Below the pieces are notes generated by a model that was given only the letters and a program-made list of their open reading frames with translations, did not search any database and had not been told where the DNA came from. From Dicyema japonicum (Eukaryota; Animalia; Dicyemida), in contig RDEW01000001.1 in NCBI GenBank assembly GCA_011109175.1, positions 1,502,360 through 1,566,359 on the forward strand: a stretch of 64,000 bases of DNA, written 5' to 3'. The position numbers were made by a program, and so were the translations under genes. This document shows positions 1 to 64,000 of the stretch, piece by piece (within the stretch, counting starts at the first letter, position 1; each line of letters starts with the position of its first letter).

Positions 1-40
1 GTTGAAACCCACATTATTAAGTTTATTGCTATGGAGCTAT

Positions 41-150
41 TAATAACACGTGAAATGACCACCAAATTTAAATTCATCACGAGTTACAAATAACTTTAAT
101 AACACGTGACATGACCACCAAATTTAAATTCATGACTAGTCACAAATTTA
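41..150. repeat. Two-copy tandem duplication of a ~57-bp unit
   Basis: TAATAACACGTGA(A/C)ATGACCACCAAATTTAAATTCAT occurs at ~41 and ~98. Confidence 0.8.
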
Positions 151-387
151 TTCATAGATTCTGAATATATTCTCTTGTAGGAACGAAACCTTATGTCTAC
201 TCAATGGCCCACATCGGAAAGTTCCCGGGTGACAGATAGGGAGTTTGCTGATTCTTTTTGATGTATGTTATATAAGACACAAAATATTCATACGACACAA
301 CGAGGTGAACCTCAATTTCATCAACTGAGAATATGCATGTTCAGGATCTCCAGGAGCTACTTGTTTTGGCGGAGCGTTTCATATAAG

Positions 388-1020
388 TTTTATTTATTTA
401 CCCCCGGTCCTTCGACGACAAAGAAATCGGTGGTTAATAGGAAACCAACTTTCAAACTTTATGCTACTGTGGATCAGTCAAATAACCGTTGTGACAGGAA
501 AATCAAAGGCGAACTACGACGAGAAAAAAGGAGACCTTGTGGTCTCAGGAGGGTGGAGGGACACAACGACAAATCCAATGTAAAGAATCGACGCACTTCC
601 TTTATGTATGAGATACTTTTCTGAACTTTGGGAATGTCAATTGGGCTCCCGTTCTCCTCACAAGTTCCTCGAACGGAGTTGGAATTAGTGACGAGGAGAA
701 CCTTTGTAGGGCCCCAGTGAATGTTGCTTGAAAGACATTAATTTTCTTTAGATTCGTATTGGACAGGTTTGTCCCCCATGCTGAGCAATCATAACTGATT
801 ATTGGTTGTATGTATTGCGTATAGACTGAGTTTAACGTTGAGTAGAAGCAGCTTTTATAGTGTCAAGGAGAGCCTTTACAAAGTTTAGTTCACGTTGGGA
901 CGAGCATATGACGTTACTAACATGCTTACAGAATGTCATGAGGGGGTAGTAGTGATATCCAGTAATTTGATTGAGTTTGTAGATGGGATTGAAACTCCAT
1001 TAAGGGTTAAAAGAGGTGTA
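388..1020 (-). mobile_element. Decayed I/Jockey-like LINE 3' fragment with (TAAA)n tail
   Basis: The minus strand reads VYTQYIQPIISYDCSAWG, a post-RT motif like YKQYVEPTIGYACAAWG at ~61700. It ends in GAAGGACCGGGGG-TAAATAAATAAA at 388-407. Confidence 0.65.
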
Positions 1021-1224
1021 TAGTTTTTAGTCTTCTATTTGAAGTAAAAATCATTGTACATGACTTTTCAAGCTCCTCTCTTCTTAAAGGGTCATTGAGA
1101 TTTCGGATTTGCAATTATTATCAAAACCAATAAATAAAATATAATAATAAAATTTGTTTTATAATTAAAGTAAAAAAATAAAATCTCGGTTGGAATTTTA
1201 GATCTGCTTTGTGTAATCAATTTT

Positions 1225-1857
1225 ATGGGGAATTCCATTTCATATTTTCAACGGATCTTAAAGAAAATGCCATTTTTTGAAAGGAAGGACACCAGAATTC
1301 TAATGGTAGGCTTAGATGCGGCCGGAAAGACCACGATAATGGGCAAACTTAAAATGGGAGACACTGTTATGACAGTCCCCACAATCGGTACTTACTTTGG
1401 TTCATTTAAGGATTCAACGTGGAGACCTACAACCTGAGGAACAAGGGTACTGTGACCATTTGGGATATTGGGGGACAAAATACGATCCGTGAACTATGGA
1501 AACACTACTTTCATGGCTCAAAGGGTTGACTTGTCGATTCAAGGCAGGGATCATCTTCGTGATTGATGGGAATGACCGCGAACGATTGGAGGAGGCTGCG
1601 AATGAGCTTGCCAGTCTCATGGTCAGTCCAGAGCTGACCAACGCCCCTCTCTTGATTTTAGTAAACAAATCGGTGGGTTATTATCCTTAAAGTAGGACTT
1701 GCCCAACGCTATCAACTGTGAGACTGCATACATGGCCCTGAAGTTGGGGGATTATGATCAATCGAGGAAGATAATTGTGCATAGTTCATGTGCCACTACA
1801 GGGGACGGAATTTACGAGGGAATCGAGGCTCTCCATGAAGCAGTCACTAATAAATGA
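1225..1857 (+). CDS. ARF: ARF-family small GTPase (divergent), 4 exons
   Basis: [13 protein letters not shown]|FNVE, WDIGGQ, NKS|DL and SCATTG motifs join in frame after removing three GT-AG introns of 23 nt each (1388-1410, 1525-1547, 1673-1695). It starts MG (myristoylation site) and ends at TGA 1855-1857. Confidence 0.93.
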
Positions 1858-2257
1858 TAGTTTTGTGAATATTCTTTATAGTTAAACCGCTTATTGCCTT
1901 TAGGTTAACCTCCCTGACAGTCTTGGCTTTGTGGATCTGTCAGTCTGAGTAGTTGAGATTTTGTTGGAAGCAAGGCTATAGTGAAGGTTATGGGGGATGG
2001 TGCTAGCTGTGTTGAGATTTGAGTAATAGTAAGAGAGGGAGTTAGTTCTTCCTGTTGGTGGGGTCGCCATCTCAGTTTAAATAAAAATAATTAGGATAGT
2101 TTAACAAAACTTCTTGAGTGACCACAGATTGACACACTGAGAATCGATCGAACAGTAAAAATTTATTGTTAATTTTTTGTATAGAAATTAAAATCGATGT
2201 GTTAAATATTTATATTAAATTTTACTCTCCTTAAATATTGTGACTAATAATCTGAAA

Positions 2258-2490
2258 CCGGGATGGTACAGTGTCAGAACTGCCGACAAAATCTAGATGG
2301 TTCCGTGTTAGAATCTCGCTGTTAAACATGCCGGCTGAACGTTTCGTTCAACTATGATGATTTGGCTTGATGGGTTACACCGTCATCAGTAATGCCTCAC
2401 TTGGAAATCGGATTGTCCCCATGGACTCACACAAGAAAAAAGACAAGAAGTTAAGAGCACTCTGGATGTCTTGACATCATTACTAGATTA
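2258..2490 (+). mobile_element. SINE-like family A copy
   Basis: It shares the core TTGA(T/C)G..T.AC.CCGTCATCAGT..T.CTCAC..GGAA.CGGATTGTC, an A-rich tract and GTTAAGAGCAC with the copies at 24850, 36697, 41900 and 42625. The B-box is degenerate (GTGTTAGAATCTCGCTG). Confidence 0.65.
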
Positions 2491-2717
2491 ATTGGCACGA
2501 CTGGGGTTCCCTTCTTAAATAAAGTGTGTGTTCTCGTAAGCGAAGTTTTAAGTAATGGAAACATTCCTGTGACTATTAAAGATGCAATTTCATTAACCCC
2601 GAATACACAGAGAAGTCATCAACTAAAAGTATCCAAACAGGTTCTTTCATACAAAAATCCCATCCATACGTTTAATTCTTGCAGTTGAGGCAACTCTGGA
2701 ATATAGTCGGAATACTA

Positions 2718-2870
2718 TTTATTTTATAACCCCGGCTGCACCTGAAAGCGGTTAAGAGTTAACGTATAGTTAAGGTATACCCAGTTCCCCTGGTCTGACG
2801 TCACAGGATTTGATTAAAGCGCAAAGTAGAAGGAAGTCCGTCAGCTGTGTGAAAATCAAACCCACAGCTA
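2718..2870 (-). mobile_element. Diverged SINE-like family B copy (3' half)
   Basis: CCCCGG.T.CACC...AGTTAA.AGT.AAC...TTAAG.T.TA.CCAGTT.CC...AAAGTAG..GGA.GTCC aligns to 39286-39410. Confidence 0.55.
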
Positions 2871-4222
2871 ATCTCTACATGAGCGAAGCACTAACCACTA
2901 CTTTGCCTGGGAGAGCTATTAATCCGTGAGATTGAGACTGATGTTATCTAGAGCTGATAGACGCACTTTAGCATAACCTCAATATGACAGGTCATCGTGA
3001 GTCATTAGAAGACCCTTTGATTTTATCTTATGGAGTAGGGGCACGTGCTTAATTATATAAATTTAGGCGTTATCAGCCAGAGTCTGTTTTCTCCAGATAA
3101 GTTTCTACTTAACGTTCAGATGATTTGAAGGAACTGAAATAATTTTTCAAACAGACTCCCAGGAAGCGTCACATATATCCTAGTTGTATGACAGGGTCGG
3201 GTTTATAGAGGTTTCAGATATCCTTGGACGAAGGCTAAGTCCAAAGGGTCGTTTCCCAATTTATTATTTTATTAATTTGTTCATTCTAATCTTAGACAGC
3301 AGGTTTTCTGAGGTGATATCTACAACACACGAGGGATTTCAGTTTTATTGTCTTCCCCCATTTATTTCTGAACGTGAATCCATAGGTTTGATTGCAATTA
3401 CGTCTACTTGTGAGGTGTCTAGAACCAGGAACCATTTACCAAATTAGGCCGGTGCTTGATGTTTCCTTCTCCTTTCGAAGTCATCCAGTCTCACGTAGAC
3501 CCTTGGTGACTTTTTGGATCATTGAACCGATAGGACGGACTGGGTCGTCAGCTTTTGGGCCATATCTCGTTATAAAACTTTTTAATATCAGATAAACTGC
3601 TTCCATATATGCTGGGAATTATTTTTTCTTATTTAATTTATTTATTAAAAATTTATTTATTTAAACGAAGAACTTAAAAATGAGACTTTGTTAAGCGTAT
3701 AATCAAGGTATTTTAATCACAGATGCATTGAATTTTCTGTGTTCCTCCAACGTTTCAACTGTTCTCCAAATCGTTCCTTTTAGTAAAATTTGCAATTTTG
3801 GACTCTGCGATTTCTACCACTGGCCGATGAAATCAATTTGACTGTTCGTTGCAAAGTTGGGAGAAGCAGGGTTATTTCTTAAATTATTGAGTCATTTTAT
3901 AAATGCGGGGTGTTTGAAATCGGCTTTCACAAGATGTGGTAAAAATGACAATTGGTGGTCAGAACATTTTTGCGGCTCCATGACTTAGAAAAGTTAAAAT
4001 ATGCTTGAAGGGTCCAGGAAAACATCTTCCACTCCCAAAGAGGAGATTATTAGATTTGGACAAATTCTATCAGTCAAAATACTGTTTAGGGGACCTGAGT
4101 CAAGCACTGCTGCTTTGAAGAAATATGATAGTCATGCCAAGACCTACAAATTGAGAGGAGGTCAGACTACCCGGGGGTCAAACGACTAAGAAACCACAAG
4201 AAAATAAATATTTATTAAAAAC

Positions 4223-6734
4223 TCAGGCAAACATCTGTGATATCCGACGAAGAACAAACTCAATTCCCATATTGATAGTTTTGGAGACTCCATAAAACTG
4301 CAAGAATCCGTGAGGGAATCCGTCAAGCACTTCGATTTCAACATCATGTCCAATTTTATACAACCTCTTGGCTAGATTTACTGAATCGTCCAACAAGGGA
4401 TCAAAACTTCCAACCTTCAAGTAAACCTAAACCTTACAAATATCCTAATGGGTGGAAAACTCAGCAAGGATGTTGTCACTTAAATTTACGGGGGAAACCA
4501 AAATATCATTACAAATGTCCCGATTCCACAGTTTCAACACCACATCCCCAATCCACTTCCCAAAGTCGTATTTTTCGAATACATCCCCCACAGTTTTCGA
4601 GTCAAAGCCGGAAAATTGTGGAATTGTCCCATTGGACTCGGAAATGTCAATATTCAGATAGCCTATGACTAAAACACCAGGAGAACTAGAAATAATGGAG
4701 GCAAACGAAGAAAACGACACGATTGGGTCGATAATCGAGATAAACACAGAGGGAGTCAACTTTAATGACAAAGAACATGACGGATAGGCCAGAACGATCC
4801 CATCTGGTCTCCTAATACCACCAAAGAGTGCTTTTACTGTCACAACTTGAGCCAAATTGCCCCCCGCACTGTCTCCCATCAAAACAACTCGTCTCCCTTT
4901 AGTCCCTGCCTTTAAGTCAGCACAATAAACCGAGATAAGTAAGGTTCTTCAAAGCCCATGCGTAACAATAGAAGCACTCATTGACGGCACGTGGGAAGGG
5001 GCTTGCCGGAGATAGTGAGTAATCAACTGAAAGGATGGGGAGCATAGTAGCTCTGCTCAACTCTGTTAGGTAGGTCTAGGTCCCCCATTCAATATACAAT
5101 ATGACTGGCCGACGTCTGGGAGATGAATCCCCCTCCATGAAAGTGAATTATGAGATCCTCCGCGAGGTTTTCATTTTTATTAGACAAGAACTATCAGAAT
5201 AATCCACCAAATAAAAAAGCCACAAAGAATGCTAAGCCAAAATGAAAAAAATCACTATTTTAAGCATAAAATCGCCACATTGTACTTAGCGAGCTATCAT
5301 ACACAAATACACGCGTTATGGGGAATGCTAATAATCGAAAGGCAAGATTATATGAAATATTATGATAATCCAATACAAATCCACATCACAAGGAAATCAA
5401 TAGTTAAACTAACATTCGAACAATAGCCTTTAATGGCGACTGTGATGATTTACGGAACATGAATACAAGAAATTTTCATAGACCATACAAACACTGTATA
5501 AGCCTCAAGGGAACCCACGTGGAATAATCAACCATAGGATAGCAGTAGTTGCACAGATATATAAAAACTATATTCTTAGCACCATCTGATTTCACGGCAC
5601 AAAAGTGAATCAGAATATCTATGGATTATAAAAATGGGGGAAACACATATTTTGACAGTAAATTATAAACCAACCACCACTAGAATGGCAATAATAGGAA
5701 ACAGGGGAATCACAGTAAAGGGTGTATTTTGGGGACATATGAAAAGTTATGAGCGTTTGGAGAGAGGATGTAAATTACTACGTTGTACTGTTTATATGAG
5801 ACCAGTCTGACGGAGACTGGTGGTCCTTCTGGTGGGAATAATTGGAATCCGTCGGAAGTCTTTGAGGATTCAAAATTGAGTGTCGTCTTTGGGAGACGGA
5901 AATGATGGTTGAAGGAAAGTCGGTTGAAGTTAACATTGATAAACTATTTCGCGGTAAAAACAGAAAATACATTCAAAACGGGGTTTTCCGTTATATTCCA
6001 TAATTTTGCGGTGGCCGAGGGATCCACGAAATTCGAGCAGAACGATAACTACAACATAAACGGAAACCAAACGTATTTAGCACGGATTTTGTAGTCGTTT
6101 AAGTTCATCCTTAAAATCTCTGTTGCTGCATGGAACAGATTGCCGGGCTTACTGGCTCTCTTCAGTCTGTAGGCCGTCGAAACGGAGGCCACGTGGTTAA
6201 ACATATTTTGGATGGAATTTGGAAGCTTTCGATTAGGAAAAGGCAAGTTACATAAAACCCCAATTTGGACTGATAAAAGGGGATTTGGTTGATGGAAATC
6301 ATTTTATCCACAATTTCCTTGAAATCTTCAATTGTTGGAGAGTCCTTTTCTTGGTGGGAGATAATATGCTCGAGGACGTCGGAGATTTTCAACATTTCTT
6401 CGAAGATGTCGACATGTTGAACAAAATTTGAGATTTTAACCCCTTTTCTGCCATTTTTGTAGAATCCTGCCGTAATTTCGAAAATCGGCTCAACAGCCCT
6501 TTCCAAGACGGTGAAATAACTCCTCACTCCGTTATAAGGGATTTCCTCGTGACAGTCGTACGATTCTGTCTTAGATAATAATTTGTTTAGTCGTTTCTCA
6601 GTCTCCACGTGGTTGAGGATACTTTGAAGACGCGTAAATAGTTTTTCAGTAATAATTTTTGCAAAATTTAACTTTAAGTCCTCATTCAATAATTTTCTTG
6701 TAAATAATATTAAATTTATTGCTGAACAAGTCAT
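4223..6734 (-). CDS. LIPE: Hormone-sensitive lipase, multi-exon
   Basis: It has the HSL N-terminal region (YDCHEEIPYNG, SKLGFY), the HGGG oxyanion motif, the GDSAGGN nucleophile, a DPLLDD Asp motif and HGF His. Introns read are 22, 25 and 26 nt. I saw no disablements in the segments I read. Confidence 0.9.
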
Positions 6735-6944
6735 TTATTATTTGAATTATTTATTTAATTGTGCTTTTTTATTTTTGATTAATCTTTAATATTTTTTTGA
6801 ATATTTAGTTTTCGTTTCTAATTTAAATTAATTTTTTCCTGTCTTAGTTGTACAAGGGCTTTTTGGCTGAACTTAACGTCTGATGACATCGTATCTGACA
6901 GTCGTGTGCTCAATCTGAAAGATGTATTAAAAAAAAGAAAGAAT

Positions 6945-7190
6945 GCCGCGTGGCGCCATGTGGTGTTTCGTGGCTAATTGGTTGAAGTTTCTGTTATATA
7001 CGTCTGTACCTCCTCTCTTCCAATTAGGGTGGCGTCATGTGATCCACCTGTCCAGGTGACGCCCAGTGCCAGGCCGGCACGAAATGGGATCATTTGCTCT
7101 CCCCCACTCTACTGGAGGGGTTTCCACAACTGCATGTAATGGACGTCTTGTCTTACCTTTTATGCTGACTCCGGATGGACTCTGTAGAAG
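6945..7190 (+). mobile_element. SINE-like family B copy (3'-truncated)
   Basis: GCCGCGTGGCGCCATGTGGTG head and GTGGCGTCATGTGATCCACCTGTCCAGGTG..CCAGGCCGGCAC..GATCATTTGCTCTCCCCCACT..GGTTTCCACAACTGCATGTAATGGACGTC core, closely similar to 12418-12685 and 39264-39592. Confidence 0.8.
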
Positions 7191-7754
7191 TGGAAGGGAT
7201 TCAAGACCAGACATTGGTGCATCAAATGTTTCTTATTGAAACTTTAGTTTCCGATATCTCATGGGTCGATTAAAGAGAGGAACGAGAGTTTTTATCCAGC
7301 GTGGTGAGGTGGAGACATCGAAGTTGCAGTACGTCACCACATCAAACATTTATCAATTATTCCATAAAGCGCTTACTGGATCTGTTATAGCATGCGGTGG
7401 GCTCGGAGGTTGTGTGTCGTAAATAAGAGTAGGTCAAAAGTCCCCCTAACCAAGGAATTGTGAAAGGTTTAACTAAACCCTCATCAGGGGCTTTCCAGAA
7501 TGGTAGGTGTGGAAGATAAAAAATGTTGGGTATAATACATACGAGGATCGGTCGCACAATCCAACAGGCCACTAATCCAGTTACATTACGTCATTAACTG
7601 AGTTGTGAGGTAACATATTGATTAATGACGTCATTGGGATTACTGATGTTACTTGTATCGCGATTAGTTGTAGATAATGATGTCATTGGGATGTCCCACA
7701 CCGCTACCTAACCGGTTGAAGGATTACGTACTCTTCTGAGCCTCTTCAATTCCT

Positions 7755-7870
7755 GAGGCATCATGTGATTCACATAAGACGTCCAGTACCTGATCGACGA
7801 CCAAAAATGATCACTTTCTTCACCACTCTACTAAGGAGTTTCCACAATTGGGGATATGCATAGACGTGAT
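7755..7870 (+). mobile_element. Degenerate family B core fragment
   Basis: GGCATCATGTGATTCAC...GATCACTTTC...CCACTCTACT.AGGAGTTTCCACAA aligns to the family B core. Confidence 0.5.
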
Positions 7871-7899
7871 GCTTTGAGCGGACCGTGGGATTATTCTCC

Positions 7900-8190
7900 G
7901 TGGGAACAGGATATACTTTAATTAGACATAACTAGCTCTTAACCTCCTTCCGATATAACCGGAGATGTTTCAGAGATATTGCTGGATTCTGAGATTTTAT
8001 ATTGGTCGCTTTCAGTTCACCATTTTTACTACAGATAGAAGGTTCGAGAATGAATCTGAGTTATTGCTTGGAGATATTCACATCTCATTTACTGGAAGTC
8101 AGAAGATCCTTGGCATCACTTTCGATACGTTGATTATACTTACTTGTCACGCTAAAGAAGTCATGAATAGGAATTTAGCACATCAACACA
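7900..8190 (+). mobile_element. Decayed LINE RT thumb fragment
   Basis: SQKILGITFDT matches SQKILGVTFDT in the LINE at ~61900. Confidence 0.55.
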
Positions 8191-8649
8191 CTCAGATTGA
8201 AACCCCTGCGTCTTCTCCCCTCATACGAAAGAGCATCAATTGGTACTCTCCCTTTTGGGAATCGGCCAGAAACATTGGTCGAGGTGCGTGTTTTTCACAG
8301 ACAAAAAAACCCATTCGGGGAATGCAAGTATATTTTTGCAAGAAGAACAGTGGAAAAAAACTCGATTAAACCGCTGCCAAAAGAACTCGATTGTGAAACT
8401 GGGGGCGTATTGTGGGATTTTTTTAAATCATGAAAATGAGTGTCAATAATTTAGATTTGAGTCCTTTTTTACTGATTACTACATTTCAATGACGAGGATT
8501 ATCACCAAGACAAATTCAAAAAATCCACCTGCAAATTCTCTGCGTTTTTTGTGGATGAGTTGTAATAAAGTTAGCTCATACGAGACTTGGTACTCATAAT
8601 TTATTCCAAATTTTGAATATTTTGTCTGAAGAAGTCTGAAAAGTCACAA

Positions 8650-8950
8650 ACAGCGATCATTGAGGGCAATCCCCCAAAGGACTAAAGGATTTCTCTTCCT
8701 TGGGCAAATCTAGCAGTCTGCTTCGACGGGCTTGACTTCTATGCTCCCAGAGATGTAGCACGCCATGCATTTTCCTCTTCTTCGAACTCAAGTCTACCGT
8801 TGGTCAGGATATTTCATCTCCCTACGGAATCCTAACAATAAAAAGTACTAAGAAGGTTGGTCCTCCCAGCAGGTCAACATGTCTGAAGTTACTCTTGAAA
8901 GGGAACTACGTTGTTCCCTCTCTTAAATTTGCTCAGGAGATTTCAGAGTG
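8650..8950 (+). mobile_element. Decayed CRE-like non-LTR fragment
   Basis: SLPW...GLDFYAPRDVARHAFSSS resembles the post-RT SLP..GGLG..A..AF.SS motif of the 9460-11720 element. Confidence 0.45.
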
Positions 8951-9459
8951 CTAATTTAGACCCTTAGATCACTCATTCTGACACTACTTAAAGAGATTCA
9001 TTATGTCTTAGGTTAGCGTTCATGGCAGAAATTATTCTTGTAGCTGATTTGGCATATAAATTTAAATAGATTTCTCTTCCGAATGATGGGTAACCCCAAT
9101 TCTCTTAATAAAAAGTTTGTCGCATTAGAATATAGATTGTTTTATGAAAAAAGTTGTATTCTATCAGCAACTGTAAGTACAACGTTTGAAACTTATTTTT
9201 CAACTCCCAATCCATTTCACGATTTGAGAATAAAACCATTTTAACTACGTTTGTGGAAATCGATGATCTCAGTATTGAGGATTCCTTGATTGAACTTAAA
9301 AGTTCACATCTAGCGCTCATATTATTTGAAAACGAACAATTGGTGAAATTTTGGTGCGATTTAAGCTGCATTTCGCTGGAAAAGTAATTACTAGGGCCAT
9401 TTTCTGCCATAAAATGCCATTTTTAAAGTAAGGGTCATTTTTTATTAATGAATTAAATT

Positions 9460-11720
9460 TAATTGTTTTTATTAAAGAAAGAAAAGAGACTAAACGGTTA
9501 TATAGCGGCTACCCTGACTGCGTGGCTATTCCTTCTCAGGATAGCGAGCGAGGTTCGCTCAAATAACCAGCAGCGCTCAAGAGGGTCTCCTGTTCGTGTA
9601 GTGATTCGATTCCCTAGACGACTCAAGATTTCCAGGGTCGCAGGCGCAAGGGAACCAGACGTCTCAACGGCGACTGGAACAAACAAAAACTCCTTGGGTA
9701 GGACCGCGTACTTTTCCCGTTTCATCTTCTCGGCCTTTTCAGCGGCAGAACAGGCTCCAGAGGCACTCGAGTAGGTTGCAAGAGGCAAATGTGTCGTGCA
9801 GGTAACGTCCCAGACAAGAGGTTTCCCGGCTTCAAAAGGAAAGATTGTTATCCCATCTGGTCGTTTCCCGTTTCGAGTATGGAGGGGTGCCCGGCGGCGT
9901 CCAAAGCTCGCCTAACGACTTCGTTCAAGGCCATGTGTCTGGGAAATCTGCCTGCACTCTTCCTGCAGGAGAGAGGATGTCGATTTGGTCTTCGCATCGG
10001 CACGAATGTTTAACACAGACTTTTAATCCCAGTCGCAATGAGATCCTAATACGGACGCATTCATCATTCAGGAAAGTACCCAGAACTCTATTGGGAATGG
10101 CGTTGAGCTAGGCACCGCTCTCGGAAGATGCCCCCGATAACAAACAGGCACGGCGATGTTGGCTTGATGCCACTAGCAAATCATTTTTCACATATAGCTC
10201 TTGCATTTATGGTGATTGGGGATCCGAAAAAAATAAGTTCTTCATCAGGTGTGGAAATACTTCCAGGGAATAAATTTCCGAAAGATGACAAAGCTTTTGA
10301 ATACTTCTCTTCTGAAAGTCCGCAATTGTAGATTTCGCATTTAATGTAATTTAATTCCAGTCGAGCTTCCAACAGTGCTGGAATTATCACTTCCAAATCC
10401 CGGAAAACAGTATCCAGGGGTCCTCGGAGGACCGCATCATCCAGATACCATAGATTGAGGGCGAGCACGGGTGATTTTCTCTATTGCAAGACAAAACAAT
10501 AGGAGTCTAAGGAAATCTCCCTGTTGCACTCCAGAATAGGAATGGATTAGGTAGTCCCCGAAAAGTAAGGATGAAGGTAGGCTGTATGACTGATTCACAA
10601 ATTCGAAAATATTAGGGCATCTCTCAACACACGCCTCCAGGATATTGTCTCTCCAGAGACTATTGAAGGCGTTCTTGATGTCCAGTTTTACCAGGATATG
10701 TCCCCGGGAATCTTCTATACTGCGGTTTATGAATGTCCTCACTGAATGGACAGCAGCCTCGCATCCAAGCGAATACCGACGCCTACTTTAGGTGGTTCAA
10801 GAATTTTGTGACGAGTGGAATAGAATGTCTGGAGGCAATTTTAGCAACCAGTCTTCTGAAGACAAACCCGACCGCAACTGGTCGTACTCCGCCTCCCTTT
10901 ATATCAAAGGCTATCAAATTGCCGGAACAGGACATGGCGGATAACTTCGGGAAGAACTCCAGACATGATCCGGTTCATAAGTGAAGTAATTGAATTCGTA
11001 AGACGAAGTCTCTTGTCTCCTACGGACAAAGAGGTTAGATCTTTTAGGTAGCAAGTTTCATTCCGTCGAGCCCGCCACTGCTACTAGGGCAAAATTCCAT
11101 ATTTCGAGAAGAATTCCGGATGGGGGAACGACTTGGCGTAGGTTTTGGGTGGCAGTGGATGCTTATTCAGTAAAATATTGTAGGCGTCTGGAGTTGGTTT
11201 TCGTGGTCTACTCGAGGAATGTGCCCTGATTGCTGCGCGGTGCCACCTTCGATTAACTTTGACCAGACAGCTTTCTTGAGACGGAGCACTTCGACTTCCT
11301 CGTTCTGACCACGTGTCTCCCTCGTACGGTTAGAAGCCATCAACTGGGGATGTGATACCTACCAAAAAAGAACGAATGTTGGTCCTCATGGTAGTAGCGA
11401 GAGACTCCTTTCCGTGACCATCTCGATCAAGTCCCTGTGCGGAAGGCGCAAACTGAATAAGCGCATCCAACCATTACTGCGTTAGTCCGGAGGCATCTTC
11501 GATCGTTTTGGAAAGGGCCTCCTCAGCGACAGGCCGTACGGCCTTGGGAATTCTCACATGGGTAGTCCGTGAAAACGTAATCAGAGATGAGACGTAGGAA
11601 TGTTTTCAGGTCCGTGGTTGATGGGAGTAATTAACGGAGAACCTTTCTGTATAGGCCGAGGCATGACTGGCAGTGCCATACTCCAAGCACGCTCGCTGCG
11701 GCTTGGGATAGCTTGATACA
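9460..11720 (-). mobile_element. CRE-clade non-LTR retrotransposon (RT plus restriction-like endonuclease), frameshifted
   Basis: N-terminal RIPKAVRPVA..L; RT motifs KLDIKNAFNS, GVQQGD and YLDD; RLE C-terminus FVPVAVETSG...GDPLERCWLFERTSLAILRRN. Confidence 0.85.
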
Positions 11721-11794
11721 CCCGAAATGGAAGAAATCTAATTAATTTTTATATACTGAGTTAAATTATATAAAGATTAATTAAAATGTTTTAT

Positions 11795-11915
11795 CTTTAC
11801 GACGTCACGGGAATGCCTATATCAAGGCTACTCAAAATTGCGACGGATCGGGGAGAGTGGAGGAAACTTGTTCATGAGATCTCCAAGGGTCGGACATGAC
11901 TTAATTGGATAACAA
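11795..11915 (+). mobile_element. RTE-clade LINE extreme 3' end
   Basis: ATDRGEWRKLVHEISKGRT* followed by GTCGGACATGACTTAATTGGATAACAAC, the typical RTE/BovB-like terminus. Confidence 0.7.
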
Positions 11916-11973
11916 CATATCTTTATGAAGTTATAATGCCATTTTTGCCATGTTTGATTTAAATGCCATAATT

Positions 11974-12846
11974 CATGGTGACCAACCGGTCGATCACTGA
12001 TTTTAACGCTCGATATACAAATTGCTAATTATTTTTTTGTATTTAAATTATTATAAAACATATTTATTTTTCACGTTGATGTTATAGCAAAAAGTGTAAA
12101 TTATATAAATTTAATGCCAAAAAAAGACTATTTTTACGATACACATGGAAAACTGCACATGTATGATATGTCATAAAATCATTTCATTATTTAAAAGAGG
12201 AAATCTTTGTCGGTATTTTAATTCATTACATCCCGATTTCAACAATGATTTTCCTTTAAACTCCATTATATGAAAAGAAAAAGTCGAGAAATTAAAAAAT
12301 CTTTTTTCCTAACATATAGCTTTGAAAAAATTTATTAATTCGTCCAAATTTGCAACAATTGCATCGTCGCTTCCTCGCAAAACACAAAAAACCTTTCACT
12401 GATGGTGAAAAGGGGATATTTTTTTATTATTTATTTACCCCGGATACACCGAGAAAGAAGTTAAAGTAAACAACTAATTAAGAGTCCATTAAATGCAGTT
12501 GTGGAAACCCCTTCAGTGGAGTGGGGGAGAGCAAATGATCTTTTTTTGTGCCGGCCTGGAACTGGGCGCCACCTGGACAAGTGGATCACATGACGCCACT
12601 CTAATTGGAAGAGACAGGAGGAACAGACAAGCAAGCAGAAAACCTCAGCCAATTAACCACGGAGCACCACATGGCGCCACGTAGCTAATAATCTATTTAA
12701 ATGACCTCTTTTTTTGTTCTCCTGTTTTGTTAAATAAAATCTAATATTACAAAAATTTTTTTAAATACAAAAAATGTATACAAATCGATCGCCAGAAAAT
12801 TGATATATAAAAAATAGCTCACGAGCGAAAAAGGTTAGCCACCCTG
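11974..12846 (+). mobile_element. hAT (Charlie/SPIN-like) internally deleted DNA transposon
   Basis: TIRs CATGGTGACCAACC and GGTTAGCCACCCTG match at 11/14. The 8-bp TSD CCATAATT is perfect (11966-11973, 12847-12854). The transposase N-terminal remnant reads CMICHKIISLFKRGNLCRYFNSLH...KPFTDGE. Confidence 0.9.
12418..12685 (-). mobile_element. SINE-like family B copy nested in the hAT element
   Basis: Family B head and core, with an internal deletion relative to the 39264 copy. The 3' end is GGTGTATCCGGGG-TAAATAAATAATAAAAAAA. Confidence 0.8.
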
Positions 12847-12869
12847 CCATAATTTATTTAAAAAAACGA

Positions 12870-14794
12870 TGCACTTTCCGACGAGCCACATCAGCAATCG
12901 CTCCCCTCAGACAGAACAAAATAAGATTAGGAACAAAGGAAAGGAAGAGGAACTCTAGACCTAGCAGTCAATGAGAAATATCGAACCCAAGACAATTTAT
13001 TTATTTTATAAACCCCGAAATCATGAGAATTAGGATAAAAGTTATCGTCTAATCAAGTGATCCATGTGTCCATACAAGTTTTGAAGCGCTGGATTAATCT
13101 TCACAGCGGGGAAGCTTTCTTCTCATATCTCGGGCAGGCATGCATATATAGCTTGATGTCGACTAATCCAGGACCAACCTATAAGACTTCTTGTCCACGT
13201 GGATAGAATAACCAAGAAATCTTTATCTCGCAGGACTTTGATGGTGGAAATGCGGAAACAGTACAGGACGGGTCCCTCAATCGACCTGATGGGCTCAGCT
13301 GACGTCATAAATGTTCCCGAAAATCAAATCGACGTGAAAATAATGACTTTCCGCGTTTTTTACAAGCATTTCAAAAGAAAACACGTGGATTGATTCTCTC
13401 CGTCATCCCTGGTGGTAGTTCAGCGGGAACTTTCTAACATTTTTCGAGTGAAAACTACGACAAGCTTTGACCGTGAAAAAACGGAATTTGCCGAAGTTCA
13501 AATAATTTGCTTTGATGACGGATTTCCGTCGCGGAAAGTGTCGCGGAACTTGATGGTTACGGATTCTTTCTTAGTTTTTTAGTTAATGATCGAGGATGTC
13601 AACGACAACCCCCGTTTTTCTTGAATCCGCAGAAGAATCGACTCGAGATTTTTGAAAACCAAAAAATGGGGACCTTAGTTGGAAAGATTGAAATCGAGGA
13701 CTTAGATGTACGCAAGGAATGGATCTGCAAGGTCGAGGACACATCTTTTCTGATCGACTCGAAAACTTGTGAGCTATACTCCAAGAAGGTCTTCGATTAT
13801 GAGGAGATTAAGCAAGTCATGGTCACGGTGGAACTGTTGGATTCTTCATGTGCCCTCCCTTCCCCGGTCTCGGGAGTTCTCCGTGGTTATCAAAGACCTC
13901 AACGACAATCGTCCCAACTTTGTCTTCAAATCTTGTTCAATTTACGTTCCTTTGAGAAATCGCGGAAACTTCGCGGTGGGTTCAATCCTCGCCGTCGACA
14001 AAGATTCGGGGAATAACGGAAAAGTGGAGTATTCTCTGAGTGGAACAAACTGGAAAACAGACGAAGCCGACATTTCCGTGAACTGGAATAACAGAGACAT
14101 TTGTCTAACGAATCACGACAACGAAAAGGGGAGAGTCGTCTACTTTACAGCTCATGTGGCTGACGGGGAGTTCCTCCTTTGCGGAACAGCATGTTCTGTG
14201 CGTTGTATCTCCTCGAATTAAAGGATGAATTTTTCTTCGATTACGGAATTCCGTCGAAATACGTTGAAATATTGAAAAACGAGACATTTCTGCTGAGAAA
14301 CTCAAATAGAAAACAGCCACACGTGGACTTAATCTACGAAATGACTGGAGGGGATGACTGGCTGGATATTGACGACAAATCAGGGGACATTTTCCTGACA
14401 AAGGACGTTGAGAATCACTCAGTGCATCAAAAAGTGACCCTTAAAGCGAGATCAAAGCAAAGTTACGCTTATAACCGATCGATGGACCTGATCTTCTACA
14501 CACTAGGAAATGAAGGCCCACGTGATTGGAATTATGGGGGGAAGACCAGTTTTTCATTGATGGGAGGAGTCGCTGGTCTTCTTATTTTACTTGTGATCTC
14601 CATCTTCTACTGAGGCACCGAAGAAAAACTCAGAAGGTATGATTTCTATCCACGTGTAGAAGACTGAGGGCCGACCAACTCCAATCAAAGTCGAGGACCA
14701 CTCAATAAGGGAAGGAGTAGCTAGATCTCCTCAGGGAAGGTTTACCTTCAAGGATGCGGATAGACTGAGGCTTGGAGAGTCTGTAATAATTTGA
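12870..14794 (+). pseudogene. Protocadherin-like gene with several cadherin repeats, a TM segment and a short tail; disrupted
   Basis: Motifs include FDRE, IEDVNDNP, IKDLNDNRP, AVDKDSGNNG, DGGVPPL and a hydrophobic TM (GVAGLLILLVISIF). Micro-introns lie at ~13556-13582 and ~14637-14659. There are at least 3 single-base frameshifts (mostly in homopolymers) and an in-frame TGA. The 5' start is uncertain and abuts the hAT end, so it could be an intact gene with assembly errors. Confidence 0.7.
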
Positions 14795-15499
14795 TTCGTG
14801 TAACCTTGATGAGCTTATCTTCTCTCATTTTATGGTAGTCACGTGGTTTCTAGAAACAATTTGGAAGTATTCTTGTGTCGTTATCCAGCTGATGCGCCAA
14901 GACTGCATTTTCTGTGCAAGGAAATGCGGTCAATGAGCCGGATCCTTACTCTTTGATCTTTTTTCCTCTTTGCGATAAGCGATCTGATACTACTCGACAG
15001 AATCAGTGATCTGCTCTTATGAGTTTCGATGTTCCACGACGACTGGCTCAGAGATGAATTGTCCACCGAGAAATTCATATTTTTTTCTTTAGCGTCCCAG
15101 GTTCTCCGAACCAGAGCCTGGGTTAGTTGCAGTCATTGAAAGGTTGGAAGGAGAAGGTCTATCACACAGGTGGCGTTCCAGAGTAGGTATCTACCACTTT
15201 CCAATTGGAAGAGAGTTGTTCCACCAGGCTTTTTGTTGGCTGGATTTGAGAGTCATGTTAAGACATTCTCCAAGAGATTCACATCACGAGTTAACCATCT
15301 AGGACCAGTTGGCAGATAACCAATAAATATATGATTTATATAAAAATTTGTCATTTGAATAATGGCCCTGTAGTCAGTTGGGCACAGTAGTATTTAAACG
15401 TACACTGTGTGTTGCTATCATAAAGGGAAGGTATGATAGTGTTAACTTCAATTAATTCGAGCTGATTGATTGCACGGCTAAATTTTACTAAATATTAGT

Positions 15500-16300
15500 T
15501 GATGATTTTTTTAAAAACTTTGCATCAGTAGTCTTCCATGGAAAAGCTAGGTGGAATCCGGTAATATAACCACCCGATTAGTTGGTTTAACTACTTTTTG
15601 ATGTCTTGGCGGCTAACATAATTGTAACAGTTAAGAAGTAGATATCCGACAGGTGCAGAATTCGTAGACGGACCGAATAAGAGAGGATGTATTCTGGTCG
15701 ATGTTCCCCTTTTCAGGTAACATAATAATTTAGAATGTCGATATTAGAAACCGCCTTAAGGAGTGCTATTCATCATGTCCTTTTTTTAAAAAGTTGGCAT
15801 TCAATAAACCACACACCAAACTCTCCACTTGGGCTAGAGGGCACAGATGGTTTAGCCAAGAAATAATTTGTGATCTCCGTAGATATATGTTCAGAGAGAC
15901 TGAGTGACAGTTCCTTGTTAATATGCGAGGTCTCTCCAATTTCGGTTTAACAATTGATGGTTTTCGTTATTCTTGGAATTGCTCCCATAAAACGAGGAGA
16001 GTCCCTTATCAGGAAGTATTCTCATAATAACAAGCTTGTGAAGTCGGATTGAATATACAATCTCCCATTTGACATTTTAATTGGCTTATAAACTACAATA
16101 CCACAAAAAATTTGGAAGCACACTTATCTCTTTAATTCTGAAGCCTGAGAGACCCTGCTTCATAACAGCCAATTTGGATTAATTTTCATCTTTCCTCGTA
16201 CCATCTTCTATAACCGGATTTCAGATGGATTTCGTAGCGTACCACATAAGACAGTGGGGATAATAAAATTATTTTCTTGGAATAAGAAATTATTCATAAA
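15500..16300 (-). mobile_element. Highly decayed LINE RT fragment
   Basis: Remnants resemble NYRPISLTS..LKILE.IIRD.L and D.IY.DF.KAF. Confidence 0.45.
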
Positions 16301-16489
16301 GGCCTTCACACGAAGATAATGTCCAATCTTCTCACAAGTCTTGTAAGCTATTATTGTTCAATCTATGCAAGAGAACATCGGTGAGTTCATCGAAACAATC
16401 TGAACACCAGGAAAAGATGCGAAAAGTGCTGAGGGAGGCCGGGATCACCTGAATTTTCTCATTATAGCTATGACGGTGGTTTCTGATTA

Positions 16490-17450
16490 ATAAATTTAAT
16501 AGTTGGTGGTGGAATGGTGATAAATACGTCGTTACTTTGAAATGTTTCTTTACCGAACGATGCGATCACTGTGTATCACAAGGATTTCGACGTGGATGGA
16601 GACATCCAGTCTGTCACCATCAAGTCAGAATTTCTTAGACATTACAGATACCAATTGAATGCGTTTATCCTTGGATGTCATCGGCGTATGGTAGGAGGAT
16701 CGTTTTCTGGGTAATTAGGATGTCACTGAGGTATGGGCTAAAAGTGATGGTGAGAGAACGGATCCCCGAGGAACCTTTGGGGAGGTAGCGGAATCGGGAC
16801 ATATGGGAATGAAAACATAGAGGTAGTCTGAAATCTCGTTCAAAATCTTCGATACAACTGACGAATAGCTCTGTAGGAGGAATCCTTGTTGTTTTTAAGT
16901 CCAGGGATAATTATCGATTTCTTTCATAATGAAGAATAAAACACGAGTTATTGAGAATTCATAAATGGCCTTGAGTCCACCAGGTACGAGGTGTTTCAAG
17001 TGGAGGATACATAGGCTATCAAGGCCTTTGGCAGGAGAGTTGCGCGAATTTTGGATCAAGTCATGGATTAGCGTTATGGGAACTTGGATCTTTTTGACCT
17101 TAATGAAACGTCAATCCCCACCACTAGCTCTATCAAAATACTGAGGATCATACTCGAACCTCTTATGACCTTCAGATAACATGCCAGCAACATAATGTCC
17201 TCCTCCCAGCGAAAACTAAATTTTGTAAAGAATGTTTCTACATTTGTAAGCGTACGAGTCTATCTCTTGAGCGGACTATTGTTCATCAACAGTTTAGACT
17301 TGTCTAGACACTGTCTGAGCAAGAAGATATTACTCACTTTCCTCTCTGACTGCTTTGGACAATCAACCTACTCTCGTTATCGATACCTGGCAAACGGCTT
17401 ATTTTATAGCTCGTTTTTCTTACCGACATAGTTTACCTATTAAGCTTACC
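16490..17450 (+). mobile_element. Decayed LINE (APE endonuclease and RT thumb remnants)
   Basis: A GG...YV..IQSVTIK..YR APE-like segment and an LRIILEPLMTF..HASNIMSSSQRKLNFVK thumb-like segment. Confidence 0.45.
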
Positions 17451-17739
17451 GACAACCCATAACAAATTTCTACTTTTCATGGCGATGCCTCACGCCATCT
17501 TGATGTAATCACTGGGCCCTCCAAGAACATCTTAACAATATTTCAGTTCAAATTACTCCGTACTGATGGGAGAGTCATTTTGTCAGTGCAAAGAGAGTTT
17601 GCCAATTATCCAGGAAATTTATCAGAACAACGATGAACTATGCTCCACTCAATCGCCACTTAAACACCCCACGACATGGTTTCCTAACCCCATCAAAATT
17701 CTTGGCCTCAATAAGCCTCTTGACGTATATCGGCTAACA

Positions 17740-17964
17740 TTATCGGAATCGAATCTTCTTACTGCTGATTGGGGATTTTATTACACAAATCGCTTTCCTT
17801 CTAAGTGCCATCAGATGACAGTCGAGAAATGGCTGAGGATGGTCAGGGGACTTTGCTATCTTGAAGAAGTCCCTGTGGCGTTCCGTAAGGAATTCCATAA
17901 TTGGGGGGACGTTTAGTGTTCTCCGTAGTAACGAAGAAGTGATAACGGGGCGAACCCAATACAA
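17740..17964 (-). mobile_element. Jockey/I-like LINE C-terminal fragment
   Basis: WVRPVITSSLLRRTLNVPPIMEFLTERHRDFFKIAKSPDHP resembles the PWYVRN..LHRDL.IP.I.E...FF....HPNP C-terminal motif. Confidence 0.45.
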
Positions 17965-18083
17965 ATTTCAACAGAGATCAATATTCTATCAATTAATAAT
18001 TTTGATAATAACAAAAAGCGATAAAAACTAATTTTAATAATTATTTTTAAATTATAATAATTTCATCATAAAGAATTGACGTG

Positions 18084-18488
18084 ATGGATTGCTCAATGTT
18101 AAATATGAGTCAACTCATGTCTATGGGAGTTTCCGAAGAGTATGCATCCCTAGTCTACTTCCTCTATCTTTTCATCAGGAGAGGTTAATATACTACTCAC
18201 CTATTCAGAATGCGACATCATCAATTATACGCTAACAGGTTCAAAAATCCACATATACGCCAAATTCGGAGACAAGGAGTACGCCTTCACTCCGATCTGG
18301 GCATACTCAAAGCTCCCTTTTGAAGAACTAGAAAAACTGCTCGTATCTGAAACGCAGTATATCCACGTGGGTCATAATTTAGGACTATTTTGGCCGTCAT
18401 GGATTCAAATGCCGATATAATTTTTTATAAAATTAGCAATAATTTCAGACCGGCGAACCATCCAGACAATAAATTTTTTTTAATTTAA
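18084..18488 (+). CDS. TSEN15: tRNA-splicing endonuclease subunit SEN15-like (3 exons, not in ORF track)
   Basis: Removing introns 18184-18208 (25 nt) and 18357-18382 (26 nt) gives an open ~117-aa frame. It ends ...TILAVMDSNADIIFYKISNNFRP, matching the Sen15 C-terminal LAIVESDSTIVYYKLTDGF motif. The N-terminal A.LVY.LYL is also Sen15-like. Confidence 0.72.
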
Positions 18489-18523
18489 GTTTTTAAAAAA
18501 TAATTTTCATATCAAAAATAATG

Positions 18524-21500
18524 TCATCCCACAAGATCGTCATACAAACGTACATCGGACATGAGAGCACTGACATTTTCAATGAACTGAGAGTACTCCT
18601 GAAATAACACGTCTTCTTACATTCTTGGAGCTACTCCACGAAATTTCCAACATCGGATAGCTTAGCGCAGGCAAGTTGATGCCGGTGACATAGTGGGATA
18701 TCACTTGGTTGAATAACTTCCAGTCCGAGTCGGCGACATCAAAAAGAAGAGTCATTGCGTCCTCCCAGATCAAAGCAAAGTCTTCCGATCTCATCAGGGA
18801 CAGACAGTTCTCCACAATATTAGCAAATAAGAGATCCTTGAACTGGGAGTTAGTTAGGTAGAGTACACATAATAAAATTTTGTTTCTCTTTATAAAATTC
18901 TTTAAAAGCTTGAGATTTTTCTGTCCGAGTTCCAAGTCTGCCTCGAAGAAGGACGCCTCGTAAGCCTGTGTGCTGACCAACGTTACCTGTACAATCAGCA
19001 TGAATAGCTTTTGGCTGGACTCGCACGTGAACACATCTGGCTCGGACTTTGGTACGAAAAAGTTCCACTGATAGGTCAAAATGGACTCCAAAACGTCAAA
19101 TATAATCCTCAGTCCACTCACGGGGGATATTTGCTGAAATGCCAAAATCAAGCAACCTTAGAAAAGGAGAAGAATCTTTCATTGAGCAGAACATTGAGGA
19201 CATCTCCAACCAGGGGGTAGAATGAGGTATTAGTGCGTTGGAAAGCTACTGAAATGGATGTGAGGAGACTGTGTGAGAAATAAACGAGACCTGTCGAAAA
19301 TATTCGAATTATTTTTTAAATATTGGACAAAGGGGGAGTCGTGGAGAGATGAGAAGCAGTCACAGAATATCTGAGATTATAAACACGTGGACTTTGAATA
19401 TGTTTTTGACAATATCCACAGAAATCCCCGACCCAAACGACTGCATAATGCAAGTAATAAATTCAAAATACTCCGGACATAGGTTTCCTACCCGTTTATA
19501 AGCAAATAACCTTCTAAAAGCGAGTTTGAATTAAGCTGAGTGACCAGACTTGCTATGACGTCATTGAATGACGTCATACAAATTTCCCTGCTTTTGGCCG
19601 ACCCCTCATGTCCGAGGACTGATACGATTTTACCACCACATAACATGAACAGGGATTTGTCTAATGGGGAAATGAACAAAACTTAGATTGTGGTACAGAT
19701 TTTTGATAAACAGAGAATATTCCGAAATTCTCGAGTCCCATTGCTGTTCCCCCAGCGTGGGACACTCCACGGAAGTAGCAGAAAATTGGAGTAGGAGACA
19801 AAAAGTTCACTCTTGGTCTAAAATAAAATTATGATCCAACCCGATCGGGGATTACGACCGATCCAAACAGGGAATTTATTAAATTTAGATAAACGGGCAT
19901 CAAAGACAACTTTGGGAGGGGAGGACGGACCGTCTGCATAAAAGTCCTCATCAGAACAGCAGCTGAGTGAAGGACCGAGTCACTTTTCTATCATCAAAAT
20001 AGCATGGACCAACCAGAGTCTCAGAAAATGTTCTCATGGACACAGAAATCACAGCATTGATTATGTCCTTCGACTTCTCCAACCCATGAACTGCATGGTA
20101 CTCCTTCACCCACGTGGAAAACATTTGACAGGTCTCAAAAGCGTTAATCAGGCTGAAATAGGACAAATGCATACAGAATGTCCTGTGAGAGAGACTGGAG
20201 GACCGTGATCAGTTTGATGAGGCTGTGATTACTAAACAACCAACCAAGCCAGATGACTATTGGCGATATCAAAGTACTCCTCAAACGAAGACGCAAATAT
20301 TGGAACGAAGGACCCGGTTATTTTGAGAGAGATCGTCAGCTGGTCAACCAGTCGTTGGGGGACTGGAATATAAGTGACCACAATTACACGTGTTCTGGGA
20401 GTAAAGTTCTCCATAGAGTCTGTGGGAGAAGTCATTCTGTAAAATGGTTATGATAGCATACCAGGTAAGTTAGGACGTCACGTGGGTACAGAATAATTGC
20501 CCTGTTTAGGAGTGAGAGAAAGGCATGAAGGAGGTCGCACTGGGAGTGACTAAGTGACCAACCTCTTCGACACAGTCTTCGTAGACAGAGTTATTGACGA
20601 CATTGCAGGTACACAGTCGGTCGATGAGGTCGAAGATGAGTTTACAAACAATATTTTTGAGTTTTGAGTCGTTCTCTACAGTTTGGACACCCTTGATGAG
20701 CTCAAGGTACTTGTCCCAGAGATTGACGCATTCCAGGAGATGATCTTGCTTGTTCTTGGGTAACACAAATAAAATAAACGCAGAAAAACGTGAGACAGTA
20801 AAATACTTGAATCCAACTATTCTGGCCGTACAGGTCAAATTTAACCACGAATTTGTCGATAAAAATTTTGAAAAATTCCACAAATTTATCGAATAATCTA
20901 CGATTCAAGCAAATCCAGACAGGTTGTCGAACGGATCACTTCCACTGAAGACCCTCGAGTAGTTCTCCGTGAGCTTGGAAAGTGGTTTTTGAAGCTCACA
21001 CAGGCACTGTCCGATGGTTTGAACAGTGATCGAGTCATTTTTAACGATTCCGAGTTTGTCGCGGATTATGAGGTTCAGAATCCCGAGACTTAGCCCGGAG
21101 AGTTCGTTCCCCCGCAGAAAGCCGACTAAACGTGAGTTGTGGTAATATCAACATTTGAAATCACGTTTGTCCCCAATTCCAACATAGTTGAACAGAACGG
21201 TGAGGAAGTTGACATCCAAGGACTCTGTCTTGGAGAAGGGGATCACATTCCCGACAAATTTTAATAGATTACAAGCCACGGTGTGACAGAACGTGTTATC
21301 CACCATCTCCCGACTGGTTTCGACTAAAGTGAATATAAGTTCCTCACAGAAATCACTGAAAAAAACCGGGGATTCTTTCTGGTCAGTGTTAAGGGAGTAG
21401 AAAAATCCGAGAATTCCTAAAAATGGTGAAAACGTCTTACCGAAGGTAGTGATAAGCATCTGTGAGATCTGAGTCCTCATCCCTTCTTCCAACTCACGGA

Positions 21501-22034
21501 AATCTTCGTCTGAGGACTCCCTTCGGATTTGTGAAATGTTGGGAGACACTGAGCAGCATTTGTGAGCCAATCAGCACAGTTTTAAAACTGGAGAGTACCT
21601 ACAACGGTTAAACACGAGGAATGACTTGGAGGATCTTGTTGGTCATGTGGATGGGAGAGGTTGAGAGGTTGTACTTGGAAGTGAGGACAATCAGGTCGGC
21701 CAGCTTAGCCCCAACAACAGAATTTGAGCTAGAAATGGCAATTGGCCACAAAAATGAATTAATTTCGTTAATAAATTCAGAATTGACCGAAAAAAGACAT
21801 TTCCGTTTAATGTGGCGCTCGAGCATAGAAATAGCCGAGACGTAGACAAAGTCCACGTGGGTCTCCCTTAAAATTTGTAGACATAGTTTTCCGCAGTATT
21901 CTTCGACTTCGAATGATCTGAGTCCGTCATCTAAATTGGTGTAAACACGTCAAACTGAGTTGGGCAGCTTTGCAGGAGGGGACGGCTGGGTCGTACAGTT
22001 GGTGAAATATTGTGACCAATAAAGACGAATCCAT
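18524..22034 (-). CDS. XPO6: Exportin-6, multi-exon
   Basis: The N-terminus is importin-beta-like. The C-terminal ILTYQWNFF, YEASFFEADLELGQKNLKLL, IWEDAMTLLFDVADSDW and QEYSQFIENVSALMSDVRLY match XPO6 motifs. Introns read are 22, 25 and 27 nt. At least one single-base indel near 21520 is a probable assembly error. Confidence 0.8.
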
Positions 22035-22727
22035 AAATAAATAATCTTAGTGAATGAGTCGAAAGATAATAATAATTAAAACTGAATTTTAAATTTAAAT
22101 TTACTTTTCAAATATATTTATTTTATAAATATTTATTATGTAAATGAAAAACAAAAAATTAAAGTTATGGGACCACAGCTCTGACTGAATGGCTGTACAC
22201 CTTCTAGCGGAGGGAAATACTCTCGATAGCCAGTAGCGTTGCGTGGGAAAATGTCCGAGGATCCAGAGGTTTCCATGGTATTTTAATTTTTAAATATTCT
22301 TTAGAAAAGTCAATTTTGAGAATTTTCCTAAATAATCTGATAATTCGGGAATTTTGTTATTTTTCTTCTATTTTTTGGAAATATTTATTCTGACCTAATA
22401 AGGCTATATTTAACTAATTTTTTACATAATCATGGGTCAAGGTCCCTGAAGATGAATTCATCGTAACTCCAACAAACTTGTTTAACTGACATGTGATTAT
22501 TGACTGATTTGTGTGAGGAAAGAAGGAATAAAGTTGGCAGTAAACTCCCGCATCAGGAGAAGATCATCATCCTGATTTTACTATGACGTCATAGTCATTT
22601 TATAACGTCAAAAATCCTTCATTATGTTGCTAATTCGGGTTAACATTAAAAAAGCTCGATTTTGTCATAGGTCCCAATTATTTATCTCTGACGGCATAAC
22701 TGACGCGATAGAGATCAGCTGAAAGAA

Positions 22728-24560
22728 TCATATAACTTGGTGGACGTCAAGTCTTCTGGCTGTGGCCAGAGCCAGGTTTTGAGGAAAGATAAAGTTCTGT
22801 TCGATATTCCGAGCATTTACGCTAACAAAATTATTGTCGTCATGGTAACACGTCTTCCAAATAAACTCACATTGCGAGGGATTTGTTTCTGCTTCAATCG
22901 GACTTCGGGAACTGTCTGTGATTATCGTGAGTATATTTATTTTTGGACGAAAAGAAGAGAGATGATTGAGTCGAATAGGAGGGTGTGGGAGAGATGTCAA
23001 TCAACTCCCAATTTTCAACTACTATGATGCGGTAGATACTCTTGAAGTTACGAAGATATTACATGTGTTTAACATCCTCAATATTCCCCTGGAGACTCAA
23101 AGATTCGGTCACTGGGAGTTGTTTGATTATTGGAAGTACCCCTCTTCGGCGTATTCACCCCTCTAAGACTACTGTTATATATATCTGTTAGTGACCATAA
23201 GAGTAAATGACCTTGATTCATATTAACAATCATTCTATACGTATAGCTTCAGACAGATGATCCCTTGAGTTCTTTAATTTGGCTTGGCGAGATCCGAGCC
23301 CTGATAAGTGTTCTTTATGAGTATAATATCACTTGTTGTGGATACCGAAGTTTTTGCAGACCTCCTGAATCATCTCCGTTGTCCTTCGACAACTTCTGCC
23401 ACATCTGACTTGTAAAAATAATAAGAAGGTTGGTAACGAGTCCCAATCTCTTCTACCTATAATTTTGAAGGATCTCAAAGGGTAGAATCTAGATGGGATA
23501 TTCTGTGTGGGCAAAAAGGGATAATTATTTACATTATTTTATCAACCTCAAGACCGCAAAAAGACTAAACGAGATTCAAACCGGGTCACTTCATTTGTTC
23601 AGAACGAAAGGTTTCCGATGTTTCCTGAGTCTAATCTGATCGCAAGAAGGGGATAAGGGCTCTCACCCATCATGAAACCAAATAGATATTCCGTCCAATA
23701 GAGGTACGGCGACACTTCAGCCTCCATACCGACTAATCACTTGGATAACTAATTAACTTTAAACTCCAAGAATTCCTTGGAGTATTATCGGGATTTCTCT
23801 ACAAAATGAATTTATTTTTTGTTTTATTATTATTTAATATTGATATTCTGGGCCAATTGGACTAAATTTTCCCAGTATTCTTATATTTTTGATGATAGAA
23901 TGAACATAACTGAGAGAGAACGGAAGCGAAGATTTTGTCCACTAGGCGCACCTCTGTTGTGGTCTCCACATAAAGTTACGTTCCTATCTGAACAGAATCG
24001 GAAAACTGTCCTCACCACCTTGCCCATCGTGTCTTCTTGAGTTCCACACAGCACCAAATACACATGCTGAATCTATGGAGCGTCCAATCTTGGCTGTGAC
24101 GTTTCCACAGGGACCGGGGGTGAAAATATAAACTGAGAGAGACGGATACCCTCGAGACATATTCTAAGGATCTTTTCGTTTCCAATGAAATTATTTTTAC
24201 TTTCATAAAATCAGATTGACGTTTTCGTCTAAAAAAGATAAAAGCCTTGATACCTTCATCCGATCGATACTTGTTTTGTCCTAATTTCTTCCCCGTCTCC
24301 TCATCCATGTTCACGAGAAGAAGAAAGGAAACGGCTTTCATCAATCATCAAGTTGAGTAGAAACTCCGTGCAATACAAGTACGTCATCTCCTACCTTCAA
24401 CCGATTGAACTCTCATTCGAATCTTCTAGAAACGTTGACTCAGAATATCGAACGGTCTCCTGCTAAACCAAAACACCAGAGACTAATAGTTTTTCAAGAA
24501 GTTCCCAACGGGGGGTACTGGAGGTAACACTCACATTACCATCATAAGTTAAAATAATGA
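22728..24560 (-). pseudogene. Unassigned decayed coding-like region, possibly FG-GAP/integrin-alpha-like
   Basis: Patchy ORFs with candidate micro-introns. Motifs VYIFTPG, GDHNRGAP and YLFGF..YPLLAI only loosely resemble FG-GAP repeats. Confidence 0.2.
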
Positions 24561-24849
24561 AAATGACTATTATGCAGTAACTAACTTCTCTGTCGTAGAT
24601 CTATCCTTTTATTTACCCCCTGTCCTTCGAGTAGGTGCTTAACAAAGACAGAGGGTGATCTGATGCGGGGGGTATGGAAGATGGGCCATTCTAGTAATTT
24701 TCGGCAACGACTTGTCAAAAATCAGAGATCTTGAAAATTCAGAAGTGAGCCAACAGAAGAACCTGCTAAAGATTACAAGTTCGGCCTTTTCTTAATTTAG
24801 CAGTAATATAGCCGGGAGTCATATTTGCCAGACGAATGTGATAATGTGA

Positions 24850-25060
24850 TACCTCATGGGGAACCTTAAGTGGTGGACAAAATCCATTAGGTTCGAATCC
24901 CTCTACTGCCCATCCTGATCGAAGGTTCCACGAATCTACGATGACGAGTGGCACCGTCATCAATATTACCTCACCGCGGAATGTCTGAGGGGACTTATGC
25001 AACCAAAAGAAAAAAGTTAAGAGCATGCCTGACCCCCTTTCAACGAACTGTTCCTTCCCT
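24850..25060 (+). mobile_element. SINE-like family A copy
   Basis: B-box GGTTCGAATCC at 24890-24900, followed by GAAGGTTCCACG.ATCTACGATGACGAGTGGCACCGTCATCA, CACCGCGGAA and AAAAGTTAAGAGCA. Confidence 0.7.
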
Positions 25061-27379
25061 CTAAAAATATAATGTATGTCCTGGACGTGCGGGGGTAAGT
25101 GAAAGTGTGTTATACAGCAGTAATAAAACAAAAAAATTTACAAAAGAAAGTAAATGAAAAAAGAAAGTGAAAAGAGGTCGTTTACTAGATTCCAAGCTTT
25201 GAAAATATAAAATGTTTATAATCGTCTTCTACTGCATCACAGAAACTCTGGTTGCACTAAAATACAACGACAGATGATACACTTTCGGGGGACACTCCTT
25301 CGTTGTTTCTTCGGCTTACCTGTGAGGCTCTATTTTGCAAATTTGTCTCACCATTTCCCCTATTCTTATGGTACCCCACGTTGTTCGGGTTTCTATTCGT
25401 ATTCTCTTGGCGAGTCACGTGATTAACTTCAGGACAGCGAGAGACGGGATGGTTACTCCCGCTATAACTTTAAACAAAAATATACTGAGGGATCTGTATG
25501 AAAGGAAAGGTATTAAGCTGAGCCTCGAACGTTCGGTTAACCAAAATAAGTATGTCGACAGTTACATGGAGGTACCTTGCATATAAATGAGAAAAACCTG
25601 CATCTGTGTCCGTAAGAGCATGCCCCCCGCATATAGTATTTGCATACATTCGATTTGCGACTTCTTAGGTCATGACTAAATTTGCAGGCATCCCCTCTTT
25701 TGCAAAAACCATTTGCAAAATATCTGGTTAATTTAGTGAATTATACCGACAAAGTACGAGACACTTAGGTCTTATGAGATTCACCGAGAAATTCATCGGA
25801 CTAAAATTAACTGGAATCATTTTTATATTTTATTTATATTATTAAAAATTAAAATAATTCTAAATTATTTTTTTAAATATATATTTAATATTATTTTAAT
25901 AAAAAACAATTAAAAGGGAATTTTTTACGAATTTTTAAGTTATTTGTTGGCGAAAAAACTTTATTTTCTCAAACAAATTTATATACTTTCTGGGAACTCA
26001 GATAATTCAAAAAATCATATTGGTCCACTGACTTGGAGTCTAGTCCAATCACGTCTCAATAACGCTTCATTTTGCACGTTTTATTGACTAATTCTTAAAG
26101 GAATTGCTTTCGATTTCTCAGCTTGTCTGCATTCACCCATCAATTAAAAAAAGTCAATAATTCCTAATTTTAGAATCCCCCTTTGAGGACCAATCTAATT
26201 ACGCCCCCAAAATGATTAGATGGCGGTCAATTCACGTGACTTATAAAGTCGGGAACAAAGCTGTGAAATGTAACTATTTTTAATGTGTTGGGGTTTATTT
26301 TTTAAATTTGTTAATGCTTGACTGAGTGGAACAATCAACGTTTATTGATTGCAACTAAAAATAGTTTTTCCAAATTAAAAATTGATTTATGTTTACCCGA
26401 TTGATTCTTATTTGCAATTGTAATCTTAAGTGTAGTTTGATGAGAATAGCTTTAGTTCAAGAAAGGGGAGTTAGAAGAGGTCGACCGGTCCCCAAGTTAG
26501 AAGAGGTCGAAAGAAAGCCTTATCGATGCAAGGAATTTGACTTCGGAAACACTAGAAAAAGGGTAGGACAGTATATCTTAGAAAACAGGGAAATTGGGGG
26601 TTGAAAGCGACTGGTTACTCCTGGATCATTCAAATAAAGGTAATCGATGAATAACAGGAACGTAGCAGACAAAAGTGGATACTTCCAGAGATCAGTCAGA
26701 TGGATTTGGCGGGGGTTAAATTCAAGACGGACCTAATCAAGAGCGATTTAAGAGTCAAGGATCGCATTTCTCTTCAGAAAGTTTGTCACCCCCTCCAATC
26801 GGCATTAATAGCCGATCTTCATCCTCATCTCTAGTCTCGTCGAGTCATTTGCGCGAGGTACCTGCTCTCTACGACTTTTCAAGAAGCGAGATAATACGTT
26901 CTTTGTATGCAGTGAAGTACCATCCCCCAAGTCCATATAGAAACGGTGGAATGGTCGTACGTGAACAAATAAATAAAAACATCTCCACTTTGAATTTCAA
27001 TTTCCCATTCATAGGATCGCTTACGTGGCTTTTCGCTTCGATGTCGGGATCCTTGCTGACGACCTTTTTAGTTTTGTCCGACAAACTTCATTGCATTGAT
27101 TTTTCTTCTGACAACTTTAATGCTTGGAGACCACATCAGTCTCTTATCTCTTCCATATATACATGTGAAAATGACTGTGAATTGTAACGGTTAAAAGAGT
27201 GGTGTTTGAATGTCAACAAAAACCGAGTTTATAACAATTATTAGAGAACCTGAGTATGGTGAAGAAGGTGGAGGATAAGAAGAAAATTAGGATCTTTACT
27301 TGAGACAGTGAGGACATGATGCACAGGAGGGTCATGACGTCATCAATGTATAAGAAAATGGAAAACAAAATATGGAGCA

Positions 27380-27830
27380 GTAGAAAATTCTTGAAAACGA
27401 ATTTGAGATAAGAATATATAATGCATACATAAAGCAGGTGCTGTGTACATTTCGAACATGGGGGCTATCGAAGCGGAGCTCCAATAGAGGATACCTTACT
27501 CAGAAAACATTTATGAAAACTATCAAACTCGGAGTGGCCAAATAAAATTTCGAATAAGAGACTAGGTCATGCAACCAAATGAGTCCATTGAGCATGGAAA
27601 TCATTGAATCGAGGTGGAGACTCAATATGTACTGCGTGTGGGCATAGATACCCCTGGAAATAGATTAATGGAGCAATACTTCAACAATGAGAACAGACCA
27701 CCTTTTAGAAGAAGACCGAGGGTTACTCCCCCCTGACTCTCAACAAAGATCTTAAGATGTTTGGAAAGAAACTCGAATGTATAGATGACCTAGAAAGACC
27801 TGTGGTCGCATGCAGTGGACGGAGCCCGCT
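27380..27830 (+). mobile_element. Decayed RTE-like LINE 3' region
   Basis: YIKQVLC..TWGL and GHRY...RRRPRVTP.TLNKDL remnants, parallel to the RTE-like copy at 60540-61362. Confidence 0.55.
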
Positions 27831-27939
27831 AAAGACGTCTGATGAAGAGGATCTTAATCGTGTGACACAAGCGGCACCTTAGTTAATATTTAAAATCCTC
27901 TCCGAGGTCATACGCGATCTCGACATGCATACTGTAGTC

Positions 27940-29600
27940 ATCATCATCCTATATCCGGGATCTCGTACTTGGTAACAACGGAAACGGGGAAACTGACCCT
28001 CAGCAGGTTGGAAAGCCGAGACCTTAAAATGGATCCTTGCAAGACTCTTTCTTCAATAATGTAATTTTTGAAGAAGGAGTAACGTACGTATCTAACATAG
28101 GAGGTTCTTTTTTCTAAGTTCTTTTTATCCAATCCACCATTTCTTTCCGCCTTCCTGTCCGAGATAATTGACTGATTATGGCTTCTTACATTTTCAAACG
28201 CCTTTGAGATGTTAAAACATAAGACATTCAAAAATATTTGGAGTCTCTGTCCTTGAATAGTTCGGAGTTGAGATGAAACAGGAAATCACCACCGGATTGT
28301 CTCGGACGAAACCCAAATTGATCTTTTCTGAAATAGTCGCTTCTTCCAGCAGATTTGAAATCCTTTGTCAAACAATTTGTTGCATTATTTTAGAAATACA
28401 GCGAATCAGGCTGATCGGATAATAGCTCTCTGGATCCTTCTTCGGTTTTCCCCGTCTTTGCTACCATCCGTACAGTCGTTTTCTCCTCTCGTGTGGAACA
28501 TGACAAATCTTCAAACTTGCTTGAACATGTTTCTGAGAACTTTGAATAGAATTTCTGGACTTTCTCTGAAAACCCTGACTTTTATGCAATTATTGTCTGG
28601 CGCATTATTCTTGACAGCTCTTAGAGATCTCTATAAATGTCGTTTTCTCCGTCACTTGTTCATAACAAAATTTCCCAGCGATATCATTACCGTCCACTCC
28701 AAATATCTTTTTAAGTTGTGTCATCAAAACTAGAGGAACAAAAAATGATTTTAGAGAATTCTTATTGAGCGCATTTTTTAATAAATCGTCATGGGAAATG
28801 TGTATTCAATTTCGAAAGAGACCAGCCATGACTGAAAAGAACTTCTATTATTTGTTGAGTGTTTTTGTAGTTAAAAATAAAATAATTTTCTTTATCAAAG
28901 TTTATCTAACTAACTGCAACATCGTGCAGTATTGATTGAGGTGTTGAAACACTCAAAAAAATATCTAAAAAAATAGATATTTCATAAATAAAAAATACCA
29001 TTTTTAGAAATTTAGATGCCATAAATGCTATTTTCTGAAATTTTTAGTTGCCATAAATGCTATTTTTTAAAATTTGCCCTAGTCATTGATAAAAATTGCC
29101 CTAATCATAGATTATTTCTTATCATCTCAATATTCTTGATGTTACGATGAATAGAGACAACACCATCGTTTCTTGAGAATATTTTCCTGGGGAAGCCACC
29201 CAGGTGATTTTATCAGATCTGTCATATATCTTGCAGAGCAACCGGTACGTCTGCGTATTCTGTAGTAGCAAAGGAAATTAAGGAGGACGCCCAGCTTGTA
29301 TCTCCGAAGAGAAAGAAGTGATTATCCTCTTCATACTTAAAGACTCTTAGTCCAACGCCTTCACCTTTTCAGAAGTTTGTCATCTCTGTTGTTCCTAAGG
29401 ACGTGTTCTTGGAGTTAAAATCTCATCCTTGAGTGGCCATCGGATTTTCATAGAACTCAGAGATCTCTTAGAGATTTCGAATACTGACCCCCAATGGCGA
29501 CCCAATCGTCGACACAACAAACATCAATAGTGACAAACTCACACAAAGCTGATACAATAATTCTTTATGGTTAGTATAAAAATAATAACGATTTTTATTT
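27940..29600 (-). mobile_element. Decayed LINE with APE and RT remnants, interrupted by an AT-rich insert (~28750-29100)
   Basis: DFNSKN (APE GDFN-like); KDPESYYPISLIRCISK; NISKAFENV; VLQGSIL. Confidence 0.65.
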
Positions 29601-30612
29601 TTGCTCACAAGATCCAGAATTCTCCCGGAAAAAAAGAATAGCTGACCAACAGATTGAGATAAGAAGGTTCATGAGATGTCCTGGCTTGAGTCTATCAATC
29701 TCCCATTACTGCTCCTCCGGAATGACCCTAGGTCATCACGAAGATTGGCAGAAGAAACGTCCCACCGAAAAGGATCAGGACAAATATCGTCTGGCATAGA
29801 AGGGTGTTTTGTCTTCAGAAAGAAACTGTCTCAGGGGGAGCTATTATGTGGGCTTAAATCAGTACACACAGTCCTAACACGTCAGTTAGACCCCTTTCCA
29901 AACTCCATGAAAATACATTTTAAATGTCGAATATAAAAAATACGTCAGAAAGAAATGGGTGAATTTAGGAGGGGTATATAGATATTTATGATGTTCTTTG
30001 TTAAAACTGAGGTGGGATGTACTCCATTGGAAAAAGAAGATTAAAATATTTAAGTAAAGATTTCCTATTCTATGAAAGTGATGACTCCACCAATGCCTGT
30101 ATCGCGGAATAACGTTGTAGCCGAGAAGGGAAATGTAGTAGAGCAGCATATGTTGTTATTATGTTTTTTCAAAAGGTTCCTGAGTTATAGAACCTCCCCT
30201 TTCACCACTTTAATGGTGAGTTTAATTAAGGTAATGGTTTAGATAGGGTCGTAGTTATGTGTCCAGAAATTATCGTCAGGTGAACGAGGCCTAAAGGAAT
30301 AGTCTAAGAAGGGGGTCATTTAGCTTAATAATCTTGATTTATGTTAATAAATTCATGATTTACATATTTATTATTTAGAACTCCAAGATCACCAAAGAAA
30401 GATAAAGTCACTTAGGTGATCCCACCCTCCACATTAAACATTTTATTAATAACGCTAAATATAAATTTTATTTATTATAAGGAAAAAGGAAAAAGAATAG
30501 TTAATTAAGCTAAATTGATTTATTTTTATTAAATTATTATTAAATTAATTAATTTTATTTTAATAATTTTTTGTAATAAATTATTCGTGATTAATAAATA
30601 TTATTTAATTTA

Positions 30613-31830
30613 ATGAACTTTATAATTGGAGGTTTGTTAAAATTAAATAATTTTGTAGAAATTGTGCTGTTTTTTGGTTTAATTAAACTTGAAATCACTT
30701 ATAATGAATTACCAAGTAATCAATTCCCAACGTGGAGCATTGGCGTAAATAACGAATTTTCTGTTTTATTTTCAGGAGTGATGGAACTGAAGATTACAGA
30801 TAAAGGACTGGTAAGTGATTATAATAGTAGTAGAATCGAGTTTTTAATTACAAGTCAAGAGTCGAATACGAGAACTTCAGAAATAATGCTTTTTACATCA
30901 AATTTCACGTTGAAAATGCACTAATTAGATTTCTAATGAAAAGAAATGGTAATTTGATTCACCTGAAGCACATTTATGTTTCAGATATGGGTATTTTGTT
31001 GGTCAGATGATAGTGAATGCTTCATTTCGTGGTTCTTATTTAAAATTAGATGAAAGTTTCGAGATTGAAAACAATTATAATTGTCGTAATATAAGAAAAG
31101 TCTATTATCATTTTATTATCGACATTTTGTATTTAAAAATACAGGTATCTCCAACACCTGGCATTACATCATTCTCCGGAGAGGGTTGTATCTATAATAA
31201 ATTTAAGCCGTTAATTGCGGTCCTGATCTATCTGCTCAAACAACAACGACTACTACTGAAGGTAAAATATTTAATTTCATATAATCAATTTTTATTGTTT
31301 TTATTTGAAGATTCGGGTTCAACCTATTATAATTTGATAGTAAGCAACCACCCGCGTAAATTAGTTACTTCTTCCGTTGCTCTTCCAGTTGAAGTAACAA
31401 GCCTAGTGCTTGGCTGGATTTTAGTTAACATACTAATTTAACTCAAACTAACAGATATCTAACTTGGTTCATTGTTTCCTCAAAACTAGAGACTGATGTA
31501 ATATTGGTTTGGGAGACTAATTTATTAACTTTACAACTCAGGGAACACAAAGAAAAAAGTCGGTGATTAATAATCAATTTTTTATCCAAGTACCAAGTGG
31601 TAGTCGGATGGAGACATGCTCTTATAAACACACAAGTCGATCAAGAACCAGAGATTTCTCAGAGATTATCTGTGTGGTACAGAAAAAAATAATCTAGTTG
31701 ATGTCTTACTGAAATTGGATCTTGGTAATGAAGAGAAGGAACCATGTAATGGAAGGACTTGTAGGCAGTTGTTTCTTGTGCTGTCCCTATGAGAAGTTTG
31801 TGATTGTTTGGCTTAATTTGTTGTTTTGGA
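30613..31830 (+). pseudogene. Decayed putative secreted/surface protein, possibly Ig-domain
   Basis: Hydrophobic N-terminus and broken frames. FRCSSS.SNKPSAW and LLTLQLREHKEK loosely resemble C2-set Ig motifs. Confidence 0.25.
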
Positions 31831-32344
31831 ATAAATAATAAGAATTCTATGAAATATTGTGACGTAATTATGATAATTTAATGAATACAGGTTAGTGAAT
31901 TATCACCAATATTTTTAAGTTACCGAAAAAGATTATTGAATCATGAATCAGTCAAATCTACATTTGGCATTTATTTATGGATAGTTGACTGGTTGACGGT
32001 AGAACTACATATCTCCCCAGTTTGTCTCTATTGTTCTCCCAGTCTGTCTATTCTGGAAAAAACAAGTAGAAAGGTAGTAGTGGTGAGACACAGTAGAAAC
32101 CTCAGTATTCATTAGCTTATGAGAAACACGGAAGTGCTGTTAACTAAATAATTTAATTTTTGCGAAAATTGGCCTATTAGTCACATCTGTTGAAAATAGT
32201 AACGAAAATAGAAGATGAAGCTTTTCGTTAAGATTCAAAGGCTGCTATTCTTGATTCGAGTCACGCCTATTTTAATAGTCCCGCTGATATTCAGGAGGTC
32301 ATGCTATATATTATGTAGAACGATAAATTATTGGCAAGGGCGAA

Positions 32345-32385
32345 ATTTTTTTCAAGGGGGTTACAAAAAAAGTTGAGAAACACTG
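32345..32385 (-). mobile_element. Solo hAT-Charlie terminal repeat
   Basis: The reverse complement reads CAGTGTTTCTCAACTTTTTTTG, flanked by GGCTAGAG (CTAGA-type Charlie target). I found no partner end. Confidence 0.55.
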
Positions 32386-32504
32386 GGCTAGAGTAAGTAG
32401 AATCGTGTCAAGCTGAGAGTACTACAGGGTCGGGTCGGGATTAATTAGTTCTGGTTTAACAGTGATCTTGGTAATAATAACTTTAGATACACTGAGAAGG
32501 AAGT

Positions 32505-32760
32505 TGATAGTTAACTAATTAAATGTATCCAGTTTCCATGGTTACGGAAGCTAAGAGTCCTTACTATTTCAATATGAATTTATCAAGAACCAGCAGAAAG
32601 GAAGTAAAACATTCAGTCCTTGTAGTTGTTGGAGCCCATCCAATGGAGTGGGTGAAAGCAAATTTTGTGTCATCCTGGCACTGGGTGTCACATGATGCCA
32701 CCTTAAAGAACAAGAGAAGATCAGGAACAGGGAAGAGAAACCTTCAATTAATTAGCCAGT
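32505..32760 (-). mobile_element. Degenerate family B copy
   Basis: AACTAATTAA.TGTATCCAGTTTCC, GGAGTGGG.GA.AGCAAA and CACATGATGCCAC match the 39264-39592 copy. Confidence 0.6.
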
Positions 32761-33499
32761 GAGGGAATCGGACCCAGGATTACTACTATGGTCTGATATC
32801 CTAAGATTCCTGGTCTAAGGTGGTAACTTTCTTGTATTGCAGGAAACATACTGGCCCGCCCTCAATTTATTAGATCTCCTTATTAGATCTGTGAGAACAT
32901 CCGTTTGTGCCATTTATCTTCTCGTTAGCTACCAGCTTTCTTCACCTGAGGGACCAGGAGTAGCAGGTAGTTCTTCCTCAAGAGAATGGGGTATAAGGAT
33001 ATGATAGTTAACGTAAAGTACTTTTAACGAGGATTTAGTAAATATCCGATTTATAGACCAAACCTATCTTCAGACTGAGTTGAGGTTTCCGATCAGACTT
33101 TCATGAGTTGATACCAAAAACATATCCCGAAATATTGGTCACAACAGAATGTTCCTAAGACCGTAAATATGTTGTATATTCATTTCACTACTTAACTTGC
33201 AATTTAAGAACGGATTGGGTATAAGTAGATGGACTTGAAATTTAAAAATTCATATATAGAATACAGCCTTGCCACCAAGGAGTAGTAATGTAGCTTACGC
33301 AGTCTCACACTTTATTAAAGAACAGTCATGATAATTAATCTAAGGAATTGAGAATGTTCTGGACTTTTTGTTTTTTTTTGCTTGTGTGAGTCTTAGAAGA
33401 GAATCATCTCAAAATTGGTAAAATTTTAATTTTTTATGTGAATAAGGTCAAAATTTTTATTATTTTTCGAGTTTTTGAATAAAATACTAACATGTTATC

Positions 33500-34200
33500 C
33501 CGCATTCAATCAAGAAGATCGTTGATAAGGTTTAGAGTGCTATTGGAAAGTATCTTGCCAAATTTTCTATCAACTCACAAGAGGAGTGATGTGCAACTTA
33601 TACAGTTTTTTTAATGAATCTTTGGTCTAGGAAACATTTCAAACTAACACGTGTATAATCACAGATGCCACTGTAAAAATATTTTCTCATTCCATCTACT
33701 GACTCTCGGGTAAATAAGGTCACTAAGTTTAGTCTAATCTGAATTTATTTGCATAACCGATATTCGGTGACAGAGCAAAAATCTTGGACATGACCTCCTG
33801 CATGTCCTATGAATAGATTACTTCATCGAATATCACTCCAATCATTCAGATATGGTTAACTTCCTTTCTATCTGGAAGACTGGAACGCACTCGGGTGATG
33901 TCAAAGAAATCTCGTGCGTGTTACTTTCCGAACGGAGTGTCGCAAGGCTTTGCCACATCGATCTTCATTTGAAAAGGATACCCGTAACGGAGGATACCAT
34001 TTTTATGCAGATGATTTGGTCCTCGTACCATGGGATAGAATCACCTCCTTTGATTCAGTTAGATTCCAAAAACACTTGGACTCACTGGAGTCATAGTTAT
34101 TAAGCAACCCCCTCCCCTTCCTTTCCAAATGTAACGTTACAATTTTCACCTCGACAGACGTCAATTCCTTCAACTGTCGAAAAACCCAGAAAATCCTCAA
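33500..34200 (+). mobile_element. Decayed LINE RT fragment
   Basis: FYADDLVL catalytic motif at ~34000 with flanking RT remnants. Confidence 0.55.
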
Positions 34201-34249
34201 TCCTGGATTTTTAACTAAAAGACTTTACTTGTTTTCTTTTGTACAAAAA

Positions 34250-34590
34250 TAATTTAAATAAATCACAGATTCCTGGAGTAGCTGCTTCGACCGCGGAAAA
34301 CCTAAAAATCAAGAAATATTCCTGCCTCGGGGACCGCTACCGATTTACACCTGTTGCGGCCGAGTCATTGGGAGCCGTTGGTCCAATGACGGCTGAGTTT
34401 TTGCGCGAACTCGGAGGAATGCTTGCCAGAAAGAAAAGGAATCAACGAACAGGGTTATAGCTGAGACAAAAGATTGGAATAGCCATACTCCGAGGGAACT
34501 CGTTCTCGATCCACGCAGCCAGCTTCCACAACTAACATTTGTTTCTTTATTAAATAATTGTCATTAAAAAAATAATTTAAATGAATTAAA
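34250..34590 (+). mobile_element. CRE-like 3'-end fragment (RLE C-terminus and 3'UTR)
   Basis: PGVAASTAENLKIKKYSCLGDRYRFTPVAAES...IAILRGNS, about 90% identical to the 36345-36690 copy. It has an in-frame TAG where the other copy has TGG. Confidence 0.85.
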
Positions 34591-34657
34591 GTATACAAAA
34601 TAAAATAATAAAATTTCTGAAAATAAAAATAATCCCCAAGGAGATTTGTTAAGTGAA

Positions 34658-36284
34658 ATGCTGGGAAATAGAAAAATAAGAAGGGAATATAGAGGATGCC
34701 AACCTTTTTCAGTTGGAATTGTAAATCAGCCTGAGATTTACTTTAGCTCGAGCGAAGACCAAATCAAAACGTCAAAACTCCAGAAATCGTAGAAAGTGTG
34801 CCAAAAACCAAGTTTTTGATAATTGGAAGAGTGAGTGGGAGAACAAGCTGTTTGACGTCAAAGTCGAAAATTTAACGAAATTACGCTTTAAAGCTGCAAA
34901 AGCCGAGGAAATGAGGTTACTGGAAGAAAAGAGAGACTCGTAGACATTTATTTTGAAGTCGTAGTCTGCAGAAAATGCTAAAATGTGAAAAACTCGGCTA
35001 CATCAAAGAAACATACGATAAAATGGAGTCTAGAGAAGATCGTTTAAATCGCCTGAGGAATCAGGTGGAGGAGGTTCGCAACAAACGAAAGCATGAACGG
35101 GAAGAACTCGTCCAGCAGAAGCTTGATCAACAGTTCAGGAACAGTGCTGATCCCCTCAGGCGTCTTCGCCAGTACTACGCAGAATATGAGCTCAAAAGAA
35201 GCCGTGACCACCAAGTCGACGTGGCCTTGGAATTGGCCAAAGAAAAACAAACGGAAGCCGAGTTTTGGGACAATTTGATGCTCCAAGTAAATCCTTATAT
35301 TAATGAAGAACTCAATGGCAAAAGAAAAGCAAGAAAACGAGGCACACACCCTAAGAATGGCCAAGAACGCGGAAGTCCAGAACTTTCTGAAGGAGCAAAT
35401 CGCGGAAAAGGAGGGGAAATCACGGAGGAAATTTGACGTTAAACTGATAGTAATTGCTTTGTTTAGTTTAGAATGATCTAATCGAGGACTCTAAATTAGC
35501 CGAAGCCGAAAAGATCTCTGTAAAGCGGGGAAAACAAGAGGAAGCCAAGTTTTTCCTCGACCAAAGCTTACATTTGAAGAACAGCCAACGTTCGAAGGAG
35601 AAGACGATGGAAGATGAGTTTGAAAGAAGTCTATTGGAGGAGACCAAAGCATGCCACGACAAAGAAGTCGACTGGATGAATCTACGTAAAGTTTAAATAT
35701 AAAAGTCATCGAATAGGCTGAGTTGAAGAAGGAAACTTCCCAGTATTTGGAGTACCTCCGTCAAAGTGCGGCGACGGATGAGCTAAAAGAGGAGGAAATA
35801 ATGAAATATGTCAGAGACAAGGAGAAAGAGATCAACGAAAACATCCGACAAAAAAAAGTTGACGAGAAACGGAAGAGACAACAGCTCATTGATTCGATAA
35901 AGGAATTTAAGACGTGCTATGACCACAATAAAGGTACTTGTGCTTTATCCACGTGGTAGAGCAGCAGGAGGAACTGATCAAGGAAGAAAAACAGAAGGCA
36001 AAAGAACAACTTTTCGAGGACATGAACAAACTTGAGAATGAAAGGACCGCAGAAATCAACGAGAAAAAGAGTCTCAAGCAGAAAAGAAAGGATGAGATCC
36101 TCGCACAAATTGACCACTGCCAAAGTTTAAGGAAGGAAGAACAGAATCGCGTATTTTTGGAGGTAAAAATAATTTAAATATTAAGAAACTTTCAATGAAA
36201 AAAGCTGAGGAAGACTACAAGGAAAAAATGCAAAGATTTATTGAGGAAGAGAACAACAAGAATTACAAATTATTTTTAAAATAA
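34658..36284 (+). CDS. CFAP53: Cilia- and flagella-associated protein 53 (CCDC11)
   Basis: The N-terminus RREYRG..FSVGIARAK resembles QREVKG..VVIVRSK. It also has KSEWE, QQKLDQQFR and a long charged coiled coil. Seven introns are 22-26 nt. One missing G at the first acceptor is a probable homopolymer error. Confidence 0.8.
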
Positions 36285-36344
36285 CAAATTTAACAGTTAT
36301 TAACAATTTAATAATTAAAAACTATTTTTCATTAACAACCGTTT

Positions 36345-36690
36345 CAGTTCAAATTATTTTTTTTTAATTAAAATTTTTTTTTAACAATTAAACAAATATC
36401 AGTTGAGGAAGCCTGCTGCGTGGATTGCGAACGAGTTCCCTCGGAGTATGGCTATTCCAATATTTTGTCTTAGCCATAGCCCTTCTCGTTGATCCCTTTT
36501 CTTTCTGGCAAGCAATCCTCCGAGTTCTTGCAAGAATTCAGCCGTCATTGGACCAACGGCTCCCGATGATTCGGCCGCAACAGGAGTAAATCGGTAGCGA
36601 TCCCCGAGGCAAGAATATTTCTTGATTTTTAGGTTTTCCGCGGTCGAAGCAGCTGCTCCAGGTGTCTGAACAGATTTAAAATTATTAAAA
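36345..36690 (-). mobile_element. CRE-like 3'-end fragment, inverted partner of 34250-34590
   Basis: ORF 36399-36794 ends GAAASTAENLKIKKY...WLRQNIGIAILRGNSFAIHAAGFLN, with the same 5' junction as the plus-strand copy. Confidence 0.85.
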
Positions 36691-36696
36691 TCATAA

Positions 36697-36915
36697 TGGT
36701 TCCGAGTGGCATAGTAGTTAGGTGACGGGCTTAACTGGCTTAGGCTACGGGTTCGAATATCGCTGCTGTTCACCTGGTGGAAGGTTCCACGCATCTACGA
36801 TGCAGAAAGGGTTTGACGAGTGACGCCGTCATCAGTGGATACTCACTGCGGAACTGGATTGTCTAGAAAGGACACTCACACAAGAAAAAGAAAAAAAGTG
36901 AAGATCATTCTTTGG
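36697..36915 (+). mobile_element. SINE-like family A copy (best-preserved head)
   Basis: A-box-like TGGCATAGTAGTT (~36707), B-box GGTTCGAATAT (36750-36760), hairpin TGACG-AGTGACGC-CGTCA (36814-36831) and an A-rich tract. Confidence 0.75.
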
Positions 36916-36959
36916 TTCTCTACGATTAGTTAAAATTAACTGTTCTTTACTTAAATAAA

Positions 36960-37160
36960 GTGCTGTGTCATATCCAAGATCTAATTTTCCTACAGAAAAC
37001 GGCCTATGGGATTACAAGTTTTCCGTTCGGGGAGGGAAGCCACTAGTATGGGACACCGCCTATATCGACTCCCTGTCTACTACAAACATCGAAAGAGTGA
37101 TGCGGGCACTATCCACTGCACAAAAACCTGAGATATCTAAAGGGAAGAAATATCAAAAAA
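36960..37160 (+). mobile_element. CRE-like RLE fragment
   Basis: RGGKPLVWDTAYIDSLS...KGKKY. Confidence 0.6.
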
Positions 37161-37191
37161 TCAACAAAATATATAAATCTTATTAAAATAT

Positions 37192-37408
37192 GGCCGCTGG
37201 TTACACTGTCTGGAAACGTCTGTGCGATGTCCTACTTCGTATCTGAGGTGTATGGTACATTTCTCTGATACAACACGGGTAACACCCAAACTATGGGTTC
37301 TTTCCCAAATAGTCCAGCCATAACCCATAAAAGGAAAAGGCTTATGAAACTGGACATGTGAGCCTAGCCTGGTTTCGTCAGTTAGGCTCAAGCTCGTGCC
37401 GCGCGGTC
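37192..37408 (-). mobile_element. MITE family C short copy
   Basis: Imperfect TIRs GGCCGCTGG and CCGCGCGGTC. It shares GCCTTTTCCTTTTATGGG, TTTGGGAA.GAACCC and AGAGAAAT..CTCAGAT..GAA.T..GAC..TTTCC with 57156-57664. Confidence 0.65.
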
Positions 37409-37799
37409 AATTTTTTATATCTTTTTAAAATAATTTATTAATTACTAATAGTTTGTCAACTATCATATTTAAACATTAATTGTCGCTTTATTTTTGATTG
37501 AAGTTGTCCCTTTCTTCACAAATGTCTTTTTCTGGTCTGATATCTAAAAATCATTTTTGGACAATTTATATGGAAATTAGTGTTGACTAAGGGATATTTT
37601 GACATTATTTTCATTATACAATTTTGTAGCAAATGAAAAAATCAAGTAATATGAAAAATTAGAGATATTACGGCATAACAGGTTTGCCGACAAAAGCTTT
37701 GCCTTAGAAATATTACAGCATAACTCTGTTCTGTTGTTGACGGCATTTACAATCTCTGAATTTATCAGGGAGGAACAGTCCCCACAGGATCTTCCCGAC

Positions 37800-38650
37800 G
37801 AAAACCCCATTGTAGTGGCAAAAAATTACCATCTTCAAAATGTTTACTTAGTCTTATGAATACGAGAATGCCCAACTAATAGGTCTTTAGCTCGATGGAG
37901 CTCTCCTCAGCTTTCCCGGTTTTTAGAGCTTCCTGTTGATCGACTTCTTCTATGAATAAGGAATATGTTCAAGTCTGAGGCTATCCTTTTCGGATATGGC
38001 CTCTCTATTCTCTCGATCAAGTGTCTTAACTTCCACCTTAGGCGGTTCCTCTCACGTATTGAATTCAGAGGTATAGAAGACGCAGAATTACTATGAGAAG
38101 ACCTTGAGAATATCCTCTTTCCATAAAAGTCATATCCCGGGTTGAGTACTCCTTAGGCCATTCCGACAGAAATGCCGATAGTGTTCCCAGTCCACAACAG
38201 ATACGGCAACTCTAAGGAAAACATCTTTAACGATATCCGGCTTCAGTCTGACGATCAGCTCTTACATTTGTCATCAACATTATAAGAAAAACGATTGGGA
38301 TCTTCCGACGTTAGAACCTCAAATCCGTCCATCTTGGTTTGCCCTGACATTTCCACATTAAAATCTACTAAAATTAATTCGGATTCTTGCTGTCTCAAGG
38401 TTCTTCAGAGGAAGTAGCCGAGATGACATTAGGATTAAGAATTTGGAGATAATCAAGATAGAAGGTCCGTATCGGTGACAATACTATACTTCCATAATAA
38501 ATTCATCGATTGGTAACCTTCCAGTACTGGGACAGCCAATCGTCTTAGGTTTTGTTTCATTAACTACTAGGACATCAACCTTAGAGGTCACCGCAAAGGT
38601 CGTCATGCTTTTCCTTAAGGTACGGCCAACACCCAGAACTATAATTAGCC
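37800..38650 (-). mobile_element. Decayed LINE APE-endonuclease region
   Basis: VDVLVVNETK and LILVDFN motifs. Confidence 0.45.
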
Positions 38651-39263
38651 CTTTAGTAAGCACACTTTATGGTAACCTGATCTCTCCATAACCAGGGCCA
38701 CCGTTTTTGCTATTTCTCTTAATTAACAATTTTTGACCGCGTATTTCTCATTGGCTCAACTTTCTCATACACCTCCAACAAGTTTACCGCTTTTCCAGAT
38801 GGGCATCCACCGTATCCGTGGCCCTCATCATAATCTTGCAGTCGTGTCCTCCCGTCCAGTGAAGACATCTCTTCTATTCTTTAAAGATCTATTAAGAAGG
38901 AAAAACGGATACATTTTGAAAAAGTTAGTTTTTTGAGTTTTTTTTTGTAAAAAATCAAAGCTCAAAATAAACAAAAATTTAAGCTCAAAAGTAGATACAT
39001 TAAATGTATTTTCAAGTGATTGTTTCCCATGACAACTGCCAAATAAAACCTGAGAAGTAACCACTCAGTTTCCCAAAGTTGGTTACTCGCTTTCTTTATA
39101 ATGGACCCTAACGATCCTAGAAGAGACCGTCTTGGGGCCGAAAGTGTATTATGGTCAGTATTATGGTATCTGACTATATAGATAATTACTAAGTTAATTG
39201 AGCGGAAGGTTATATCCCCGCGTATAGTCAAAGTGAATTGCGCATATTGCCAATTAATCGCGT

Positions 39264-39592
39264 ATTATTTTTATTTATTTATTAACCCCGGATACACCAA
39301 GAACGAAGTTAAAGTAAACAACTAATTAAGTGTATCCAGTTTCCACTTCTACAGAAACAGAGTCCATCCGGAATCAACATAAAAGTAGGACGTCCATTAC
39401 ATGCAGTTGTGGAAACCCCTCCAGTGGAGTGGGGGAGAGCAAATGATCTTTTTTTGTGCCGGCCTGGAACTGGGCGCCACCTGACAGGTGGATCACATGA
39501 CGCCACTCTAATAGGAAGAGAGAGGAGGAATAGACAAGCAAGCATAAAACTTCAACAAATTAACCACGCAGCACCACATGGCGCCACGCGGC
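39264..39592 (-). mobile_element. SINE-like family B, longest copy
   Basis: Full head, core, 3' GGATACAC/GTGTATCC stem and A-rich tail. A candidate 13-bp TSD ATTAATCGCGTAT lies at 39253-39265 and 39606-39618, 13 nt beyond the head. Confidence 0.8.
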
Positions 39593-39754
39593 TTATTAAA
39601 ATATCATTAATCGCGTATAAAGGGACTATATCCATTATTTTATTTAGTTAAATATATCCATTTATTTTATTTAGTTAAATTTGCCACATGTATTAATTTA
39701 ATTTAAATTTAATAAATAATTAATTCAATATTTTTAGATTAATAATAAATTAAT

Positions 39755-39760
39755 CACGTG
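39755..39760. promoter_or_regulatory. E-box (CACGTG) just upstream of NOC2L
   Basis: It sits in AT-rich DNA 18 nt before the putative ATG. Myc/Max E-boxes are common at ribosome-biogenesis genes, but CACGTG is frequent in this window. Confidence 0.25.
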
Positions 39761-39778
39761 TCTGTTTGTGCTATTGTG

Positions 39779-41484
39779 ATGCCAAGTTCATCTGACATTG
39801 TAGTAAATTATAGTTTACTTTTAGAGTAATATAATATCACTCTGCCAACAGTTTACTGATGCCTGCACGAAACAGTCTTCTGGTAATATCGGTCATGCTT
39901 ATTTGATAGAAAGCAGTCACGATACTGTTTCTCACTTAATGTCCCAGATCTACGAAAAAATTACAGAGTCATATGGAAAGGATTTGCTTTCTTGCTCAGT
40001 GGCCGTAATCAAGTCCAGACTGACAAAATCTTCAGGTATTAGGCCTGCCTTTAAAGATTATCTCACTTCTATGATTTCTGTAAGTCTATTATCTTAGTTT
40101 AGCTGATGAATTCCGCGAATAACGACAATTTGGAGATTTACTTGGGTTACTGTTGGCAGATTGCTGGTCTTTTTATGATTTTCAATAAATTGCCTTATCA
40201 GCTAATCGACGTTGTCATAAAATGCTGGGGATTGGTCGACTCACATAGTGTAAGAGTACGGTCCTTCCTTTTTGCCCACAGGCTACTTAAATTGGGAGAT
40301 GAAGAATTCGCCAAGAAAACCCTTAAAGTGAATTTTCTCTTTATTTCAGAAATTCTTCACTTGTTATATGCAAAACACAAAGTTTGTCACCGAACACTCT
40401 CTTCCTTTCGTTAACTTCATGGTTCGGTCCCTTTGTGAGCTTTTTGCCATCAGCAACGTGCTGGCATACCAGTACACCTTTGTGTATGTCAGACAGATGG
40501 CCATTCGTCTGCGGTCTGCCATTACTTCTCACGGAGCTGTAGTTTTTTGTATATGACCACCGTAGAAAGAGATGGAGACTGTAAGAAGTTGGCAGTTCGT
40601 CTGCTCCCTCAGACTATGGACTCACGTGGTCTCCTCTCACAGTGGTGAAGAGATGAGACTGTTGGTCCATCCATTAGTTCAGATCATAACCGCCTCCATA
40701 AAGTTTGCTGTGTTGCTCATCCAAGACTGTTCAACTCTGTACGGTTTATTCCACTGAGATTCCACCTGATTGAGTTGTTGAATATGCTGGGGTGGAGTAG
40801 TGGGATGTATGTCCCCACATTTGGACTGGTCATGGAGGTTGTCCTTAGTTATATGTGAGGTGTTTGATTTGGTCGATTTTAACAAAAAAGGGAAAAATGT
40901 AAAGCTTGGCATGTCCGCCATTATTCACTTTTCTGATTCACAGATCAGGGAGAGGTCCTTTGTGGTTTGAGTTATGTTTTACCCCAGGACTGCGTGGTTG
41001 AAGCAATCGAAGCTGGGATTGTGGAGTCTGCAGGCATCCACGCCCAGTCAATGGCTTTCCCCGAATTTGTTGTCCCTGTTTCCATGAAGGTTTTCGTTTT
41101 CGTCATGGTAGTTACGGAAATTCTTGAAGAGATGTAAAGTCCCTGAGTATTACAGAAGATTCAAGGGTGTCCTGGGACAGATTGACGAAAATTCAGAATT
41201 CATTAAAAGTAAGAGGACGTCGAAGCCTAATATGGAAGTAAGTTTGTGGTGGTGTTGTTTAGAGTGATAATATCAAGGAAGAGACTCCTCTCAGTTTGTT
41301 CTATAAAAAATGGAAGAAGGAACGGGAGAAGACTGTTGATCTTGTTTGACTTTGTAAGTTATTGTAGACTGGAAAGAAGAGGTTGAAGAAGGCTAAGGAA
41401 CCCCTAGGAAATAAGAAAGTAAAATTGAAAGAACTTGAAGCTTCGGATTCTGACTCTGAATTTATTATTAATGTTAATAAATAA
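39779..41484 (+). CDS. NOC2L: Nucleolar complex protein 2 homolog, multi-exon
   Basis: YQYTFVYVRQMAIRLRSA, WQFVCSLRLW..LLVHPLVQI, AFPEFVVP and TPLSLFYKKW match NOC2 motifs. Introns are 22-27 nt. The start and first exon are uncertain. Confidence 0.85.
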
Positions 41485-41899
41485 AATTGAGAATTTTTAA
41501 AATGTTCGGGATTTATAATTAATTTGTAATTTCTGAGGTGAGGCCACTATATTAATTTTAAATTTGATGATGGGGGTTTCGCATCAATATTATCTTTCTG
41601 GAGTATTTGACTGTTTCCTGACAGATATAGACTCAGAGGGTGAAGTATAAAATGTCTATTTTACTTCATGATGGATGAAAGCCTTGTCATTTTTCTTCAT
41701 TTGAACATGAAAACGTGACGGGCTCGGGAGATATTGGATAATCGAAGTTCTGAGCTAAGGAAGAGTTATGCCCACGTGAGATCCGGACTCGAATCTGCAA
41801 GTATAGATGATAGTATGATTTTGCATACAAATAATATTGAACTTAGAAAATTAAGATGATTTTGGTGGGTGCTAAATACGAGCGCTTAAATTCACGTTT

Positions 41900-42090
41900 A
41901 TATGACCAAATCGAGATGGTTTATGATTCAAAGCTCGCTGCTGTCCATTTTGAAGGTTCCTCGCATCTGGGATTGACGAGTGACGGCGTCATCACTGATT
42001 CATCACCGTGGAACCGGATTGTCTCGGGGAAGCAAAAAAAGTTAAGAACACCATCTATGTCTTGGATTAATTAACATGACTTTAATAAAG
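41900..42090 (+). mobile_element. SINE-like family A copy
   Basis: TCGCTGCTGTCC..GAAGGTTCCTCGCATCT, TTGACGAGTGACGGCGTCATCA, CACCGTGGAACCGGATTGTC and AAAAGTTAAGAACAC. Confidence 0.7.
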
Positions 42091-42179
42091 TGTGAGTTCA
42101 GTCACTTCGTAAATTTACCACAATTTTTGAAAATTATTTTTTTAATGTTTATTTTTTTAAATATTAAAAAAATTCAAAA

Positions 42180-42625
42180 ACAAGCATGGGTTGGGACTGC
42201 TATTGTTGGAAATTACTCAAGATTTAAGATTGCCCAAAAAGTCGATATATAGAAATGATAATAAGTATATCGTTTGAAATGAAGCAGACAAATTTATCCT
42301 CTTTTTAAAAAGAAATCTGTTGAAGAACAGGCAATGCTAATGGATAGAAAATTTCTCTAATCTCAGTTCAAATCAGGAATCCTAAATTGAAAACATGTGA
42401 GTTAAAATTCCCCGAGCTAGATGAAAAATTGGGTGAATGCATGGATTCAATGGAATCGTAAGGTACAATATTTACTCTAACAGTTAAGGTGTTTCATTGA
42501 ACGGTGGAGAAACGCGTACTGAAACACATGTGGATATTAATGAACTTCTAAAAGAATTTGAAGAAGTTTCTGAGACATGCTTACCCGACCATATTTACAA
42601 TTTGGATGAAACGTGAATTTTTTGT
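42180..42625 (+). mobile_element. Tigger/pogo-like transposase remnant
   Basis: KFPELDEKL (CENP-B-type HTH) and IYNLDET (start of the DDE domain). Confidence 0.6.
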
Positions 42626-42780
42626 AAGCTGCTTCACTCGGTTGACGAGTGACGCCTTCACCAGTGTTCACCACTGCGGAACGGTTGTACTATGGAATTC
42701 ACACAAAAGGAAAAAATGAAATGTTAAGAACACTTCCAATGTCTCGGATGTGTTTTTGTTTAATTTACATGACTGTTCTT
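42625..42780 (+). mobile_element. 5'-truncated family A copy
   Basis: TTGACGAGTGACGCCTTCACCAGTG..CACTGCGGAAC..TCACACAAAAG..GTTAAGAACAC..ATGTCTCGGA. Confidence 0.65.
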
Positions 42781-43499
42781 ATTTCCTAAAATAGAGAGTC
42801 AATTCTGCCTAAGGTGGGTTTAAGTAATGGAACTACTCCTTGCCGGAAGGGTTGTCTTTTATGTGTCCATCCGAAGTACATGTAGATCCCTATTTGATCG
42901 ATATAAAAATTTAAAAATAGAGTTTCAGTGATGTTGTGTACAATTATGTGAGGAACGCAAAAGCCCACTATTATAGGAACAGCAATGATTCCCAGATTTT
43001 TTTAAAAATGTGATCATAGTTGTTGTCTCCTGTTACAATTCTAGAAAGGGGAATAATAATCGCACTTTCCGAATTCCAGAAGGGAGAAAACTCAGACGAT
43101 TTATTAAAAATTGAGAAAAAGTCAGTTATGTTAATGAAAACTGTTTTACACGTTTATTTTAATAAACAAAAAATTTAGTTGTTATTACGAGGTTTCATTA
43201 TGGCCAGCAATCGAGTAGACAATGGGAGTTACCTCTCATAATCGCGAGCACAATGATCAGTTGTCTCTGATTATATTATTTTTTATAGTGGCAACCCTAA
43301 ATTTTTAGCGAGATTTCCAGAATTTTTCATTGTCACATATCACTTTCTACATTTAATGCATTCTTGAGCAAGAAAAAAGAGACATTTGAATCGAAGGAGG
43401 TTATTCTCTCCGTAAAAACTTTTTTCCTTTGCTAGGAAGGTGGTTTTCTAACTCTGCATTTCCTAGCGTACATCATAAAAAGTTTACCCTGTCCATAGA

Positions 43500-44900
43500 A
43501 GTGATGGTGATCCCTGGTTGAAAGGTTTCGAATGCGTGACACGCAGCTTAGAAATTTGGGGTTGAAAAAGAGATGTCACCAGATTCGATGTTGACACTCC
43601 GGCCTAATTCAACTAAGGCTGGAATAGCTGAAGAAACACCGTGAAATTATATTCTATGGGCCAGCTATAGAGCCATCACCCAAGTACCACGTGTTGAATT
43701 CGTAGTTTACGTTGCGCTCCGCACTATCAATCGTCAAAGCGTAAAATAAGGGCCTTATGGAGTCCCCCAATCTGAAATCCGATGCGGGAATGAACGATTT
43801 CGTTTTCGTTTACTAAGGATGACTCTGTCCCTTACTATAGGTGTACAAGCAGAGAGATTTCTGTCGCTCTTGTCAAGCAAGTCTCCAAAAAACAGCCCCT
43901 CCTTAACAAATTGAAGACATTCGATACATCAAGTTTCAGGCATTGGGCTTTGGGATTTTCCCTGCTGAAGTAACTCCTCGTTGCGTGCACTGCTGCCTTG
44001 CATCCACTGACCACACCCACGCCAAATTGAGTCGGGAAGAGTTAAGAAAGATTCTCAAGTCCTCGCTTTTAACAGCTAGCCTTCGGAAGTATGATCCAAT
44101 CGCAATTGGGCAAATTTCACCATCTTGTCGAAATATCCGCAAAAAAGAACAGGTCGAGAACAGGTCGGTGATAGACATGATCAAAGCTCAACCCGCTTCA
44201 GCAGTAGCCTCTGAAATTAAATCCTTTACATGGCTTGGGGGTAGTTCATCCAAACCTGCAACTGATGGATGCACATGACTTTATTCCTCGTGGTTCCGTG
44301 AGAGTAAGTATCGAGAGATCTTCCGACAACGTTAGGTGACTACTGTATTCCGAAGATGGAGCAGGGTGCTTTCTTCTTGATAACTCCAAGATTGCTGGAC
44401 GCAGTTTCATGAGTTTATGTCACAAAACACAACCCTTACAGCACCACTTCTATCAGTTTTTGGTTCTCCCTAAATTTTAGTGCTTTATAATTTTTCAGTT
44501 TTCGTCCTGCTTCCAGAGACAACTGTTCCCGTCGAGGTACTTGCTCAGCCTTGATTACTGAAGTTTGCTATGCTAGAAGGCAGAGGTTTTTTCAAATTTC
44601 TAGTAATTCAATAGTCATAAGTGCGAAGCTCAGTAGCCGTAACCAAGAGGTCTGGTCATTGATACTGATGGCTTTGTGATTAATGACGCGAGCTATTCAG
44701 CAGCACGAAGAGGAGTGGCTTTGGATATCTTTAGTGAAATCCTCTTTGCCTTCCGATTTTCAGATAAGCGTAACAAAAGGGTACAATGCTTCTAGAATAC
44801 GGGGAATGATTAACTTTAACGAATTGGCGTTTGGGGTTCCGAATAGGAGCAGTATCCATTCAATACGCGCAGACCTTTTGTAAAGTGATTTTGTCGCCAG
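43500..44900 (-). mobile_element. Decayed CRE-clade element
   Basis: ISKATPLRAAE.LASLI N-terminal motif, ICPIAIGSYFRRLA, LKLDVSNVFN and an SDFRLGD (QGD-like) remnant. Confidence 0.7.
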
Positions 44901-45130
44901 TTTCGACATTCGCACGCACTCGAGGTGAAAAATCGCTCGTAAGACCCACAGTTCAAGCCATACTTCCTTGCGTTACAAAATCCAAAAGATGCGAAATTCT
45001 CCTCAGATCTCACAGGTAGAATGTAGATAATATGTATCCTTTTCTGTTAATGGATCCTTCAGTGATTTTCGGAATCTTTCGTCTTCTTCATTGGTTGCTT
45101 TCTTCCTTAGATGTTTTCAGTATGAAAGTT

Positions 45131-45202
45131 GGCTCCATGGCTCAGTGGTAGAGCGTCTGTCTAGTAAACAGAAGGTCGCGAGTTCGATCCTCGCTGGAGC
45201 CT
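45131..45202 (+). tRNA. tRNA-Thr: tRNA-Thr(AGT)
   Basis: Acceptor stem GGCTCCA/TGGAGCC; anticodon arm TCTGT-CTAGTAA-ACAGA with AGT at 45163-45165; T-loop GTTCGATCC; oligo-T terminator immediately downstream. Confidence 0.96.
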
Positions 45203-45340
45203 TTTTTTGTTTTATATTTGACTCAATTAAATATCATCTTAATACAAATTGATAGCTAAAAATCAATGTTTTGTTCCGCTCACAGCCAAAACGTCTGGTT
45301 CCCTTGCGCCTTCGACGCTGGAATTCCAGGACGTCTAAAG

Positions 45341-45423
45341 CAGGCATGTCAAACTCAAAATGCTCGAGGGGGCGCATAAGATAAATTGAGGACACAAGCG
45401 GGCCACACTCGTTGAAATGCCTG
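45341..45423. mobile_element. 83-bp hAT-Charlie MITE
   Basis: Left TIR CAGGCATGTCAAAC, degenerate right TIR GTTGAAATGCCTG, and an 8-bp TSD GTCTAAAG/GTCTAATG (7/8). Confidence 0.75.
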
Positions 45424-45719
45424 GTCTAATGGAATGGGGATTTCTACACGAACAGGAGATCTCCGTGAGTACTGGTGGCTATTTGAGCGCATCTCGTTCG
45501 CCATTTTTAGAGAAAATAGCCACACAGTCATTGCGGCTACTATATGACCCTCGGTAGATTGTTTCTTTTTAATTATTAGGAAATTAACAGTTTTTTTGAA
45601 TCCAAAATATTCTAGACATCTAAATTAACAACTTCCGGACTCTCCGACCAGTCAATCAGCCTTTGCGATTCTCTTGCTAGCATTTCCGCTTCTCCCCCAT
45701 TTTCTGGACCATCAGCTCT

Positions 45720-46170
45720 TTATCAGTGTCGTGCCCTCCTTCCCGACTTGTAACCAATAAGAGGATTCCTCACCACTCCCCAGTTTTTATTGATCCCCAT
45801 TGTTAGTTCATTGAAGCCGTGCTTATATTCGATAGTCATGCTCTCTAGGGTTTTTTAGATGTACGCTCGAGTGCTACCGGTAATTCCAATAATGTTCATG
45901 TATGACTTGAAAAACCTGAAGACAATCCCATCCCAGGTCAGAACAGTGGGAGTATTTTCACTTTGGCTTTGTATATGATCTCTAATTTGCTCGCTAAGTT
46001 TTTTCCACTTCAACAGCCTTAAGATTGTCCATTGATGTCACTCCAACTTCAGCCAGCCATGTTTGGTTCATTTTCTAATCATACTAGAAAATATCAGGCT
46101 TGTTATTCGACACTTTGGACTCCGTTGGAATAGTTGTATCAACTCGGATCTCAGCATACTGGTTTGTAAT
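45720..46170 (-). mobile_element. R4/NeSL-like RLE-domain fragment
   Basis: NKPDI..AEVGVTS..VEVEK..VLTWDGIV..RAYI..TLES, the same family as 48600-49620. Confidence 0.7.
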
Positions 46171-48599
46171 TATGCTTTGAATAGAATGCGACTTCATTTT
46201 TTTGATTTTTTTAAATTCGAATTTCCTGGATAATTGCACGTGAATGCATTTGACTATTTAATTGTGTCGTCTTGTATAGTCAGAGTTTAACATTCTGTCA
46301 CACCTCGTGGCCATGTGATCGACCGTTTTTTGAGGTATTGCAATGTGGGCAGTTTTGACCAAGATCCCGGAAAAAGGAACATTGCTTCAGCCTTTGGAGA
46401 AATACTTCCCTTCGTAATCCATGTAGACGATGATTATATGTCAAATGTATAACTCTCACGTGATTCAAATAATTTTGAATGGAAACCGTTTTTGATGTTA
46501 AACAGGAGAGAATTAATTTGTGAGTTCGTTAGAGCCTGCACAATGTATATAGTTGGGCCATTTAGTATTTTACCCCCAGAAATTCTGTGATTGTGGCCAA
46601 TAGGTGTGTTTCTTAGCTGTTCGGGTAATTTTCTGATTTATCTATCAATTTCCTCGAATTCAACGGGTTCCATCTCGAGAAGACCAATATTATTATTATT
46701 ATTAAAAAACACTCCCGAAAAAACAAAAAATTAGTTAAGTTTCCCTTGTGCCGTATTCCGAGTCATCCTCTCCGTCAGCTCCGACCATGATCTTCCGTTG
46801 CGCGCTAGTTTTATATAGTCCAGGTGTCCGCCATTTCCATTATAATGTCAGATGCTGCCCACACTATTGTAGCACAGCGAATCAGATCCTGATGGACTGA
46901 AAATCCGAAACCATAATGTCGGCAGACCTGTTGGAGGGTAAAAAGGTGGAATCTGCCAAACAGTTCTGTTCATTGTACGGTCGTTTTTGTCTCTTTTAGA
47001 CAGCAGACAGATATGTCATATTTTGGCCAGTTGGTGTTTCTTGTAAGGTTGTATAAGTCTTCTGCAATTAAAAGATCCCAGAGTGAACGGAGAAGTCGGC
47101 TAGGGAATACGAATAAGACATAGTGCAATAGAGGCGTCGTCACCACCTCAACCAAAAAGAAGACCAATATAATAATCAAAAAGGGATAGAGCATGTTCAT
47201 TAATGGCTTTAAATAAATTTACCGAATTCAATTTCGTTTTTGACAGTTTTTCGATACGATCTTGCACTTCCTCTTTTATTTTTTAAGTACAACTTTTTTA
47301 ACTACTATGCTGGAATTGTCTTCTAACACCCCCAAATAGCGATGACTATCCACTCCATCCATTAATATAGCATCATTCGACAATAACTATTTGTTGCGGA
47401 TTTTTCAAAATTCGCTTCTAAACCGACCAAATTAGCTAAACATCCACATCTTTCCACGCCAGTCTCTTTTGCCAAAAGCTTCAAATCAGAGAAATGACTC
47501 GTAGAAAAGTAAAAGAAATATACTCAGCAGCATTGATAGACATGCTCGGGTATTTTGCAGACAACATTCTGCTTAGTGGATCCAAGACAAATAATAGAGG
47601 CGATAGAGTCACCCTGTAGAATACCACGTTCAATATTAATCCTTCCCAATAGGTTTCCCCCAGCCTTAATGACAGACGCCAGTTCAAAGTAATGGTTTGT
47701 ACAAATTTGGTTATTCACTCTGGCAGTCCCGAGTTTTCCAGGATTTTAACAAGGCACTAATGACTGACTGAGTCAAAAGCCTTCTTAACATCTATCCATG
47801 CACAGAACAGTTTGTTTTTGTGGTCTTTGTTTACACATCTGCTTAAAAGTGCCGAATCCTTTGACAATGCCACTTGGTCCCAAGCTGGTGCTCCGTAATT
47901 AAATCGTAAGTTCAGCATATAGAGAAATTTTCCGTTGACAAATTTCGTAGCCAGCTTGTATAAACATGGGATACATGTAATCGGCCTAAGGTCCTTAGGA
48001 TCAACAGAGCTCCTTTTTTGGGATTAGATATGTAATCCCCGTACAAACCATCTTTTCGGGTGACATCTCCCATTAATGATATCTCTGATCTCCTTAAATA
48101 AATATTAGTGAAGAGAATCCAACTTCTTGATAAAGAAGTTGTATACACCATCGACTCCGGGAGCCTTCCTATTAAAGATGCAGTCAATTAACATTATAAA
48201 ATTATCGCTTATATCAGATTCTTGATGTTCAACTCTGTATTCCAAAACTCAAATCATTTTTAACTCCCTTTCTCCAAACATCTGCCCAAAATTTAAGGCG
48301 TTCGGATGGTTCCCATTCAAAATGGCCTCTTTCAAAATGGCAACTAAATTGAATATATATTCTATCGGATCCAAGTTAAGTAACATTTGTTCTTAAACAA
48401 ATCTCAATGTATTCTCAGATAAAGCGAGGAGGAGAGGAAAGCCATTAACTAAAGAGGAAAGCCAGATAAAGCGATATATTTAGTTTTTCTAAGAATTTTT
48501 TCTCTATTTTGTAATCTTAAGAATTTTATCATTATGCTTTCTTCTTGATTTCCGATATAATTTTTCAAATTAAAAAAAAATTTTTTCAAATTTATTAAC

Positions 48600-49620
48600 A
48601 ATCAACCCCCCTTTATTTAACAAACAATAAAAAAAGTTAATATATTTAATCAACAACCTTCCTCGCCTGCCTGTTCGCCAGCCTCCTCAGGCAGGTTCGA
48701 TTCTGGTTGCTGAAACAACTCCGAGAGCGCCTTGTCTAATTGAACCCTCTGCCCATATGGCATCTCAGGGCTCTGCCTCCTATACTCCAGTGTCAGGCTC
48801 TCTAGGGTCTGCTTTAACACAGTGGACTGTAGATAGGCCTGGAGCTTCCTATCTACCCCCAACTACTTCAGATAACCCTTGCGGTACTTTGTTGCAATTC
48901 CTTCCCACGTCATCACTATAGGAATAACGAGGACCTTGCAACCAAGCATCTGGTCCATCTCGTTTGCAAGAAAATCATACATTCTTTTTTTCTCCATCTC
49001 CACAGTCTACAAATAGTCTTGAAAATCTATGATAAGGACTTGGCCAGACTTCTTATCTAGTACCAAAATGTCCGGTTTATTTTGCTTGACTAGCACCGAA
49101 GTACGGATAACATTGTCTAGCTTAATTTGGACCCTGATGTTCTCTACTACAGATTGCATCTTATGAGTCCGCAACTTTCTGGTGTTGCGAATACCATACT
49201 TATTGCATAGTAGAAGATGAAGACTCCTTACTACCTCGTTATGCCTCCACACATAGTCGTGGCAGAGCATGGATCCACATCGAGTGGCTAAATTGATCAA
49301 CCGACATGCTCCTTGACTTACAGTGGGGACATGTATTTGTTGATCGACCCCAAAAAATATTGCGATCTTGCATATACGTGTACAACGCCTCCGATCGAGG
49401 TGAGTTGTCACCGTATTTTAGCCATATTGTCGACGACTTAAGGTCGACATGTGAGTTGTCCAATGCTCTGAAGAAGACCTTATGAAGGCTTTTTAAGTTG
49501 ATCTTTTCCATCAAATTATTATATTGTAATTCGATCAACGCCTTCACATTTACTAGCCCACCATCATCAACACCATACTTAGCAGACAAAAAAGGTCTGA
49601 TAGTGCCTAGGTGGGTTGCC
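48600..49620 (-). mobile_element. R4/NeSL-like 3' fragment (CCHC plus RLE) inside the DNA element
   Basis: CPHCK..VD.HLATRC, RHNEVV, NKPDILVLDKK, AYLQSTVLKQTLES. Confidence 0.85.
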
Positions 49621-49740
49621 CGTCAAATTTATTATAATAAAAGAAATTAAAAGAAATAATAATTCATTAAATTTAGTTTTGATAAAATATAATTAATTTT
49701 TTACTCCTAAGTCACTTAGAATCTTAAAAATCATAGGGTT

Positions 49741-49997
49741 CGGAGGACCATGGTAAAATATTCCACTTACCCATAGGACGCGTTAAAATAAAATTTTTAT
49801 AAGATTTAAAAAAGATGACTTTTTTACCTAAAGATGTCGAGGACTTTGGTAAAATGTTCCAATACCCATAGGACCCGTTAAAATAAATTTTTATAAGATT
49901 TAAAAAAGATGACTTTTTTACCTAAAGATGTCGAGGACCTTGGCAAAATCAATTTTTATAAGATTTAAAAAAGATGCCCTTTTTAACTAAAGATGTC
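49741..49997. repeat. Subterminal tandem repeat, ~95-bp unit, about 2.7 copies
   Basis: TTTTATAAGATTTAAAAAAGATG..TTTTTA.CTAAAGATGTC occurs three times; GAGGAC..TGG.AAAAT heads each unit. Confidence 0.85.
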
Positions 49998-50869
49998 ATT
50001 TCGTTAAAATCTCGTGATGTTTATTGATGAACTTATCCAAAACCTGAAAAAATTAATTGGAGGCCATTTTGAATGGACACGGTTCTGATGTGTCAAAGGC
50101 ATCATACACTCACTGTCAGAATTTGACTTTAGTTTTCTATAGAATGATCTCCTGTTCAACACAAACTTCCGATTATCAGTTCCATATTGTCGTCTTGAGT
50201 CTGCAATCAACAATTTTTTGTTTAGGATTCGAATCTGATCAGTGATTGTTGTCGAGATCCTTTCAAATTCTCCCCTTTTGGATTTTTGTAATTGTAAAAA
50301 TACAGAATGTCGACCGCTTTCTTATTTTCCTCGTTTTGATAGTAGACAGAATTTTATATTAGTAGATTATTTTCAGCCTTTTGTATTCTTTGCCTCCAGT
50401 TCGATTTGAATGGTTCCTTCACTGTAGTTTGTTGATATGCACAGTGCGCATAATTCCAAATCAGGTGCCTCATTGAGTTATTTCCAATTTTGGGGATTTT
50501 ACTATTAGTCTGATAAGAGGAAACAAGTCTCTTCAATTCATAAACGGACTTCTGCTTTCCAAATTTAGAGTTAAAATAGGCTGAGTGGCTATCCTCCTCT
50601 GGGTACTCGTTTGAGACGGTTTTTGACACAATTTAAAAAAGACGACATCCATTCTCCGGGATTAGAAGAGTCAACAGAGTCGCAGATAGCCTTCAAAGAA
50701 CACAACGTTAAGGTGGTGAGGACCGTTACTGGAATTGACTGAAACGTCAAAATGGCCATGAACAGGCAAATCCACACTTTCTCGGACTCCATTTATTATG
50801 TATTCTGTGGACACGTCCATGGAATGGCATTTTCAAACTGAGAAAAAAACAACCATCCTTACACCACTA

Positions 50870-52190
50870 GACAATGCATGTTATATACAAGTCCTAAATA
50901 CGCCCGACATTTCACTATTTTTAAAGCCAAAATAGACAACGTGCAGGAAATCCCATAAAAAATTCTAAATGGCATGAAATTACAACTTTAGCCGATCTTA
51001 TGTACTCTCCATAGACTTCAAGGCTCCCTTAAAATCCTTATGTTCCATTTGAATCACAGATCGGTAATATTTCAATGACGTATAATACTCGTGGTAAGTC
51101 GGAAGCATACTTTGTGTCCATTTTTTAAACATTTTTTCAATATTGTCAGTAGATAGTGTATCCATATTCTTTAACTTGAAAATTAACCCAAAAATACACA
51201 TCGGAAAGAAATTGTTCGAATTGTTCACACATCCGTCTGCGTTGTAGTAAATATTCGTCATTCACTTGGGTCTGACACTTACAGCTGCCTGACATATTTA
51301 TAAGAGCACTATGGCACGAAGGACACTTTGTAGCATTGATTTATTCTCAAAGACATCATCTGAACATCGGGGACATTGGCAAGTAAAACAGTAGCCTTTT
51401 AAGGAGGCCTTGTTGCCCACTAGTTTGCCTTGTTGCCCTCAATATATGTGATGCTAATACTCTGGATGTTAGAATAAAGGTTAACCTCCTCCCAAGATAT
51501 AATCAACCGCAATAATTTTCTGTCTAATTCCTCTGTAAGTAACAGTCGCGTTTGGAACACAGGAATGATTAAATTGATAGAGCTAGACTCAGTTAAGAAG
51601 GATACCAACTTTAAATAAAGACCAGCTCCTTGTATTCTTGTACAATCAGATTCCCAAATATGGAGCGTCCGCAATTTACAGTAAATTTCAATTTCGCTTG
51701 ATGGATGGACTCTTAATGATCTTGAAGTATTTCAAGTCAGATTTAAGACAAGGAATGATTTGTTGATATAAAGCCTCATAATCTGAATAAATTATAATGA
51801 AATAAGCAAACTTGATGGTAAATCACTGAATGATCTTCCTTGTGGGTCACTTTTTCGGTTCAAATCCCCAATTTGTGCTTTAGGTGAATGTTCTGAATAC
51901 CTTAACTAAAAGTCGGAAGAATAAGCGTGTGTTATCCAACGGAATTCCGTTTTGAACGAGTTTCTTGCATTCAAATTTGTGGATTTGCCATTTTTTCTAA
52001 GCTTACATGTTAATACAACTTGGTAAGATATACTGCAGTATTTCACAATTTTGACACATTTGAGATTTGATTCCGTGAAACACCACGAACATTTTTTATT
52101 TACCAAGTCTTGGCTTAATACATGGACAAACGGGAGAGATTAAGAAATTTCATGTAACGTTAACCGATTGAGAAATTTCATGTTTAATAC
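50870..52190 (-). pseudogene. SMYD-like SET/MYND lysine methyltransferase, disrupted
   Basis: MYND remnant KCSWCF..VKYCS..HKFEC, SET motif NHSCVPN and post-SET YCFTCQCPRC. Introns are 22-29 nt. It has multiple frameshifts and in-frame stops, and two MYND Cys residues are missing. Confidence 0.75.
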
Positions 52191-52889
52191 GGTTTATTTA
52201 AAATTATTATTAAATTTTATTTACTAAATATTTTTTTACTAAAAATTTTATTTACTAAGTCCCCAAATTTCCTGGAAAAGCTTAGGAGAGTCGTCTGCGA
52301 CTTTGTCCTCCTCGAATAAAGATAGATTTTCAGCCGATGGAAGTGATTCAAGCGAACTTTTGGGAAACTGATTCGAAAACCGCAAGCGATCATGAAAAGT
52401 CACTTGTGGACCAGAGTCATTCCAACAGGCACGTGGCTTGTTTAAGGTTTTCATGATGGAGTCGTGAACTTGCTATGGTATCGTGCTAGTTTTTTGAGTC
52501 CCTTCGGACTTTTCAGATGATCTTCTTGTACGATTGATAGGGACTTTGCTAGAGATGACTTTTAAACAAGCAAGCCAAGTGGTTGCAGAAGAAATCATTA
52601 CCACTTAGGTAGTATGTGGTGGTCCTTGCTCGTGAGGAGGCTATTCCTCGTATTTTTAAACAGAGTAAACTAACACAGTACTCAGTCATGTGGCAGTGAT
52701 GGGGTCCACAGTGCGTTGACAGATGCCATCACTAGGCTTTCGAACTGGAAAACCCTGGCAGTTGATAAAGTGTTTAATTTCTTTATCGAAAGTGTCATCC
52801 CCTTCATGAATCATTGACTAATCCTCGTATTATTCCCCAAATGCTGTGCGGTGAGATCACGTACCTGATTATTAAAGTAGACAACCCGA

Positions 52890-53190
52890 AATAGCCTAGT
52901 AAGTATAGGTCGATTACACATGTATGCCAATACTACAATTGGTGGCGAAGGAGGTCAGAAATATATTCTAGATCCTGTCTGCTAATCAAATGGTAATATA
53001 CAAGGGATCAAATGAACGAGCACTTATGAAAAAGCGTCTTATCTACCAACATGGCATTGAGTTGAAGGCTACTTGGGTGGATGTGAAAAAAGCTTTTTAT
53101 TCAGTTGATCGAGAGTACCTGAAGAGTGCATGATGAAGCTTAAGTGCCTGTCTAGTTTATAGACTTAGTAAAAGTAATGTTATGGATAAG
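52890..53190 (+). mobile_element. R4/NeSL-like RT fragment
   Basis: ITCMP and ATWVDVKKAF.SV motifs, as in 47450-48300. Confidence 0.6.
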
Positions 53191-53554
53191 TGGAGAATCA
53201 AAGATGCACTATAATAAAAAGGGTGGACCTACTTCTCCACCTCTCTTCTAAAGTGGAAGCCTGTAGTGGACTATTGGAGGATGGACACAATTTCGCTCCG
53301 TGGCTACGAGTTCTGGAATCGACCTCAGCCTCTCAGACAACATTATCTGGGTCATTGTGCTTGAGTGAGGGTTCTGCTGGAACACGTCAGGATCAAGGTA
53401 CATCACTAATAAATTTTTGTTTAAAAACCGCCATTTTTAATTAAATTTTTTTAGGGTCCTCATCAAGGACGGTCGGTAGGGTTGTCCTCGGTAGATCACG
53501 GAAATTTATTTATAAACCCAAGACCACCAAGAAAGAAAGAATTACCTCGCTAAA

Positions 53555-54090
53555 TTAAGTGATCCCAGCCTCCAAAATCTCTCGAATTCTCTTCGAATGC
53601 TCCGCCAGTGAACCAACAACGTTCCTGAAGTGTCTTCTTTTATTTCTGCAGAGGAATTCTATCGGAGTGCACTTTTTTAATGTCGATCTGAATTCCTCCT
53701 CATGAACCAACCTCTCTCTGAATGGGTTTCCTAGCTTTGAACATACGTAGGAAGCCCTGGCCATTTCTCACCGTCGCCTCCTCTGAAAAGAGACTGGGTG
53801 GGGATAGATGTGGACTTTGATTAAATATGCCTCATGATCTTCTGTCTGAGAGAGTTCATACGCTCCACCCTCGTAGAAGGAATAGCGAATCTCCAAGCAG
53901 AACAGGCATATTCAATCGTCGGCACAATAACTTGGAGATATACTTTGCTGATATAAGCAGTAGGAGGGAATGGGCTCTTCTTTATGATGGCTTTTAAGAC
54001 GTTCCATTTTCGAAGACTCTTGGTTAATACTTCCTCAGTGTGACCACAGAAATGCTGAGCGTTCAGAACAAAGTAGTCCTCCATGGCCAT
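53555..54090 (-). mobile_element. I/Jockey-like LINE post-RT fragment
   Basis: YLQVIVPTIEYACSAW. Confidence 0.6.
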
Positions 54091-54471
54091 AATAAAATGT
54101 AAGTGGATATTTTTAAAAGAAATTAAAAATATTAAAATAATATTTTAAACATTGAAAATATTATTTCAAAGAAATTGTCCGGGTTGATAAAAAACTCTAA
54201 GGTGACACTGCAAATAATAAACTTCACATAGACCTGACAATATTAACCGCCAATACGCTATGACATACAAGCTAATATGATTCTAAGTTTTTAATGATAA
54301 TAATTTTATCATTAATTAGCTTGGAATTTATAGAATATATTAAAGAGATATTTTGGTATTTTTACGTGAAAAAATAAATGGTTATTACGGATAAAAATAT
54401 TTTTATGGTGTCTATCCTAAGAAAGATAAATTTGCATATTTACGACGTATCAGGAATAAATTAACTATTCC

Positions 54472-56809
54472 ATGTTGTTGATCTTTTTTCTGATATTTCT
54501 GAGTTTAGCATTTATTTTGTAAATTATAGACTCCTCTGACCCGACTGTGGATACAATTCCGATTCAGGATTCCCCCGAAGATTTCTTGTCGGAGATTGAA
54601 ATGCCTGAAGGAAATCAGGACTTTGGCACAGACGTCAATCAAATGATGAAGATCTTGATCAACTCAATATACCAATCTAGAGACGTATAATTCGGATATA
54701 TTTCCAGGTTTTTTCCCGGGAGATCATATCTAATGGTTCGGATGCCCTCGAGAAGATTAGACGTGCCTCCTTAACCAACAGTTCAGTCTTAGATACGAAT
54801 CCTGTGCTTAAACTAAGCATCAAGGCTTCTCACGTTGACTAAAATTAGGCCGATCGAGCGAAAGGTACCCTACTTTTTGAAGACACTGGAATTGGAATGA
54901 CGAAGGATGAGCTCATCAATAATCTCGGGACTATTGCCAACTCTGCCACTGGGAGGTTGCTAGAACAGCTTACCAAATCTGTCGAGGACGATGAGGGCGA
55001 TTTGATTGGGAAATTTGGTGTGGGATTTTATTCCGCTTTTCTCGGTTTTCCGTTACCTTAACATAATTTAGTTGCCGAAAAGGTGGTGGTCATTTCAAAG
55101 TCCAACAACGACGACCAGTATATTTGGTCTTCAAACTCTTCTAACTTCAATGTAATGAAGGACCCTCGTGGGAACACTTTGGGGAGAGGAACGCAAGTAA
55201 TCCTTTACATGAAGGAAGAATCAAAGCATTTTTGACCACTCAAAAGCTGAGGGAACTGATCGAAAAGTATAGTCAGTTTATAAGCTTCCCCATTTACTTG
55301 TGGGAGGAAGAGAAGGTTGTCTCGTATGTTTCAACCCAAGGACGAGTCATCAAAGCAGATGATTGTTTCGTAGAATTATGCAAACCCTATGAAACCCCTC
55401 TGGACCTTAAAGTTCCCAAATGTATAACAATCAAGTCTCTCTGAAGTTTCATATTTCCAGTATATAGATTTATACCAAACTCTCACCAAGGACAATGAAA
55501 GACCGATTCGGCACATGCACATCAACTGGAAGGGGAGATTTTGTTTTCTGCTCTGGTATATGTCCCATCCACCGTATTTATCAATTCTGAACAAACTAAG
55601 GGAGAAAAACTGAACCATTTTCGGGTTTCATTAATTTATAATTTCTTTAGCTTTATACACGAAGAGTCTTCATCACGGATTCCTTTGGACAAAATGATTT
55701 TATGCCACATATTTGAAATTTCTGATAATCATTGTCAACTCGGAAGATTTCCCATTGAGTGTCTCCAGAGAACAGCTTCAGGAAAGCAAATTACTTAAAC
55801 TTATCAAACGAAAGCTCAGAAAGAAGATTCTCGATTTGTTGGATCATCAAAGAAAGACGATTAGAAGAAGATTTGGGAGGCTTTCTCGTCCGAAATCAAA
55901 CTTGCAATAGCCGAGGATGAACCCAATAGGAAGCGACTGGCTGAAATCATTCGATCCCGAGTTCTCTGGACCAAATGAACTCACAACCCTTAAGAAATTA
56001 CCACACTCGCATGCAGCCTGGGCAGAAGGGGTATATTATTTTGGTGGACAAAGCAGGACTGAGGTAACAGAATCTCCGTTTATTGAACTTTTTATTAAAA
56101 GGAGGAATCGAAGTGTTGTATATTTTTGAATCCGTTGATGAGCACCTATTAAAGGACATTGAGACTTATAAAGGGATTCTTGTAGAAAATGTGGCTATTG
56201 GTAATCTCGATAACCTGTTCGACCACGATGAGCTCAAGGCAGAACTAGAGATTCATGAGAAAAATTATAAAGAATTCATGAAAGAGGCCATGCAGGTTCT
56301 AGAAGTGGCGTCAGTAATATGACTATATCGACGCGTCTTGTCACGTCTTCCTGTCTCGTCAAAGGAAGTCTGTTTGGAAATGACCGGAAATATGATGAGA
56401 TATGTAAATTCCCGTTACTCGGATCAAAACGAAAAGGCCCAGAGAAGAGTATAGCAAATGATGTTAGTCTAGTTTATTTCAAGAAGATGAAGAAGATATT
56501 TGAGATCAACCCATACCACCCGATCGTCAAGGAGCTAAGAAACAGCTAGAAGTAGACTTAAATGCTCAATTAACAGGAAAGCGGTGGGTCGACTCCCGAA
56601 TGGCAGGAAAACGTTCGTTTTTCTACCAGCTTTGTGAAATTAGATCTCAATTTGAGCCGAAAGACATTGCAAAATTTGCAGGTCGCGCTGAGAATTCATG
56701 CGGGCTGCATTTGGAATTCCAGCCGTTGATGAACAAATTGAAACGATCGATGACAATGTCATCAGTCAGGGACTGACTGATGAGCCTGAAATTAAATTCT
56801 GAGTTATAA
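54472..56809 (+). pseudogene. HSP90B1: Endoplasmin/GRP94 (ER HSP90), intron-containing and heavily disrupted
   Basis: Signal peptide, [52 protein letters not shown] and a ...KSEL* end after one frame correction. There are roughly 10 single-base indels and two in-frame TAGs (55371-55373 at a conserved W, 55862-55864 at a Y-like position). An error-rich assembly cannot be excluded. Confidence 0.85.
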
Positions 56810-57155
56810 CGGATTAATGGGTTCTTTATTTAATAAATGTTTGGATTATTTAAATATTTCCGTAAAACTTAAGGGTTTCCTGAAACTTTATATTACAGTC
56901 CCCGTGTAAACTTTAATGAATTATCAATAAAGTCAGTGCTCCAAAACCTCACATCGGGGGACTATGATTTCAATCACAGTTTATAGAGACGTGGTATAGA
57001 ATACCTATTTATTTACCACCGTCCTTTGAGTAAGAACAAGAATATACCACCCTTGCATACTCTACCGTCGGTTTTAGAAGTTTATTTAACAAGATGACAG
57101 CGCATTCTCATGACGGCCTGGACTTTAAGAGAGGTTTGATTAAGAAACAAAAATT

Positions 57156-57664
57156 GGCCGCGTGGAGTAAGTCCAATGCCTTTTTTCCTTTTATGGGGAT
57201 AACAGGAATTACTTGGGAAGGTTTTGGGAAGGTTTGGGAAGGAAACCCAGGCATCAAGGAAAACCCGGGCATCTGGAAGGGTTTTGGGAAGGTTTGGGAA
57301 GGAAACCCAGGCATCAAGGAAAACCCGGGTATCTGGGAAGGGTTTTGGAAGGTTTGGGAAGGAAACCCAGGCATCAAGGAAAACCCGGGTATCTGGGAAG
57401 GGTTTTGAGAAGGTTTGGGAAGGAAACCCAGGCATCAAGGAAAACCCGGGTATCTGGGAAGGGTTTTGAGAAGGTTTGGGAAGGAAACCCAGGCATCAAG
57501 GAAAACCCGGGTATCTGGGAAGGTTTTGAGAAGGTTTGGGAAGGAAACCCAGGCATCAAGAAAACCCGGGTATCTGGAAGGTAACTATAGAGAAATTTCA
57601 CAACATCTCAGATCTGAACTCAGACCAAACCGAGCGAGATATTTCCCGCACGAACCACGCGACC
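57156..57664 (+). mobile_element. MITE family C long copy with internal tandem array
   Basis: TIRs GGCCGCGTGG and CCACGCGACC match at 9/10, each flanked by AATT (57152-57155, 57665-57668). It is homologous to 37192-37408. Confidence 0.75.
57213..57581. repeat. ~60-bp tandem repeat, about 6 copies, G-rich plus strand
   Basis: Unit GAAGGTTTGGGAAGGAAACCCAGGCATCAAGGAAAACCCGGGTATCTGGGAAGGGTTTTG(A/G). Units differ mainly in homopolymer length. Confidence 0.95.
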
Positions 57665-58869
57665 AATTATATTCTAATAAAATTCATATATTTTGATGAT
57701 TTTCTATTCAACTTTTAAGAGATAATTTTTAACATTCAATGAAATTTTTCTAAATGTAGAAGCATAGTAATTTTCCACAAACCTCCACTTGTACAAGACA
57801 CACACTTTATTTAAAAAAAAGACAAATGACAATTATGTTAATAAATTATATTTATGTTAATTATTGTGACATGTTAAGGACAAGTTTAGGCTGAGAAAGA
57901 GGCGGAAAAATCGATTTTCATAAGATTGCCCTAGGATCAAGATTGTCCTAGACAAAAGACTCGACGAGAAGCTAGATGAAGATGAAAATTTGCTAGTAAT
58001 GTCGATAAAAGATGCAGCCTAAAAAAGGATGAAAAACTTCCTAAAAAGAGATGCCATCATTGACTCGTATGTTGCAGCACAGAATAATCGATAATTATCT
58101 TCGTATCTCAGGCCCTTCTTGATTAATGTGAGGATGACTCTCCACCCAATTTCCTAATACAATCAGCTCGTATTATGTCAAATTCAGGAAAAGTGTTTTT
58201 ATTCTTCAATGAGTATTATCTTGAATTTTGAAATAAGTGCTTGAGGTACACAATTTCCTCTTTAATCCCTTTCACATTCAATAACAGAGCTCAGAGCTCA
58301 GATCTTTGCGTATCGAGAAACCTTAATCAGAAAAACCCTGAGAAACCCTGATCAGATATTCGTCGTCCGGGAGCGAAATTTTCCCCGTGAAAGAGAGCTA
58401 ATGGTCCTTTTCGCAATGCATTACATGCACCCTGAACGCCTGAAGAACTTTATAAACTGGTGGACCACATGAGGACACGTTGCAATTAGCCATAAAATGT
58501 TACTTTGAGGAAGGGTCATGCGGATATGTGATATTTGGAAAAGATGCGATTTTTTCCTCCATGGGAACTGAATCATTGAGAATTATATAAAATGTTAACT
58601 TTAATTATATAATGGGAATTTCACAATTTTTGGGATAAAAATTTACTTTAATAAAAAACTGATTGAATTTAATTTGAATTCTCAGCATTTTAATGAAATG
58701 TTAGTGACTAGAGACAAAGAGCAGAACCTAGAGGTAAAAAATATTAAATGTTATTCTATGGATCAAACTGATGAGCAAATGTGACCGGTCTCGAGACTTA
58801 AGGATATCATCTACTAACACAATTTTGTTACTACGTCAAATTAATGTCTTCCAAGCAACATAAAAATGA

Positions 58870-59450
58870 GGCCTGGCTTGAGTCTACCATGCTCGTCTCT
58901 CGGAACAGCCCTTGGCGTGAACTGCCTGAGGATCGAGTGGCACTGCGACTCGGATTGGATTTATTTCAGTGACATAGCTGTCGTTGTGAATGGAAGTCAA
59001 CATCAAAGGCATACATCTTCTGTCTTGCCGTGCCCCACGACACGCAGCTCTCAATGACGTTGGCCCGCAATGCCCCAGGGTTTCTGGCTTTACTGGAACC
59101 CTCTGGTTCGAGCTGAGGCGGTGGGAAGAAGTCAGATGAGATATCATTATTTCAATACTCCCATGGTAAATCACTCGTTTGGGACGGCACATGTGTGGAC
59201 ACTTTTTCTGAGGCCAGGTCGCTGACGGCAACACACTCAAAAGGAGAAGCGGCAACAAGGCGGATTACGGGAAAATCCGGAAGTACGAACCTGTCTGCCT
59301 ATTGCAATGGTGACTTCCGGGGATATGGAGAGATGAAGAACGCCTTTCTCTCTAATATCGGACGAAGGATCGCTTCAAAAAAGGTGAACCCGCAAAGGAC
59401 TTTAGCTAAGACAGAAGCTTGAATGGCAGAGGGAATGTTCACACACAAAT
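58870..59450 (+). mobile_element. Decayed CRE-like CCHC/RLE region
   Basis: RHAALND, LEPSG, GKIRKYE and FLSNIGRRIA..LRQK remnants. Confidence 0.65.
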
Positions 59451-60089
59451 CCCGTCCTCTTAGTTAAAGGACATTAGTTGTTTTAATTTATTGTGTTTTA
59501 TTAATTATAATGAAATTTAATTTTATGTAAATGAGTGTGAATTTAAATCTCAATGCTAATCTGATCTTTGATGCCTTATGGCTAAAGATAAATCTCACAA
59601 ATAAAACTATTTCGAAAATTTTAAAGAACAAAAACCGAAAATACAACAAATTCTACTAATCCCATTATCTGTGTCCGAGAAATCCCCCATGGCTCGTTCG
59701 TGCATATCCTTGAGGTCGACAAGTCTGTTTAAAGTTTGACTTTGTAGAAATCCAATATAATTGGAAACTATCTTCCAAAATATTCAATACTTCTTATAAC
59801 GGTCATCCTCACGTGCTGGAAATATATTATCCAAATTTCAAGAACAGGATACAGAGATGTTAACTATCTATTGTTTTTTGTATATCTTTATCAATTTTTA
59901 GTATATTTGTTAAGGACTAGTGAGAAACCTTGTCTTGAGCTTTCTTGGTAAAGAACTTAGTTATGAGCAGTCAATCTTACTATTTCATACAGACAACTTC
60001 CTTTATTTATTTCATTTAAAAAAAATAAAATTATTAAATAAAAACATATTCTAAATTTGAAAGCATTCAAATATAAAATTGTTTTTTTT

Positions 60090-60400
60090 CTCCATCTGAC
60101 TTGGACTTAAGATTTTCCAGACTCACAAGTGCCGTTGTGATGATGACGTCGACTGTTATGGACATTATGTCCTCTCTTGTCGAAGAAGTGCTGGACGATC
60201 CCCAAGACATAAGGCTATCAACGTAATTGTTAAGTGAGCCCTCTAGTCTGCTGGATACTCCTCCATACTTGAACCTGTTTGCTTGGACAGAAAAGAAGGA
60301 AAACGGCCTGACGGAATCACAATTTTTCTATTCGAGGAGGGGAAACCTTTGGTATGGGATGCGACGTGAGTCGACCCCTTTGCCCATCCTACATGAGGGC
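60090..60400 (+). mobile_element. Decayed CRE-like CCHC/RLE fragment
   Basis: [36 protein letters not shown]. Confidence 0.7.
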
Positions 60401-60539
60401 AAAGGAGAATAAATACGAAGCGCTACGCGATCGATTCACGTTCTACACATCATTGTTGAACAACAGGAGGAATAAGCGGGAAATCGCTTCGTCTCTAAAG
60501 AAACTACACTAAAAAGTCACGAAGCACGTGAGACACGGT

Positions 60540-61362
60540 GGCTTCTCCAGTTGAGTTCTGTGGCGATCGCGAGAGACAACTAAGTTGAGTTAGTTAGTTA
60601 AAAGCTCCTTCGCGTATCCCTAAAAGGCTTTCGCTTGAGCCATCCTTTACAGCCATCCTCACCCACGCCACTTGTTTCTGGCCCTCATTCGAACATCATC
60701 CAGGTCGTCTTCTGTCACAAATTTACGACCGATTGTTTCGTAATCATCTTTTAAGAAAATTGGAAATGTATTTCTTGTCTGCCTCGAAATCCGTGACTTC
60801 CGGCGCAGTAAAAATATTCTTCCATTATTCTGTTACACGGCGTAGTCGGGTCCAGTCTAAGAATGTGTCAAAATAGTTGCCACCTCGATAGAATGTCTCC
60901 ATGTGTGCCTGAACACGAAAAAGGGAGATGAGGGCTAGAGATGTCTCATTTATATACGAACTAACTTCCGTGCTAATTGGTAAAGATTCACATAAAGCAT
61001 ATAGTTTCTCGTTTGAGATTTTTCTCGGCCAGAAGATTCCAGTATGCGCAGTTGGCTTCTGTGGAAAGTTTCTAGCCTCTCTAAATCGTTTTTAGAGGTT
61101 GCCCATGTTCCGGAATTGTATATTAGTATTGGCTTGATAAACGTGTCGTATAGTCTGACACGAAGTTTCAGTGAAGCATGCCTCTTCTTATCCAGATGTT
61201 GTACATTTTTTGAAGTATATGGTTGCCAGCATTTTCCTTTGACAAATATCCTTGGCGTCACCTAGTAGTGAGCCGAGTTTTTTGATGTCTCCAGAGTTCG
61301 TCAATTCTTGATTTGCTCGTTCGATTCTAGAGACTACTCGAGTGACAACTCAAAGTCTATTA
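60540..61362 (-). mobile_element. RTE-like LINE, 3' part (left flank of the Ginger insertion)
   Basis: KKLGSLLG, RLYDTFIKPILIYNSGTW, RRQLFGHILRL. Confidence 0.75.
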
Positions 61363-61414
61363 TGTCACATGGGCCAAGCGTTACCTATGGGCAGCCTGTT
61401 ACATTAACCTTGAA

Positions 61415-62330
61415 CCAAGATTATTATTATTATTTAAGCCAAAGAAACACCGTCTTAACCAATAACTAATATTCAGGTGATCCGGCATCTCTCAATAATC
61501 GGGCCATTTTTCTCGATGCTCCGACTGTGATCCCACGCATTTTCTATACGGACGGGGTCTTTTTCCTTTTCTCTTCTGAAATTGCCTCCAGTTGCCTCTA
61601 TGATAGACTCGAGTGCTCTGGGGGCAATTTCTTTATCTGTATATTTTTCTAGTAACTTTTTTGCTCTTGACTGGATATCTTGAATTTTTGTTAGGTTCGT
61701 TGCCGACAGGTTAGATCCCCATGCAGCACATGCATAGCCTATTGTTGGCTCGACATACTGCTTGTAGAGGTCCCGATACCTGGCAGATAAATTCCTCCAC
61801 AGTTCCAAAGGAAGGCCTTTACAAAATTGATCTTCTTTGCACAGGTTGATATGATAGATTCCACATGGGCTGAGAAGCAGAGGAAAGTATCAAAAGTTAC
61901 TCCCAGTATCTTCTGCGATTTCTTTTGTGGTATAGGTACTCCATTTAACGTGACATCAATTGTTTGCGTTCCCATCTTTCTATTCTTAGTAAATAGAGTG
62001 ACTGCTGACTTTTCGGAACATGCATTTAATCGATTCTCGCACAACCATCCATATATGTTATTTAGTATTCCTTGTAGTCTTTCTTTAGCATGTTCGACAT
62101 TTACGTCTCTAGATGCGACAACTATGTCATCGGCATAGGAAAGTAGTATGTCATTATTATTCATAGGTACGGGGAGATCACTCAAAAAACAAATTAAAAA
62201 GGATTGGTGACAGAGGAGATCCTTGGGGTACACCATTGGGTAATAATCCCGATCTGGAACTCTTGTTTCCGACGGATACTTTCCCTCGGCGTCCACTTAC
62301 GAAATTTGCTAACCATAACTTTAATGGTGC
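61415..62330 (-). mobile_element. 5'-truncated I/Jockey-like LINE nested in the Ginger element
   Basis: SYADDI, KILGVTFD, YKQYVEPTIGYACAAW, and a (TAA)n tail at ~61420-61436. Confidence 0.85.
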
Positions 62331-62479
62331 ATCAATTTTTGTCAAAATATTTTTCGTATGACTTTAATGGTGCATCAATTTTTGTCAAAAATATTAACTT
62401 CAATTAATTTTATAAATGATTTATTAACCACAAAAAATTAAATTTAAGTAACTTTTTTTAGTCTACTCATTAATACAGT

Positions 62480-63230
62480 CGATATTTCTCCTTTCGAATT
62501 TTTTATCTATCAAATTAAACTATTTAAAACTACCGCCACGCGATTATTCGATAAAATATTAATTATTTTCTGCAACTGGATAATACTTATTTATTGATTT
62601 TTAAATTCAGATCCATTGTCCGACTGAAGAAATTTACATGGCCCATTCAGGCGGAACAAAGATCTTAAGTTTTCACATACTTCTTTACCAGACTTATTAT
62701 AGAGTGGTCGTACAAAAGCGAATCTATAAATTAAAAAAAAAAAACCAGCCTACTATATATGTCAATGACCGTTAAAAATCCATTTGAAATTTTCTTTTAA
62801 TGTTGAAAAATTTTTTCAGGTCTATTAGATCTACCTGAAAACGTTCATTTGGAAAAGAAGCAAACACATGGTGATTTATATCTCCAATTATAAAAAATCA
62901 CGAACTTTTAAAAGACGCGAAAATTTACAGACTTCACAATTTCGAATGACTTTTCTGATAATCTCATTCTCTACAGTGAAGTATCTTTGTCGACATTCAT
63001 ACTCAATTTATTGACTCCTCCATGTGAAAACTCGTGCAACGATTTCGCAACATGCTCCATTTCGGTTTCATTATCCAGGGATATGACTAACTTGGGATCA
63101 GTTGATTTAAGATACAGTCTAAAATTATTGAAAATTTACAATACCTGTCATTGATAATATAAAATTCTCTATCTTCTTACAAGCCTATATTTTCGGTGCC
63201 TCGGGAAGATTTTCGGGAAATTTATCATGC
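62480..63230 (-). pseudogene. Retroviral-type integrase/transposase with micro-introns, frameshifted
   Basis: HEFSHGG...CEVC zinc finger, PNERFQVDLIDL, LTVIDIYSR|FAFVRPL and LQSDNGSEF. Introns are 63119-63144 (GT-AG, 26 nt) and 62724-62749 (GC-AG, 26 nt). Confidence 0.8.
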
Positions 63231-63322
63231 AAAGCATCTTTTAAAGTTTGATATTCAACTCAATCTTTCAACTCAAAAAAATGTAACAGGCTGCCCATGC
63301 GTTACGCGCCGCCCATGTGACA

Positions 63323-64000
63323 TATTATCAAGACCAGCCGCTTTCCTGTAGTTTAGTTTTCCTATTGCCTTGATAGTTTCCGCGATAATAATGGGGCAGT
63401 TAAGAGGAGCCGTTGATGTTATTGGAGATTTGTTTTCAATTTCTTAATTGTTAAAGATGTCATAGTAGTGTGAAGAGACTATGTTCGCTTTTCAATAACA
63501 TTCAATACTGATCGTCCATGTTGGTCGTGAATAACAATATTCCTGGTCGTTTCTTTTTGCTAATAATCGAATGGCTTTGAACATTTTGGATCCGTTCTTA
63601 TATTTCTTGATTTCATCGACCTGTTCCTCCACTTCCTTTTTTACTTGATATTTTTGAAGTTTTTTGATTTTTGTTAAAATTGAGTTACGAACTATCCTTA
63701 GCTCTTTTTTAGACTCGGTATATTTGAATTATTAATTCTAATCCTCAAATTCTTTTGTTCTGAAGATAAGTATGATATTTCTTCGTTGTTATATTTGAAT
63801 TTGTTTTTGTGAGTAGTCCCCAAAACCAACGACGCGGTATTCTTCATTGCACTCCAACGTCATTCCACAAATCCTGTGGCACTATTGTTTGTATTCATCT
63901 TGCTTAATTCCTTTCTGAGTTTTTCGCCATACTCTTTCATCTTTATTTCATTGCTTATTAGAGTTTCTGTATCCAATCTTTCGAATTCCGTTTTTCCATA
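63323..64000 (-). mobile_element. RTE-like LINE, EN-RT linker (right flank of the Ginger insertion)
   Basis: KMFKAIRLL...ETIKAIGKLNYRKAAGLDN ends exactly at the TIR. Confidence 0.7.

What the first reader, a model, noticed from the sequence alone, without database searches (positions are those of the whole stretch)
61363..63322. Ginger-like integrase DNA transposon whose transposase is split by host-style 24-27-nt micro-introns
Seen in sequence: 43-bp TGT...ACA TIRs, each with TGTCACA and TGTTACA at its ends, and a perfect TATTA TSD. The HHCC-DDE integrase needs removal of a 26-nt GT-AG intron (INDR|LYLK) and a 26-nt GC-AG intron (DIYSR|FAFV). Further candidates are ~62882-62905 (24 nt) and ~62507-62533 (27 nt). 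A LINE is nested inside, and the element is itself inserted in an RTE-like LINE. Established knowledge: Ginger elements use Gypsy-related integrases with TIRs and can contain introns. Inference: a DNA transposon whose introns shrank to the host minimum, implying long vertical co-evolution with the miniaturised spliceosome and possible splicing control of transposase expression.
Basis: partly seen in the sequence, partly recalled or inferred. Interest (0 to 1): 0.8.

Follow-up and report, generated by a model that had tools for sequence, protein, structure and literature searches.

The report
Ginger transposon with seven micro-introns
This is a broken copy of a small cut-and-paste transposon of the parasite Dicyema japonicum; in complete copies elsewhere in the genome its integrase gene is interrupted by seven tiny (23-29 base) host-type introns that its closest, microsporidian relatives lack.

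Summary
Window 61363-63322 is a TIR element with 43-nt TGT..ACA ends and a TATTA duplication, and it carries pieces of an HHCC-DDE integrase gene on the minus strand.

The family has at least 40 copies. Complete copies are about 1.93 kb, and 20 of 23 have a perfect 5-bp TSD that differs between loci (preference TAWTA).

One natural copy (L008) reads as an uninterrupted 440-aa integrase only after seven GT-AG segments of 26, 24, 23, 28, 29, 27 and 27 nt are removed. That protein aligns end to end with intronless homologues. Five junctions fall in ungapped conserved blocks.

The window copy is dead. It lacks the start codon, 634 nt of the core including the catalytic E, and the acceptor of intron 2, and it carries a 969-nt LINE insertion. 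The GC donor is polymorphic in the family.

The closest relatives are intronless microsporidian elements with the same TATTA duplication. Sister families in the same genome have micro-introns at other positions. This points to intron turnover, probably gain, not shrinkage.

No RNA data were reachable, so splicing is inferred. Other windows of this scan noted the same family.

The parts
61358..61362 (.). Target-site duplication, left copy (TATTA)
   Evidence: Same 5 nt at 63323-63327. 20 of 23 family copies have a perfect 5-bp TSD that differs between loci.
61363..61405 (+). Terminal inverted repeat at the 3' end of the integrase gene (TGTCACA...TGTTACA)
   Evidence: 38 of 43 positions match the other end. 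Pattern found twice against 0.00 expected. Present at the ends of the family copies.
61406..61423 (-). Subterminal transposon sequence up to the LINE insertion point. ATTA at 61420-61423 recurs at 62393-62396.
   Evidence: Read against complete copies.
61424..62392 (-). Nested 5'-truncated LINE fragment: RT domain, a (TAA)n-like 3' tail at 61424-61436, and a 29-nt duplication at its 5' junction (62319-62347 and 62362-62390)
   Evidence: RVT_1 hits on ORFs 61739-62296 and 62178-62345. A 971-nt block is absent from all other family copies.
62444..62506 (-). Exon 8 with stop codon (IKNSKGEISTVLMSRLKKVT*)
   Evidence: Collinear with the C-termini of homologues.
62507..62533 (-). Intron 7: 27 nt, GT-AG, phase 0, with in-frame stops
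   Evidence: Junction lies in an ungapped conserved block.
62534..62587 (-). Remnant of exon 7, ending at the breakpoint of a 634-nt internal deletion at 62587|62588. The deletion removes the end of exon 4, exons 5-6, introns 4-6 and the catalytic E.
   Evidence: L002-L004 have the identical deletion at other loci.
62588..62723 (-). Remnant of exon 4 (FAFVRPLYNK...LQSDNGSEFKNQ, second catalytic D)
   Evidence: rve hit E 0.006 on this piece. The full exon 4 of L008 passes the rve cut-off at 36.1 bits.
62724..62749 (-). Intron 3: 26 nt here, GC-AG, phase 2, with a T run of variable length
   Evidence: IDIYSR|FAFVR is continuous in Dictyocoela proteins.
62750..62888 (-). Exon 3 (IGDINHH...ERFQVDLIDL..., first catalytic D)
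62889..62905 (-). Remnant of intron 2 (24 nt GT-AG in most copies). Here 7 nt including the acceptor AG are deleted.
62906..63118 (-). Exon 2 (HHCC zinc-binding region), with a copy-specific frameshift
   Evidence: Exon 2 of L008 passes the Integrase_H2C2 cut-off at 31.1 bits.
63119..63144 (-). Intron 1: 26 nt, GT-AG, phase 2
   Evidence: Present at this site in all 23 copies, nearly identical in sequence and 25-26 nt long; GT-AG in 21, donor mutated to GC or GA in two. Junction lies in an ungapped conserved block.
63145..63270 (-). Remnant of exon 1. The start codon and about 287 nt of 5' non-coding sequence are deleted (321 nt in all, breakpoints 63270-63276).
63280..63322 (-). Terminal inverted repeat at the 5' end of the gene
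63323..63327 (.). Target-site duplication, right copy (TATTA)

Best explanation
The window holds a dead, non-autonomous copy of a young family ('family A') of compact Ginger2/Tdd-like cut-and-paste DNA transposons of Dicyema japonicum. Complete elements are about 1.93 kb. They have 43-nt TGT..ACA inverted ends and one gene for a 440-aa integrase-type transposase: an HHCC zinc-binding region, a DDE core and an SH3-like C-terminal module.

The transposase cuts at the TGT..ACA ends and inserts with a 5-bp staggered cut, preferring TAWTA. The gene carries seven spliceosomal introns of 23-29 nt, the host's normal intron size and density. The host spliceosome must remove all seven to make transposase, because each one carries a stop or shifts the frame if retained.

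The window copy belongs to a sub-lineage with a 634-nt internal deletion that was moved in trans. It later lost its 5' part and took up a LINE insertion.

Shown here: the element structure, the copies, the TSDs, an intact ORF only after removing the seven segments, and collinearity with intronless homologues.
Inferred: actual splicing, present-day activity, and that most of these introns arose within dicyemid-resident lineages instead of being inherited long and then shortened.
For: Host:
- 67.5 Mb in 377 scaffolds equals the published D. japonicum assembly (PMC6736024).

Family:
- At least 40 copies at 93-97% identity.
- Perfect 5-bp TSDs of differing sequence in 20 of 23 copies. TAATA or TATTA in 12 of 20, and T at position 4 in 20 of 20.
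- Exon divergence from L008 is 0-2.7%.
- L001-L004 share one 634-nt deletion, and L023, L025 and L026 share a 210-nt deletion, at different loci.

Introns:
- L008 gives 440 codons without a stop only after seven GT-AG segments of 26, 24, 23, 28, 29, 27 and 27 nt are removed.
- All seven are present in every copy that covers them.
- Indels are 6.8 times denser in them than in exons (p 8e-7).
- The spliced protein scores 470.9 bits over positions 2-429 of a profile built from intronless homologues.
- Junctions 1, 2, 3, 6 and 7 lie in ungapped conserved blocks.
- Exon 2 passes Integrase_H2C2 and exon 4 passes rve.

Host style:
- Dicyemid introns have a median of 27 bp (PMC6543705), and splice signals are reduced to GTa..AG (PMC13644364).
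- A host lipase gene in this window has 22- and 25-nt GT-AG introns between exons that are collinear on the Abhydrolase_3 profile.
- Seven introns in 1323 nt compares with 6.2 introns per 1155-nt CDS in host genes.

Relatives:
- A Dictyocoela muelleri element has 213-nt TIRs, TGTCG..CGACA ends, a TATTA TSD and a single uninterrupted 450-aa ORF.
- Tree: family A + Dictyocoela 96, + Dicyema family C 100.
- Family C lacks introns 1, 2, 3 and 7. It shares position 6 with an unrelated 26-nt sequence, and has its own introns at DLKR|FSEH and SQ|GIVERFN, kept in 8 and 6 of its 10 aligned copies and damaged at a splice site or by deletion in the rest.
Against: - No RNA evidence. The only four runs holding the sequence come from one sample and look like genomic DNA (mate-pair adaptors). 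None of the 15 joints listed is a 23-29-nt skip, and 42 further joints were not shown.
- Only one of 13 full-length copies examined is intact. The others carry 1-5 small exon indels; some may be assembly errors in homopolymers, but that is not shown.
- Junction 5 lies in a variable linker, so only ORF continuity and GT-AG support it.
- The excess of indels in introns may partly reflect their T and A runs.
- Substitution diversity differs little between codon positions, as expected for neutral decay after insertion, so it gives no proof of selection.
- Gain versus loss of introns is not settled. The protein databases favour intronless relatives, because their genes are called as single ORFs.
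Confidence: 0.85

Rival explanations
1. The introns are ancestral to this transposon lineage, were once longer, and shrank together with host introns during long vertical residence. Intronless relatives and sister families lost them, for example by recombination with reverse-transcribed spliced mRNA.
For: - Intron 6 sits at the same phase-0 position in families A and C, with unrelated sequence, so at least one intron predates their split.
- LINE reverse transcriptase is abundant in this genome.
- The databases are biased towards intronless relatives.
Against: - Introns 1, 2, 3 and 7 are absent from Dictyocoela, family C and all other relatives seen. Introns 1-3 are absent from family B.
- Family C has two introns of its own.
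- An all-ancestral model needs about ten ancestral introns and many independent partial losses.
- No long intron was seen at any of these positions in any relative.
Confidence: 0.25
2. The seven segments are not spliced. Family A is a set of decayed pseudogene copies moved by a transposase made elsewhere, and the clean ORF of L008 after removal is a by-product of how the segments were chosen.
For: - No RNA evidence.
- 12 of 13 full-length copies have frame-breaking indels even after the segments are removed.
- Other Ginger-like families exist in the genome.
Against: - The segments are the same in all copies. All seven are GT-AG in L008 and nearly all are in the other copies, and all are of host intron length.
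- Their removal gives gap-free collinearity with homologues in five conserved blocks and an end-to-end profile match.
- The other families are only about 40-46% identical in protein and have different ends where seen, so cross-mobilisation is unlikely.
Confidence: 0.05
3. It is not a DNA transposon but a fragment of an LTR retrotransposon pol gene, or a domesticated host integrase gene of the KRBA2, SCAND3 or GIN type.
For: - The nearest named proteins carry automatic names such as 'Gag-Pol polyprotein' and 'KRAB-A domain-containing protein 2-like'.
Against: - Inverted ends, not direct repeats, with a 5-bp TSD at every copy.
- The whole element is 1.93 kb with no RT, RNase H, protease or gag.
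- There are tens of near-identical copies and deletion derivatives at different loci.
Confidence: 0.02

Closest known systems
Ginger2/Tdd DNA transposons (Bao, Kapitonov & Jurka 2010, PMC2836005), including TDD-4/TDD-5 of Dictyostelium
   Same: - Cut-and-paste TIR elements with TGTNR termini (here TGTCA).
- A Gypsy-integrase-like transposase with H2C2 and DDE.
- A 5-bp TSD as in TDD-4/5, and an AT-rich near-palindromic target (RTATAY there, TAWTA here).
- The nearest named relatives are KRBA2-like and SCAND3-like proteins, which PMC3575427 derives from the Ginger2 clade.
   Different: - Much smaller (1.93 kb), with shorter TIRs (43 nt against about 50-180).
- Metazoan Ginger2 elements make 4-bp TSDs.
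- The C-terminal module looks like a degenerate GPY/F module (GPF in family B), which Ginger2 is said to lack.
- Seven micro-introns.
- No Repbase Ginger2 sequence could be put in the tree. Grouping with SCAND3-like and KRBA2-like proteins has only 79 and 62 UFBoot.
Compact integrase-only elements of microsporidia (Dictyocoela muelleri, D. roeselum, Nosema granulosis, Pseudoloma), annotated as 'Gag-Pol polyprotein'
   Same: - 57-59% identity over the integrase core (exon 4), the same 420-460-aa architecture and the same TGTC terminus.
- The same TATTA 5-bp TSD, a size of about 1.8 kb, and one gene.
- Sister to family A in the tree (UFBoot 96).
   Different: - Uninterrupted ORF with no introns.
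- 213-nt TIRs.
- AT-rich host genome (24% GC).
Ginger1 transposons and their intron-bearing transposase genes (1-4 introns, one of them GC-AG)
   Same: - An integrase-type transposase with TIRs and TGTNR ends.
- Introns in the transposase gene, including a GC-AG case.
   Different: - Ginger1 makes 4-bp CCGG or CCGT TSDs, is 2.6-7 kb, and carries OTU or Ulp1 and PHD C-terminal domains.
- None of these is present here.
Intron turnover in transposase genes of other superfamilies (CACTA, PMC4158355)
   Same: Exon-intron structure of a DDE transposase differs between related families.
   Different: In CACTA elements intron loss dominates and the introns are of ordinary plant size. Here the introns are 23-29 nt, and family-specific positions next to intronless close relatives point to gain.

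Membership tests
Ginger2/Tdd | Terminal inverted repeats with TGTNR termini | tested here: met
   43-nt TIRs beginning TGTCA in the window and in 23 copies. Definition from PMC2836005.
Ginger2/Tdd | Short TSD (4 bp in metazoan Ginger2, 5 bp in TDD-4/5) at AT-rich near-palindromic targets | tested here: met
   5-bp TSD perfect in 20 of 23 copies, TAATA or TATTA in 12 of 20. The length matches TDD-4/5, not the metazoan members.
Ginger2/Tdd | Transposase with an H2C2 zinc finger and a DDE integrase core, and no RT, RNase H or gag in the element | tested here: met
   Integrase_H2C2 31.1 bits and rve 36.1 bits, both above cut-off. No other Pfam family in the 1.93-kb element.
Ginger2/Tdd | [quoted passage not shown] | tested here: inconclusive
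   No Pfam model covers these motifs. By eye the C-terminal module (GDKV...KFESQYYPVAEI) resembles a degenerate GPY/F module, and family B has EGPFTV. YPYY was not examined.
Ginger2/Tdd | Phylogenetic placement with Ginger2 transposases, not Ginger1 or LTR integrases | tested here: inconclusive
   The compact clade (UFBoot 97) groups with SCAND3-like (79) and KRBA2-like (62) proteins, and long Pol proteins fall outside. No Repbase Ginger1, Ginger2 or TDD sequence was available.
Ginger1 | 4-bp CCGG or CCGT TSD | tested here: not met
   The TSD is 5 bp and AT-rich.
Ginger1 | C-terminal OTU or Ulp1 protease (with or without PHD) on the transposase | tested here: not met
   No such Pfam hit on any exon. 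The protein ends after 440 aa.
GingerRoot | 6-bp GC-rich TSD, TA..TA termini, 100-150-bp TIRs, 3.9-12.9 kb | tested here: not met
   5-bp AT-rich TSD, TGT..ACA ends, 43-nt TIRs and 1.93 kb. Definition from PMC6839031.
Gypsy-type LTR retrotransposon | Direct long terminal repeats and a pol gene with RT and RNase H | tested here: not met
   The ends are inverted, and the only RT in the window copy belongs to a LINE insertion absent from all other copies.
Host-type spliceosomal micro-intron (Dicyema) | GT-AG (rarely GC-AG) borders and a length in the host range (median 27 bp) | tested here: met
   Seven GT-AG segments of 23-29 nt. Host values. Host lipase gene in the window has introns of 22 and 25 nt.
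Host-type spliceosomal micro-intron (Dicyema) | Removal restores an open frame collinear with homologues, and retention breaks it | tested here: met
   Each segment carries an in-frame stop (introns 2, 6, 7) or has a length that is not a multiple of 3 (introns 1, 3, 4, 5).
Host-type spliceosomal micro-intron (Dicyema) | Absent from mature RNA | not testable with these tools
   No RNA run was offered. The four runs laid look like genomic DNA, and the caps are used.

The most novel reading that the evidence does not exclude
Ginger-type transposase genes living in the Dicyema genome have repeatedly acquired new introns that were host-minimal in size (23-29 nt) from the start. They have reached the intron density of host genes, while their closest relatives in microsporidia stayed intronless. 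A young, possibly still mobile transposon family would then be a natural reporter of de novo intron gain and of the sequence requirements of the smallest animal introns. The A-Dictyocoela sister relation would also mark a horizontal transfer between a dicyemid-type host and microsporidia.
Probability: 0.45. Interest if true: 0.8.

Novelty: new variant of a known kind. Interest (0 to 1): 0.62.

Why it matters
Introns shorter than 30 nt were only recently accepted as an animal feature, and what such introns need in order to be recognised is an open question.

Here a selfish gene cannot make its protein unless seven of them are removed. It sits in the genome in tens of near-identical copies, with natural variants at donors (GT or GC), in T-run length and in acceptors. 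That is a ready-made mutational series for minimal-intron splicing.

The contrast between intronless microsporidian relatives and differently interrupted sister families in the same genome makes the origin of the introns (gain or loss) directly testable with more dicyemid genomes.

It is also a practical warning for annotation. In such genomes ORF-based transposon detection will call active elements dead.

Tried and rejected
- RNA evidence. The look-up of sequencing runs offered no RNA run. The four runs listed come from one sample and one study and were laid on L008:1128-3107. They behave as genomic DNA (Nextera mate-pair adaptor ends, even cover). The 15 joints listed skip 44-977 nt and fit internally deleted copies, and none is a 23-29-nt skip; 42 further joints were not shown. 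This says nothing about splicing.
- Word-index protein search with exon 4 alone gave one hit because of its length window. The exhaustive search was needed. No protein of this genome itself appeared in either search, so annotated or transcript-derived products could not be used.
- Empty-site proof of the window insertion. The flanks were searched in the genome and in all fetched loci. The left-flank repeat always ends at 61327 and no paralogue spans the site.
- Pfam on the flanking ORFs found nothing. A weak BLASTP match (E 5e-4) links the left-flank ORF to the post-RT region of the nested LINE.
- Codon-position diversity as a test of selection: c1 0.0082, c2 0.0049, c3 0.0080, introns 0.0113. 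This is too little contrast to use.
- L046, first taken for an intron-3-less family, is a family-A copy in which intron 3 happens to read through.
- No TIRs were found around the single family-B copy L036.
All protein work used the natural copy L008 or database proteins.
Full report
**What is in the window.**
- The stretch 61363-63322 is bounded by two 43-nt inverted ends that match at 38 of 43 positions. Each runs from TGTCACA to TGTTACA. Both are flanked by TATTA.
- The 41-nt core pattern occurs exactly twice in the window, against 0.00 expected.
- On the minus strand lie pieces of an integrase gene: an HHCC region (weak Integrase_H2C2 and zf-H2C2 hits), ERFQVDLIDL, and LQSDNGSEF (rve, E 0.006).
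- Between 61424 and 62392 lies a reverse-transcriptase fragment (RVT_1).

**The host.** The window is G000:C1:1502360-1566359 of a 67,542,437-base assembly in 377 contigs. That equals the published Dicyema japonicum assembly of 67.5 Mb in 377 scaffolds (PMC6736024).
- Dicyemid introns have a median of 27 bp, and two thirds are under 30 bp (PMC6543705).
- Their splice signals are reduced to GTa...AG (PMC13644364).
- As a control inside this window I examined a hormone-sensitive-lipase-like gene (HSL_N and Abhydrolase_3). Its exons are collinear on the Abhydrolase_3 profile (positions 1-17, 20-62, 65-112).
- Those exons are separated by a 22-nt and a 25-nt GT-AG segment.

**The family.** A DNA search of the genome with 62440-63322 found at least 40 copies at 93-97% identity, from 253 first-look candidates.
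- Twenty-three loci carry both ends.
- After orientation, 20 of 23 show a perfect 5-bp duplication whose sequence differs from locus to locus. TAATA or TATTA accounts for 12 of 20, T stands at position 4 in 20 of 20, and A at position 2 in 17 of 20. These are true target-site duplications with a TAWTA preference.
- Complete copies are 1.93-1.94 kb.
- L001-L004 share one identical 634-nt internal deletion at different loci. L023, L025 and L026 share a 210-nt deletion. Deletion derivatives have therefore been moved in trans.
- Exon divergence from the copy L008 is 0-2.7%, so the family is young.

**The window copy is a wreck**. Compared with L008:
- It lacks 321 nt, namely the 5' non-coding part and the first 14 codons with the ATG.
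- It lacks 7 nt of intron 2.
- It lacks 634 nt running from the end of exon 4 to exon 7, which include the catalytic E.
- It has several single-base indels.
- It holds a LINE fragment (61424-62392) flanked by ATTA on both sides.

**The introns.** On complete copies I placed seven GT-AG segments where the reading frame breaks.
- In L008 (element L008:1128-3107) they measure 26, 24, 23, 28, 29, 27 and 27 nt. Removing all seven gives 440 codons without a stop, from ATG to TAA.
- Each one, if retained, gives an in-frame stop (introns 2, 6, 7) or a frameshift (introns 1, 3, 4, 5).
- All seven are present in every copy that covers the site.
- Their lengths vary between copies (T runs, small indels) without regard to frame. 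Indel events are 6.8 times denser than in exons (15 events in 184 nt against 16 in 1323 nt over 13 copies, p 8e-7). Their homopolymer runs may contribute to this excess.
- The donor of intron 3 is GT in 14 copies and GC in 9.
That AG only looks like an acceptor because the true one was deleted in this copy.

**Homology test of the gene model.** Exon 2 passes Pfam's cut-off for Integrase_H2C2 and exon 4 passes it for rve.
- An exhaustive search with exon 4 found 17,546 relatives at E up to 0.001. The best are stand-alone proteins of 400-460 aa in which the match begins at residue 169-176, as in the spliced model.
- The closest named relatives are from microsporidia: Dictyocoela roeselum (458 aa, 59%), D. 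muelleri, Nosema granulosis and Pseudoloma.
- The spliced L008 protein matches a profile of eight such intronless proteins over positions 2-429, at 470.9 bits.
- In a multiple alignment, junctions 1, 2, 3, 6 and 7 fall inside ungapped conserved blocks. Examples are IDIYSR|FAFVR against IDIYSRFGIVR, and GDK|VRAKKDFGTNPS against GKKVRVYKDFGTNPS.
- Junction 4 sits at the edge of a conserved block, and junction 5 sits in a variable linker.
- The segments are therefore extra sequence relative to the homologues, not intronised coding sequence.

**What kind of element.** A full Dictyocoela muelleri element has 213-nt TIRs (98% complementary), TGTCG...CGACA ends and TATTA on both sides. It carries one uninterrupted 450-aa ORF in about 1.8 kb.
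- The family definitions come from the literature:
  - Ginger1 makes 4-bp CCGG TSDs and carries OTU or Ulp1 domains.
  - Ginger2/Tdd has TGTNR ends, AT-rich targets, and 4-bp TSDs (5 bp in TDD-4/5).
  - GingerRoot makes 6-bp TSDs and has TA..TA ends.
- The present family fits Ginger2/Tdd best.
- More distant named relatives are 'KRAB-A domain-containing protein 2-like' and 'SCAN domain-containing protein 3-like'. PMC3575427 derives those genes from the Ginger2 clade.
- In an IQ-TREE analysis of the HHCC-DDE region (54 sequences), the compact clade has UFBoot 97. It groups with SCAND3-like (79) and KRBA2-like (62) proteins, and long Pol polyproteins fall outside.
- No Repbase reference sequence was available, and the C-terminal module looks like a degenerate GPY/F module. 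The subgroup assignment is therefore tentative.

**Origin of the introns.** A protein search of the genome gave 1,494 first-look candidates and several distinct families.
- Family B (L036) is open over residues 3-298. It lacks introns 1-3, and GDSVLVPKDF is continuous, so it also lacks intron 6. It has 24-26-nt GT-AG segments only in its C-terminal part.
- Family C (L042 and at least 11 further long copies) lacks introns 1, 2, 3 and 7. It shares the phase-0 position of intron 6, but with an unrelated 26-nt sequence.
- Family C also has its own introns at DLKR|FSEH (24-25 nt) and inside the most conserved motif, SQ|GIVERFN (25-28 nt). Both are kept in most of its copies (8 and 6 of the 10 aligned); the others have a mutated splice site or a deletion there.
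- In the tree, family A pairs with Dictyocoela (96), and family C is their sister (100).
- So intron positions are family-specific, while the closest relatives have none.
- This fits repeated gain of introns already of minimal size. Alternatively it fits a very intron-rich ancestor with many partial losses.
- It does not fit simple shrinkage of a fixed ancestral set.
- Seven introns in 1323 nt equals the host's density of 6.2 per 1155-nt CDS.

**What is missing.** No RNA run was offered. The four runs that hold the element come from one sample, look genomic, and none of the 15 joints listed is a micro-intron skip, with 42 further joints not shown. Splicing, current activity and any regulatory role are therefore inferences.
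- Only one of 13 full-length copies is intact. Several others differ from it by single-base indels alone: L011 has no substitutions and two 1-nt deletions. These may be assembly errors.

**Flanks.** The left-flank repeat has at least 40 copies but ends at 61327, 35 nt from the insertion.
- The right flank reads ...AIGKLNYRKAAGLDN on the minus strand, which I recognise as LINE RT-like. Pfam reports nothing there.
- Insertion into a LINE is plausible but not shown.

**Earlier notes of this scan.** First-stage readers of other windows noted the same family: s1-315932, s1-324114, s1-383486 (my L019) and s1-331928. I reached the seven-intron model before seeing them, and I tested it on the copies myself.

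Noticed in passing
L001:3439-3483 (G000:C1, about 380-420 nt beyond the window's end): A third family-A terminal repeat, in the same orientation as the right TIR, lies 1.1 kb downstream of the element and is again followed by TATTA. Its partner end was not identified. It may be a solo end or part of another copy.
   Followed up: no
window 4226-6734 (minus strand): A host hormone-sensitive-lipase-like gene (HSL_N and Abhydrolase_3, with HGGGF and GDSAGG motifs). Its exons are separated by 22-nt and 25-nt GT-AG introns. I used it as the in-window control for host intron style.
   Followed up: partly
L032:2294-4089 (Dictyocoela muelleri contig SDVU01000034.1): A microsporidian element of the same clade: 213-nt TIRs (98%), TGTCG..CGACA ends, a TATTA TSD and one intronless 450-aa ORF. 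A decayed copy sits on L031. It is sister to the Dicyema family in the tree, which raises the question of horizontal transfer. Contamination was not excluded.
   Followed up: partly
L042, L064-L074 (family C) and L036, L040, L054 (family B): Other Ginger-like families of the same genome with micro-introns at different positions. One of them splits the conserved SQ|GIVERFN motif. The protein search gave 1,494 first-look candidates genome-wide.
   Followed up: partly
L011, L009, L019 and other full-length copies: Copies differ from the intact copy mainly by single-base indels, not substitutions (L011: 0 substitutions and two 1-nt deletions in 1321 nt). This may reflect homopolymer errors in the assembly, so more copies may be intact than appear so.
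   Followed up: no
window 62319-62347 and 62362-62390: A 29-nt direct duplication of LINE coding sequence at the 5' junction of the nested LINE. ATTA stands on both sides of the LINE (61420-61423 and 62393-62396) and may be its short target duplication.
   Followed up: no
window 60950-61327: A repeat with at least 40 copies at 83-91% identity whose homology ends sharply at 61327. It looks like the 3' part of a 5'-truncated LINE, distinct from the LINE-like sequence right of the element (63324-64000).
   Followed up: partly
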